Source: a virus | DNA length: 8,976 nt | Virus genome (UHGV): UHGV-1999812 | Reading direction: 5' to 3' (one strand) | Shown here: in pieces, positions 1 to 8,976 of the stretch | Numbering within the stretch: the stretch's first letter is position 1 | How the letters are laid out: every line of letters begins with the position of its first letter | The notes under the pieces: model-generated | The model's input: only the letters and a program-made list of their open reading frames with translations | Databases searched by the model: none | What the model was told of the DNA's origin: nothing | Translations under genes and position numbers: made by a program

Positions 1-1011
1 CTTCTTTCTGGTGGCATTGACCCAAAAGAGCACAGAGAGAAACAGCGCCTTAGTGAAGTGATGAAGAGAGAGAACACCTTCAGGCATGTAGCTACGCTCT
101 GGTTTGAACTTAAAAAAGGGCAAGGACTCGCAGAAGATACACTACGCGATATATGGCGTTCGCTGGAGCGTAATGTATTCCCGTCAGTCGGTAACAGGCC
201 AATAGCAGACCTGATAGCAAGCAATTTCATCGAAGCATTAAAACCATTAGCCGCCCAGGGGAAATTAGATACCGTCAGAAGGACAGCACAGCGAATCAAT
301 GAGGTCATGTATTACGCCGTTAATACCGGAATGATTGCCGCGAATCCGGCATCAGAGATAAGCAAGGCATTTAACGCGCCAAGCGTTAAGAACATGCCAG
401 CAATACGCCCTGAAGAACTCCCCGAATTTATGCAGAAGCTGTCAACGGCACGAGTGGAACGACAAACGCGACTGGTTATTGAGTGGCAGTTACTGACAAT
501 TTGCCGACCAGGTGAAGCAGCTGGCGCGCGCTGGTGTGAGATTGATTTTGAGGCGAAGGAATGGCGCATACCAGAGCACAGACTTAAACAACGCAGGGAA
601 CACGTAATACCACTCTCGAAGCAGGCGTTAGCCATTCTGGATGTCATGAAGCCAATAAGCGGGCATCGTGAGTTTATATTTCCACACAACAGCGACCCGC
701 AGCGCCATATGTGCACACAAACAGCAAACGCAGCAATAAAACGCATGGGTTTTGGTCGGCGGCTGGTTGCTCATGGCTTGCGCTCAATAGCAAGTACCGC
801 ACTTAACGAGCAAGGTTTTGACTCTGACGTAATCGAGGCGGCATTGTCACACATAGACAAAAACGAGGTTCGCCGCGCGTACAACCGCTCAACCTATCTC
901 GAGCAGCGACGCCCGTTAATGGCGTGGTGGGGGAATTTTGTAGAGGCTGCTGCCAGCGGGAGCGTAAGCGCCACGGGTGGCTATCGTGGGTTAAAAATGG
1001 TTAACGGTTAA
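1..1011 (+). CDS. Tyrosine recombinase / integrase, P4-IntA type (5'-partial)
   Basis: Frame 1 is open from base 1 (LLSGGIDPKEHREKQRLSEV precedes the ORF-track Met at 58) to TAA 1009-1011. The translation carries catalytic-domain signatures of tyrosine recombinases: Arg in LTICRPGEA, His-x-x-Arg in LVAHGLRSIAST, and HIDKNEVRRAYNRSTY with the C-terminal Tyr. Roughly 70-100 N-terminal residues lie upstream of the window. Confidence 0.9.
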   Translation, partial: LLSGGIDPKEHREKQRLSEVMKRENTFRHVATLWFELKKGQGLAEDTLRDIWRSLERNVFPSVGNRPIADLIASNFIEALKPLAAQGKLDTVRRTAQRINEVMYYAVNTGMIAANPASEISKAFNAPSVKNMPAIRPEELPEFMQKLSTARVERQTRLVIEWQLLTICRPGEAAGARWCEIDFEAKEWRIPEHRLKQRREHVIPLSKQALAILDVMKPISGHREFIFPHNSDPQRHMCTQTANAAIKRMGFGRRLVAHGLRSIASTALNEQGFDSDVIEAALSHIDKNEVRRAYNRSTYLEQRRPLMAWWGNFVEAAASGSVSATGGYRGLKMVNG

Positions 1012-1015
1012 GGGC

Positions 1016-1912
1016 ATGGCAAACAAAAAAATAAACCTTCCTGAGAGGGATTATTACCCGTTAGACAAGGCAGCCAGAAGGCTTGGGTGTGACGTTGATG
1101 ACTTGATTCACTTCATCGCTACAGGGAAGATGTGTTTTTGGTACCGTCATCACATAGACGAGGCTTTGACATTACATAATTATAAAAACGCATTTAATAG
1201 TGTATCAGCATCAGATTATTATTATGAAAATGATGAAGGCGTATTCATCAGAGCAACCGACATATTAAAACTACTTGAATCTTCATATTTTGGTGAAAAA
1301 ATAACAAACAATGAAGACCAACTAACGGAAAAGGTATTTTTTTATTACGATAGTAGTTATTCCGAAACGGATATTTTTATATGCAATTATCAGAAATATA
1401 AACAAAGAAAAATCAGAACGCAGTTACCACATAAAATCAGGGTTGTGGCTTCAGGGCTTTTACAGGTATTTAATACAAGCATTGACATAGAGAACCTATC
1501 AAATGAAATTACAAATTGCTCTGTGCGCCGCATTGTTATAGCAGATAAAGCAGAAGAACCAGAGATAACAATAAACCTATATGGCAAAACAATAAATATT
1601 AGTGACGTTTTCATCTCAAAAGAAGAGATAAAAATAGTAATGAACGGCGGCAGACAACCAGGAGATATGGTAAAGGATTTTTCAGATAAACACGCCTTGT
1701 CGCATTCGCAGAGCAAGAAAACAACCAATCTTCAGGCCAGAGTTATCAAAAGACTAATCACCGCCATAGCCGGAGAAGAAGAGGCGTCAAACCCACGAAG
1801 GGCGCTTGAAAACGGTCACAGCAAGTTAAGCCGCGCACTAACCAAAGCAGGGGTTGATATCGGTGCCACACCAACATGCATAGGTAAGTGGCTTGCAGAC
1901 GTTGACGACTGA
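1016..1912 (+). CDS. Hypothetical protein with N-terminal AlpA/excisionase-like HTH and AT-rich central domain
   Basis: 298-codon ORF starting 4 nt after the integrase stop. The N-terminus YPLDKAARRLGCDVDDLIHFIATGKM fits the HTH pattern of AlpA/Xis-type regulators. The central ~500 bp (about 1190-1680) is far more AT-rich than the rest of the window, rich in Asn/Lys/Ile/Tyr codons. Followed by a strong terminator. No family recognised for the rest. Confidence 0.6.
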   Translation: MANKKINLPERDYYPLDKAARRLGCDVDDLIHFIATGKMCFWYRHHIDEALTLHNYKNAFNSVSASDYYYENDEGVFIRATDILKLLESSYFGEKITNNEDQLTEKVFFYYDSSYSETDIFICNYQKYKQRKIRTQLPHKIRVVASGLLQVFNTSIDIENLSNEITNCSVRRIVIADKAEEPEITINLYGKTINISDVFISKEEIKIVMNGGRQPGDMVKDFSDKHALSHSQSKKTTNLQARVIKRLITAIAGEEEASNPRRALENGHSKLSRALTKAGVDIGATPTCIGKWLADVDD

Positions 1913-1923
1913 CAGACTTCTGA

Positions 1924-1947
1924 ACATATGACCGCCCGTAATATTAC
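1924..1947 (+). terminator. Rho-independent terminator downstream of the 298-aa ORF
   Basis: Perfect palindrome GCCCGTAAT/ATTACGGGC (1924-1941) immediately followed by TTTTTT (1942-1947), 12 nt after the stop at 1912. Confidence 0.6.
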
Positions 1948-2050
1948 GGGCTTTTTTCGTAATATTCCGCAATGCCAGCTTTTCCCGTGTTTGCATATCC
2001 TTGAACAAGTTTAGGCAAGTTAGCGCCTGAAACAAAAGGAACGCAAAAGT

Positions 2051-2254
2051 ATGAACATTACAGAAAAGAAAATCCTTACAAAACGAGAAGTCGCAAATCT
2101 TCTTCGCCTTAGTACAACAAGCATTGACACAATGGTTAAGGCTGGTGAGTTTATTCCTGGCTTTAAGCGTGGATTACGCCGCGTTGGCTGGTTTGAGGAT
2201 GAGGTGAAATCATGGCTTGAGAAGAAAGTAGAGGAGCGTTATCAGCAGGAATAA
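2051..2254 (+). CDS. alpA: AlpA-family phage regulatory protein (excisionase-like HTH)
   Basis: 67 aa; LTKREVANLLRLSTTSIDTMVKAGEFIPGFKRGLRRVGWFEDEVKSWL matches the AlpA/Vis-like wHTH pattern (helix, GxFP-x-basic, W-x-E-x-E-V/I-x-x-W). AAGGA upstream of ATG 2051. Position downstream of an integrase is typical. Confidence 0.85.
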   Translation: MNITEKKILTKREVANLLRLSTTSIDTMVKAGEFIPGFKRGLRRVGWFEDEVKSWLEKKVEERYQQE

Positions 2255-2784
2255 TAAATTCCCATATGTGAAATATAAAAGCCACCAGCGCAGAAAATAA
2301 AACGCCTCACGTTATGCAAAACGGGTTAACCGTCGTGATGCCTTGCCGCATTCAATTAACGGCAGGTAAAAAATACCCGCAATGCAATAACACTACGGGC
2401 CATCAACGGAATATAAGGAGTTAACCGATGTGTATTGTATACAGTCGTGTGTATATTGCCACAGGTAACAGGCATCCGCGCCAAATACCCGCCAGAGAAA
2501 ATCAGTTGATCGCCAGTATCAAAAATGGCTATGATTCCCGCGCACCTCATAAAACGGGTGTCGGGATTGGAACCCCGCTGGAGATAAAGGCGATACAGAC
2601 GCCGAACGCGTCTTTTTTTGTATCGGCGCACACGCACACCTTATCAATGGTGGGCTGTATGGGGCTGACTTCGGTCAGGCTGGTTTCCTTTATCGCCAGT
2701 AGTTCCAACTCCGTGCAGTCCACCGCCAGCGAGATTGGAACCTCCAGCGGTGGGTATATCCCAACGATAAAGGAGGCTGCCATC

Positions 2785-2961
2785 ATGGCTACTACCCCTG
2801 CCCTCGTACATTCTCAAACTGCCTTTATCTGGCGCTTTATCATCTTTGGCGCGTCAGAATCCCAAATCATCCACGTAACCGCCTGGACGGAACGCGAAGC
2901 GCGTAACCGTTGCCCGTCCGGTTGTGTCGCTGTATTCGCCGCCCGTATTCGTCAGGGGTGA
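2785..2961 (+). CDS. Icd-like small protein (host cell division inhibitor Icd family), copy 1
   Basis: AAGGAGG (2770-2776) sits 8 nt before ATG 2785. The 58-aa product MATTPALVHSQTAFIWRFIIFGASESQIIHVTAWTEREARNR... has the F-x-WRF and T-x-x-EAR motifs I associate with Icd-like proteins, and ordinary codon usage. The in-frame ORF extends upstream to ATG 2428 (also with an AAGGAG RBS), but that extension has four ATA and three AGG/AGA codons and looks low-complexity, so I prefer the short start; the true start is uncertain. Confidence 0.55.
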   Translation: MATTPALVHSQTAFIWRFIIFGASESQIIHVTAWTEREARNRCPSGCVAVFAARIRQG

Positions 2962-3258
2962 GTCATGCTTAAAAACATGTTGATCGCCTCTTCTTTCGGG
3001 CTGTATGATGCCGGAGTCGTCCACATGGCGACCGGGTTTGACAGCCTGAATACTACAGCGGACAGCCGCTTACATTCCGATATGCGGTTTTTTTGTGTCC
3101 GTAAGCCTACCCATACCCGCATTATGGCGGGGCGTAACGGGGGAGCCTTTGCGCTCGCTGGTTCCTGTAGTGCCAGTCTGTCAACCCTGTTACGTCTCGC
3201 CACCATGTTTGACAGCGTAGTAGCGAGACTCCTTAATTTCACTACAGGAGCCTTTCAC

Positions 3259-3429
3259 ATGGCTGTATTCGCACGCCCTTACTTTGTCTGGCGCTTTATG
3301 CAGTGCCACCACAGCAACATCGATGTATTCACCGTTACCGCTGCCACTGAGCACGAAGCACGCGCACAACTTCCGCACACCCATCTGATTTTTGTCACCC
3401 TTATTCGTGAGGGGGTGAGTCATGCGTGA
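3259..3429 (+). CDS. Icd-like small protein, tandem paralogue (copy 2)
   Basis: AGGAG (3246-3250) 8 nt before ATG 3259. The product MAVFARPYFVWRFMQCHHSNIDVFTVTAATEHEARAQLPHTHLIFVTLIREGVSHA aligns with copy 1 over FxWRF ... VTA-TE-EAR ... IR-G. The in-frame ORF extends to ATG 2965; start uncertain. Its stop overlaps the next gene's start (GGGGGTGAGTCATGCGTGA). Confidence 0.5.
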   Translation: MAVFARPYFVWRFMQCHHSNIDVFTVTAATEHEARAQLPHTHLIFVTLIREGVSHA

Positions 3430-3736
3430 TGTGTGTAACACCAGAATACTTGAACAACTGGTTACAACCATAAAAACAGCTGACGCACGGGAAGCGAGAG
3501 CGATGTTTGATGATGCTGACTTCTACGCCCGCAAATTGCTTGAAGGGCTGGCTATCACAGGGCGCTTACTTTCTGGCATGAGTGACAGCATTGACCCTGA
3601 CATGGACGAACTGCGCAGCCTGGGCGATTCCATCGCTGTTACGGCTGAACTTGTGGCCGGATTCAGTGAGGTTGTGGAGGTGTACAACTGGCGTTGTCGT
3701 AACGGAGATATCAGTGCTGATTATCGCCATTCGTGA
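3422..3736 (+). CDS. Hypothetical protein (104 aa)
   Basis: ORF whose ATG is embedded in GGGGGTGAGTCATG and overlaps the upstream stop, suggesting translational coupling. Acidic, helical-looking sequence with ordinary codon usage. No family recognised. Confidence 0.55.
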   Translation: MRDVCNTRILEQLVTTIKTADAREARAMFDDADFYARKLLEGLAITGRLLSGMSDSIDPDMDELRSLGDSIAVTAELVAGFSEVVEVYNWRCRNGDISADYRHS

Positions 3737-3809
3737 TAAGGCAACGACAGGCACCGCTAACCGCATTTATGCAGCAACGGCGTAACTGACCAGAACAAAG
3801 GATAAAAAA

Positions 3810-4109
3810 ATGAACATGAAAAAAACTGGCTTAACTGCCAGCGGCAAGCCTCGCCCTGAATTTAAGCGCGGTGATATTTACCGCGACCAGTACGGCGGCA
3901 CGGTAATGATTAAGGGCGTGGCGGGGCGGTGCGTCACCTACCGCCGTAAAGGCTACGAATATGACTGCGTGATGCCTGTTTATCAGTTTTCCCGTGATTT
4001 TTCTCTGGTGCAGGCGGTACCGCGTAACGTGCCCACCAGCAACGTAAAGGCACTGGCAAAAATACAGAAGATGAAAAAGATGATTAACGCATTCAGGGGC
4101 AAGAAATGA
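3810..4109 (+). CDS. Hypothetical small basic protein (99 aa)
   Basis: AAGGA 6 nt before ATG 3810. Its stop TGA 4107-4109 overlaps ATG 4106 of the helicase gene (ATGA coupling). Lys/Arg-rich. No family recognised. Confidence 0.6.
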   Translation: MNMKKTGLTASGKPRPEFKRGDIYRDQYGGTVMIKGVAGRCVTYRRKGYEYDCVMPVYQFSRDFSLVQAVPRNVPTSNVKALAKIQKMKKMINAFRGKK

Positions 4110-5503
4110 AAAGCGCACCGAACTTAAAAAAACAGCCTTACGACAAAATGACCGAGGTCATTATTTTTGCGGGTAGTGATGCCTGGGCACACGCGAAGCA
4201 GTGGCAGGAGCAGGAGGGCCGACTTGCTGGCGATAATGTGCCACCTGTATGGCTTGGGGAGCAGCAACTGGCAGAACTGGCAGACACGAAAATCATTGAC
4301 GAGGGGCGCTATTGCGTCCGGCTGTACAAAGCAGGCCATATCAGACCATCAAATATTAATGCCATCGCGCAAAAACTGGCAGCGGCAGGCGTACAGGATG
4401 CGAATTATTACCCCGATGGGATGCACAGCCAGAAGCGGGAGAACTGGCGCGAATATCTGGAACGGGAGCGCGGGGAAAAGCAGGAAGAAAAAGGCCACCA
4501 GCGCAAAACAAAGCTACCGATGAGCGTTGGTTCTGCCGGATACGATACACAACTTGATTACGTGGTAAAGGGGATTATTCCGGCAGTATCGCTGTGCAGC
4601 ATATACGGGGCGAGCGGTTCCTATAAATCGTTCCTTGCGGGTTCGTGGGCGTGTCACGTTTCCACGGGCCGCCAGTGGGGAGGCCGCAGGGTGGCGCATG
4701 GCGCTGTTCTCTATGTGGTTGGTGAAGGCGGTATCGGCGTTCCGCGTCGTGTAAAAGCCTGGGAGGTTGTGCACGGTGAGCAGGTGAAAAATCTGTATCT
4801 GGTAAACCGCCCCATCTTTCCGGCTGCCCCGCTTGATGTTGATGAAATGGTTATCGCTGCCCGCCAGGTGGAACGGGAAACGGGTAAACCTGTACGCATG
4901 ATTATTCTGGATACGCTGGCGCGTTGCTTTGGTGGGAATGATGAAAATGATTCCCGTGATATGGGGGCATTTATCCGTGGGTGTGACGAGCTTAAACGGC
5001 GCACAGGGGCCACGGTGCTGGTGGTTCACCATTCCGGCAAGGATGAGACGAAAGGCGCGCGCGGTTCCAGTGCATTTCGTGCTTCGCTGGATGCTGAATA
5101 CCGGATACGCAGGGAGGACGCAGGAAGCGAAGCGCTGGTTATCTCATGTACCAAAATGAAGGACGCGGAGGAACTCAAAGAAGCCGCATATGACTTACGC
5201 GTGGTGGAGCTTTTTACCGACGCTGACGGGGAGTTAATTACGTCGCTGGTGGTGGTGGATAAGCCGCGGCATCCCGTTGAACCTGAGCGCATCGAGGAGG
5301 CAGGGAACAAGACGGAAAACCATACCGCGCTATGGGGGTGCATACGTTCACGCACACAGAACGGCGACAAGTGCACGATCCCGCTGTTACGTGATGACAT
5401 GAAACGGCTTGGGTATGACGTGAAAAACATGCGGCGATGGTTAGCAAAACTGGAGAAAGACGACGTTATCTATATCGACGGTGATGATGTAGGCCCACTG
5501 TAA
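4106..5503 (+). CDS. RepA/DnaB-like P-loop replicative helicase (RecA-fold ATPase) with N-terminal domain of unknown function
   Basis: 465 aa. Walker A-like SIYGASGSYKSFLA, Walker B-like VRMIILDTLARCFGG (hhhhD), and VLVVHHSGKDETKGARGSSAF resembling the sensor/arginine-finger region of RepA-type helicases. Followed immediately by an iteron cluster. Confidence 0.85.
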   Translation: MKSAPNLKKQPYDKMTEVIIFAGSDAWAHAKQWQEQEGRLAGDNVPPVWLGEQQLAELADTKIIDEGRYCVRLYKAGHIRPSNINAIAQKLAAAGVQDANYYPDGMHSQKRENWREYLERERGEKQEEKGHQRKTKLPMSVGSAGYDTQLDYVVKGIIPAVSLCSIYGASGSYKSFLAGSWACHVSTGRQWGGRRVAHGAVLYVVGEGGIGVPRRVKAWEVVHGEQVKNLYLVNRPIFPAAPLDVDEMVIAARQVERETGKPVRMIILDTLARCFGGNDENDSRDMGAFIRGCDELKRRTGATVLVVHHSGKDETKGARGSSAFRASLDAEYRIRREDAGSEALVISCTKMKDAEELKEAAYDLRVVELFTDADGELITSLVVVDKPRHPVEPERIEEAGNKTENHTALWGCIRSRTQNGDKCTIPLLRDDMKRLGYDVKNMRRWLAKLEKDDVIYIDGDDVGPL

Positions 5504-5703
5504 AAAAGTGAGTAGAAAAGTGAGTAATGGTGAGATTTTTACAAAATATTAACACGATTACTCACTTTCTCACCTGTATATAGGCAAAAAAGTGAGTAGT
5601 AAAAAATCACATATAAAACACGCACATAGAAAACCCGAAAATCACAGGTGAGACGAAGTGAGCGATTCCAAAAAGTGAGTAAAAAAGTGAGTAGTGGTGA
5701 GTA
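5504..5703. repeat. Iteron-like direct repeats (GTGAGTA core), putative replication origin
   Basis: At least six direct copies of (A)AAAGTGAGTA(G) at 5504-5514, 5516-5526, 5589-5600, 5670-5681, 5682-5693 and 5697-5703; degenerate GGTGAGA at 5529-5535 and 5647-5653; one inverted copy TTACTCACTTT at 5558-5568. AT-rich tracts flank it (5535-5556, 5747-5777). No long ORF with a ribosome-binding site. Confidence 0.6.
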
Positions 5704-5942
5704 AACAGCAAAAAACACAGAGCAGAGCAGCACGAAAACACAGAAAATCACTTTATTTTTATTTAAGTGTTTTGCTCATGAACGAAGGGCCACAACACGG
5801 CAGAAAGACACGCGAAAGCCCCCTGGCTGATAAGTGCATTCATGAGCACAGCAGCAACAAACTTTACCACGCTGACAGAGCGGGAGATTGCAGAAGCGGA
5901 ACAGGTAACAACCATCAACGTTAAAACCGGAGAGGTGGAATC

Positions 5943-6353
5943 ATGACAGCGCAGATAGCAGCTTACGGGCGACTGATTGACGACCCGCAGACAAAACAGA
6001 CCAGTAAGGGCACACCGATGACGCTGGCACGTATGGCGGTATCGCTGCCATGCAGTCAGGCACAGGACGGACAGGCGACGTTATGGCTATCAGTCCTGGC
6101 ATTTTGTAAGCAGGCCGACCAACTGGCAGGACATGAGAAAGGCAACGTAATCAGCGTATCCGGTGTGATGCAGGTCAGTCAGTGGACCGGACAGAACGGG
6201 GAAACGCGGCAGGGTTATCAGGTCATTGCAGACAGCGTAATCAGTGCGAAAACGGCGCGACCAGGTGGCAACAGACGCAGGACCACAGGCACACAGGGTA
6301 ATCAGCCACCAGCGGGAGGCGATGACCCTTACGGTGACAATATTCCGTTCTGA
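5943..6353 (+). CDS. ssb: Single-stranded DNA-binding protein (SSB family)
   Basis: 136 aa. The N-terminal two-thirds align by eye with E. coli SSB (WLSVLAFCKQADQLAGHEKGNVISVSGVMQVSQWTGQNGETRQGYQVIADSV vs [52 protein letters not shown]). Gly/Gln-rich linker and acidic tail DDPYGDNIPF ending in the hallmark IPF. GGAGAGGTGG RBS before ATG 5943. Confidence 0.85.
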   Translation: MTAQIAAYGRLIDDPQTKQTSKGTPMTLARMAVSLPCSQAQDGQATLWLSVLAFCKQADQLAGHEKGNVISVSGVMQVSQWTGQNGETRQGYQVIADSVISAKTARPGGNRRRTTGTQGNQPPAGGDDPYGDNIPF

Positions 6354-6363
6354 GGGGTGAACG

Positions 6364-6633
6364 ATGGTACATGACAGCATAGCGGAAGAACTGGAGGCGA
6401 AGGGCTTTTACCGGAGAGCGGCGGCGCGATGGGCTGAAGTGATGATGCTGGTGGAGACTGACAGGGAACGCGAACGGGTGGCAATGCGCAGGGCAGAGTG
6501 TTACGGGAAGACGCAGAGGCCACCGGAGCAACCGGATGATTTAGGCGGCCTGAAACGGGCGATTAAACGCACTGAAAAAGAAATGGGGATAGACGGGAGA
6601 GGCAAAAAAATCTGGCGTAGCTACCAGAAGTAA
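6364..6633 (+). CDS. PerC-family transcriptional activator
   Basis: 89 aa. N-terminal DSIAEELEAKGFYRRAAARWAEVMMLVETDRERERVAMRRAECYGK matches the conserved PerC core (E-x-K-G-x-YRRAA-x-RW-x-EV) as I recall it. ATG is 10 nt after the ssb stop. Confidence 0.75.
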   Translation: MVHDSIAEELEAKGFYRRAAARWAEVMMLVETDRERERVAMRRAECYGKTQRPPEQPDDLGGLKRAIKRTEKEMGIDGRGKKIWRSYQK

Positions 6634-6746
6634 GCACAGAGCCGGAACAGTCGGTTAGCCTTTCTGATTGTGTGCGTGTATATCGTTTTATTGCGACGTT
6701 AAATTAAACTGGTAGGACCAGATACACCAACGCAAGAGGCTACCGG

Positions 6747-7154
6747 ATGAACGAGCAAACCCATCACGTACCAAAAGACATCGAGCGGCTTAAATTCATC
6801 GACGCCATAGACAACGGAGATAAACCAGGTGATGCATGGTGTGATTCGCTTGCTGATATCGTGTCGCATTCAGTAGCGGAGCTTACCCGTAATGGCATGG
6901 AGGAGGCAGACGCTTTCAGAATCGCAAAGCGGGTTGTCGCTGCAATCGCCTTCTATGCTGGTGGGCGAAGTCTTTACCTTCCAACAGGCAGATCACTTTT
7001 CGCAGCATTGCGCGAATACGAGATTTACTACAGGTGGGATAACGGCGAAAAATTGCAGGTATTACGCAAAGAGTACGCAATATCCGAAACCCATATTTAC
7101 GACATCATACGACGACTGAGAAAGAAGCACGCCAATAAAATCACGCAAGACTAA
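6747..7154 (+). CDS. Mor-family transcriptional activator
   Basis: 135 aa. The C-terminal half FRIAKRVVAAIAFYAGGRSLYLPTGRSLFAALREYEIYYRWDNGEKLQVLRKEYAISETHIYDIIRRLRKK aligns with phage Mu Mor (EIVVAICKHLGGGQVYIPRGQALDSLIRDLRIWNDFNGRNVSELTTRYGVTFNTVYKAIRRMRR): GG-x-YIP-x-G, R-x-x-I, F-x-G-x-N, Y-x-I-RR-x-R. AGAGG RBS 7 nt before ATG. Confidence 0.8.
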   Translation: MNEQTHHVPKDIERLKFIDAIDNGDKPGDAWCDSLADIVSHSVAELTRNGMEEADAFRIAKRVVAAIAFYAGGRSLYLPTGRSLFAALREYEIYYRWDNGEKLQVLRKEYAISETHIYDIIRRLRKKHANKITQD

Positions 7155-7289
7155 CCACAGATACCAGCAGCAACCGTTATATTTGCGCCACTATCGCAAA
7201 AAATCCCCTTTCAGGGCATCACGGACGCCACAAAACACCAAAACGCATCAGAGAGCGAATCAGGCGCTTTAATGATGATTTGTTTTTTT

Positions 7290-7358
7290 GTGAAAGAAGG
7301 TGAAAGAAGGTGATTTTTGTGAAATTAAGCGAAATCACGTGAAATCAGGTGAAATAAT
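7290..7358. repeat. Seven 10-bp-phased GTGAAA direct repeats (protein-binding array or curved DNA)
   Basis: gTGAAAgaag (7290-7299), gTGAAAgaag (7300-7309), gTGAtttttg, tGAAAttaag, cGAAAtcac, gtGAAAtcag, gtGAAAtaat: the GAAA cores fall at 7292, 7302, (7312), 7321, 7331, 7341, 7351, one helical turn apart. Contains the palindrome TCACGTGA (7335-7342). Lies between the Mor-like gene and the RNA array. Confidence 0.6.
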
Positions 7359-7395
7359 GATACCCGTTCATCTGGTGCTACCAGACGAAACAGAC

Positions 7396-7424
7396 TTTAC
7401 CCGCGCATAATGCATGATTACTAT
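7396..7424 (+). promoter_or_regulatory. Putative weak sigma-70-like promoter upstream of the tRNA-like RNA array
   Basis: TTTACC (7396-7401), 17-nt spacer, TACTAT (7419-7424); predicted start near 7431, where the first RNA unit begins. Each hexamer matches consensus at only 4 of 6 positions. Confidence 0.2.
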
Positions 7425-7436
7425 TTTGCCTGGCTG

Positions 7437-7517
7437 TATGGTGTACTCTTAATCGGTAAAGCGGCATAAACCCTAACGGGCCATATGTTTATGTGGGTTC
7501 GACCCCCGCCACCAACA
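7437..7517 (+). ncRNA. tRNA-like structured RNA, unit 1 of 3
   Basis: T-arm GTGGG (7493-7497) / loop TTCGACC / CCCGC (7505-7509), with a U·G at the second pair; acceptor-like 3' strand CACCAAC (7510-7516) then unpaired A; D-arm-like TCTT / AATCGGTA / AAGC. The 5' acceptor strand is degenerate (5 of 7 pairs). No encoded CCA. Confidence 0.4.
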
Positions 7518-7540
7518 GCCAACTACCTTATCGCTTTTTT

Positions 7541-7631
7541 GCTGGTGTACTCTTAATCGGTAAAGCGGCACCCGCTTGTATAGCTTCCAGAAAGCGGGAT
7601 GTTTATGTGGGTTCGACCCCCACCACCAGCA
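7541..7631 (+). ncRNA. tRNA-like structured RNA, unit 2 of 3
   Basis: Acceptor-like helix GCTGGTG (7541-7547) with CACCAGC (7624-7630) and unpaired A7631; T-arm GTGGG (7607-7611) / TTCGACC / CCCAC (7619-7623); central 7-bp hairpin CCCGCTT (7571-7577) / AAGCGGG (7592-7598) with a 14-nt loop in the anticodon-arm position. Confidence 0.45.
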
Positions 7632-7654
7632 GCCAACAACCTCATCGCTTTTTT

Positions 7655-7736
7655 GCTGGTGTACGCTCAACGGGTAGAGTCGGTGCCAGCCTGTACAGGC
7701 TGATCATGTATGCGGGTTCGACCCCCGCCACCAGCA
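7655..7736 (+). ncRNA. tRNA-like structured RNA, unit 3 of 3
   Basis: Acceptor GCTGGTG (7655-7661) / CACCAGC (7729-7735) with unpaired A7736; D-arm GCTC (7665-7668) / AACGGGTA / GAGT (7677-7680); central hairpin CAGCC (7687-7691) / TGTACA / GGCTG (7698-7702); T-arm GCGGG (7712-7716) / TTCGACC / CCCGC (7724-7728). Non-canonical for a tRNA: 3-nt linker after the acceptor strand, 6-nt central loop, no CCA. Confidence 0.45.
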
Positions 7737-7965
7737 CGCCAAAAGCACAATTGCGCCATTTCTAAACCCACTTTAAAGCCACATAAAAACGGCTTTCGTA
7801 TCCCGTTTTATTGAGCACTCACGAAAAATGTGTACATACGCGTGTACATATACAAATTAACCCAACCCAAAGAACCGCATAATAAAAGCAATTAACGCAC
7901 ATACTAAACATTCAGATTCAATATTGAGTAACTCGTAACACTAATTCTTACTTTTCAGCCTTCAC

Positions 7966-8000
7966 AAATGCCGCCCACTCAAACAGAGCGGCATTTTTCT
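7966..8000 (+). terminator. Rho-independent terminator between island end and the dinD promoter
   Basis: Stem AAATGCCGC (7966-7974) / GCGGCATTT (7988-7996), 13-nt loop, followed by TTTTTCTT. Confidence 0.5.
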
Positions 8001-8090
8001 TCCCCGCAACTTCAATTCTGTTTTGCGTGCCTGCTCCAGATTTTGCGATGTTTTTTTGCCCAGCACACTGAGAACGTGAGATACTCACAA

Positions 8091-8106
8091 CTGTATATAA
8101 ATACAG
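8091..8106 (+). promoter_or_regulatory. LexA operator (SOS box) of the dinD promoter
   Basis: CTGTATATAAATACAG is a perfect CTGT-N8-ACAG palindrome with an AT-rich centre, about 45 nt upstream of the dinD start codon; it overlaps TATATAAAT, which could serve as the -10. Confidence 0.85.
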
Positions 8107-8151
8107 TTACAGATTTACTTTCTTTGCAATCGATATCACATGGAGTGGGCA

Positions 8152-8976
8152 ATGAACGAACATCATCAACCTTTTGAAGAAATACGGCATTATGGCACTG
8201 AAGGGCAAGAATTTTGGTCAGCTAGAGAATTGGCACCGTTACTGGATTATCGGGACTGGCGCAATTTTCAAAAGGTACTGGCCCGCGCGACTCAAGCGTG
8301 CGAAGCCAGCAATCAAGCTGCATCTGACCATTTCGTTGAAACCACCAAAATGGTTGTATTAGGTTCAGGGGCTCAACGAGAACTTGAAGATGTTCATCTC
8401 TCCCGCTATGCCTGTTACCTGGTAGTACAAAACGGCGACCCTGCGAAACCGGTCATTGCGGCAGGGCAGACTTATTTTGCTATCCAGACCCGACGGCAGG
8501 AGCTTGCTGACGATGAAGCATTTAAGCAACTTCGTGAAGACGAAAAGCGTCTGTTTCTGAGAAATGAGTTGAAAGAACATAACAAACAATTGGTTGAGGC
8601 AGCACAGCAAGCTGGGGTAGCGACAGCTACTGATTTCGCCATATTTCAGAATCATGGTTACCAGGGGCTGTATGGTGGATTAGATCAGAAAGCCATCCAC
8701 CAACTGAAGGGGCTGAAAAAGAGTCAGAAGATCCTGGATCATATGGGTTCAACAGAACTGGCGGCTAATCTCTTTCGAGCTACCCAAACAGAAGAAAAAC
8801 TCAAGCGGGATGGCGTGAATTCAAAACAGCAAGCTAATACCACACACTTTGACGTGGGTAGCAAGGTGAGGCAAACCATTCAGGAACTTGGCGGAACCAT
8901 GCCTGAGGAGTTGCCGACCCCGCAGGTCAGCATCAAGCAGTTGGAAAACAGTGTAAAAATTACAGAGAAGAAATAG
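8152..8976 (+). CDS. dinD: DNA damage-inducible protein D (DinD)
   Basis: 274-aa product beginning MNEHHQPFEEIRHYGTEGQEFWSARELAPLL, which I recognise as E. coli DinD. GGAG (8142-8145) lies 6 nt before ATG 8152; the ORF-track start at 8140 adds four residues (MEWA) and overlaps that RBS, so 8152 is preferred. LexA box upstream. Stop TAG at 8974-8976. Confidence 0.9.
   Translation: MNEHHQPFEEIRHYGTEGQEFWSARELAPLLDYRDWRNFQKVLARATQACEASNQAASDHFVETTKMVVLGSGAQRELEDVHLSRYACYLVVQNGDPAKPVIAAGQTYFAIQTRRQELADDEAFKQLREDEKRLFLRNELKEHNKQLVEAAQQAGVATATDFAIFQNHGYQGLYGGLDQKAIHQLKGLKKSQKILDHMGSTELAANLFRATQTEEKLKRDGVNSKQQANTTHFDVGSKVRQTIQELGGTMPEELPTPQVSIKQLENSVKITEKK

Follow-up and report, generated by a model that had tools for sequence, protein, structure and literature searches.

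The window, a stretch of 8,976 nucleotides from UHGV virus genome UHGV-1999812, holds ~7.9 kb of an integrative island that measures ~8.3 kb in its relatives; the left ~0.4 kb is missing, as the island's left end falls outside. All island genes lie on the + strand and all island ORFs are intact. The features that a first-pass annotation had listed all proved real, namely an integrase, an AlpA-like regulator, Icd-like genes, a helicase, iterons, an SSB and two activators. The window opens with the 3′ 336 codons of a P4-family tyrosine integrase (1–1011, +; Pfam Phage_integrase and Phage_int_M), which matches NCBIfam PRK09692 at 452 bits over profile positions 81–412 of 413. The full-length protein has 421 aa in relatives L005/L023, and its first ~85 codons, together with attL, lie outside the window. 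The next gene, set in AT-rich sequence (GC ~34%), encodes a 298-aa ORFan (1016–1912, +); a terminator-like hairpin lies behind it at 1934–1951. The protein had no match in Pfam, PHROG, PADLOC or NCBIfam, and only 11 protein clusters contain it, every one from E. coli or Salmonella. Its AF2 model (pLDDT 58.6) returned no match in a fold search; in this low-confidence model the N-terminal part resembles a winged HTH. An AlpA-type excisionase/regulator (2051–2254, +) completes the integration module, with matches to Pfam Phage_AlpA (23 bits; cutoff 21), HTH_17 and phrog_66 ('excisionase and transcriptional regulator').

Next come two tandem RNA immunity cassettes of the P4/P1 type (2506–2961 and 2980–3429, both +), each detected by the Rfam models isrK and C4 (gathering scores 50 and 45 bits) and by NF033153. 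Cassette 1 comprises a promoter-like TTGATC-18-TATGAT (2506–2535, +), an isrK/seqA-like leader (2542–2618, +; isrK 63.8 bits) with a terminator at 2597–2613, a C4/CI-like antisense RNA (2643–2730, +; C4 77.6 bits) and a short Icd-like ORF (~2773–2961, +; NF033153). Cassette 2 has the same promoter-like site (2980–3009, +), an isrK-like leader (3016–3094, +) that at 32.3 bits stays below the gathering score, a C4 antisense RNA (3120–3207, +; 72.3 bits) and an Icd-like domain (3283–3405, +; NF033153) within ORF 2965–3429. In computed duplexes, each C4 RNA pairs specifically with its own leader: the cassette 1 duplex reaches −55 kcal/mol (matched by 1 of 300 shuffles) and that of cassette 2 −57.5 kcal/mol (0 of 300), and the cross-pairs between cassettes are not significant. 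C4 and isrK are related to CI and seqA of P4 (PMC10111431). The cassettes follow the plan of P4 and of immI of P1/P7, where immunity works via CI/C4, a small RNA released by processing, which pairs with sites up- and downstream of itself; phage P1 has an Icd-like ORF after its C4 RNA, as does the island.

Next comes a 104-aa hypothetical protein (3422–3736, +) whose ORF is conserved in all relatives and which had no family match in Pfam, PHROG, PADLOC or NCBIfam. The replication module begins with a DUF4222 protein (3810–4109, +; Pfam 82 bits), whose gene overlaps the start of the gene for a RepA-family (AAA_25) replicative helicase/initiator (4106–5503, +; Pfam AAA_25 149 bits), which matches phrog_2850 over its full length as well as the primase/helicase families phrog_906 and phrog_3228. 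This gene is 89% identical in nucleotide sequence to its homologue in a capsid-forming PICI. Directly behind it lies a strandless iteron cluster (5506–5693), the probable origin, with six exact copies of AAGTGAGTA, five direct and one inverted; no further copy occurs in the window even at one mismatch. An SSB, the single-strand DNA-binding protein (5943–6353, +; Pfam SSB 53.6 bits; phrog_44), closes the module.

Downstream are a PerC-family regulator (6364–6633, +; Pfam PerC 126.6 bits) and a regulator of the Mor family, the middle/late activator family of phage Mu (6747–7154, +). The latter was assigned to PF08765 by a match precomputed for exactly the same protein; it also matches phrog_532 ('late transcriptional activator') and shares 47% identity with the Mor-family homologue in an Sp18-type Mu-like prophage. 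A repeat search revealed a cluster of five GTGAAA repeats and TGATACC at 7285–7364 (+). Here, 7284–7305 matches nt 35–55 of the left end of Sp18-type Mu-like prophages in 19 of 21 bases (local alignment score 32; shuffles 22.6 ± 2.4, with 5 of 500 reaching 32); one island lineage carries a partly changed version of this match. The cluster is a possible pac or activator-binding site, for which the resemblance is suggestive only. A search for terminator-like sites on the + strand between 5450 and 8200 found none.

The structured RNA repeats seen in the first pass at the end of the island proved to be three tandem tRNA-like units that have no anticodon loop. Unit 1 (7436–7517, +; Rfam tRNA 19.8 bits, our own model R1 81.2 bits) keeps acceptor, D and T arms but has a short hairpin where the anticodon arm would be. 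Unit 2 (7541–7631, +; 33.9 and 87.5 bits) has a long hairpin at its centre, with a loop of 14 nt (fold z = −2.4), and unit 3 (7655–7736, +; 35 and 89.8 bits) the central hairpin CAGCCU-GUAC-AGGCUG. PGAP annotates unit 3 as 'tRNA-Tyr' in relatives, and ARAGORN called 0 of the 3 units. Like true tRNAs and the tRNA-like domains of tmRNAs, the units have a seven-pair acceptor stem, U8, GG in the D loop, a T arm whose loop reads UUCGAnC and, with 12 stacked pairs, a helix suited to RNase P. They differ in that the anticodon arm gives way to a hairpin that is either short, capped by a UUCG, GNRA or GUAC tetraloop, or long; CCA is not encoded, the discriminator base varies, and both the G3-U70 pair and an mRNA-like part are lacking.

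Homologues of the units occur in Sp18-type Mu-like prophages as a single copy between head genes F and G. Each island unit is nearest to a different Mu-like variant: unit 1 to an L060-type (84%), unit 2 to an L054-type (76%) and unit 3 to a Mu-like prophage element with 86% identity over 73 nt. In an alignment of 17 distinct sequences, 93.8% of cells are paired, and 8 of 16 pairs show changes on both sides, compared with 0–2 in slid controls. All hits of our custom model fall in island arrays or in the F-G gaps of Mu-like phages; the true ileX tRNA is not among them. The array is thus a tRNA-like RNA family shared with Mu-like phages, with a fold backed by compensatory changes, which gives substance to the earlier guess of an RNA-based peculiarity; an RNA-based function of the island is a lead. 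Mor and the tRNA-like gene could be cargo traded among mobile elements, with no helper relationship.

The first-pass annotation had extended the island to 8151, ending at the dinD promoter. Alignment to genomes lacking the insertion, which it had proposed, places the right boundary further left: homology to empty-site genomes begins already at 7913 (4,707 of 5,426 complete genomes match the chromosomal part), and the island ends at ~7913–7920, inside the displaced 3′ end of yicC. By empty-site homology and the K-12 sequence, 7913–7932 (+) comprises the attR core region CAGATTCA (7913–7920) and the displaced original yicC 3′ end; the same 8-mer lies at the yicC end (attL) in L002 and L004. The remainder (7933–8976, +) is chromosome collinear with the K-12 yicC-dinD intergenic region and includes the yicC terminator (~7968–7999), a LexA box (8091–8106) and dinD (8152–8976). 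The LexA box and dinD are intact, as had been reported, and identical to K-12. The terminator noted at 7966–8000 is likewise present, but it is the native yicC terminator, also found in K-12, and not an island feature. In K-12, yicC stands immediately upstream of dinD with no island there, as the first pass had it, and the insertion adjoining dinD is, as it suggested, strain-specific.

The right (P) arm (7745–7912, +) is that of a yicC-specific type of island, and its arm-type repeats GTGTACATACGCGTGTACATA lie at 7830–7850, whereas arms cognate to the window's integrase carry AAAAAGGCATAC repeats. Positions 6100–7744 are 99.9% identical to the mdtP-site island of strain STEC17-183, 7745–7960 match yicC-type islands only, and the switch falls inside the array, between ~7563 and 7741. 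The idea, implicit in the first pass, that this integrase inserted the island at yicC does not hold, as its cognate sites are ileX and mdtP. The 170-bp right arm and attR are those of a different, yicC-specific island family, and the copy is therefore either recombinant or an assembly chimera. A recombinant would most simply have arisen by an oriC-spanning inversion between mdtP-site and yicC-site islands; in K-12, the two loci lie on opposite strands, mdtP on minus and yicC/dinD on plus. The chimera would require a source strain that carries one island at yicC-dinD and another at ileX or mdtP, which the assembler joined through the ~600-bp near-identical Mor-to-array repeat. We take this artefact seriously without holding it to be probable. 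Both island types occur together in one complete genome, that of strain JNEC-KY203; 7155–7744 are almost identical in both types and internally repetitive, and the switch lies within that array. Furthermore, the junction was absent from all 5,426 complete genomes, and among the longest contigs that encode the window's ORFan, helicase or Mor protein in identical form, none has the island next to dinD. Against an artefact, inversion between inverted islands flanking oriC offers a viable route, and metagenome contig L066, of a different lineage (89–92% identity), joins a full-length SSB/RepA-type module to a yicC-type right arm, so such mosaics occur independently.

In complete relatives, the island is bordered by chromosome on both sides and structural genes are absent; chromosome follows the integrase, and the capsid genes that might have lain just beyond the window are not there. 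These relatives occupy ileX, where a direct repeat CAGCAGGG(G)CCACCA sets the ends against the K-12 empty site, or a look-alike core within mdtP, where the copy is 98% identical, integrase included. Copies at 96–99% identity come from human, bovine and deer strains of several countries, and a search of IMG/VR viral contigs did not find the island. That unrelated strains carry the same island at two further chromosomal loci argues for mobility. One close counterpart is a cf-PICI-type island of E. coli ST130 (L053), which shares immunity, DUF4222, RepA, iteron region, SSB and PerC in the same order at 80–89% DNA identity and beyond that encodes capsid, protease, portal, connector, HNH, TerS and TerL, the content of a capsid-forming PICI. 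The window's island has none of these seven, differs in integrase and integration site, and carries Mor and the tRNA-like array in place of the packaging module.

The shared immunity and replication module, together with the absence of all structural genes, might suggest that a capsid-forming PICI shed its capsid and terminase module and decayed into an immobile remnant, not a functioning satellite. Such elements are 'Type C', uncertain or possibly defective, in SatelliteFinder (as quoted in PMC11773190), and the mismatch of integrase and attR in this copy would fit decay as well. We nevertheless regard a remnant as improbable: no island ORF is broken, the same island sits at ileX, at the secondary mdtP site and here, and the capsid module has been replaced by a conserved one rather than merely deleted. 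This SSB-PerC-Mor-array module is conserved across two integrase/replication backbones, which points to selection and exchange, not decay. EcCIMP1, a PICI without identifiable packaging genes, has been mobilised experimentally (PMC11773190), showing that such islands can be mobile.

The integrase-alpA-replication order is, as the first pass held, that of Gram-negative PICIs, for which a four-zone layout has been described (PMC10111431). With EcCIMP1 and the 'Type C' PICIs, the island shares small size, an integrase at one end, AlpA, an Ash/Icd/C4 'Bro-zone', a replication module with origin and a PerC-family regulator, and like them it has no capsid, terminase or lysis genes. It departs from them in its two tandem RNA immunity cassettes, its terminal module of Mor and tRNA-like array, the mismatched integrase and attR of this copy and a RepA helicase instead of a primase; most PICI definitions use a primase, which counts against a PICI assignment. 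Satellite P4 has an integrase of the same family, and its Delta may parallel the island's late-activator homologue, by analogy only. Unlike P4, the island lacks sid, psu, delta, the alpha primase and a P2-type cos site, and its activators are of the PerC and Mor families. RepA helicase, iterons and SSB are also features of autonomous replicons, as in an integrative plasmid-like or mobilisable element spread by conjugation or generalised transduction. That reading is very improbable: profile searches found relaxase, oriT-associated and transfer-gene families in 0 ORFs, and the overall layout, with int, AlpA, RNA immunity, replication and late-activator homologues, matches P4/PICI-type satellites. 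By gene content, the window thus appears to hold a PICI-type, satellite-like island without capsid or packaging genes.

In the integrated state, RNA immunity would keep the replication operon silent until a helper phage induces AlpA-dependent excision, after which RepA and the iterons would replicate the excised circle. The island encodes neither capsid nor terminase, and no pac or known cos site came to light (lambda cosN, P2/P4 cos and similarity to cf-PICI cos regions are all absent); its DNA would therefore be packaged in helper capsids via a further site. The array probably rides the SSB-PerC-Mor transcript and would be cut by RNase P into stable units. From the Mor and tRNA-like homologies, the best helper candidate would be an Sp18-type Mu-like phage, a lead for which PmCI172 and PmCI86 of Pasteurella multocida provide the precedent of a Mu-family phage inducing and packaging a PICI (PMC6092414); the documented helper of PmCI172 is Mu-like, whereas the Mu-like link here comes from homology alone (Mor, tRNA-like RNAs and the short end-like motif). 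Somewhat unlikely, in our view, is a helper-dependent satellite whose helper is not Mu-like, with Mor and the tRNA-like genes as accessory cargo, such as an anti-defence or regulatory RNA, moving among unrelated mobile elements. Characterised E. coli PICIs do use lambdoid or P22-like helpers (PMC11773190, PMC6092414), and the Mu-like tRNA-like gene looks like an inserted extra, antisense to late genes with its own promoter-like −10 and missing from phage Mu, whose F and G genes overlap. Yet two independent homologies, Mor at 47% and three tRNA-like variants, lead to the same phage group, the left-end-like motif is a weak third pointer, and a lambda or P2 cos site is absent.

Taken as a whole, the locus is probably best explained as a PICI-type, phage-satellite-like integrative island in E. 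coli, with a Mu-like helper candidate, in a recombinant copy. If its junction is real, clean excision of this copy by the island's own integrase would be impossible.

Against 5,426 complete E. coli genomes, homology of the window to genomes with an empty site begins at position 7913. In K-12, dinD comes directly after yicC, and the region between them contains the identical hairpin, LexA box and dinD start; the island therefore ends at ~7913–7920, where an 8-bp core (CAGATTCA) lies within the displaced yicC 3′ end, and the sequence to the right is ordinary chromosome. The first-pass annotation had extended the island to 8151 and taken the hairpin for its terminator, neither of which survives this alignment; its statement that K-12 has no island upstream of dinD proved correct. 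Islands of the yicC type insert in the last yicC codons and bring a new 3′ end (…QIQNVE*; L003 3520–3545 and L004 2160–2185, two of the loci compared), and the original end, displaced, stays at attR (window 7913–7932). Empty-site strains show two yicC ends, CAGATTCAGAACATCGAATAA in K-12 and CAGATTCAATATTGA in many others, which may be the scar of an earlier integration and excision. DinD itself (8152–8976) has a Bro-N domain in precomputed Pfam matches, of a kind usually met in the antirepressor zones of phages and satellites, and the variant with exactly the window's sequence occurs in >25,000 blocks of the contig collection.

All large ORFs of 1–7154 lie on the + strand. As in phage-inducible chromosomal islands (PICIs), an integrase stands at one end, reads inward and is followed on the same strand by an AlpA-type regulator (2051–2254; Phage_AlpA above cutoff, phrog_66). 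The integrase, a tyrosine integrase of the P4 family, is represented by the last 336 codons of its gene (1–1011; Pfam Phage_int_M and Phage_integrase; NCBIfam PRK09692, 452 bits, profile positions 81–412 of 413). Between the two, a stretch of ~34% GC encodes a 298-aa ORFan (1016–1912, +) for which Pfam, PHROGs, PADLOC and NCBIfam returned no family; its homologues (only 11 clusters) are confined to E. coli and Salmonella, and its AF2 model (pLDDT 58.6) gave a best Foldseek PDB E-value of 0.7, which is meaningless. This position looks like a variable cargo slot, because yicC-type islands hold different hypothetical proteins between integrase and alpA.

Two RNA immunity cassettes in tandem (2506–3429, +) come next, and the same strand then encodes a 104-aa hypothetical protein (3422–3736) and, by Pfam search, a DUF4222 protein (3810–4109) and a RepA/AAA_25 helicase (4106–5503). 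An iteron cluster of six exact AAGTGAGTA copies (5506–5693) is followed, again on the + strand, by an SSB (5943–6353) and a PerC-family regulator (6364–6633), both from Pfam searches, and a Mor-family regulator (6747–7154; family assignment and PHROG match). Helicase, iterons and SSB would constitute the replication module, in which Pfam and PHROG searches found no primase domain; the PHROG primase/helicase matches span the helicase part only. No further AAGTGAGTA copy occurs in the window outside the cluster, with one mismatch allowed. Neither Pfam nor PHROGs placed any window ORF in a structural or lysis family, and in size, att sites and absence of these genes the element conforms to a PICI. 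PADLOC matched none of the ORFs tested to a defence system, and ARAGORN called no tRNA in the window.

Each immunity cassette contains a full-length C4 antisense RNA (Rfam RF01695, model positions 1–87 of 87) well above the gathering score of 45, at 2643–2730 (77.6 bits) and 3120–3207 (72.3 bits). An isrK-like leader (RF01394, gathering score 50) lies 5′ of each, the first above threshold (2542–2618, 63.8 bits) and the second below it (3016–3094, 32.3 bits). Both leaders are preceded by an identical promoter-like site, TTGATC-18-TATGAT, and a terminator-like hairpin closes the first. The predicted duplexes between each C4 and its own leader reach −55.0 kcal/mol (attained by 1 of 300 shuffles) and −57.5 kcal/mol (0 of 300), pairing with the leader of the other cassette does not stand out from shuffled sequence in this way, and each C4 is also predicted to pair with the segment directly downstream. 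These predicted cognate-specific pairings upstream and downstream are those of P4-type RNA immunity, in which seqA and seqC are the partners of CI RNA. According to Tommasini et al. (PMC10111431), relatives of CI and seqA in Gram-negative PICIs are picked up by the Rfam models for C4 and isrK. Two long same-strand ORFs, 2428–2961 and 2965–3429 (177 and 154 aa), overlap the isrK and C4 genes; they either hit the Pfam family Phage_ASH or bear the label Ash or long Icd-like protein in relatives, with the Icd-like domain being the last ~45 codons, 3′ of each C4. For most of their length these ORFs are probably not proteins, the Ash and long Icd-like families may be partly built on translated RNA genes, and such labels on ORFs that overlap C4 and isrK RNAs are misleading.

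A comparison for the kind of element is an E. coli ST130 island (L053) whose immunity cassette, DUF4222, RepA, SSB and PerC genes are 80–89% identical to the window's at the nucleotide level. That island then runs on into genes for major capsid, protease, portal, head closure, connector, HNH, TerS and TerL, the gene content of a capsid-forming PICI (cf-PICI), whereas in the window's island this position is taken by Mor and an RNA array. Neither the window nor its complete relatives contain capsid, portal, protease, connector or terminase genes, and no window ORF belongs to a family of PICI packaging devices (terS, rpp/ppi or capsid remodelling). Lambda cosN and P2/P4 cos patterns are absent from the window (P2-type at up to 3 mismatches), as is any similarity to the intergenic cos candidates of L053. 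Unlike a P4-like satellite, the island lacks the sid, psu, delta and alpha primase families in addition to a P2-type cos.

The order Integration, Bro-immunity, Replication and Late described for Gram-negative PICIs (PMC10111431) is that of the window's island, and PICIs without recognisable packaging genes are common, EcCIMP1 being one that excises and transfers with a helper (PMC11773190). Because of the module shared with L053, this gene order and the EcCIMP1 precedent, we file the island as an element that would work like a PICI in layout, with no packaging device recognised. Family searches uphold the integrase–alpA–replication layout without packaging genes that the first-pass annotation had seen; its observation stands in that part, with the right end and the terminator revised, and its satellite interpretation is partly supported. 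Its proviso that capsid or packaging genes might lie just beyond the window is answered by the relatives, since no ileX or mdtP copy has a capsid or terminase gene past the integrase. The island adds one PICI-type element to the class without packaging genes, which is abundant but for the most part unassigned.

Window positions 1–7744 are 98–99% identical to islands of a few STEC and bovine strains, and contigs that encode the window's exact proteins carry a complete island either between mug–ileX and nfeF or in mdtP beside fdhF. Compared with the K-12 empty site, the complete ileX copy (L005) has at its ends CAGCAGGG(G)CCACCA, with which tRNA-Ile2 terminates on its 3′ side, measures ~8.3–8.35 kb and has AAAAAGGCATAC repeats in both arms. 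The mdtP copy has a look-alike core, CATCCCGGG, within sequence resembling the ileX T arm (TTCAAcTtCAtCcCGGG vs TTCAAgTcCAgCaGGGG). For the ileX-type integrase this efflux gene is a secondary site, and insertion splits it into 364-aa and 128-aa parts (complete relative L023, 5400–5440 and 13870–13900; also L012, L015, L016, L021 and L022). The island occurs in three chromosomal contexts, and unrelated strains carry near-identical copies of it. Strain JNEC-KY203 has a further island, whose integrase faces outward, between ileX and the window-type island, and a copy of the 3′ half of ileX separates the two (L001 1988–3304 and 3490–3545), making a tandem of different elements at ileX.

A second island type occupies yicC–dinD (L002, L004), with an unrelated integrase, a toprim and DUF927 primase, GTGTACATAC repeats in its arms and an SSB that is truncated. 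The PerC–Mor–array end of this type almost equals the window's. The site is a hotspot for several satellite families, because a third, unrelated PICI-like island also sits there (L091 1–8600; primase with Zn_Ribbon_Prim, Toprim_3 and DUF5906).

At its right end the window's island is a hybrid. The sequence tracks the ileX/mdtP-type island to ~7563 and the yicC-type right arm from 7741 on, and because of this change its integrase and attR arm are, judged by sequence, not matching partners; 6100–7744 is 99.9% identical to the mdtP-site island of STEC17-183. The junction is absent from all 5,426 complete genomes, and the contigs examined with the exact ORFan, helicase, Mor and DinD show only ileX/mdtP islands or an empty yicC–dinD site, none of them the window's junction. 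Nor did a synthetic attP query find a contiguous ileX-type attP, the marker of a tandem, in the 5,426 complete genomes. In K-12, mdtP (4.30 Mb) is encoded on the minus strand and yicC/dinD (3.82 Mb) on the plus strand, with oriC between the two sites. Islands at these sites are inverted repeats flanking oriC, and one crossover in their shared ~600-bp module would flip the stretch between them and produce the very order seen in the window. An assembly chimera across this ~600-bp repeat would explain the junction equally well, and both island types do coexist in one complete genome; against a chimera, a metagenome contig of a diverged lineage (L066) shows, independently, a full-SSB, RepA-type module joined to a yicC-type arm, and such mosaics are therefore not unique to the window. 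One crossover joining islands at ileX and at yicC was rejected by inference, because the two are in direct orientation ~600 kb apart and the resulting deletion would remove a region of the K-12 map that holds essential genes. If the junction is real, the mismatched ends would lock the window's copy in place. A comparable case, a tandem arising by homologous recombination between two PICIs, has been described (Tommasini et al., PMC10111431).

The island's tail consists of three tRNA-like units on the + strand, u1 (7436–7517), u2 (7541–7631) and u3 (7655–7736), which score 20–35 bits with the Rfam tRNA model. All retain an acceptor stem of seven pairs, U8, GG in the D loop and a T arm whose loop reads UUCGACC, and the score comes from acceptor, D and T arms alone: the anticodon arm is replaced by a short or long hairpin with a loop of 4 or 14 nt. 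No unit encodes CCA or has a 7-nt anticodon loop on a 5-bp stem, and ARAGORN calls none of them; the PGAP labels 'tRNA-OTHER' and 'tRNA-Tyr' in relatives are misleading. Across 17 distinct sequences, the three helices are paired in 93.8% of cells, and 8 of 16 pairs changed on both sides compared with 0–2 in slid-partner controls, as in a structured RNA family. Both the G-U pairs and the consensus of the D and T loops speak for the tRNA-sense strand. When the 17 sequences are made into a covariance model, it matches only island arrays (2–3 units) and the gaps between Mu F-like and G-like genes of Mu-like phages, with no match in the true ileX tRNA, phage Mu, the cf-PICI or the other yicC island.

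Three units are present in the window, L004, L012, L023 and L072, and two in L001, L002, L005, L063, L066 and L070. A u1/u2 fusion in L002 indicates unequal recombination inside the array. We tried and rejected the idea that the units are leftover att duplications: they are full-length, their central hairpins differ, and neither integrase type has its att core at these positions. No + strand terminator-like site occurs in 5450–8200; the array probably lies on the SSB–PerC–Mor transcript, and each unit is a plausible RNase P substrate because it offers 12 stacked pairs. Antisense targets sought for the variable central hairpins in the island and the available parts of Mu-like prophages yielded only chance matches of 11–13 nt.

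Several features link this module to Mu-like phages. Over 73 nt, unit u3 shares 86% identity with a 'tRNA-OTHER' of ~75 complete E. coli genomes, also found in Mu-like phages inserted in Stx phages. There the element sits, in antisense orientation, in the gap that separates the Mu F-like from the G-like head gene. Pattern scans found it in 15 IMG/VR contigs, in Mu-like prophages of Citrobacter braakii and Edwardsiella anguillarum, and in gut metagenomes. The RNA occurs as a single extra gene in the Mu-like head-gene operon (E. coli, Citrobacter and Edwardsiella) versus arrays of 2–3 units in islands. In phage Mu itself, F and G overlap (L081 4390–4393), leaving neither gap nor tRNA-like element. 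The inserted copy of the Sp18-type prophages, Mu-like prophages of E. coli, has a TATAAA(AT) −10-like box a few bases upstream (L034 6997–7076). A 1.1-kb environmental contig (L057, minus strand) bears two copies ~630 nt apart (122–194 and 756–830), one far more diverged (39.7 bits), with a distant Mu F-like fragment alongside. Mu-like phages with near-identical G proteins bear different tRNA-like variants, and each island unit is nearest to another of these (u1 84%, u2 76% and u3 about 80%).

The island's Mor is 47% identical to a Mor-family protein that precedes the late genes of Sp18-type prophages; species-representative genomes contained no relative of it, and IMG/VR one distant match. 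Upstream of the array, a cluster of GTGAAA repeats (7285–7364) contains a 21-mer that agrees at 19 positions with nt 35–55 of the prophage left end, which we set at L052 4074 via the ydeN empty site. The motif is kept in diverged Mu-like ends and altered in one island lineage, and the Mu pac site presumably lies ~32–58 bp from the left end. Because 5 of 500 shuffles reach the score of this weak motif, we treat the putative Mu-left-end-like motif as a lead rather than a finding. In Pasteurella, a Mu-like phage has been documented as the helper of a PICI (PMC6092414).

Alongside the observed anatomy, att sites of relatives, RNA families, covariation and hybrid junction, a life cycle can be sketched. 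RNA immunity would silence the replication operon until a helper triggers AlpA expression and thereby excision; RepA and the iterons would then replicate the circle, and helper capsids would package it via a putative site. The most likely helper would be an Sp18-type Mu-like phage, and the tRNA-like RNAs might act at the satellite–helper or phage–host interface. A more specific reading, which we hold to be unlikely, makes the array an RNA-level interface between satellite and Mu-like helper and, with Mor and the Mu-end-like motif as a possible pac site, the island a minimal transposable-phage satellite that uses RNA and cis sites rather than proteins. Sp18-type phages would then carry one polymorphic anticodon-less tRNA mimic, of which the satellite would have gathered one copy of each of three variants. 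Units released by RNase P could pair with and disturb the helper's F–G late mRNA; alternatively, they could supply or titrate a partner served by the phage RNA, or act as a decoy against tRNA-directed host defence.

A search of a literature library found no paper tying tRNA-like RNAs to PICIs, other satellites or E. coli Mu-like prophages. The mismatched ends show how a shared module lets islands recombine, perhaps with inversion of the oriC region. Experimental work would be worthwhile on the terminal module, with its covariation-supported, tRNA-shaped RNAs that lack an anticodon loop, and on the link of these RNAs to Mu-like phages. If these RNAs mediate satellite–helper or phage-defence interactions, they would offer a testable RNA mechanism and a pointer to the helper of an orphan satellite family.

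Follow-up and report, generated by a model that had tools for sequence, protein, structure and literature searches.

The window analyzed here, the whole 8,976-nucleotide stretch of the UHGV virus genome UHGV-1999812, carries an island with the gene order int, alpA, cassette 1, cassette 2, orf104, DUF4222, RepA-like helicase, and SSB. The element is a satellite-like integrative island of E. coli, of the P4-like/PICI-like kind, and the cassettes lie within its early (replication) operon. RefSeq annotates the ∼1.1 kb in question as an "ash family" pseudogene and over-long "Icd-like" proteins, and the RNA genes described below are without annotation in the RefSeq records inspected. No sid, delta, or psu genes were seen in the window, and ARAGORN finds no tRNA in it; in a relative, PGAP annotates tRNA-like features at the corresponding position. 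The open reading frames of the locus are as follows.

2428-2961, + strand: eta-like long ORF 1, 177 aa (ORF list; Pfam Phage_ASH over residues 35-129, 50.5 bits)
2785-2961, + strand: Icd/Kil-like ORF 1, 58 aa (NCBIfam NF033153, 60.1 bits)
2965-3429, + strand: eta-like long ORF 2, 154 aa (ORF list)
3259-3429, + strand: Icd/Kil-like ORF 2, 56 aa (NCBIfam NF033153, 47.7 bits)
3422-3736, + strand: orf104, the first gene past both cassettes (ORF list)

The original prediction had described two paralogous Icd-like genes behind long leaders, and every feature that it named is found here, at slightly corrected coordinates. NF033153 ("host cell division inhibitor Icd-like") has a curated cut-off of 25 bits, and P1 Icd and the C-terminus of P4 eta/kil score 52.6 and 73.9 bits against it, respectively. 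Icd-1 and Icd-2 are 40% identical, and substitution by codon position in the icd of module 2 (0.070/0.085/0.154) exhibits the third-position excess typical for coding sequence. Long ORF 1 starts upstream of the module-1 promoter, spans the isrK-like element, C4-1, and the targets, and ends as Icd-1; long ORF 2 starts upstream of the module-2 promoter (2980) and ends as Icd-2. The ATG at 2965 lies 3 nt after the Icd-1 stop, with an 8-nt overlap in relatives, and overlapping stop/start signals join the ORFs in a chain that reaches orf104 and the replication genes.

The first 8 nt of orf104 coincide with the end of the Icd-2 ORF, an overlap of the kind seen between epsilon and eta/kil in P4. The protein has no Pfam, NCBIfam, or PHROG match, including none to ANT, Bro, KilA-N, Rha, or PF25738 (epsilon), and its 49 homologs are all unnamed. 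Its AlphaFold model consists of three helices (pLDDT 87), for which no PDB match is found below E = 1. The replication protein downstream is a RepA-like AAA_25 helicase. The genes controlled by the cassettes are assigned by position only, and orf104 is neither an Ant-type antirepressor nor an epsilon homolog.

Within each module, a sigma-70-like promoter is followed by a1/b1 and a terminator, a C4 RNA, a2/b2, and the 56-58 aa Icd-like ORF. The a2/b2 sites are identical in sequence to a1/b1 within each cassette, and b2 covers the Shine-Dalgarno sequence of the Icd-like ORF in each module. The elements of module 1 are listed here, together with the ribosome-binding site upstream of it.

2415-2420, + strand: Shine-Dalgarno AAGGAG of eta-like long ORF 1, 7 nt ahead of its ATG at 2428 (read from the sequence)
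2506-2535, + strand: promoter-like site, TTGATC-N18-TATGAT (consensus scan; aligns with the P1 promoter P1c4/P51b)
2542-2618, + strand: isrK/seqA-type element 1 (Rfam RF01394, 63.8 bits, threshold 50)
2567-2573, + strand: a1 site of element 1, TTGGAAC (complementarity map)
2583-2590, + strand: b1 site of element 1, GATAAAGG (complementarity map)
2597-2613, + strand: intrinsic terminator stem of element 1, followed by a T-run (terminator scan)
2643-2730, + strand: C4 antisense RNA 1 (Rfam RF01695, 77.6 bits, E 2.6e-14)
2649-2727, + strand: predicted mature C4-1 (homology with the 77-nt P1 C4; mapping to P1)
2686-2695, + strand: C4-1 b' loop
2702-2708, + strand: C4-1 a' bulge, GUUCCAA
2735-2776, + strand: target region 1 (exact complementarity to C4-1)
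2735-2741, + strand: a2 of target region 1, TTGGAAC
2765-2774, + strand: b2 of target region 1, CGATAAAGGA (overlaps the Shine-Dalgarno AAGGAGG at 2770-2776)

The -10 hexamer of module 1 ends 7 nt upstream of the isrK-model start; the promoter-like sites of both modules are consensus matches only, at 9/12 positions. The Rfam gathering scores that apply throughout are 50 bits for isrK (RF01394), 46.7 bits for c4-a1b1 (RF03163), and 45 bits for C4 (RF01695). C4-1 folds at -41.7 kcal/mol (z of -5.9 relative to shuffles), and its cognate duplex with target region 1 reaches -30.6 kcal/mol, as compared with -15 to -20 kcal/mol for non-cognate pairs. A motif reported as shared by the leaders, GATTGGAACC, is indeed present, at 2565 and 2733, and contains a1 and a2 of C4-1 (TTGGAAC, complementary to a' GUUCCAA). 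The inverted pair described with it is also found, CCGCTGGAG at 2575 and CTCCAGCGG at 2742, as a 9-nt match joining the isrK-like region and the a2-b2 spacer, and TGGGTATATCCCA is present at 2751. Module 2 repeats this order with other recognition sequences.

2980-3009, + strand: promoter-like site, TTGATC-N18-TATGAT (consensus scan; the -35 aligns with the -35 of the P1 promoter P1c4)
3016-3094, + strand: isrK/c4-a1b1-type element 2 (Rfam scores of 32.3 bits for isrK and 29.3 bits for c4-a1b1, neither reaching its gathering threshold)
3038-3044, + strand: a1 of element 2, TTGACAG
3052-3058, + strand: b1 of element 2, ACTACAG
3090-3096, + strand: hairpin and T-run of element 2 (the terminator hairpin is weak)
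3120-3207, + strand: C4 antisense RNA 2 (Rfam RF01695, 72.3 bits, E 5.4e-13)
3126-3204, + strand: predicted mature C4-2
3163-3172, + strand: C4-2 b' loop
3178-3184, + strand: C4-2 a' bulge, CUGUCAA, identical to the P1 a'
3209-3249, + strand: target region 2 (exact complementarity to C4-2)
3209-3215, + strand: a2 of target region 2, TTGACAG
3240-3249, + strand: b2 of target region 2, CACTACAGGA (overlaps the Shine-Dalgarno GGAG at 3246-3249)

Element 2 aligns with the annotated a1/b1 sites of P1, its own a1/b1 being at P1-homologous positions, and the same element in near-identical relatives of module 2 scores 46.8 bits vs the threshold of 46.7. C4-2 folds at -44.9 kcal/mol (z of -5.75 relative to shuffles), and its cognate duplex with target region 2 amounts to -31.2 kcal/mol. 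The b2 site and the icd start of module 2 were placed by complementarity, the automatic alignment to P1 being out of register there.

By analogy with P1 and P4, the original prediction had suggested that c4/CI-like antisense RNAs might reside in the leaders together with the sites they target, though none could be located by eye, and had named an Rfam scan as the check. The scan supports the proposal: C4 (RF01695) is found at 2643-2730 and 3120-3207 with 77.6 and 72.3 bits vs 45, isrK is found in module 1 with 63.8 bits, and matching target sites accompany both RNAs. Each C4 match is full-length (model positions 1-87 of 87) and on the predicted strand, with one per leader. The minimum-free-energy folds of 2649-2727 and 3126-3204 consist of a long basal stem around two hairpins, in which b' is the second loop and a' is single-stranded after the second hairpin, and the a'/b' of each C4 have exact 7-10 nt complements at the expected offsets on either side. 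The GG at the predicted 5' end, the 3' end CCACC/CCGCC, and the homology with the annotated P1 C4 hint at processing; RNase P processing of C4 from a longer transcript is described in PMC5320573, citing Hartmann et al. 1995. The analogy itself is borne out, as P1 immI aligns to module 2 and P4 has the order isrK, C4, Icd-like. We judge that region 2428-3429 probably comprises two complete RNA immunity cassettes of the P1 immI/P4 type, arranged head to tail, for which we infer expression and the logic of the array.

Colinearity between the modules extends over ∼470 nt, and they share the same promoter hexamers and the same 3' junction. The original prediction of a duplicated Icd-like module stands as regards tandem paralogous modules; a recent duplication in situ was rejected, since mean column identity between the modules is 73% in the DNA alignment and each cassette is closer to cassettes of different phages than to the other cassette. 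The nearest relatives of module 1 are the cassettes of Stx-converting phages (∼83% identity), and those of module 2 are the c4 regions of phages P1 and D6 (∼80-82% identity). The mechanism itself, an antisense switch of the P1/P4 type, is known; the tandem arrangement with different pairing specificities is a variant of which we found no description.

The G-tract difference that had been noted at the gene junction is present. Icd-1 ends in CAGGGGTGAGTCATGC at 2953, with four G and the stop TGA at 2959-2961, and Icd-2 ends in GAGGGGGTGAGTCATGC at 3409, with five G. Icd-1 is four residues shorter, as the G-run at 2955-2958 has four G vs five in relatives; in five-G relatives (such as L002) Icd-1 ends in ...QGVSHA, so one more G does restore a C-terminus like that of copy 2, as had been claimed. 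Five G are seen in all 8 closest complete genomes and in 3 fetched loci, and four G in none. The present sequence, with four G, carries a private -1 allele rather than a regular feature of the junction, and the frameshift could reflect either decay of cassette 1 or an assembly error. Phase variation at the G-run was rejected as unsupported, there being no four-G relative and other islands differing in junction sequence.

As had been noted earlier, the leaders are open in the icd frame and copy 1 carries rare codons. The frame is open for 119 codons from ATG 2428 and for 98 codons from ATG 2965, with 4-8 stops in each of the other two frames, and mononucleotide shuffles are equally open with a probability of 0.004 for leader 1 and 0.019 for leader 2. 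The rare-codon fraction is 0.084 in leader 1, 0.051 in leader 2, and 0 in both icd ORFs. Among 24 distinct variants of the module-2 leader, which has no Phage_ASH match, 23 are open to the icd stop, including those with compensated frameshifts, and the 24th runs off the extract. Substitution by codon position in this leader (0.055/0.057/0.042) lacks a third-position excess, and the amino-acid frame shifts among variants while the RNA elements stay fixed. The leaders are kept open in frame, yet without conservation as protein. Translation from ATG 2428 or 2965 had been taken earlier to make the leaders coding, which is not a valid criterion, as PMC10111431 describes one region of P4 as both an RNA gene and a translated ORF, eta with nested kil.

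The recognition sequences were compared across 52 homologous modules, with 500 shuffles per test. The a1:a' pairing is retained in 99.4% of cases with 64 double-sided changes, a':a2 is paired at 92.3%, and b':b2 at 77%; in each case 0/500 shuffles reach the observed pairing score, and all slid registers are much lower. In the sample, a' falls into 13 types and b' into 25, forming 33 combinations, which match their own targets in 32/33 cases for a and 33/33 for b2, and foreign targets in 0/1056 cases for a2 and 4/1056 for b2. The two modules of the window differ in specificity as well (a' GUUCCAA in C4-1 vs CUGUCAA in C4-2), with duplex energies of -31 to -35 kcal/mol for cognate and -15 to -24 kcal/mol for non-cognate pairs. 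The search by Icd alignment of one-genome-per-species contigs returned a single locus, so sampling across species was carried out via IMG/VR and E. coli genomes. Of 5,426 complete E. coli genomes, 142 (∼2.6%) have a leader of the module-2 type, with variation concentrated in the six specificity sites. The specificities of C4-1 and C4-2 are rare, in 7 and 15 of the 5,426 genomes, and that of C4-2 is present twice in one genome. The exact a'+b' combination of either RNA is found in no phage among 50,697 records, the best match being phage D6 (88%).

Among the closest precedents is the immunity region of P4, with the order PLE, seqA, cI/CI RNA, seqC, kil nested in eta, epsilon, and further on alpha, the same order of elements as here. 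In P4 (NC_001609), Rfam places isrK at 8692-8615 and C4 at 8507-8420, within an ORF with Phage_ASH and an Icd-like C-terminus. Both P4 and the window have the RNA gene inside a long ORF in frame with a small killing or division-inhibitor ORF, a next gene that overlaps by 8 nt, an alpA/vis-type gene upstream, and replication genes downstream. According to PMC10111431, the constitutive promoter of P4 is internal to eta and yields a truncated Kil product, and translation of eta from an upstream promoter prevents termination; an internal promoter with translational bypass from upstream is the logic proposed for the window too. P4 differs in having one cassette, whereas the window has two in series and its relative L002 three. 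The gene after the cassette is epsilon in P4, whereas orf104 has no PF25738 match, and replication depends on the alpha primase rather than a RepA-like AAA_25 helicase. Unlike in P4, a 174-nt gap separates eta-like ORF 1 from alpA, so that the two lack direct coupling. P4-type immunity acts through premature, Rho-dependent termination (timm); the terminator-like feature visible in the window is an intrinsic hairpin in the isrK-like elements.

The immI region of P1/P7 (P51, a1 b1, c4, a2 b2, icd, ant1/2) has the layout of each window module. Module 2 shares ∼80% identity with the c4 region of P1, and the -35, a1, b1, C4 RNA, and a2 annotated in P1 align to it; a' CUGUCAA and a1/a2 TTGACAG are identical in the two, b2 lies over the icd Shine-Dalgarno in both, and the Icd proteins belong to the same NCBIfam family. 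Specificity changes through matched changes of loop and target in P1/P7 as in the window cassettes. However, the b' of module 2 differs from that of P1 (CCUGUAGUG vs UCACUAAC), so the two would not be expected to be fully cross-immune. P1 is a plasmid prophage with a single cassette and an Ant antirepressor coupled behind icd, whereas the window is a small integrative island with tandem cassettes and no such gene downstream. Salmonella Gifsy-1 (isrK, orf45 (STnc1160), anrP) shares with the window an isrK RNA whose terminator can be read through, a C4-like RNA, and a small ORF coupled in translation to the gene downstream (PMC4825925); IsrK corresponds to seqA and C4 to CI (PMC3632133, PMC4825925). 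In Gifsy-1, unlike in the window, the C4-like RNA and the small ORF overlap one another, an antirepressor-like protein is the payload, and the cassette is single. Finally, the PICIs of Gram-negative bacteria, including helper-embedded ones, resemble the present island in their make-up (int, alpA, Bro/Ash zone, primase/helicase, SSB), and PMC10111431 reports "immunity RNAs" in the Bro zone of "several" islands as Rfam C4 and isrK matches inside Phage_ASH-type genes; in its passages on these matches we found no description of tandem cassettes, differing specificities, or ORF chaining.

On the model of P1 and P4, the internal promoter of each cassette would be constitutive, and processing of its transcript, in which RNase P would form the 5' end, would yield a ∼79-nt C4 RNA. 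C4 would pair through its a' bulge and b' loop with a2/b2 and also with a1/b1, blocking Icd translation and causing premature termination, such that downstream genes are silent; a short RNA bearing a1/b1 may serve as a competitor or partner of C4. As each cassette has its own promoter, each needs its own lock, and because the recognition sequences differ, each C4 is predicted to lock its own cassette only. Ribosomes starting at ATG 2428 (with a good Shine-Dalgarno) or at ATG 2965 (coupled to the Icd-1 stop) would traverse the RNA gene and its targets, and translation started upstream would in this way circumvent the two locks and allow expression to reach orf104 and the replication genes. The openness of the frames and the P4 precedent suggest such a chain of translational bypass, which, if real, would account for leaders that are open in frame without a conserved protein. 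A satellite could thereby keep several constitutive promoters silent, yet fire its early operon from one upstream signal.

It is possible to suggest that the long ORFs of 177 and 154 aa (the "ash family" and "Icd-like" proteins of RefSeq) are ordinary protein genes and that the RNA matches are incidental, as both frames are open, PGAP calls both ORFs, and translated leader 1 matches Pfam Phage_ASH and several PHROG "transcriptional regulator" families. However, those protein-family matches coincide exactly with the isrK-C4 stretch, the C4 covariance-model scores are 27-33 bits over threshold, base-pair covariation ties three separate sites together, and the leader varies in frame around fixed RNA elements without a third-position excess, leaving this explanation very improbable. 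Alternatively, the array might be an inert relic, with one or both cassettes decaying as recombination remnants that regulate nothing. The private -1 frameshift in Icd-1 points in that direction, as do the mosaic nature of the island family and the frameshifted Icd-like genes in some relatives (L004). Yet the regulatory parts of both cassettes are all intact and mutually complementary, the frameshift costs Icd-1 no more than its last 4 residues and places the stop 3 nt before the ATG that follows, and the module-2-type leader, in its 142 of 5,426 genomes, varies chiefly at the six specificity sites; we regard decay without function as quite unlikely.

Two further explanations are compatible with a lock formed by C4. 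The main regulator may be the short isrK-like RNA acting as an activator in the manner of Gifsy-1, with C4 secondary. Experiments support this mechanism in Gifsy-1 (PMC4825925), where short IsrK, acting in trans on the read-through transcript, binds it and makes the ribosome-binding site of the small ORF accessible, switching on the downstream effector gene that is translationally coupled to this ORF. The isrK match of module 1 (63.8 bits) has a correctly placed terminator, the Shine-Dalgarno sequences can be sequestered in local hairpins, and the 9-nt inverted pair (2575, 2742) joins the isrK-like region and the a2-b2 spacer. Covariation nevertheless tracks the C4 loops rather than an isrK-to-ORF helix, and the isrK-like part of module 2 is weak; the Gifsy-1 authors themselves, who report that the C4-like STnc1160 RNA is processed, note that it may act as in P4 (PMC4825925). 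A leading role for the isrK-like RNA is on this evidence somewhat unlikely. The second cassette, and a third where there is one, may serve mainly in conflict between elements and not to add control of the island, their C4 RNAs repressing incoming phages or satellites that match, which we consider doubtful but possible. Superinfection immunity of this matching-specificity type is known from P1 vs P7. Hypervariable specificity sites on a nearly invariant scaffold are consistent with such a role, as are scaffolds common to Stx phages and P1-like phages and the sharing of a' between C4-2 and P1, and PMC3632133 raises the idea for prophages of Salmonella. Against it, neither exact a'+b' combination occurs in any phage among the 50,697 records, each specificity is rare (7 and 15 of 5,426 genomes), and the genome with the C4-2 specificity twice indicates that exclusion is not absolute.

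Returning to the C4 locks, we tentatively suggest, as a possibility, that two or three C4 cassettes in tandem form a serial combinatorial RNA lock, with separate addresses (a'/b'), a joint override, and an expandable immunity "barcode". Each cassette would be an autonomous unit of promoter and antisense RNA with its own address. Since each long ORF begins at the stop of the preceding Icd, ribosomes that enter the chain of eta-like ORFs upstream would override all locks together, and arrays would grow, shrink, and change address through unequal crossing-over and concerted switching at the six sites. If this is true, the barcode sets which rival satellites and phages the satellite silences and which of them can silence it. 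The P1/P4 antisense switch occurs in multiple copies with different addresses across a family of E. coli islands, and ∼1.1 kb of poorly annotated sequence gains a concrete, testable function. The 33 matched combinations of RNA and target also represent a natural set for the study and engineering of orthogonal antisense regulators.

The 14 tandem arrays sampled have a spacing of 457-479 nt, and a'/b' are always different within an array; this is weak evidence of selection, as close relatives are included and random pairs among the 33 combinations rarely match. In relative L002, with three cassettes in series, module 2 of the window follows L002 module 2 as far as ∼3325, differing once (at 3315), and from 3326 on shows no difference from L002 module 3. 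This switch at 3325/3326 points to recombination of the array inside icd, and arrays probably gain and lose cassettes through unequal crossing-over there.

The original prediction had proposed that the long leaders of the two Icd-like genes encode c4/CI-like antisense RNAs and their targets, and had asked for an Rfam scan of these leaders. That scan was run and returns two full-length C4 matches above the gathering score of 45 (the isrK threshold is 50). Complementary sites lie in both leaders, and the proposal was right; the sequence features that it listed were likewise all found in the window. A promoter-like site and a 3' junction (GGGGTGAGTCATGC) common to both modules bound the stretch over which they are colinear, and in each module the bulge and loop segments of the C4 RNA (a', b') are matched by target sites on either side (a1, b1 and a2, b2), as follows.

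Elements of the two cassettes
2506-2535, module-1 promoter-like site, TTGATC-N18-TATGAT
2542-2618, isrK element 1, Rfam, 63.8 bits
2567-2573, a1, module 1, TTGGAAC
2583-2590, b1, module 1, GATAAAGG
2643-2730, + strand, C4 antisense RNA 1, Rfam, full-length, 77.6 bits
2686-2695, b' 1, complementary to b1 and b2 of module 1
2702-2708, a' 1, GUUCCAA, exact complement of TTGGAAC at a1 and a2
2735-2741, a2, module 1, TTGGAAC
2765-2774, b2, module 1, CGATAAAGGA, overlaps the Icd-1 Shine-Dalgarno AAGGAGG
2785-2961, Icd-1 ORF, 58 aa, NCBIfam NF033153 match
2980-3009, module-2 promoter-like site, TTGATC-N18-TATGAT
3003-3052, c4-a1b1 element, module 2, 29.3 bits, permissive Rfam scan
3016-3094, isrK element 2, weaker, 32.3 bits, permissive Rfam scan
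3038-3044, a1, module 2, TTGACAG
3052-3058, b1, module 2, ACTACAG
3120-3207, + strand, C4 antisense RNA 2, Rfam, full-length, 72.3 bits
3163-3172, b' 2, complementary to b1 and b2 of module 2
3178-3184, a' 2, CUGUCAA, complement of TTGACAG at a1 and a2
3209-3215, a2, module 2, TTGACAG
3240-3249, b2, module 2, CACTACAGGA, over the Icd-2 Shine-Dalgarno
3259-3429, Icd-2 ORF, 56 aa, NCBIfam NF033153 match

The isrK model starts 7 nt past the -10 hexamer in modules 1 and 2 alike, and near-identical copies of module 2 elsewhere score only just at threshold for c4-a1b1. The predicted fold of each C4 RNA is the expected one, a long stem with two hairpins inside (z of -5.9 for C4-1 and -5.75 for C4-2 against shuffles). 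The module-1 a1 and a2 sites fall within the GATTGGAACC repeats already spotted in the prediction. Cognate pairs have predicted duplex energies of -31 to -35 kcal/mol, cross pairs of -15 to -24. The 9-nt inverted pair noted earlier (2575-2583 / 2742-2750) joins the a1 flank with the a2 flank, and a 7-mer 3' of each a2 (2747-2753, 3223-3229) complements the C4 basal stem on its 3' strand; before processing, the transcript might adopt alternative structures through these segments, as at the Gifsy-1 isrK locus.

Covariation provides strong evidence that C4 loops and sites pair in the family generally, and pairing is predicted for the copies in the window. C4-bearing IMG/VR loci were gathered by a conserved-core pattern, a covariance model was built, and 124 loci were searched. 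The first 100 IMG/VR loci, the window and its E. coli relatives together yield 71 different modules and 41 different C4 sequences, in which 13 types of a' and 25 of b' combine in 33 ways. The own a1 and a2 are matched in 32 of the 33 combination representatives and the own b2 in all 33; matches to foreign targets number 0/1056 for a2 and 4/1056 for b2. In an alignment of 52 modules, including P1, a P1-like phage, an Stx phage and P4, 99.4% of a1:a' cells are paired, with 64 double-sided changes (score 0.62 versus 0.19 shuffled), as are 92.3% of a':a2 cells (0.56 versus 0.19) and 77% of b':b2 cells, where loop length creates register problems (0.48 versus 0.19). None of 500 shuffles scores as high for any of the three, and slid registers all score far below the true one.

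The predicted mechanism is the known one of P1 immI and P4 immunity. Repression would act by blocking translation, by termination or by both, and the short isrK-like RNA may be a partner, sponge or activator (PMC4825925). The annotated P1 features comprise promoter P1c4 (P51b), a1, b1, a 77-nt C4 RNA, a2, b2, icd and ant, and the P1 c4 region is ~80% identical to module 2, with the annotated -35, a1, b1, C4 and a2 in alignment; the P1 b2 site and icd start are out of register there and were placed by complementarity. P1 shares a' with module 2 and differs in b'. Homology to P1 would place the mature C4 RNAs at 2649-2727 and 3126-3204. In P4 (NC_001609), isrK (8692-8615) and C4, the CI RNA (8507-8420), are both matched by Rfam and lie within the old 'cI' ORF, which has a Phage_ASH match in Pfam and, after it, an Icd-like domain. 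IsrK and C4 correspond to seqA and CI in the literature (PMC3632133, PMC4825925), and elements of this type appear in the account of Gram-negative PICIs in PMC10111431.

The window belongs to an integrative island of E. coli, P4-like or PICI-like in kind.

Genes of the island
58-1011, integrase
between integrase and AlpA-type regulator, 298-aa ORF
2051-2254, AlpA-type regulator, upstream of the cassette region
3422-3736, orf104, directly after the cassette region
between orf104 and RepA-like helicase, DUF4222 protein
4106-5503, RepA-like AAA_25 helicase
downstream of the helicase, SSB, then PerC-like and Mor-like regulators

The 1.18-kb cassette region also occurs in eight complete E. coli genomes at 96-99% identity, and in the two relatives whose surroundings were inspected a tRNA-Ile gene adjoins the island. 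Orf104 holds the place of P4 epsilon and overlaps the end of Icd-2 just as epsilon overlaps its preceding ORF, by 8 nt. It belongs to an unnamed family with Enterobacterales members and one Plesiomonas match, and its predicted fold of three helices (pLDDT 87) gave no significant structural match in a fold search. Homology to the relative L001 stops near 7750, which is probably the right end of the island. A run of ~10-nt repeats (GTGAAAGAAG / GTGAAATCA) resembling replication-origin iterons lies 3' of the Mor-like gene (7275-7362). Three direct repeats of 105-114 nt follow at 7439-7749, one unit more than in L001, each with a sequence like a tRNA 3' half (GGGTTCGACCCCC..CCACCA) at its end; PGAP annotates the L001 counterpart as 'tRNA-OTHER' and tRNA-Tyr, and neither ARAGORN nor Rfam finds a tRNA in the window.

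A tandem duplication had been proposed, and the two modules are colinear, but they are not recent duplicates, each being nearer to phage cassettes: module 1 to those before Rha-type regulators in Stx-converting phages (~83%), and module 2 to P1 and D6 (80-82%). Fourteen sampled loci are C4 arrays, with two cassettes at 457-479 nt spacing or three (E. coli strain 48), and the a'/b' pairs differ between cassettes in every one. Twelve further loci carry an Icd gene with no detectable C4, then a module-2-type cassette; in one locus (L059) a divergently oriented small ORF precedes the first Icd instead. Module-2-type leaders occur in 142 of 5,426 complete E. coli genomes, and few carry the exact specificities of the window (7 and 15). 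E. coli STEC2018-607 (NZ_CP075697.1) holds the exact C4-2 recognition core twice, at ~918.8 kb and 3,438 kb; therefore, identical specificities can coexist in one cell. Window module 2 equals module 2 of strain 48 up to ~3325 with one difference (3315), and from 3326 on is identical to module 3 of that strain, a switch which argues that copy number changes by unequal crossing-over inside icd. Between modules 2 and 3 of strain 48, 20 of 26 leader differences lie within the six specificity sites. Cassettes in series whose addresses differ and whose ORFs overlap in a chain are a variant that we did not find described in the literature searched. The additional cassettes may serve to control the island itself or to compete with other elements.

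The leaders were said to be open in frame, and 119 and 98 codons upstream of Icd-1 and Icd-2 are free of stops (p = 0.004 and 0.019 against shuffled sequence), with 4-8 stops in each of the remaining frames. The ORF from the junction ATG is open to the Icd stop in 23 of 24 distinct module-2-type sequences; the 24th leaves the extracted sequence. In some variants a single nucleotide lost 5' of C4 is made up for by one gained in the b' loop, which alters the peptide over ~35 codons and keeps the frame open. Substitutions by codon position are 0.055/0.057/0.042 in the leader outside the RNA elements, without third-position excess, versus 0.070/0.085/0.154 in the icd part, where that excess is present. 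This pattern, together with the compensated frameshifts, argues that the frame is kept open while the peptide is not conserved, in agreement with the eta/kil picture of P4 in PMC10111431. As set out there, CI lies within eta, and the immunity transcript, which is terminated and processed, comes from a constitutive promoter inside eta; Kil is the truncated product. Only an upstream late promoter gives translation of full-length eta, and this translation prevents termination. In the window, the start codons of the eta-like ORFs (2428-2961 and 2965-3429) both lie upstream of their promoter-like sites; ATG 2428 follows a good Shine-Dalgarno (2415-2420), ATG 2965 adjoins the Icd-1 stop, and ATG 3422 of orf104 overlaps the Icd-2 stop. 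Translation initiated upstream could thus pass both locks along a coupled chain from 2428 through 2965 to orf104.

In databases the RNA region is annotated as protein in the window (2428-2814, 2965-3258) and in L001, strain 48 and Stx phage P13374. Matches to the translated isrK-C4 stretch come from Pfam (Phage_ASH) and from several 'transcriptional regulator' families of PHROG, and RefSeq has a pseudogene labelled 'ash family' and an 'Icd-like protein' of 154 aa. In P13374 (locus L127), the annotated regulator CDS begins at 2620, within the C4 RNA (2616-2703), and the RefSeq E. coli records inspected annotate no C4 or isrK RNA features.

The comparison of G-run length across isolates gave five G in all eight of the closest genomes and in three fetched loci; the four-G run (2955-2958) is absent from all 129 fetched loci and all 5,426 complete genomes. 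Five G restores the ...QGVSHA C-terminus, as predicted and as seen in strain 48. With four G, Icd-1 is four residues shorter and its stop falls 3 nt before ATG 2965; therefore, coupling could persist. The allele reflects a private mutation or else a homopolymer error, and phase variation is unsupported.

Finally, the minus strand carries signals upstream of cassette 1. One terminator-like hairpin lies in the alpA-cassette interval (2303-2323), with no obvious gene on that strand. A promoter-like site (GTGGCA-N17-TACAAT, 2462-2434, in the region 2362-2462) is followed by a strong terminator hairpin with a T-run (2400-2375). The putative ~60-nt RNA would be antisense to the Shine-Dalgarno and ATG of eta-like ORF 1 (2415-2430); its fold z is -2.8, and a weak Rfam isrL match covers its terminator only. 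This predicted RNA could exert additional control on the bypass ORF.

Follow-up and report, generated by a model that had tools for sequence, protein, structure and literature searches.

A probable iteron-type replication origin 3' of the RepA-type helicase gene in an Escherichia coli PICI-type satellite beside dinD

The stretch of DNA analysed here (the window, 8976 bp) carries an E. coli PICI-type phage satellite with the gene order int, alpA, DUF4222, RepA-type helicase, gap, ssb and perC (Pfam and RefSeq annotation). The main ORFs all lie on the plus strand, and the features of the island are the following:

58-1011, plus strand: tyrosine integrase, cut at the window start (Pfam)
2051-2254, plus strand: AlpA (Pfam)
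between AlpA and the 104-aa ORF: Icd/Ash-like remnants (RefSeq annotation)
3422-3736: 104-aa ORF
3810-4109, plus strand: DUF4222 protein, 99 aa (Pfam match), its stop overlapping the Rep start (ATGA)
4106-5503, plus strand: AAA_25 'RepA family' helicase of 465 aa, called Rep below (Pfam AAA_25, 1.8e-43)
5504-5841: gap
5706-5946, plus strand: frameshifted remnant of a conserved 83-aa gene, phrog_1231 (tblastn and DNA alignment to the related loci L002, L003 and L004; PHROG match)
5943-6353, plus strand: island SSB (Pfam SSB, 2.5e-14)
6364-6633: PerC
6747-7154: Mor

As in other PICIs, int stands at the left end, alpA comes next, the genes run rightward and genes for lysis or tails are absent; the full element is visible in a second copy of the island, in STEC2018-607 (locus L001). 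The right end in the window (~7745) adjoins the core gene dinD, whereas the second copy sits between ileX (tRNA-Ile) and nfeF. When aligned (1-7745 vs 3522-11266 of L001), the two copies share 99% identity over 1715-7744 and 97.6% over 1-1150, the part in between being divergent, and the different chromosomal site in STEC2018-607 therefore points to recent movement of the island. The L001 copy is flanked by a 24-nt direct repeat, AAAAAGGCATACAAAAAGGCATAC.

Several regions of the island away from the gap have features of their own. Nowhere else in the window is the DNA as A+T-rich or as unstable as in the 298-aa ORF after int (1016-1912); Pfam and PHROG gave no match for this ORF, its middle (~1150-1715) has no counterpart in the otherwise 97-99% identical L001, and the region may be a variable slot for accessory or defence cargo. 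Positions 2542-3207 hold an Rfam isrK sRNA (2542-2618) and two C4-type antisense RNAs (2643-2730 and 3120-3207), all above the gathering score. The long ORFs over this region (177 aa and 154 aa) are probably spurious, RefSeq has Ash/Icd-like remnants there, and the region resembles a P1/P4-style RNA immunity module that has been duplicated within a PICI. Three tandem units of ~113 nt make up the island's right end (7430-7745), each ending in a tRNA-like T-arm/acceptor, GGTTCGACCCC(G/A)CCACCA. PGAP names two of these units 'tRNA-OTHER' and 'tRNA-Tyr' in L001; in the window, neither ARAGORN nor Rfam (gathering threshold) made a tRNA-like call for them.

Within the gap, a repeat array begins at the rep stop codon itself (5501-5503) and is built as follows:

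5503-5534, plus strand: left iteron set, two exact AAAAGTGAGTA and a degenerate GGTGAGA, core spacing 12 and 10 bp; position kept in relatives
5535-5558: A+T-rich spacer (83% A+T), a candidate unwinding element between convergent iterons
5559-5573, minus strand: inverted iterons, an exact AAAGTGAGTA and a degenerate GGTGAGA
5575-5582: TATA-like element TGTATATA, between the inverted iteron and the next direct one; conserved in relatives
5586-5598, plus strand: middle direct iteron AAAAAAGTGAGTA; position kept in relatives
5599 to about 5645 (also given to 5647): A-rich spacer, 67% A+T, poorly conserved in sequence
5646-5703, plus strand: right iteron set, direct cores at 5648, 5658, 5675, 5687 and 5697, with exact AAGTGAGTA starting at 5673 and 5685

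The initial annotation had reported an array of repeats here, and the counts bear this out. Positions 5504-5703 contain 11 GTGAG cores, six of which are exact copies of AAGTGAGTA, five direct (5506, 5518, 5590, 5673 and 5685) and one inverted (5559-5567); a search of the whole window placed all six inside 5506-5693, the exact 9-mer being absent from the rest of the 8976 bp. For comparison, AAGTGAGTA with up to one mismatch is expected by chance 1.5 times per whole window. The other five copies are degenerate (5530, 5569 on the minus strand, 5648, 5658 and 5697). Nearly half of the GTGAG pentamers of the window (11 of 24) sit in 5508-5701, and a 32-nt composite block (5503-5534) is repeated at 5670-5701 with 94% identity. 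When 5504-5703 was shuffled 2000 times with dinucleotides kept, and within this interval only as a control for local A-richness, no shuffle contained a 7-mer with seven copies or a 9-mer with six. Within each iteron set the cores are spaced 10-12 bp apart, about one helical turn. The array is also easily melted by calculation: 5496-5696 (200 bp) is the third least stable stretch of the window, and the 20-bp stretch 5532-5552 is one of its five least stable 20-mers.

Two details of the first description had to be changed. A+T-rich tracts do accompany the repeats, but they lie between the iteron sets, not outside them. The interval initially proposed, 5504-5780, starts correctly, but the non-coding origin would end at ~5705 and the remaining ~75 bp on the right do not belong to it, because 5706-5841 aligns to the decayed 83-aa gene. 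This segment, including the AT tract at 5746-5766, is the 5' part of a gene that relatives have in intact form; here the reading frame survives only in the final 34 codons (5842-5946), which overlap the ssb start, and RefSeq annotates the same gene as a pseudogene in the near-identical L001 island. Searches of the gap for other signals were negative: no DnaA box (TTATNCACA) was found at up to one mismatch in 5504-5705, Rfam and ARAGORN found no RNA family and no tRNA in the gap, and a promoter and terminator scan of 5300-6100 gave nothing above shuffle expectation. Conservation was also looked for, and not found, in relatives for the repeated AAAATCAC(A) words of the gap.

We compared the array across ~100 related loci, comprising 13 annotated E. 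coli loci (two published PICIs among them), 80 from Enterobacterales at one genome per species, 8 from an exact-protein look-up and 1 RepA-type plasmid record. In nearly all of them the repeat array begins a few bases past the helicase stop codon (up to ~20 in a few loci); fewer than four core copies were present in about a dozen loci, and L031 had zero. Representative loci of every iteron class, from many genera, share an identical order of elements: a left direct set, a spacer, one or two inverted copies, a TATA-like box, one direct copy, an A-rich spacer of 45-55 bp and a right direct set. The word YRTATAY occurs at +46 to +84 past the stop codon in 84 of 98 loci and in all iteron classes (background 0.055 per 100 nt), and this TATA-like box could be a nucleation point for melting or a -10-like element. 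In the E. coli alignment AAAGTG.G is invariant while the spacers diverge freely. The iteron core is uniform within an element, the inverted copy included, and variable between elements (GTGAGTA, GTGAGG(A), GTGGGGA as in L005, GTGGGGG, and GTGCGGC as in L044), so that the core changes in concert, as would be expected if a single sequence-specific protein bound all the sites. Loss of conservation in homologous islands would have spoken against an origin; instead, the layout is kept position for position, and the reading as an origin is strongly supported by the comparison. Of 5426 complete E. coli genomes, at least 616 carry the stretch between the helicase 3' end and ssb (coverage 80% or higher), in up to six places per genome. 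One locus, L096 (2874-3040), has the left iteron set alone (three GTGGGG copies), the rest being replaced by a different gene of 247 aa.

This architecture also matches what has been described for Gram-negative PICIs, in which the origin lies immediately 3' of the initiator gene and two iteron sets flank A+T-rich DNA (Fillol-Salom et al. 2018, PMC6092414). In EcCICFT073, a rep-ori cassette maintains a temperature-sensitive plasmid, and both rep and ori are needed (PMC6092414). In the window, the iteron sets 5503-5534 and 5646-5703 stand 3' of rep around A+T-rich tracts, and Rep is of a described allele, that of EcCI042 Pri-Rep, one of four named in Fillol-Salom et al. 2018 (PMC6092414). Since both the layout and the class of Rep allele were already described, the island of the window joins a known kind, and the origin reading is most likely sound but ordinary for such islands. 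EcCI042, like other E. coli PICIs with the RepA-type Pri-Rep allele, has the same genes in the same order (int, alpA, icd-like, small ORFs, DUF4222, RepA-family helicase, a gap of ~200 bp, in some cases p83, then SSB and PerC); its origin aligns position for position with that of the window, and its Pri-Rep is of the same family, architecture and allele class. It differs in its core (GTGAGG vs GTGAGTA in the window) and in the recognition-helix segment of Rep (EMKNFRRWLYKL vs DVKNMRRWLAKL in the window), and it lies in tqsA, whereas the island of the window sits by dinD, lacks the capsid/decoration/terS module and has Mor. EcCICFT073, located at roxA-phoQ, shares the organisation of the island, with DUF4222 upstream, p83-SSB-PerC downstream and iterons in the gap after rep, and the N-terminal 125 aa of its Rep are 69% identical to ours; however, its helicase core is D5/SF3-type (Pfam D5_N, DUF5906, Pox_D5) and not RecA-like AAA_25, and its iterons are of the CTGTCTACC / GGTAGA type.

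The same array could be read as a set of operators for the Rep winged helix or for AlpA, PerC or Mor, controlling read-through or expression of ssb-perC, in place of an origin. No terminator or promoter was found between the helicase gene and ssb, so the array would lie inside a transcription unit; in relatives its last iteron, GTGAGGAG, also provides the 83-aa gene with its Shine-Dalgarno region, and plasmid iteron arrays are known to act in autoregulation as well. However, the genes downstream vary between relatives (p83-SSB, ProQ or none) while the array is unchanged, and the array tracks a residue of the helicase (see below) and not DUF4222 or SSB. Convergent iterons around A+T-rich DNA 3' of an initiator are moreover the very layout needed for EcCICFT073 replication, and we regard control of ssb-perC in place of replication as very improbable, although the array may have a regulatory side role.

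A packaging site (pac or cosB-like) read by a small terminase is, in our judgement, scarcely credible. Small terminase subunits often bind repeated boxes through winged-helix domains, and in many relatives the gene order of the window continues into genes for capsid, decoration and small terminase, with TerS and capsid proteins encoded within a few kb of the array on its downstream side. But the island of the window keeps six perfect iterons with neither terS nor capsid, the iteron class goes with the helicase residue, and every relative has the array directly next to the helicase gene irrespective of the packaging module that comes after; the missing terminase and the tie to the helicase are what make this reading unlikely.

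The origin reading raises the question of which protein would recognise the iterons, and the features of Rep that bear on it are:

4106-4480, plus strand: Rep N-terminal domain, aa 1-125, found as two alleles, neither following the iteron class
5312-5500, plus strand: predicted C-terminal winged-helix domain of Rep, aa 403-465, with a predicted recognition helix at aa 442-451 (5429-5458)
5426-5428, plus strand: codon of Asn441, the candidate specificity residue for core base 4 (the A of GTGAG)

By sequence, Rep is a RepA-type SF4 helicase with a RecA-like core: beyond the Pfam AAA_25 match, the family profile matches RSF1010 RepA (PDB 1g8y) at 2e-5, and the Walker-A motif reads GSGKS (Lys174). 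The model of full-length Rep was poor (mean pLDDT 59, Foldseek giving meaningless matches of low TM) and the C-terminal domain was therefore modelled alone; this model supported a winged-helix fold, all Foldseek E-values being above 1e-3. The initial annotation had seen no initiator and had named the 99-aa or 104-aa protein, the N-terminal domain of the helicase or a helper as possible substitutes. The winged-helix domain at the C-terminal end of Rep now supplies a candidate, as follows.

Position 441 directly follows a conserved Lys and lies at the helix 3 N-cap, and it tracks the iteron core. Among loci with at least four core copies, across genera, Lys-Asn goes with GTGAG in 32 of 32, Lys-His with GTGGGGA in 12 of 12, Lys-Ser with GTGCGGC in 8 of 8 and Lys-Lys with GTGGGGG in 25 of 25, these being counts of loci and not of independent evolutionary switches. 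Gly at 441 accompanies GTGCG, and three forecasts set beforehand all held. In an alignment of 15 E. coli helicases with 229 variable columns, column 441 alone (Asn vs His) separates GTGAG from GTGGG. When L097 and L100 are set against L007, the last 62 residues are identical but for N441H, and the origins are GTGAGG vs GTGGGGA. One exception was found, L098 (2601-2860), which has Asn441 and yet a mixed origin (GTGAGG, GTGGGGA and (A/G)TGGGTA) that may be recombinant or in transition. The correspondence agrees with the usual preferences between side chains and bases, Asn pairing with adenine and His or Lys with guanine.

Covariation of this kind need not mean contact. The winged-helix codons lie 0-190 bp from the iterons, so that recombination of the whole cassette could produce it with no contact at all, and residues 3, 5 and 8 at the N-terminus of the 83-aa protein also separate the iteron classes. 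We attribute the latter to physical linkage, because the 83-aa gene directly adjoins the right iteron set and has decayed or is missing in several loci (the window, L010, L094 and L096); this means that the linkage effect is real. The discriminating column 441, however, is 24 codons before the stop, and the 14 C-terminal columns nearest the origin are non-discriminating. Given this correspondence between residue 441 and the iteron core, initiation is most likely carried out by the helicase itself, binding through its predicted C-terminal winged helix as SaPI Rep does.

Other proteins were considered as specificity factors and rejected. The DUF4222 protein, the 99-aa candidate put forward at first, is a conserved partner of both Rep types, but it has no discriminating column and an identical protein (WP_000770163.1) occurs with GTGAGTA and with GTGGGGA origins; SSB likewise has no column tracking iteron class. 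The N-terminal domain of Rep did not hold up as the iteron reader either, because its alleles do not track the iterons and EcCICFT073 Pri-Rep has the domain in common (L091 5242-5616, 69% identity over aa 1-125, the remainders being unrelated) with different iterons. A common N-terminal module is thus joined to two different helicase/origin-binding cassettes, SF4 and D5/SF3. This domain had no Pfam match and no PDB profile match, its alignment contained no conserved acidic Toprim-like motif, and Pfam found no primase, D5 or Toprim signature in Rep. Pfam applied to the ten main ORFs (the set omits the short ORFs across 2428-3429) found no primase, RepC, RepB or Rep_3-type protein. The initial remark that no primase is evident thus stands, and help with priming from the host or a helper phage remains likely.

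Known replication systems place Rep and its origin further. SaPI Rep has a C-terminal winged helix and 6-12 iterons just downstream of rep, in opposite orientations around an A+T-rich centre, with no separate loader known (PMC9371898). The likeness we propose to SaPI Rep/PriRep is that of a helicase-initiator with a predicted winged helix and iterons after rep, opposed around an A+T-rich centre; SaPI Rep, however, is AAA+ SF3/MCM-like and belongs to Gram-positive elements, whereas the core in the window is RSF1010-RepA-like with a RecA fold, and no sequence homology was detected between the two. By analogy, then, Rep and ori of the window would work like SaPI Rep/ori, outside that protein family. 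The ATPase core is in the family of RSF1010 (IncQ) RepA. RSF1010 has a separate iteron-binding initiator, RepC, and a primase, RepB', whereas in the window the helicase appears fused to a winged helix and a 125-aa N-terminal domain. With the winged helix of archaeal Orc1/Cdc6 the likeness is of fold only (~15% identity), and Orc1/Cdc6 is an AAA+ initiator, not a helicase. In P4, helicase and origin binding are united in one protein, alpha, whose C-terminal domain reads short iterons (ori/crr). P4 is likewise an enterobacterial satellite, and the window has P1/P4-style C4-type antisense RNAs and Icd/Ash-like remnants, but alpha is a primase with an SF3 helicase and TGTTCACC-type iterons, to which the AAGTGAGTA iterons of the window are unrelated. 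Classical iteron plasmids (Rep_3/pi/TrfA) have a dedicated WH1-WH2 initiator and DnaA boxes next to their iterons; no Rep_3-type protein was found among the ten main ORFs of the window, and no DnaA box in 5504-5705.

Altogether, we consider it very probable that 5504-5705 is the replication origin of a PICI-type satellite beside dinD, driven by Rep, and we propose that it fires in four steps. The rightward operon would first be switched on to produce the 465-aa Rep, a step for which EcCICFT073 uses AlpA after a signal from its helper phage. The winged-helix domains of Rep would then bind the 11 GTGAG iterons, with Asn441 reading the adenine at core position 4. Rep bound to the left and inverted iterons, which converge, and to the right array would melt the intervening A+T-rich, TATA-like DNA. 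The RepA-type ring would finally load itself onto the single strands with no separate loader, while the island SSB would coat them. Synthesis would fall to DnaG and Pol III of the host, as no primase or polymerase gene was recognised in the island; searches for further parts of the mechanism found neither a primase nor a DnaA box nor a promoter.

By analogy with the known systems, autonomous replication of the island is plausible. Two complete circular records labelled 'plasmid' are whole PICI-like satellites, L101 (CP018459.1, 16,971 bp) and L102 (NZ_CP148328.1, 10,790 bp), both with int, alpA-like, DUF4222, Rep and capsid genes. L101, from Klebsiella, combines a RepA-type helicase of the Lys-Ser class with a GTGCGGC origin laid out in the same way; the Rep of L102 is D5-type. 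These records suggest episomal copies abundant enough for assembly, and thus give indirect support for an episomal life.

The island of the window may nevertheless be reduced or defective, as suggested by its missing capsid and terS genes and its decayed 83-aa gene. From Rep to ~7745 we found no terS, capsid or other packaging module, only SSB, PerC and Mor, and under the SatelliteFinder scheme the island would score as a 'Type C' PICI only (int, AlpA and replicase). The frameshift in the 83-aa gene fits the same picture, in which the array would be a true origin by descent that is now disused, in a remnant beyond induction, replication and mobilisation. We think this very unlikely: the island retains a full-length Rep and undamaged iterons, the near-identical island at another site in STEC2018-607 points to recent movement, and EcCIMP1 is an example of a PICI that can be mobilised although it has no recognisable packaging genes.

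These results place the island in the E. coli PICI family and identify, from sequence, its probable origin and likely initiator. Virulence and defence genes travel on PICIs, which also interfere with helper phages, and it is the specificity of their replication that decides which satellites coexist or cross-activate. The correspondence between residue 441 and the iteron base provides a handle on replicon specificity or on orthogonal PICI-based vectors. For annotation, the 'helicase RepA family protein' of at least 616 of 5426 complete E. coli genomes could be labelled a satellite replication initiator with an adjacent ori. In the literature searched we found no study of a RepA-type PICI helicase, and the residue/base correspondence and the N-terminal domain shared by unrelated Rep types were the only results that we did not find described there. 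It is possible, although we lean slightly against it, that the RepA-type PICI helicases form an undescribed class of self-loading initiators combining an SF4 ring with a winged helix like that of Orc/Cdc6. A single N-cap residue would largely determine which origin they recognise (Asn reading A, His or Lys reading G, Ser or Gly going with C at position 4), and their N-terminal domain would act as an exchangeable adaptor linking them to a shared partner (such as DUF4222, host primase or a helper factor). If this is true, a single substitution together with a concerted change of the iterons would create a new, non-cross-reacting replicon group among satellites that share a cell.

Follow-up and report, generated by a model that had tools for sequence, protein, structure and literature searches.

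Our study analysed a window of 8,976 nucleotides carrying an E. coli island in which two small regulatory genes, perC and a mor/C-family gene, are followed by repeats and an array of three tRNA-like units (Table 1). Judged by gene content and order, the island is a PICI-type phage satellite without virion genes. Its genes run int, alpA, two isrK/C4/icd modules, RepA helicase, origin iterons, ssb and perC, with family matches to Phage_integrase, Phage_AlpA/HTH_17 and an AAA_25 helicase, and also to icd-like, DUF4222 and ssb families. This assignment is indicated by an end-located integrase, an alpA-type activator, a dedicated helicase and origin, the placement of all of these on one strand, a size of ~9 kb, the lack of lysis and tail genes, and site-specific insertion with an att repeat. 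A family profile search of 10 ORFs found no structural or lysis families, in agreement with the first-pass annotation, which had described an island with no structural genes, and no capsid-size or excisionase function was identified in the island. Iterons of the form AAGTGAGTA at 5500–5700 adjoin the helicase gene and vary with the replicase type. The att junction was placed by alignment with the empty site of K-12 and with the two junctions of a same-site island in NZ_CP027586 (locus L002), and host dinD begins at 8140, beyond the att flank. Other copies of the island occupy the mdtP site and another site beside nfeF, and the carriers are mostly STEC.

Two other identities for the island were ruled out. 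A P4-like satellite is contradicted by the absence of psu, delta, sid and alpha primase families, none of which turned up in the scan of 10 ORFs; what the island has in common with satellites of that kind is limited to the C4 RNA/icd-like immunity-type modules. A transposable Mu-like prophage remnant is contradicted by the lack of transposase or MuB in the window, by a single TGATACC where TTTGATACC-type repeats would be expected at both ends, and by the tyrosine integrase and att sites of the island.

Table 1. Features of the regulatory and non-coding part of the island, with positions in the 8,976-nucleotide window.
Feature	Position	Strand	Description
perC	6364..6633	+	PerC/Pch-family small regulator, 89 aa; last gene of the early/replication operon
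Terminator remnant	6641..6655	+	Decayed homologue of the intrinsic terminator 3' of perC in relatives
Dyad 1	6708..6722	.	aCTGGTaggACCAGa; 25 nt 5' of the mor start; candidate operator
mor/C-family transcription activator, C-type	6747..7154	+	135 aa; Pfam PF08765
GTGAAA-type repeats	7285..7362	+	Seven, 10-bp-phased, then TGATACC; candidate mimic of helper pac/end region
Dyad 2	7371..7385	.	tCTGGTgctACCAGa; centre ~-53 from the putative array start
Putative weak sigma-70 array promoter	7396..7427	+	TTTACC, 17-bp spacer, TACTAT/TATTTT; read by eye
tRNA-like unit 1	7432..7520	+	Extended acceptor stem, one bulge; 90 % identical to FRIK2069-type phage element
tRNA-like unit 2	7541..7631	+	7-bp hairpin with 14-nt loop replacing the anticodon arm
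tRNA-like unit 3	7655..7736	+	86 % identical to NE1092/Sp18-type phage element; 6-nt non-canonical loop
Right att flank	7745..7937	.	GTGTACAT repeats; crossover core ~7913-7937, yicC 3' end

Both regulators proposed in the first-pass annotation proved to be real, each being an ORF with a family match and a Shine–Dalgarno sequence, and neither is a pseudogene. perC starts 10 nt past the ssb stop codon behind the Shine–Dalgarno sequence GAGGGG. Its product matched Pfam PF06069 (E 4.6e-37, 126.6 bits against a cutoff of 22.6), with residues 1–88 aligning to profile positions 1–88 of 90, and fell into phrog_994 of PHROGs; EPEC PerC and EHEC PchA-E share this full-length family match, although their genes lie on the EAF plasmid or a lambdoid prophage, whereas in the island the gene belongs to the early operon of a PICI. 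Among 22 aligned sequences, 17 residues were invariant, and dN/dS among relatives was 0.25–0.49; perC is under purifying selection. The AF2 model consists of four helices and contains no recognisable DNA-binding fold; it had no significant match among PDB folds (all E >1), and the sequence had none in the PDB.

The ssb–perC position is the same in the PICI and cfPICI relatives L054, L055 and L056, with amino acid identities of PerC of 67–69 % in the cfPICIs L054 and L055 and 58 % in L056, which is a non-capsid relative. In the capsid-forming relatives, ssb–perC is followed by a terminator and then by an operon running from capsid through terminase. A comparison of the window with L054, L055 and L056 found the terminator after perC to read GCCGGAacagTCGGt in the window versus GCCGGAGCAATCCGGCTTTTT in the cfPICIs. 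By this comparison, perC is a conserved PICI backbone gene that is separate from the mor module. The initial view of PerC and Mor as one functional pair consequently had to be abandoned, as perC belongs to the backbone and mor to a separate module, and PerC is frameshifted in some islands where Mor stays intact.

The mor-like gene, preceded by the Shine–Dalgarno sequence AAGAGG, encodes a small protein with a beta-strand linker and a C-terminal HTH that matched the Pfam Mor family (E 8.9e-23, 80.8 bits, cutoff 24.9; residues 31–131 aligned to profile positions 3–102 of 107) and the PHROGs family phrog_532, 'late transcriptional activator' (E 6.9e-28). It is intact in all 14 complete genomes that carry the module, and a dN/dS among relatives of 0.11–0.23 places it under purifying selection, with the N-terminal 27 residues being its most variable part. 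It had been annotated as a Mor-like activator, and the part of that claim concerning an intact member of the Mor/C family stood; the protein is nearer to Mu C (PDB 9l0x, E 6e-14) than to Mu Mor (1rr7, E 4.5e-7), and by sequence it resembles the late activator C and not the middle activator Mor. Homology to Mu C and Mor (PDB 9l0x, 9vw8, 1rr7, 9l0y) is full length, with the linker and HTH in common, although the Mu genes reside in a transposable phage and the island gene in a satellite. Identity to Mu C is 31 %, and among phage proteins the nearest homologue comes from a Mu-like phage, being the only C-like activator that the Sp18-type phage has (47 %). A search with the Mor-like protein found no relatives in the genome contigs scanned, and a word-indexed protein search returned only 4 near-identical E. 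coli clusters, so distant islands were not available for footprinting.

Alignment over Mu C residues 15–128 indicated that the GGRxxYxP beta-strand (R72, Y75, P77) and the HTH residues S110, Y115 and R120 of Mu C are kept in the island protein, whereas Q113 (H), Q116 (D) and R98 (E) differ, the DNA-contact residues of Mu C being those listed in bioRxiv 10.1101/2025.05.02.651988. Relative to the C protein of the candidate helper discussed below, the island protein has H versus Q at base-contact position 113 and D versus T at 116. The alpha2–alpha3 loop reads WCDS in the island protein versus WPR(S/T) in both Mu C and helper C. Because of this loop and the altered contact residues, the island protein may not read helper C boxes.

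The mor-like gene belongs to a 1.1-kb module that occupies the slot of the capsid/terminase operon found in capsid-forming relatives, and that consists of a dyad, the mor-like gene, GTGAAA repeats, a second dyad and one to three tRNA-like genes. On backbones with three different replicases, and at several att sites, the module stays ~96 % identical, non-coding part included, and a genome may have up to three copies; this distribution, in which the ori iterons differ between backbones, indicates that it behaves as a swappable unit. Its parts are rearranged and multiplied relative to phage and do not form one contiguous phage fragment. No family-matching ORF lies 3' of Mor inside the island, and the earlier description of only non-coding DNA after Mor was borne out, with the repeats followed by the tRNA-like units (7432–7736) and the att flank, to ~7925.

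The dyad pattern CTGGTNNNACCAGA (CTGGT-N3-ACCAGA) has just two occurrences in the window and appeared in 0 of 200 shuffles. The two dyads have identical arms and flank mor, dyad 2 lying ~50 nt upstream of the array. Dyad 1 is kept in loci L002 and L017 and absent from the cfPICI relatives, and dyad 2 is invariant across all island variants. As candidate sites they have 6-bp arms and a 3-bp spacer, compared to a Mu element of 16 bp, and dyad 2 precedes a −35-poor candidate promoter with its centre near −53, versus the −43.5 typical of Mor/C sites (PMC2582627); activators of this family work on −35-poor sigma-70 promoters through an imperfect dyad. The putative array promoter is invariant among variants and falls below the consensus scanner threshold; a consensus sigma-70 scan of 5400–8200 returned no promoter. 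A likeness of island positions 7396–7417 to a phage early operator was too short a match to claim. Since the dyad occurs only 5' of mor and 5' of the array, the downstream RNA array is a plausible target of the Mor-like protein. The GTGAAA repeats are invariant over islands with three different replicases, and a role as replication origin was ruled out, as they are unchanged with the replicase whereas the ori iterons change.

The tRNA-like units share 80–90 % identity with the tRNA-like gene that Mu-like prophages have, as a single copy, in the gap between the head genes F and G; this position is kept in 33 of 35 viral contigs, to an F identity of 46 %. In relatives, PGAP labels the equivalent of unit 1 'tRNA-OTHER' and unit 3 'tRNA-Tyr'. 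Unit 2 folds as a cloverleaf, and the Rfam tRNA scores of units 2 and 3 were 33.9 and 35 bits (gathering score 29); ARAGORN reported no tRNA in the array. The acceptor and T arms are canonical and covarying, with standard pairs at 131/133 acceptor and 94/95 T-stem positions, but these are not canonical tRNAs, the anticodon arm being replaced by variable hairpins with 4–14-nt loops. Loops of 4 nt, UUCG in one variant, close the hairpins of island unit 1 and of the common phage-type elements. Two helper types are represented among the units, which are antisense to the helper late mRNA, and the phage gene has its own reasonable sigma-70 promoter (TTGCCT, 17–18 bp, TAAAAT). An origin of the units as att-site duplications was ruled out, as they are full length and the island inserts at yicC or mdtP, neither of which is a tRNA gene. 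Matches to the D-arm pattern in Acinetobacter and Bacteroidota look like chance, having no T arm, and two of them apparently fall in coding sequence. Neither this module nor the tRNA-like gene of the phage was found described in the literature searched.

Comparison with phage genomes makes the Sp18-type Mu-like prophages of STEC a concrete candidate helper, and lends support to activator targets within them. The pattern GTGAA[AT]N4GTGAA[AT], searched in 725 kb, was found only in the island and ~40–60 nt inside the left end (c-end) of the Sp18-type phage. The repeat-to-c-end match found by blastn-short against the 39-kb phage, 21 nt with 2 mismatches, was no better than chance 13-mers, so the argument from the repeats rests on the rarer phased pattern. 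The phage G gene was present in 12 of the 14 complete genomes with the module versus 216 of 5412 without it (4 %), a co-occurrence with a Fisher p of 1.9e-15 that ignores phylogeny, STEC lineages carrying both elements; in the other 2 of the 14, the G gene was not found at ≥85 % identity. The island dyad was not seen in helper intergenic regions, and no helper C box was definable 5' of the phage lysis, head, tail or mom genes. A C-box search of the G–I gap of diverged phages gave no motif confidently transferable to the island. The same phage regions contain conserved 11-bp-phased TTTnAAC repeats and a GGAAG-N2-CTTCC dyad.

We put at roughly 0.5 the probability that this island is a PICI satellite whose 1.1-kb module, standing in place of virion genes, is a helper-exploitation module aimed at Sp18-type Mu-like prophages. 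The Mor-like protein would most likely serve the satellite as a C-type late activator, in the manner of P4 delta. P4 delta and P2 Ogr illustrate that the late-activator homologue of a satellite without virion genes can trans-activate helper late operons; both are zinc-finger proteins, unrelated to Mor and C. Our reading of the island follows the same logic, with trans-activation by the island protein as a candidate only. The regulatory steps, promoter identities and packaging route that we infer are as follows. AlpA would drive the early/replication operon, of which PerC would be the last product. Island PerC would probably relieve H-NS silencing of the module placed downstream, as suggested by its Pch relatives, Pch being an anti-silencer that displaces H-NS (PMC4764244). 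The Mor-like protein would bind the dyad sites beside −35-poor promoters and recruit RNA polymerase, switching on the late morphogenesis and lysis operons of the resident Mu-like helper and/or the adjacent array. Finally, the helper terminase would package the replicated island via the GTGAAA repeat block, which resembles the left end of the helper, the end bearing pac.

A tentative alternative is that the module is self-contained, the Mor-like protein binding both dyads, autoregulating mor and activating only the array, whose RNAs would then act on the helper. The dyads are module-specific, flank the sole protein gene and are invariant in all variants, which fits this account, as do the differences from helper C in the recognition helix, the absence of the island-type dyad from helper intergenic DNA and the lack of a good −35 element at the array. 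However, any plausible promoter for mor would lie upstream of dyad 1, dyad 2 sits roughly one turn of the helix further upstream than the canonical −43.5 (PMC2582627), and the phage tRNA-like gene, having its own sigma-70 promoter, needs no activator.

Rather unlikely, in our estimation, is that the deeply conserved tRNA-shaped gene of Mu-like phages has been captured by the PICI as an activator-controlled array of RNA effectors. The array would then be under the satellite-encoded C-type activator and hold several helper-type variants of the phage gene, and its RNAs would mimic or antagonise a helper RNA controlling head morphogenesis or packaging. If true, this would represent an RNA-based hijack of a transposable phage by a satellite.

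It is improbable that the module instead interferes with the helper, through mixed oligomers or competition with helper C and through RNAs antisense to the F–G junction, so as to damp or mistime late expression, a defence-like effect typical of satellites. Mor and C work as dimers or tetramers via their N-terminal domains (bioRxiv 10.1101/2025.05.02.651988), and the core concerned with oligomerisation and the beta-strand is retained in the island protein, whose DNA-contact residues are altered; the antisense orientation of the array and its two helper types also suit interference. The variability of the N-terminal 27 residues argues against this, as do the 4-nt hairpin loops, which look structural and unlike an antisense seed.

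More doubtful still is a host-directed role, in which PerC and Mor would mainly reprogramme chromosomal genes (LEE, curli, metabolism), in the manner of PerC and PchABC, and have no part in helper exploitation. PerC/Pch proteins do regulate LEE1, PchE represses csgD (PMC4764244, PMC6265319), and the island is found mostly in STEC. Against this stand the conserved position of perC in PICI backbones, ahead of packaging operons, and the three distinct lines connecting the Mor module with Mu-like phage, which together argue for a role in the life cycle of the mobile element itself. Finally, it is scarcely credible that the module is functionless debris of a decaying Mu-like prophage captured by recombination, for although its parts are homologous to Mu-like phage pieces, the terminator 3' of perC is degenerate and PerC is frameshifted in some islands, Mor is intact and constrained in every complete genome with the module, the non-coding part is as conserved as noted above, the module recurs on three backbones, at several att sites and in up to three copies per genome, and its parts are rearranged and multiplied compared to phage.

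The reading of the island as a satellite exploiting a Mu-like helper was further considered against known systems. EcCICFT073, EcCIED1a and the cfPICI EcCIEDL933 have the same backbone of int, alpA, icd-like, DUF4222, primase/helicase, ori, ssb and perC, and in EcCICFT073 the early operon is switched on by AlpA, an activator that the helper induces (PMC6092414). The cfPICIs have a capsid/terminase operon and EcCICFT073 a lambda-type cos/Rpp module, both of which the island lacks, and its slot holds instead the Mor/C activator, the GTGAAA repeats and the Mu-like-related tRNA-like array. Unlike P4, it has no psu, sid or delta. A PICI with a Mu-like helper has already been published in Pasteurella, where PmCI172 of Pasteurella multocida was mobilised experimentally by a Mu-family myovirus helper (PMC6092414). 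PmCI172 and PmCI86 thus pair a PICI with a Mu-like helper as is proposed for our island, although the host genus differs, and PmCI172 has a gene for a capsid-protein homologue and forms small capsids, whereas the island has no capsid gene. The Pasteurella Mu-like phage Pmp9 has a tRNA-like gene in its F–G gap and a C-like activator that is 37 % identical to the island protein.

In summary, the puzzle of activators with nothing to activate is answered by the placement of the island among the PICIs and by a named candidate helper, and a conserved tRNA-like gene in Mu-like phages has been brought to light. If confirmed, the island would mark the first time that a transposable phage is exploited by an E. 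coli satellite and that any satellite uses a Mor/C-type activator, which would parallel P4 delta in function despite an unrelated fold. Confirmation would also give a testable role to PICI-borne PerC/Pch homologues, given that what the comparable genes pchD and pchE of EHEC do has been described as elusive. In practice, Mu-like prophages could allow such islands to move DNA between Shiga-toxin-producing E. coli.

Two regulator genes, perC and a mor-like gene, close the coding part of the island, as the first-pass annotation had stated: both products match their Pfam families, and an ORF scan of the island 3' of them found no coding sequence with a family match. In PHROGs, PerC falls in phrog_994 and the Mor-like protein in phrog_532, 'late transcriptional activator'. 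Ribosome-binding sites precede both genes, and dN/dS values of 0.11-0.23 (Mor) and 0.25-0.49 (PerC) indicate purifying selection, which argues against both being inactive pseudogenes. The label 'Mor-like' holds for the Mor/C family as a whole, but among solved structures its closer match is the Mu late activator C (9l0x, E 6e-14), ahead of Mor (1rr7, E 4.5e-7); no relative of PerC was found among solved structures.

Features of the island, and the related RNA gene of Mu-like phages
Feature	Position	Strand	Remarks
Tyrosine integrase	58-1011	+	First gene; cut by window start
Orphan ORF, low GC	1016-1912	+	Directly after integrase; 298 aa
AlpA-type HTH	2051-2254	+	
isrK + C4 RNA + Icd-like modules, two in tandem	2542-2730, 3016-3207	+	After AlpA-type HTH
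DUF4222 protein		+	Between isrK/C4/Icd modules and helicase
RepA/AAA_25 helicase	4106-5503	+	
AT-rich stretch with AAGTGAGTA iterons	5500-5700		
SSB	5943-6353	+	Followed by perC, mor
perC	6364-6633	+	89 aa; full-length match to Pfam PerC PF06069, E 4.6e-37, 126.6 bits vs cutoff 22.6
Decayed copy of cfPICI post-perC terminator	6641-6655		Comparison with relatives
Dyad 1, aCTGGTaggACCAGa	6708-6722		
mor-like gene	6747-7154	+	135 aa; Pfam Mor PF08765, E 8.9e-23
Seven GTGAAA-type repeats	7285-7362		10-bp phase
Dyad 2, tCTGGTgctACCAGa	7371-7385		
Candidate -35-poor promoter	7396-7427		TTTACC / 17 bp / TACTAT
tRNA-like units 1, 2, 3	7432-7520, 7541-7631, 7655-7736		
Phage tRNA-like gene	L003 5998-6078; L004 5997-6076; L019-L053; L061; L064 10105-10227 (- strand)		E. 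coli, Shewanella and Pasteurella Mu-like phages

All island genes lie on the + strand, and by content they form the backbone of a Gram-negative PICI, a group in which the early operon is activated by a helper-induced AlpA (PMC6092414). At the level of sequence the island fits this class, and it fits neither a P4-like element nor a Mu-like prophage remnant. The orphan ORF, in which GC falls to 31% and for which no Pfam or PHROG match was found, occupies a position where satellites often hold defence or accessory cargo. The tandem modules are of an immunity type, with isrK-like RNAs (63.8 and 32.3 bits), C4 antisense RNAs (77.6 and 72.3 bits) and then an Icd-like small ORF in each; at 2529-2581 and 3003-3052 the c4-a1b1 target model stayed below its gathering score. 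Comparison with the empty site of K-12 placed the right junction at the yicC 3' end (~7913-7937), with host dinD next, while near-identical islands occupy other sites, mostly within mdtP adjoining fdhF. From the integrase through 7744, the sequence matches islands that sit at mdtP or next to nfeF, and the right flank (7745-7937, with GTGTACAT repeats and a yicC-type core) matches another island type with a different integrase. The island thus looks hybrid (1-1011 vs 7745-7937), and the split suggests either that two islands recombined within the Mor module they share or that they are arranged in tandem beyond the window.

The two regulators differ in their distribution. A distant search, which also spanned mor and the array but in which nearly all sampled matches fall in perC, detected perC homologues in 1306 of 5426 complete E. 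coli genomes; the Mor segment was found in only 14. In L054 and L055, EcCIEDL933-like capsid-forming PICIs (cfPICIs), ssb is followed by perC, next by an intrinsic terminator and then by genes for capsid, protease, portal, connectors, HNH, TerS and TerL, and in the non-capsid relative L056 DUF1441 and TerS genes lie downstream of perC. Together with the decayed terminator, this gene order shows that perC is the last gene of the early/replication operon, immediately 5' of the packaging module, in whose slot our island has the 1.1-kb module (~6655-7744). This module is ~96% identical, non-coding part included, on islands with a RepA helicase, toprim/DUF927 or D5_N replicase. Their origin iterons, positioned downstream of the replicase gene (window, L002, L017), differ between the three types, being AAGTGAGTA with the RepA helicase (window 5500-5700), CTGGTGGGAAC with toprim/DUF927 and CTGTCTACC with D5_N (L002 9930-10630; L017 8763-9194). 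By this comparison, replicase and origin present a clear case of exchange as matched pairs between otherwise near-identical islands. Toprim/DUF927 islands at the yicC site have a frameshifted perC (L002 11603-11874) and a truncated ssb (L002 11340-11591), with mor, repeats and array intact. Copy-number and plasmid oddities were seen in NZ_AP045179.1 (JNEC-KY203), NZ_CP166879.1 (strain 48) and NZ_CP074995.1: one of the three carries the Mor module in three copies, another has the left (c) end of the Mu-like phage four times, and a 166-kb plasmid bears a Mu-like element that includes the tRNA-like gene.

Each component of the module indicates a link to Sp18-type Mu-like prophages. The best phage homologues of the Mor-like protein are C-like proteins of Mu-like phages, and it shares 47% identity with the product of the only Mor/C-family gene that the Sp18-type prophage carries. 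That gene is found immediately 5' of the one for the phage lysozyme, the place that C has in Mu. Identity to Mu C itself is 31%. The pattern CTGGTNNNACCAGA occurs in the window only at dyads 1 and 2 (0/200 shuffles), and the GTGAAA phasing likewise departs from chance. Within 725 kb of DNA searched, a pair of GTGAA[AT] motifs 10 bp apart was confined to the island repeats and to nt 41-56 of the phage c-end (TGTAACCAGGTGAATCATTTGATACCAACGAGGGTTTTAGTGAAAGGAGGTGAAATCACC...), a terminus confirmed by 233 genomes with varied insertion sites; in Mu, the corresponding stretch of the left end contains the pac site. The Sp18-type G gene is present in 12/14 complete genomes with the module vs 216/5412 others (Fisher p 1.9e-15, kinship ignored).

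The tRNA-like units, which number 1-3 between islands (with 2-3 GTGAAAGAAG repeats), share 80-90% identity with a lone 'tRNA-OTHER' that is annotated in ~200 E. coli genomes. This gene belongs to Mu-like prophages, where it separates the F-like head-morphogenesis gene from the G-like virion-morphogenesis gene and runs on the strand opposite the late genes. When viral contigs were scanned for the pattern, 33 of the 35 loci had it between F and G homologues, with protein identity as low as 46%; the gene also occurs in a Shewanella locus (L061) and Pasteurella phage Pmp9. Island units 1 and 3 each resemble a different phage type. Across 19 distinct sequences, pairs are standard in the acceptor stem (131/133) and T stem (94/95), with three or four pair types at each of acceptor positions 1-4, and this pairing establishes that the RNA is genuinely structured. 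Variable hairpins stand in for the anticodon arm, so the RNA is not a decoding tRNA; ARAGORN found no tRNA in the island units, and the Rfam tRNA model gave 34-35 bits.

P4 delta, a homologue of P2 Ogr, exemplifies a satellite that carries a version of its helper's late activator. By that analogy, a satellite without virion genes but with such a homologue would turn on helper late operons. Mor and C bind a dyad beside -35-poor promoters and recruit RNA polymerase (PMC2582627; bioRxiv 10.1101/2025.05.02.651988). On both grounds, we interpret the Mor-like protein as a C-type activator encoded by the satellite, which may act on the late promoters of the helper, on the neighbouring RNA array, or on the two together. 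Two observations weaken action on the array: the centre of dyad 2 lies near -53 rather than -43.5, and in the phages the RNA gene is served by a promoter of its own (TTGCCT, 17-18 bp, TAAAAT, overlapping the G ribosome-binding site). Action on helper late promoters would follow the P4 precedent, but two base-contacting positions are altered relative to helper C (113 H vs Q; 116 D vs T), the alpha2-alpha3 loop reads WCDS rather than the helper's WPRT, the island-type dyad was not found in helper intergenic DNA, and no clear motif for a helper C box could be defined from phage late-gene upstream regions and the G-I gap. The G-I intergenic region of Mu-like phages (L003 5310-5485, - strand; L021, L030, L032, L034, L037, L040, L061) holds in most cases three 11-bp-phased TTTnAA(A/C) repeats, and in E. 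coli-type phages a ...TTTTCCCTG...CCGCAAA(A)CCC... block is also kept; these are candidate late-promoter (PI-like) elements. Island 7396-7417, TTTACCCGCGCATAATGCATGA, resembles two Sp18-type early operator pieces (L006 13034-13044, 13075-13087), one an inverted repeat of TTACCCGYGC and the other ATAATGCATCA, as though the stretch between the two had been lost. At this length the similarity does not reach significance in blastn-short; if real, it hints at helper repressor control of the array promoter. The GTGAAA block may serve as the packaging signal of the replicated island. Pch relieves H-NS silencing (PMC4764244), and PerC probably does likewise for the module downstream; the function of the comparable EHEC homologues pchD and pchE has been called elusive (PMC6265319). 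The earlier proposal that the activators act on the array or on promoters elsewhere is thus partly supported.

The concept of a PICI with a Mu-like helper is not new, since PmCI172 of Pasteurella multocida has been published (PMC6092414). In the literature searched, we found no satellite in E. coli linked with a transposable phage, no satellite-borne Mor/C activator, no end-like repeat block and no description of the phage tRNA-like gene. The interest of the finding lies in a specific helper that can be put to the test and in a conserved phage RNA that had gone undescribed.

Follow-up and report, generated by a model that had tools for sequence, protein, structure and literature searches.

The repeat array at positions 7290-7358 of the window (the whole 8,976-bp stretch of DNA analysed) is probably a pac-type packaging signal, an expanded, seven-unit copy of the four-unit block at the left end of Sp18-type Mu-like prophages, and the island that carries it is best regarded as a likely satellite of such phages. 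The initial annotation had offered a "centromere/packaging-type site" as one possible function, and the packaging part of that suggestion is favoured by the match of the array to a phage block that lies at the pac position and co-varies with the small terminase.

The array consists of seven units of 9-10 bp, five with the core GTGAAA, one with GCGAAA and one degenerate, with GTGATT:

Start 7290, + strand: array unit 1, GTGAAAGAAG
Start 7300, + strand: array unit 2, GTGAAAGAAG, a perfect copy of unit 1
7310-7318, + strand: array unit 3, GTGATTTTT, degenerate, 9 bp, without GAAA
Start 7319, + strand: array unit 4, GTGAAATTAA
Start 7329, + strand: array unit 5, GCGAAATCAC
Start 7339, + strand: array unit 6, GTGAAATCAG
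Start 7349, + strand: array unit 7, GTGAAATAAT; units 4-7 span 7319-7358

Seven GAAA cores recurring every 10 bp (7292-7351) had been described initially; a phased array does occupy these positions, but it contains only six GAAA cores (7292, 7302, 7321, 7331, 7341 and 7351), and the 10-bp register is interrupted by a 1-bp slip, seen as a 19-bp step between 7302 and 7321, because unit 3 measures 9 bp. This unit keeps only GTGA of the GTGAAA core and forms the start of the second copy of a 29-bp super-repeat identified with TRF and a repeat finder; TRF places period-10 arrays at 7290-7313 and 7319-7355. The two perfect tandem copies noted earlier (GTGAAAGAAG twice, 7290-7309) and the palindrome (TCACGTGA at 7335-7342) are both present. 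The clustering of GTGAAA is beyond chance: five of the ten + strand copies in the 8976-bp window fall inside 65 bp of the array, whereas the maximum in 2000 first-order Markov simulations of the window was 3 per 70 bp, a value exceeded in 0 of 2000.

The array is part of an integrated PICI-like island of ~8 kb adjoining dinD (~8.4 kb in L001), in which int (cut by the start of the window) is followed by a 298-aa ORF, an AlpA-type HTH gene, two isrK/C4 antisense-RNA modules with Icd-like ORFs, DUF4222, an AAA_25 RepA helicase, SSB, PerC, Mor, the array and three tRNA-like units. As in Gram-negative PICIs generally, there is a terminal int, an AlpA-type regulator and an own primase/helicase with its origin, without lysis or tail genes, within the range of ~8-15 kb. 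The features bordering the array on either side are as follows:

6364-6633, + strand: gene of the PerC family, with which the shared island backbone ends
6747-7154, + strand: gene for a Mor/C-family activator that shares 47% identity with the late activator of the Sp18 type
7436-7517, 7541-7631 and 7655-7736, + strand: three tRNA-like units with tRNA-like acceptor, D and T arms

Sibling islands share this backbone, with PerC 63-78% identical, and carry different modules directly 3' of PerC, consisting of capsid, protease and portal genes or of lambda-type capsid E, gpD and Nu1 terminase genes. Modules of this kind represent helper exploitation in PICIs (PMC6092414) and in capsid-forming PICIs (10.1101/2022.09.08.507074). 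Judged by gene content, the post-PerC slot is a putative helper-exploitation module, filled in the window by Mor, the array and the tRNA-like RNAs, each of which has a counterpart in Sp18.

Essentially identical arrays accompany three kinds of replication module, namely RepA/AAA_25 (window, H2, H10 and H14), toprim plus DUF927 (H1, H4 and H9) and D5_N plus DUF5906 (L007), and the array-bearing islands sit at three integration sites (dinD, mdtP and nfeF) with differing right arms. Between the array and the island end lie one to three tRNA-like units, so that this distance varies among relatives. Helically phased tandem direct repeats near T-rich tracts resemble the iterons of plasmids and PICIs, and the array could on that ground be taken for a replication origin. 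We give this reading next to no credence, since the same array occurs with three unrelated replicases and RepA has iterons of its own, in a field directly after repA (5500-5700) that comprises five copies of AAAGTGAGTA, GGTGAG variants, an inverted copy and an AT-rich core. By the same token, the location of direct repeats a few hundred bp from the right end of the island would be compatible with integrase arm-type or AlpA excisionase sites of attP, but the array is identical across integrase/att modules while its distance to the island end, the integration sites and the right arms all differ, and other repeats are found at island ends (AAAAAGGCATAC at both ends in L001; GTGTACATA twice at 7830-7850 in the window); the probability of this alternative is negligible.

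Two features other than the array link the island to Sp18-type prophages, and do so independently. The first is the tRNA-like RNA. The anticodon region of the tRNA-like units is aberrant and enlarged; in Rfam, the scores of units 2 and 3 exceed the gathering threshold for tRNA, whereas ARAGORN called no tRNA in the units, and PGAP labelled them tRNA-OTHER and tRNA-Tyr, the latter a doubtful label for unit 3, in which a perfect palindrome of 16 nt (CAGCCTGTACAGGCTG) forms the anticodon region. A "tRNA-OTHER" annotated in 76 other E. coli records matches unit 3 at 86% identity; the copy in E2855 belongs to a Mu-like prophage of the type of Sp18 of O157 Sakai, where it is situated within the region for head morphogenesis. 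Sp18 in Sakai has been reported to be intact and efficiently packaged (PMC2669165). The second link is the Mor protein. In the Sp18-type prophage, a Mor-family protein is encoded directly before the lysozyme gene, the position of C in Mu, and its identity to the island Mor (47%) is at least as high as that of any representative in a library of 1.8 billion proteins clustered at 50% (best 46%). Only the island's own Mor cluster passed 1e-30 in that library; the island Mor formed an isolated branch in an exhaustive search, and a word-based protein search returned only four near-identical clusters.

At its left end, the prophage has the sequence TGTAACCAGGTGAATCATTTGATACCAACGAGGGTTTTA GTGAAAGGAG GTGAAATCAC CTGTAAGATA CTGAAATAAA ACAGGTGAT..., with four 10-bp-phased units starting at nt 40 inside a conserved block at nt 35-88, that is, 35-88 bp from the left end. 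The pattern GTGAAA-N4-GTGAAA occurs once on either strand of the 39.2-kb prophage, at nt 40, and in the window exclusively in the array. Searches with phased matrices return the array and the Sp18-type block as each other's best match. A matrix derived from the six GAAA units of the island, with four phased units summed, ranked nt 40 first of ~78,000 positions in the prophage (34.5 bits, versus 13.2 for the next unrelated site), and reciprocally, a matrix built from the four left-end units of Sp18 ranked 7319 first in the window (33.7 bits, versus 4.8 for the next site outside the array). The unit types follow the same order in both, ...AGNAG, then ...ATCAC, then ...ATAA; units 1 and 2 of the array differ from the first Sp18 unit, GTGAAAGGAG, by one mismatch, and the contiguous match covers 19 of 21 nt (TTTTTGTGAAAGAAGGTGAAA versus TTTTAGTGAAAGGAGGTGAAA). 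Blastn-short of the array against the prophage gave E = 0.13, tied with two chance 13-mers, and plain local alignment of the island segment exceeded chance by a small margin, with z ~6.6 relative to shuffles and a score barely higher than those of other windows of the prophage. The signal lies in the phased array and its context rather than in a long alignment.

Three copies of TTTGATAC are found at the left end (nt 18, 113 and 165) and three closely spaced ones at the right end, an arrangement equal to the L1...L2-L3 / R1-R2-R3 layout of the Mu transposase sites; because they occur at both prophage ends, we regard them as putative transposase sites, with the GTGAAA block located between L1 and L2. 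Sites of the Mu-type transposase were also considered for the GTGAAA repeats themselves and rejected: the tandem is confined to the left end and absent from the right end of the prophage, whereas TTTGATAC is present at both ends, inverted. Among the Sp18-type left ends that IMG/VR yielded, whose transposases are 89-100% identical, nt 35-88 are conserved throughout and nt 89-110 are hypervariable, which suggests that the GTGAAA block is a functional element distinct from the putative transposase sites.

In an alignment with Mu (AF083977), the Sp18-type block is collinear with Mu nt 31-70, which likewise consist of four 10-bp-phased units, with GGGA/TGGA cores (GGGAGGACAT TGGATTATTC GGGATCTGAT GGGATTAGAT). 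The pac site of Mu was reportedly mapped to about nt 32-58 of the left end, by Groenen and van de Putte in 1985 and by Harel and colleagues in 1990, and the Sp18-type block is therefore presumably collinear with the region of Mu pac, between L1 and L2. Packaging of Mu is initiated by cleavage of the host DNA ~50-100 bp beyond the left end and continues by the headful mechanism (PMC5557969; PMC7350765). The type of block was found to track the small terminase (gp27) and not the transposase or the ends, as expected of pac. All six cases with a GTGAAA block (L011, L022, L029, L035, L037 and E2855) have a small terminase 100% identical to that of Sp18 (WP_000360581.1 in E2855), and all three cases with a GGGA block (Mu, L041 and L051) have one 100% identical to Mu gp27. 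Between Sp18 and Mu, the small terminases are 57% and the large subunits 73% identical. L041 has Sp18-like TTTGATAC ends and a transposase at 79%, yet carries the GGGA block and the Mu small terminase, and L051 combines the same block and terminase with a third type of end (TTCAAGATAA); both are apparent natural swaps of block plus terminase against ends. A third phased core, CGTGAT, is present in L057. From this pairing we infer that the GTGAAA block of Sp18-type phages is pac.

Several short elements flank the array:

7283-7289, + strand: T7 tract running into the array; at the corresponding place in the Sp18-type left end, TTTTA precedes unit 1
7358-7364, + strand: TGATACC, abutting the array end; the putative end sites of the Sp18-type transposase (TTTGATACC) have the same core
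7367-7389, no strand assigned: candidate operator immediately 5' of the -35, in the form of an inverted repeat, TTCATCTGGT-gct-ACCAGACGAA
7396-7424, + strand: candidate sigma-70 promoter TTTACC-17-TACTAT for the tRNA-like array, 8/12 consensus

TGATACC is possibly what is left of an L2-like site. Together with a weak L1-like ATGATTTG 5' of the array, it invites the view that the whole array is a non-functional relic of a Mu-like left end, or else a slippage-expanded repeat riding along with the Mor/tRNA-like module; the degenerate unit 3 would fit as well. Conservation is uninformative on this point, as the island copies found are all closely related to one another, with Mor identities of at least 88% and nearly identical arrays, and provide no deep test of the array. 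Relatives more distant were sought in several ways: with Mor, nothing useful was recovered from genome contigs and one weak unrelated match from viral contigs; metagenome contigs searched with the 40%-identical Mor representative P0005 yielded no useful island relatives; a scan of genome contigs for three phased units gave, among the matches listed, scattered occurrences in unrelated phyla only; blastn of the array gave a single marginal match to an unrelated Clostridium phage among phages and none among plasmids; and an exact 23-mer of the array was absent from IMG/VR. Against a relic stands the manner of the expansion from four to seven units, which retains the 10-bp phase and the three unit types in phage order, as well as the persistence of the module with three replicase types and at three integration sites. 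Moreover, the few substitutions seen among relatives (GAAG to GACG, GTGAAAGAAG to GTGAAAAAAG, GGTGA to GCTGA and, in one relative, A to G in the tail of unit 7) are confined to unit tails or to the degenerate unit, which in L007 reads CTGATTTTT. On balance, a relic or a passively expanded repeat seems improbable.

The strongest competitor to a packaging signal is an upstream activating region for the promoter of the tRNA-like array, made of phased sites for Mor, PerC, Fis or another protein, or of curved DNA. The weak -35/-10 pair given in the initial annotation is present (TTTACC at 7396-7401, a 17-bp spacer and TACTAT at 7419-7424), and its predicted start at ~7431 lies a few bases 5' of tRNA-like unit 1, so that the array occupies about -75 to -140, a place equally fit for an upstream promoter element. 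Phased Fis sites lie upstream of stable-RNA promoters such as tyrT, and phasing is likewise seen here for the A-rich units and for the T7 and T5 tracts. Both promoter hexamers are invariant in seven relatives, an observation that is weakly informative because the promoter DNA is 94-100% identical overall. An alternative CATAAT at 7406-7411 is CATAAC in most of them. The regulated promoter postulated earlier is borne out in its position, but other support for it did not emerge. The promoter is weak, matching 8 of 12 consensus positions, and a scan of 6600-8200 at a threshold of 9/12 called no site; nor were GTGAAA-type repeats found upstream of the Sp18 homologue of the tRNA-like RNA. Known Mor/C sites are dyads adjoining the -35 rather than phased direct repeats, and a separate dyad at 7367-7389 already holds that position, abutting TTTACC; a Mor/C-dependent promoter would have such a dyad at a poor -35, together with a good -10. 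The array itself is made of direct repeats. A second CTGGT-N3-ACCAG is located at 6709-6721, upstream of mor, and the two may represent a regulator site. No counterpart of the dyad at 7367-7389 was found in the Sp18-type prophage, and no Mor/C box common to the island and the late-promoter regions of Sp18 or Mu. An upstream activating region would further leave unexplained why the sole match of the array is the pac-position block of a co-occurring phage. We therefore consider such a region unlikely as the account of the array, while noting that it could coexist with a role as pac and that the weak promoter may serve the tRNA-like RNAs.

The island and the Sp18-type left end also occur together in genomes. 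Among 5426 complete E. coli genomes, 231 contain an Sp18-type left end and 14 the island segment; the left end is present in 12 of the 14 island genomes versus 219 of the 5412 others (4%), corresponding to an odds ratio of 142 and a Fisher p of 2e-15, both computed ignoring phylogeny. The count of 12 derives from a combined query, which matched 233 genomes and in which only two island records had a single place; these are the two island genomes without an Sp18-type left end. Shared STEC/bovine ancestry may have inflated the co-occurrence. Statistically, the island is associated with a specific putative helper, of Sp18 type.

For the array as a pac-type signal, we envisage the following course of events. 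Upon lytic growth of an Sp18-type helper, the island would be excised through int and AlpA and then replicate from its own origin, by means of the RepA helicase and the iterons at 5500-5700, to multimers, which would be needed for packaging because the island has no capsid-size gene. The helper small terminase, a gp27 homologue, would bind the phased repeats on one face of the helix and cut ~50-150 bp to their left, as in Mu, after which headful packaging would proceed rightward through the tRNA-like array, att, int and on, placing ~4-5 island copies in each Sp18-sized head. The Mor/C homologue and the tRNA-like RNAs would constitute the remainder of a Mu-specific helper-exploitation module, in which Mor might, as P4 delta does with Ogr of P2, cross-activate the helper late genes or answer the helper activator. 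Points against a packaging signal are the shortness of the contiguous similarity, the close relatedness of the island copies, the two island genomes without an Sp18-type left end, the need for multimers and the orientation of the array, which faces out of the island; packaging initiated in situ would take up host DNA instead of the island.

Binding of the terminase could alternatively serve to impede the helper, with the array acting as a decoy that titrates the small terminase away from helper packaging. The sequence evidence for this is the same as for pac, competition would be favoured by the larger number of units (seven, compared with four in the phage), and interference with helper packaging is common among satellites (PMC6092414; 10.1101/2024.04.22.590561). 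However, the full excision/replication set and the helper-like activator fit mobilisation, and a single chromosomal copy would be a weak sink unless amplified, when amplification would equally permit packaging. We judge a decoy to be very unlikely.

Taken further, the packaging-signal reading would make the island family the first E. coli satellite of a transposable (Mu-like) phage, spreading by virtue of an amplified helper pac, and would bring with it a rule of phased-repeat pac cassettes and possible lateral transduction; in this extended claim we have slightly less than even confidence. Under it, the L1-L2 spacer of Mu-like phages would house pac as a cassette, made up of some four short repeats in 10-bp phase, whose core (GGGAT, GTGAAA or GTGAT) would be read by the small terminase and exchanged together with it. 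As the array faces outward, packaging started in situ could drive lateral transduction on the dinD-ligB-spoT side. If these proposals are correct, they provide a concrete packaging signal for Sp18-type Mu-like phages, which are common and active in Shiga-toxin-producing E. coli, and account for the mobility of a minimal island without structural genes. They would also extend the principle of helper packaging sites in satellites from cos and classical pac phages to transposable phages, supply a sequence rule, phased repeats plus small-terminase type, that predicts the helper of a satellite, and imply that chromosome-facing arrays could mobilise neighbouring host genes.

Satellites with helper packaging sites are already known, as is a Mu-like helper for a PICI. 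To our knowledge, neither a mimic of the pac site of a transposable phage nor the pairing of phased repeats with terminase type has been described, and our literature search found no description of either. Mu pac and the Sp18-type block are alike in their collinear position, their approximately four 10-bp-phased units and their tie to gp27 type; the core of the array is unrelated to that of Mu pac, and the island copy has seven units and lies outside a transposable element, without L1 or a right end. Fis/UP-type sequences upstream of stable-RNA promoters (tyrT) are phased A/T-rich elements located, like the array, 70-140 bp upstream, whereas the repeats of the array are a specific hexamer shared with a phage end. 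P4, with its delta and the Ogr of P2, offers a parallel to the Mor gene, in that a satellite carries a homologue of the helper late activator (island Mor versus the Sp18 protein in the position of C); the P4 and P2 proteins are Ogr zinc fingers, the island protein belongs to the Mor/C family, and the dyad at 7367-7389 is unmatched in the prophage.

Comparable in principle are the cos sites of P4 (for P2), SaPIbov5 and EcCICFT073, each of which is a terminase-less integrative element with a copy of the helper packaging signal, as proposed for the island. Their helpers are cos phages, which package unit-length DNA between two cos sites, whereas the helper proposed for the island is a transposable headful phage, whose pac normally acts on integrated copies. 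The backbone of the island (int, AlpA, pri-rep and PerC) is common to E. coli PICIs, and two PICIs of Pasteurella multocida, PmCI172 and PmCI86, have a Mu-like helper myovirus (PMC6092414). PmCI172, compared here by description only, forms small capsids and encodes a capsid homologue, whereas the island in the window has no structural gene. Finally, PICMIs, which are minimal satellites of marine origin (PMC10803314), resemble the island in having a very small gene content without capsid-remodelling genes and are packaged as concatemers, as proposed for the island, and they differ from it in their host clade, their virulent helpers and their backbone.

All Mu-like left ends examined carry 3 to 4 short repeats phased at 10 bp in the spacer between the transposase sites L1 and L2. 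The regions concerned are:

L077, 1-140
L041 (Mu-like phage contig), 2300-2440
L051 and L057 (Mu-like phage contigs) and L053, 5' of the transposase gene

The repeat core is GGGAT/TGGAT in Mu, L041, L051, and L053, GTGAAA in the Sp18 type (the Mu-like prophage proposed as helper), and CGTGAT in L057, and it agrees with the small-terminase type wherever the terminase is known. Phased spacer repeats are possibly a general pac architecture in transposable phages. One bacterial genome, NZ_AP045179.1 (JNEC-KY203), contains the Mor/array segment of the island at two separate places, one near 75 kb and the other near 4.61 Mb, and a query combining the island with the Sp18 left end matches it at four.

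Further elements of the window are:

5500-5700, iteron field directly 3' of repA
5861-5874 and 7394-7406, ACTTTACC(A/C)CGC motif
6709-6721 and 7372-7384, CTGGT-N3-ACCAG
7436-7736, three tandem tRNA-like units

CTGGT-N3-ACCAG (2 observed, about 0.01 expected per 9 kb) lies 26 bp 5' of the start codon of mor, the Mor/C-family activator gene, and again just 5' of the -35 element of the tRNA-like array promoter, and is a candidate operator common to both sites; it had no match in the Sp18-type prophage. One copy of ACTTTACC(A/C)CGC is located 5' of ssb and the other makes up the -35 region of the promoter of the tRNA-like array, where the related island with a D5_N+DUF5906 replicase (L007) has ACTTTACCCACGC, and the motif may be a promoter or regulator element common to ssb and the array. 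The iteron field, with AAAGTGAGTA copies at 5505, 5517, 5589, 5672, and 5684, GGTGAG variants, and, near 5560, an inverted copy around an AT-rich core, is likely the replication origin of the island.

The tRNA-like units, which number 1 to 3 per island, have good acceptor, D, and T arms and an enlarged, non-canonical anticodon region, a perfect palindrome (CAGCCTGTACAGGCTG) in unit 3. Sp18-type prophages encode a homologue of unit 3 (86% identity) flanked by the G- and F-like head genes, its acceptor stem differing by compensatory changes. The "tRNA-Tyr" label assigned to unit 3 by PGAP appears doubtful. A tRNA-like locus is also given at L008 5997-6076.

Short direct repeats near the island ends are candidate arm-type sites of the integrase, and islands that integrate at different sites carry different ones:

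Window 7830-7850, two copies of GTGTACATA near the island end
L001 (mdtP-integrated island) 1963-1986 and 10195-10222, tandem AAAAAGGCATAC at each end

Sibling islands (L355-L360) share the ASH/Icd-DUF4222-replicase-SSB-PerC backbone of the window, and their post-PerC slot holds at least three modules other than that of the window:

ClpP-type protease
HK97 capsid, protease, and portal
Lambda E capsid, gpD, and Nu1

One backbone with varied post-PerC modules points to modular swapping of helper-exploitation cassettes.

Rfam searches identified two successive isrK and C4 antisense-RNA modules in the window:

2542-2730, isrK/C4 (63.8/77.6 bits)
3016-3207, isrK/C4 (32.3/72.3 bits)

Both are accompanied by a1/b1-like target matches and overlap ash/Icd-like ORFs. 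The isrK and C4 pair is an antisense immunity module of the P1/P7/P4 type, duplicated, on a PICI-like backbone.

Follow-up and report, generated by a model that had tools for sequence, protein, structure and literature searches.

Non-decoding RNAs with the shape of a tRNA are known, and to our knowledge very few of them have been assigned a function. The T4 species 1 and 2 RNAs and the Bacillus cereus 'tRNA-Other' are tRNA-shaped, do not decode and are encoded by phages or accessory elements, with a function that is regulatory or unknown. RNase P matures the antisense RNAs C4 of P1/P7 and CI of P4, the loops of which set immunity specificity. In engineered tRNA scaffolds a cargo RNA takes the place of the anticodon arm, and the tRNA body recruits host processing and confers stability. 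Here we compare these systems with an array of three tRNA-shaped units in the viral genome UHGV-1999812, of which a stretch of 8,976 nt (the window) was analysed; the results point to an undescribed RNA that is common to a phage and its parasite.

The units lie in tandem on the + strand at 7437–7517 (unit 1), 7541–7631 (unit 2) and 7655–7736 (unit 3), and carry hairpins that we class as type A, B and C, respectively. They are direct repeats, as the initial annotation had it, with a mean column identity of 78% in an alignment of the three, and are joined by the 23–24-nt linkers ending in T6 that it had described: linker 1 (7518–7540, + strand) reads GCCAACTACCTTATCGCTTTTTT and linker 2 (7632–7654, + strand) reads GCCAACAACCTCATCGCTTTTTT. 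Only the sensitive mode of Rfam picked up the array, matching the tRNA model RF00005 at 7436–7517 (19.8 bits, E 0.23), 7541–7631 (33.9 bits, E 2.9e-5) and 7655–7736 (35.0 bits, E 1.4e-5), so that units 2 and 3 score above and unit 1 below the gathering score of 29 bits; in the RF00005 alignment, the anticodon region of all three units is a long insertion. Run over the whole window in gathering mode, the default, Rfam reported none of the units, ARAGORN called no tRNA or tmRNA in the window, and the array was not reported by Tandem Repeats Finder. Against R1, a family covariance model built in the present analysis, units 1 to 3 score 80.3, 83.3 and 86.7 bits, values that are partly by construction since the window units belonged to the R1 seed alignment. 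Phage members score 66–91 bits on R1, and independently of this model the window units are 83–90% identical to phage copies by BLAST. The units fit the R1 family core, GUGUAC-CUNAA-GGUANAG ... GGUUCGA with a variable hairpin at the anticodon position. The view that no protein gene is plausible here is also supported: a Pfam search of the open reading frames overlapping the array (7493–7765, + strand; 7473–7670, - strand) returned nothing above the family cut-off.

The three repeats are structure-conserved RNA genes that fold on the + strand. Across 22 distinct homologues, 98.8% of the cells in the acceptor, D and T stems are paired, compared with 36–59% in slid controls; 7 of the 16 pairs show a double-sided change, 41 cells are compensated, and none of 500 shuffled alignments matched the observed covariation values. 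The stems also contain 22 G-U or U-G cells, which become A-C mismatches if read on the opposite strand; because these wobbles fit the + strand only, selection acts on RNA and not on a DNA cruciform. The initial annotation had proposed a structured RNA rather than a plain DNA repeat, to be checked by covariation at homologous loci, and the conserved stems bear this out. The substitutions it had read across the units are likewise as described: the T arm is G(U/C)GGG-UUCGACC-CCC(G/A)C with a second pair of U·G, U-A and C-G in units 1, 2 and 3, and a D-stem pair is U-A in units 1 and 2 and C-G in unit 3. The acceptor helix GCTGGTG/CACCAGC that it had assigned to each unit fails for unit 1, where an imperfect UAUGGUG/CACCAAC helix sits within a longer bulged helix (about 7433–7521).

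The tertiary elbow nucleotides of tRNA accompany these helices, with U8, A14/A15, G18G19 and UUCGA forming invariant or near-invariant columns; each unit keeps the acceptor and T helices, U8/A14, the G18G19/T-loop elbow and an A15-U48-type pair. Some phage lineages have the T-loop substitutions TTCGCCC or TTCAACC, so the constraint is not absolute. Thermodynamic folding by itself is weak evidence: z-scores are -0.27, -2.44 and -1.53 for units 1, 2 and 3 and -1.49 for the entire array, folding of single sequences is not significant for unit 1 or the entire array, and the minimum free energy (MFE) structure of the array pairs units 2 and 3 incorrectly. The case for more than chance is made by the covariation across homologues.

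Phage and prophage tRNA genes (RF00005) have in common with the array the cloverleaf core, the G18G19 and UUCGA elbow, the 7-bp acceptor, the 5-bp T stem and a tandem operon layout with U-rich spacers. Unlike in these genes, irregular hairpins with loops of 3–18 nt replace the anticodon arm, an extra base follows A9, and CCA is not encoded directly after position 73, being found 1–2 nt further on in satellite units only. The discriminator is variable (T, C or A) and in phages overlaps the stop codon of gene F. Each unit carries a different hairpin, as had been noted: that of unit 1 has a 4-bp base, CAUA/UAUG, with an apical CCC-UAAC-GGG above it; that of unit 2 a 2-bp base, a bulged A, a 7-bp stem and a 14-nt loop; and that of unit 3 is CAGCC-UGUACA-GGCUG with a 6-nt loop (loop sizes of 4 [UAAC], 14 and 6/4 nt, respectively). 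In MFE structures of 29 distinct members, the loop at this position comprises 3, 4, 6, 9, 10, 14 or 18 nt and never 7, and a standard 5-bp anticodon stem with a 7-nt loop (U33, R37) occurs in none of them. The units are non-decoding tRNA mimics, in line with the earlier statement that they are not canonical tRNAs.

All three hairpin classes are present in phages too. The type-A hairpin is identical at 21 of 23 nt between the phage loci L004 and L024, whereas the phages overall are only ~73% identical, which argues that the hairpin is constrained and not free. Pairing is also kept in satellites, via wobble, by the changes 7570 A>G and 7571 C>T and by a C>U change in unit 3 of the satellite locus L062. 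Many hairpins are closed by stable tetraloops (UUCG, UCCG, UCAG), with which the arm could be a structural cap only. No phage hairpin identical to any satellite hairpin was found among 5426 E. coli genomes, IMG/VR, the GTDB representatives and a metagenome scan; a strict match of one hairpin per helper type therefore finds no support.

We know of no sequence relationship between the array and the T4 species 1/2 RNAs or the B. cereus 'tRNA-Other', from which the array RNA also differs in having a single fixed position in Mu-like phages and in being amplified to a three-variant satellite array. C4 and CI RNAs (RF01695) are likewise phage or satellite RNAs, and two C4 matches lie in the same island (2643–2730 and 3120–3207); unlike the units, C4 is without a D/T elbow, and its model does not match the array. 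Like the array, the RtT repeats of the tyrT operon are tRNA-linked units that follow a gene in tandem, but the array units are full-length folds with covariation, have phage gene homologues and lack similarity to host tyrT. The RtT-like identity that had been considered can be set aside, as the sensitive Rfam scan gave no RtT match even at E ≤ 10. Engineered tRNA scaffolds share the architecture of the array, which is natural. The tRNA-like domains of tmRNA and Y RNA (YrlA) also mimic the top half of tRNA without decoding. Unlike in tmRNA, pair 3-70 of the array RNAs is C-G, U-A, A-U or G-C and never G-U, and there is no tag frame; in the sensitive Rfam scan the standard tmRNA model had no match at E ≤ 10 and the permuted model matched at chance level (E 1.9 and 7). 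Unlike Y RNA, the array has no Ro-binding module, and its topology differs. A type III toxin-antitoxin (ToxI-like) array was considered and rejected, as no gene follows the array within the island; downstream lie integrase arm sites, attR and the host gene dinD.

Single-copy homologues of the units occur in Sp18-type Mu-like prophages, where they are located between the head genes F and G, antisense to both. The element is carried by 30 of the 34 phage loci that encode a gpG relative, and its conservation holds for G proteins that are as little as 60% identical. Phage Mu and L100 lack both the F–G gap and the element. Unit 1 is 90.5% identical to the F–G element of O157:H7 Sp18-type prophages, unit 2 is 82.6% identical to that of an O91:H21 prophage, and unit 3 is 86% identical to a type-C prophage element. 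In Sp18 itself (E. coli O157:H7 Sakai, NC_002695.2), the F–G gap spans 5058641–5058758 and the element is unannotated in the reference record. Phage copies have a sigma-70-like -35/-10 pair 8–14 nt upstream (e.g. TTGCCT-17-TAAAAT in L004), and no conserved hairpin or T-run that could serve as a terminator was seen downstream in six phages. Strong covariation extends through an entire clade of Mu-like prophages, at a constant place among the head genes. We also tried the C-terminus of F as the co-varying partner of the hairpin and rejected it: F tail classes track hairpin classes, but the adjacency of the two implies linkage. A homologous tail is also present in F of Mu, which does not have the RNA.

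Family members outside the F–G context comprise L030, in the moron region of another Mu-like phage; the phage contig L054, with two divergent copies that each have their own TATAAT; and L028. A scan of species-representative genomes recovered two distant members only (Alishewanella and a cattle-gut MAG), and neither the rest of the helper, nor phage Mu, nor a capsid-forming PICI relative yielded a further copy of the element. The literature searched contains no mention of the present RNA, and the only Sp18 sRNA in an EHEC Hfq-CLIP supplement, EcOnc37, maps to 5077340–5077410 and not to the F–G locus. The prophage homologues, and the helper-derived look of the module described below, are visible by database search only and had no place in the initial annotation.

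The island, a putative phage satellite, encodes an integrase, an AlpA-like HTH protein, Ash, an Icd-like protein, a RepA-type helicase, SSB and PerC (PGAP labels on the near-identical loci L001 and L002). A capsid-forming PICI has this backbone as well, and the capsid module looks to have been replaced by a Mu-derived module of a Mor-like activator, phased GTGAAA repeats and the array. The Mor-family activator gene (PGAP) lies at 6747–7154 on the + strand, and its product is 47% identical (E 8e-33) to a Mor-family protein of Sp18-type prophages. Seven GTGAAA-type repeats in a 10-bp phase (7290–7355, + strand) are a candidate mimic of repeats at the helper left end, the pac position, where AGTGAAAGGAGGTGAAATCACC lies between the first two TTTGATACC repeats; the right end is without them. 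The pattern GYGAAA-N4-GYGAAA has 4 matches against 0.02 expected, and direct BLAST of the satellite repeats against the helper left end aligned 21 nt only (E 0.39). These repeats accompany the Mor–array module across islands with different replicases, and differ between the window and L062 by 1 change in ~75 nt. A Mor-like activator and a candidate packaging-site mimic adjoining the array are reminiscent of known satellite hijack modules (P4 delta, PICI pac/cos mimicry and capsid-forming PICIs); neither a satellite of Mu-like transposable phages nor one that carries copies of a helper RNA gene is described in the literature searched. The Mor–array module was found in 14 of 5426 E. coli genomes. 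An Sp18-type gpG region is present in 12 of these 14 compared with 216 of the 5412 others (4%), and STEC lineage structure may lie behind part of this co-occurrence. Judged by sequence comparison, both the homology to the phage element and the co-occurrence of satellite and helper are established.

A candidate sigma-70-type promoter precedes unit 1 at 7396–7424 (+ strand; TTTACC, 17-nt spacer, TACTAT), with a predicted start near 7431. It agrees with the consensus at 8 of 12 positions, below the 9/12 rule of the scanner, which did not list it; in L062 the spacer and flanks differ, but the two hexamers are conserved. The dyad CTGGTGCTACCAG (7372–7384, + strand), ~50 nt upstream of the predicted start, may be a regulator site, and a second copy, CTGGTAGGACCAG, lies upstream of mor at 6709–6721. 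Two matches to this dyad (CTGGT-N3-ACCAG) were found against 0.17 expected; both arms are conserved in L062, and the dyad is confined to satellite loci and absent from phage loci. No promoter or operator motif common to the array promoter and the helper late promoter regions was seen. The suggestion that the Mor/PerC module might drive the array can thus be refined: given its own candidate promoter, the array would not require read-through from mor.

Taken together, we tentatively favour, with somewhat less than even confidence, the reading of the array as a small operon with three genes for non-decoding RNAs that mimic tRNA. A satellite descended from a capsid-forming PICI would have acquired them, along with the Mor-like activator and the repeats, from Sp18-type Mu-like helpers, and the RNAs would act in trans by mimicry of a helper RNA. 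The promoter just upstream of unit 1, possibly with help from the upstream dyad or read-through from mor, would give a single precursor; a multi-unit precursor, as initially suggested, is plausible. Host tRNA-processing enzymes, namely RNase P along with RNase E and 3' exonucleases acting on the U-rich linkers, would convert it into three stable L-shaped RNAs of ~80–90 nt, in which the tRNA part would provide a scaffold for processing and stability and the hairpin a specificity module. In trans, the array RNAs may copy the F–G RNA of the helper prophage or compete with it for a partner, most likely a protein. With three hairpin classes, several helper types would be covered, which would help the satellite to exploit late development of the helper or to interfere with it. 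That the RNAs are transcribed, processed and active in trans, that the hairpin is a specificity module, and what the partner is, are all inferred.

If this reading is correct, the island would be the first candidate satellite of transposable phages, its array a natural RNA of the type "tRNA scaffold plus cargo hairpin", and the pair a testable case of a parasite copying a regulatory or structural RNA of its helper. A bolder and rather unlikely extension is that Sp18-type phages and an unrecognised satellite of these transposable phages have in common a new class of RNA, in which a tRNA scaffold bears a class-specific hairpin, and that the three satellite variants are molecular mimics that capture or block a helper factor that reads the F–G RNA, forming an RNA-based layer of helper–satellite conflict beside the Mor-like transactivator and the pac-site mimic.

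The position of the phage element raises the alternative that it is a cis-encoded antisense RNA to the F stop codon and the G 5'-UTR. Satellite copies would then pair in trans with the late head mRNA, leading to cleavage by RNase III or RNase E and lower F/G expression, and the tRNA shape would serve stability and end maturation. Position and antisense orientation are retained in the 30 phage loci, the -35 of the phage promoter overlaps the ribosome-binding site of gene G, and the similarity between units and helper elements includes long identical D-arm and T-arm runs. A trace of the antisense F 3' end is moreover kept in the linkers: linker 1 looks like the final codons of helper gene F read on the antisense strand, which suggests capture from phage to satellite. 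RNase P-type antisense RNAs, the C4 family, are already present in the same island. However, invariant tRNA elbow nucleotides would serve no purpose in an antisense RNA, neither the Shine-Dalgarno sequence nor the start codon of G is covered by the RNA, and members exist outside the F–G context (L030, L028 and the satellites). The G-U pairs indicate selection on the tRNA-like strand only and not on the mRNA strand, satellite hairpins match no phage hairpin, and tetraloops are poor kissing loops. We therefore regard pairing with the head mRNA as unlikely.

The distribution of conservation over the tRNA mimic could also fit a decoy for a tRNA-directed host factor, in defence or anti-defence, with the top half titrating a nuclease, toxin or modifying enzyme. 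Lacking an anticodon loop, such an RNA could be neither cleaved nor employed in translation, the hairpin would be a cap, and three copies would provide dose. Conservation is indeed concentrated in the tRNA core while acceptor pairs 1–4 and the discriminator vary freely, the hairpins are closed and often end in tetraloops, the phage gene looks like a moron-type insertion with a constitutive-looking promoter, and the satellite has several copies. A cap would not, however, account for hairpin classes that are conserved over long divergence, nor dose for arrays that gather different hairpins and not identical copies. No tRNA-targeting system is linked to the locus, and the tight link to one Mu-like phage clade would be left without a reason, making a decoy improbable in our assessment.

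The array lies 3' of mor on the same strand with no terminator detected between them, and its units might thus punctuate the 3' end of the perC–mor transcript in cis, as RNase P sites or blocks to 3' exonucleases and not as free RNAs. Here the conserved candidate promoter, 280 nt after mor, speaks for separate transcription; the phage element is a stand-alone gene opposed to its neighbours, and punctuation leaves the three different hairpins unexplained, so that we give it little credence.

Marginally less credible still are inert relics, that is, decaying pseudo-tRNAs or integration scars hitch-hiking with the Mor module. The degenerate acceptor end of unit 1, below the tRNA threshold, would suit decay, as would an array size of 2 or 3 units that varies via recombination between units. 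Comparison of the window with L062 argues otherwise: the unit bodies are ~98% identical (3 differences in ~170 nt) and far more conserved than the flanking non-coding DNA, with linker 2 at 83% and mor plus spacer at 88–90% identity. By this comparison, the array units in satellites are under purifying selection, and pairing is kept by substitutions. Integration scars, which the initial annotation had offered as att-site relics, were rejected: the units are full length and not 3' fragments, and in L002 the integrase arm repeats AAAAAGGCATAC lie ~160 nt and the att core, inside mdtP, ~220–250 nt beyond the array, both unrelated to the units. Nor do the units derive from the 3' end of a host tRNA or tmRNA, as it had also allowed; no similar host tRNA was found, and anything similar to them occurs in only 230 of 5426 E. 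coli genomes, which does not correspond to a universal host gene.

It is highly improbable that the element acts at the level of DNA, for example as a packaging signal, an origin or a gyrase site in the middle of the phage genome. In Sp18, which measures 38.8 kb, the copy lies ~17.7 kb in from the left end, near the position of the strong gyrase site of Mu, and the satellite array adjoins the pac-like repeats; yet the one-strand G-U wobbles indicate RNA and not a cruciform, a dedicated promoter is conserved, and the Mu gyrase site lies in the G–I gap, which Sp18-type phages also have.

Least probable of all are decoding tRNAs, perhaps with unusual loops for recoding, which the PGAP labels, the RF00005 scores above gathering and a GUA in the loops of units 2 and 3 might suggest but which are contradicted by the anticodon arms, the negative ARAGORN result, the displaced CCA and variable discriminator, and the absence from the units of the long variable arm of bacterial tRNA-Tyr. 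PGAP labels unit 2 'tRNA-OTHER' in L001 and L002 and unit 3 'tRNA-Tyr' (GUA), against which its 6-nt palindromic loop argues; such labels mislead tRNA gene counts and prophage/attB prediction in STEC genomes.

The three tandem tRNA-like units at 7431-7760 of the window are conserved RNA genes that combine a tRNA core with a non-anticodon hairpin, are homologous in a putative phage satellite and its presumed helper, an Sp18-type Mu-like prophage, and are under selection in both. The units are direct repeats with a mean column identity of 78% in their alignment. A sensitive scan matched them to the Rfam tRNA model (gathering score 29) with 19.8 bits for unit 1 (7436-7517; E 0.23), 33.9 bits for unit 2 (7541-7631; E 2.9e-5) and 35.0 bits for unit 3 (7655-7736; E 1.4e-5), while ARAGORN, Tandem Repeats Finder and the default Rfam scan reported nothing in the region. 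Sequence, alignment and folding bear out the base-level description in the initial annotation, including a T-arm whose second pair is U·G, U-A and C-G across the units, a U-A versus C-G change in the D-stem, a 7-bp stem with a 14-nt loop, a CAGCC/UGUACA/GGCUG hairpin, and linkers of 23-24 nt with T6 at their 3' end. Its acceptor-like helix holds except in unit 1, where the acceptor is degenerate and embedded in a longer, bulged helix. Energy-based folding gave z = -0.27, -2.44 and -1.53 for units 1, 2 and 3 and -1.49 for the whole array, which by itself is poor support for structure.

Of 5426 complete E. coli genomes, 14 carry nearly identical arrays, and PGAP labels unit 2 "tRNA-OTHER" and unit 3 "tRNA-Tyr". 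Single units, 83-90% identical, are present in more than 200 additional E. coli genomes; there they sit inside Sp18-type Mu-like prophages, in the 118 nt that separate gene F (head morphogenesis) from gene G (virion morphogenesis). More distant members turned up when IMG/VR, GTDB representative genomes and metagenomes were scanned by pattern. Among 22 distinct sequences, pairing in the acceptor, D and T helices reaches 98.8%, and 7 of 16 pairs show double-sided change (41 cells), whereas slid controls are only 36-59% paired and none of 500 shuffles equalled the observed values. There are 22 G-U or U-G cells, at which the complementary strand would have A-C mismatches. This pairing, the double changes and the one-strand wobbles therefore show selection on an RNA of the tRNA-like strand, as had been proposed from the window, and the stems are kept in homologous loci rather than broken by substitution. 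The invariant columns (U8, A14/A15, G18G19 and UUCGA) belong to the elbow and core of the tRNA fold.

The satellite Mor protein is 47% identical (E 8e-33) to a Mor-family protein of a Mu-like prophage, and at least one Sp18-type gpG region is found in 12 of 14 satellite genomes (counted as chimeric-probe places less satellite-only places) versus 216 of 5412 (4%) other genomes. Relative to the satellite locus L062, the window is 88.4% identical in mor, 89.6% in the mor-to-array spacer and 83% in the linker, whereas the unit bodies show 3 differences in ~170 nt and the repeat block 1 in ~75 nt. Several inter-satellite differences preserve pairing by wobble. Purifying selection therefore acts on the array in the satellite.

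In every phage copy a -35/-10 pair precedes the acceptor 5' end by 8-14 nt, as in the phage locus L004 (TTGCCT-17-TAAAAT), where the -35 overlaps the G ribosome-binding site on the other strand. F and G overlap in phage Mu and in L100 (G protein 64% identical), both of which are without the F-G element. Among 34 IMG/VR loci that encode a protein related to this G, 30 carry it ~40 nt upstream of G, and the four loci without it have G proteins of at most 64% identity; it is thus an insertion of the moron type, retained within a single clade of Mu-like phages. One member (L030) is placed elsewhere, in an accessory region that follows the major head gene, and a metagenomic phage contig (L054) carries two divergent tRNA-like genes on the minus strand (1205-1278 and 1543-1620), ~265 nt apart and each preceded by its own TATAAT, so multi-variant sets arise in phages too. 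The Sp18 F-G gap of O157:H7 Sakai (NC_002695.2 5058641-5058758) has no annotation in the reference record; in other RefSeq genomes the same element is labelled tRNA-OTHER or, in some, not at all.

Hairpins in the anticodon position fall into three classes told by the arm base: A, CAUA...UAUG; B, CA-stem-bulged A-UG; and C, GGU...AUC. Units 1, 2 and 3 of the window are A-like, B-like and C-like, respectively. The type-A hairpin is identical at 21 of 23 nt between L004 and L024, phages only ~73% identical overall; type C is retained among phages with differing promoter regions, and type B is highly variable, its hairpin nonetheless preserved through compensatory change. The hairpin is not free to drift. 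L004 and L005, 98% identical over 18 kb, differ in a 300-nt patch that takes in the N-terminus of G, the hairpin, and the C-terminus of F, a pattern consistent with recombination at the conserved D and T arms. None of the phage hairpins found is an exact match for a satellite hairpin. Some type-C phage copies (L077, L079, L086, L088, L091, L093 and L074, L075) have T-loop substitutions, TTCGCCC (universally conserved A58 position) or TTCAACC, and may be inactivated or tolerated variants. A distant member (L101, 5877-5957), read by eye, has an anticodon-position arm of 5 bp with a 7-nt loop, UUAGUCA, and a U33-like base, and may be near the ancestral tRNA state.

We tentatively favour a mechanism in which a candidate promoter, TTTACC-17-TACTAT (7396-7424), starts transcription of the array, perhaps controlled via a CTGGT-N3-ACCAG dyad also present before mor. 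The host tRNA pathway would cut the precursor at the U-rich linkers, and the RNAs would work in trans, the tRNA body providing the scaffold and the hairpin the specificity; the satellite versions would copy the helper's RNA or compete with it. The units resemble tRNA-scaffolded RNAs and other non-decoding tRNA mimics. RNA genes of this kind are already known; the helper-satellite setting is unusual and testable, and we found no description of the array RNA in the literature searched or in Rfam, nor of a satellite of Mu-like phages in that literature. The single phage units lie on the strand opposite both F and G, and antisense control of the F-G mRNA is an unlikely but appreciable alternative; a purely antisense role is disfavoured by the invariant elbow, by wobble pairing confined to one strand and by members that lie outside the F-G gap. 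Less probable is a decoy for a tRNA-directed host factor; hairpins conserved by class and arrays of several variants speak against a decoy that is scaffold only. Punctuation of the mor transcript at its 3' end is improbable, an inert relic marginally more so, and an element acting at the DNA level very improbable.

A true tRNA is the least probable reading: the units lack the anticodon loop that defines one. Consistent with the earlier view that they are not canonical tRNAs, the arm in that position ends in loops of 3, 4, 6, 9, 10, 14 or 18 nt among 29 distinct members, and the discriminator is variable and overlaps the F stop codon in phages. The only basis for the "tRNA-Tyr" label of unit 3 is GUA within a 6-nt palindromic loop. 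An RtT-like identity, suggested in the initial annotation, was not recovered, as the Rfam scan and ARAGORN gave no RtT and no standard tmRNA match even at E <= 10; the sole tmRNA-type matches were to the permuted model (E 1.9 and 7). Nor do the units qualify as C4 or type III antitoxin RNAs. Similar sequence occurs in just 230 of 5426 E. coli genomes, so they are not host tRNA copies, and no universal host tRNA or tmRNA gene matches them. Integration scars or att-site relics, likewise once considered, are rejected because the units are full length and, in L002, an island inserted in mdtP, the integrase arm repeats and att core are located ~150-250 nt past the array and bear no relation to it. 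ORFs overlapping the array have no Pfam match above the family cut-off, in keeping with the assertion that no protein gene is plausible there.

The window encodes an integrase, an AlpA-like HTH protein, Ash, a RepA-type helicase, SSB and PerC, with Icd-like genes assigned from PGAP labels on the near-identical islands L001 (dinD site) and L002. An isrK-like RNA (2542-2618) and two C4 antisense RNA copies (2643-2730 and 3120-3207), all above Rfam gathering scores, overlap an Ash-family ORF (2428-2961) and the next ORF (2965-3429), counterparts of PGAP Ash or Icd-like genes in L001 and L002; together they form an apparent P1/P7 immI-like immunity region of the island. The SSB-PerC part of the backbone matches 854 genomes. 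In E. coli O157:H7 PA20 (L038, 1544-15975) the same integrase-to-PerC backbone is followed by capsid, protease, portal, HNH and terminase genes, the capsid-forming PICI layout. In 14 genomes this late module is swapped for a Mor-family gene, seven GTGAAA repeats and the array, which in the window's island occupy the capsid-to-terminase position of L038.

The seven GTGAAA-type repeats (7290-7355) are in 10-bp phase (4 phased matches vs 0.02 expected) and go with the Mor-array module, not the replicase, occurring in islands with different replicases. They are similar to AGTGAAAGGAGGTGAAATCACC repeats present only at the helper left end, between the first two TTTGATACC end repeats, the position at which Mu has pac; direct BLAST against that end aligned just 21 nt (E 0.39). 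The block is possibly a packaging-site mimic. The CTGGT-N3-ACCAG dyad occurs upstream of mor (6709-6721) and of the array (7372-7384; 2 matches vs 0.17 expected), in satellite loci only, and so may be an operator common to both. The window is itself a mosaic: 1-7744, integrase included, is 98% identical to L002, and the arm region and flank at 7745-8976 match dinD-site islands (L001, L039 and L056), so the integrase and right att arm may be non-cognate. NZ_AP045179.1 (JNEC-KY203) has three Mor-module places, one adjoining dinD and one near 4.61 Mb, plus a Mu-like gpG region.
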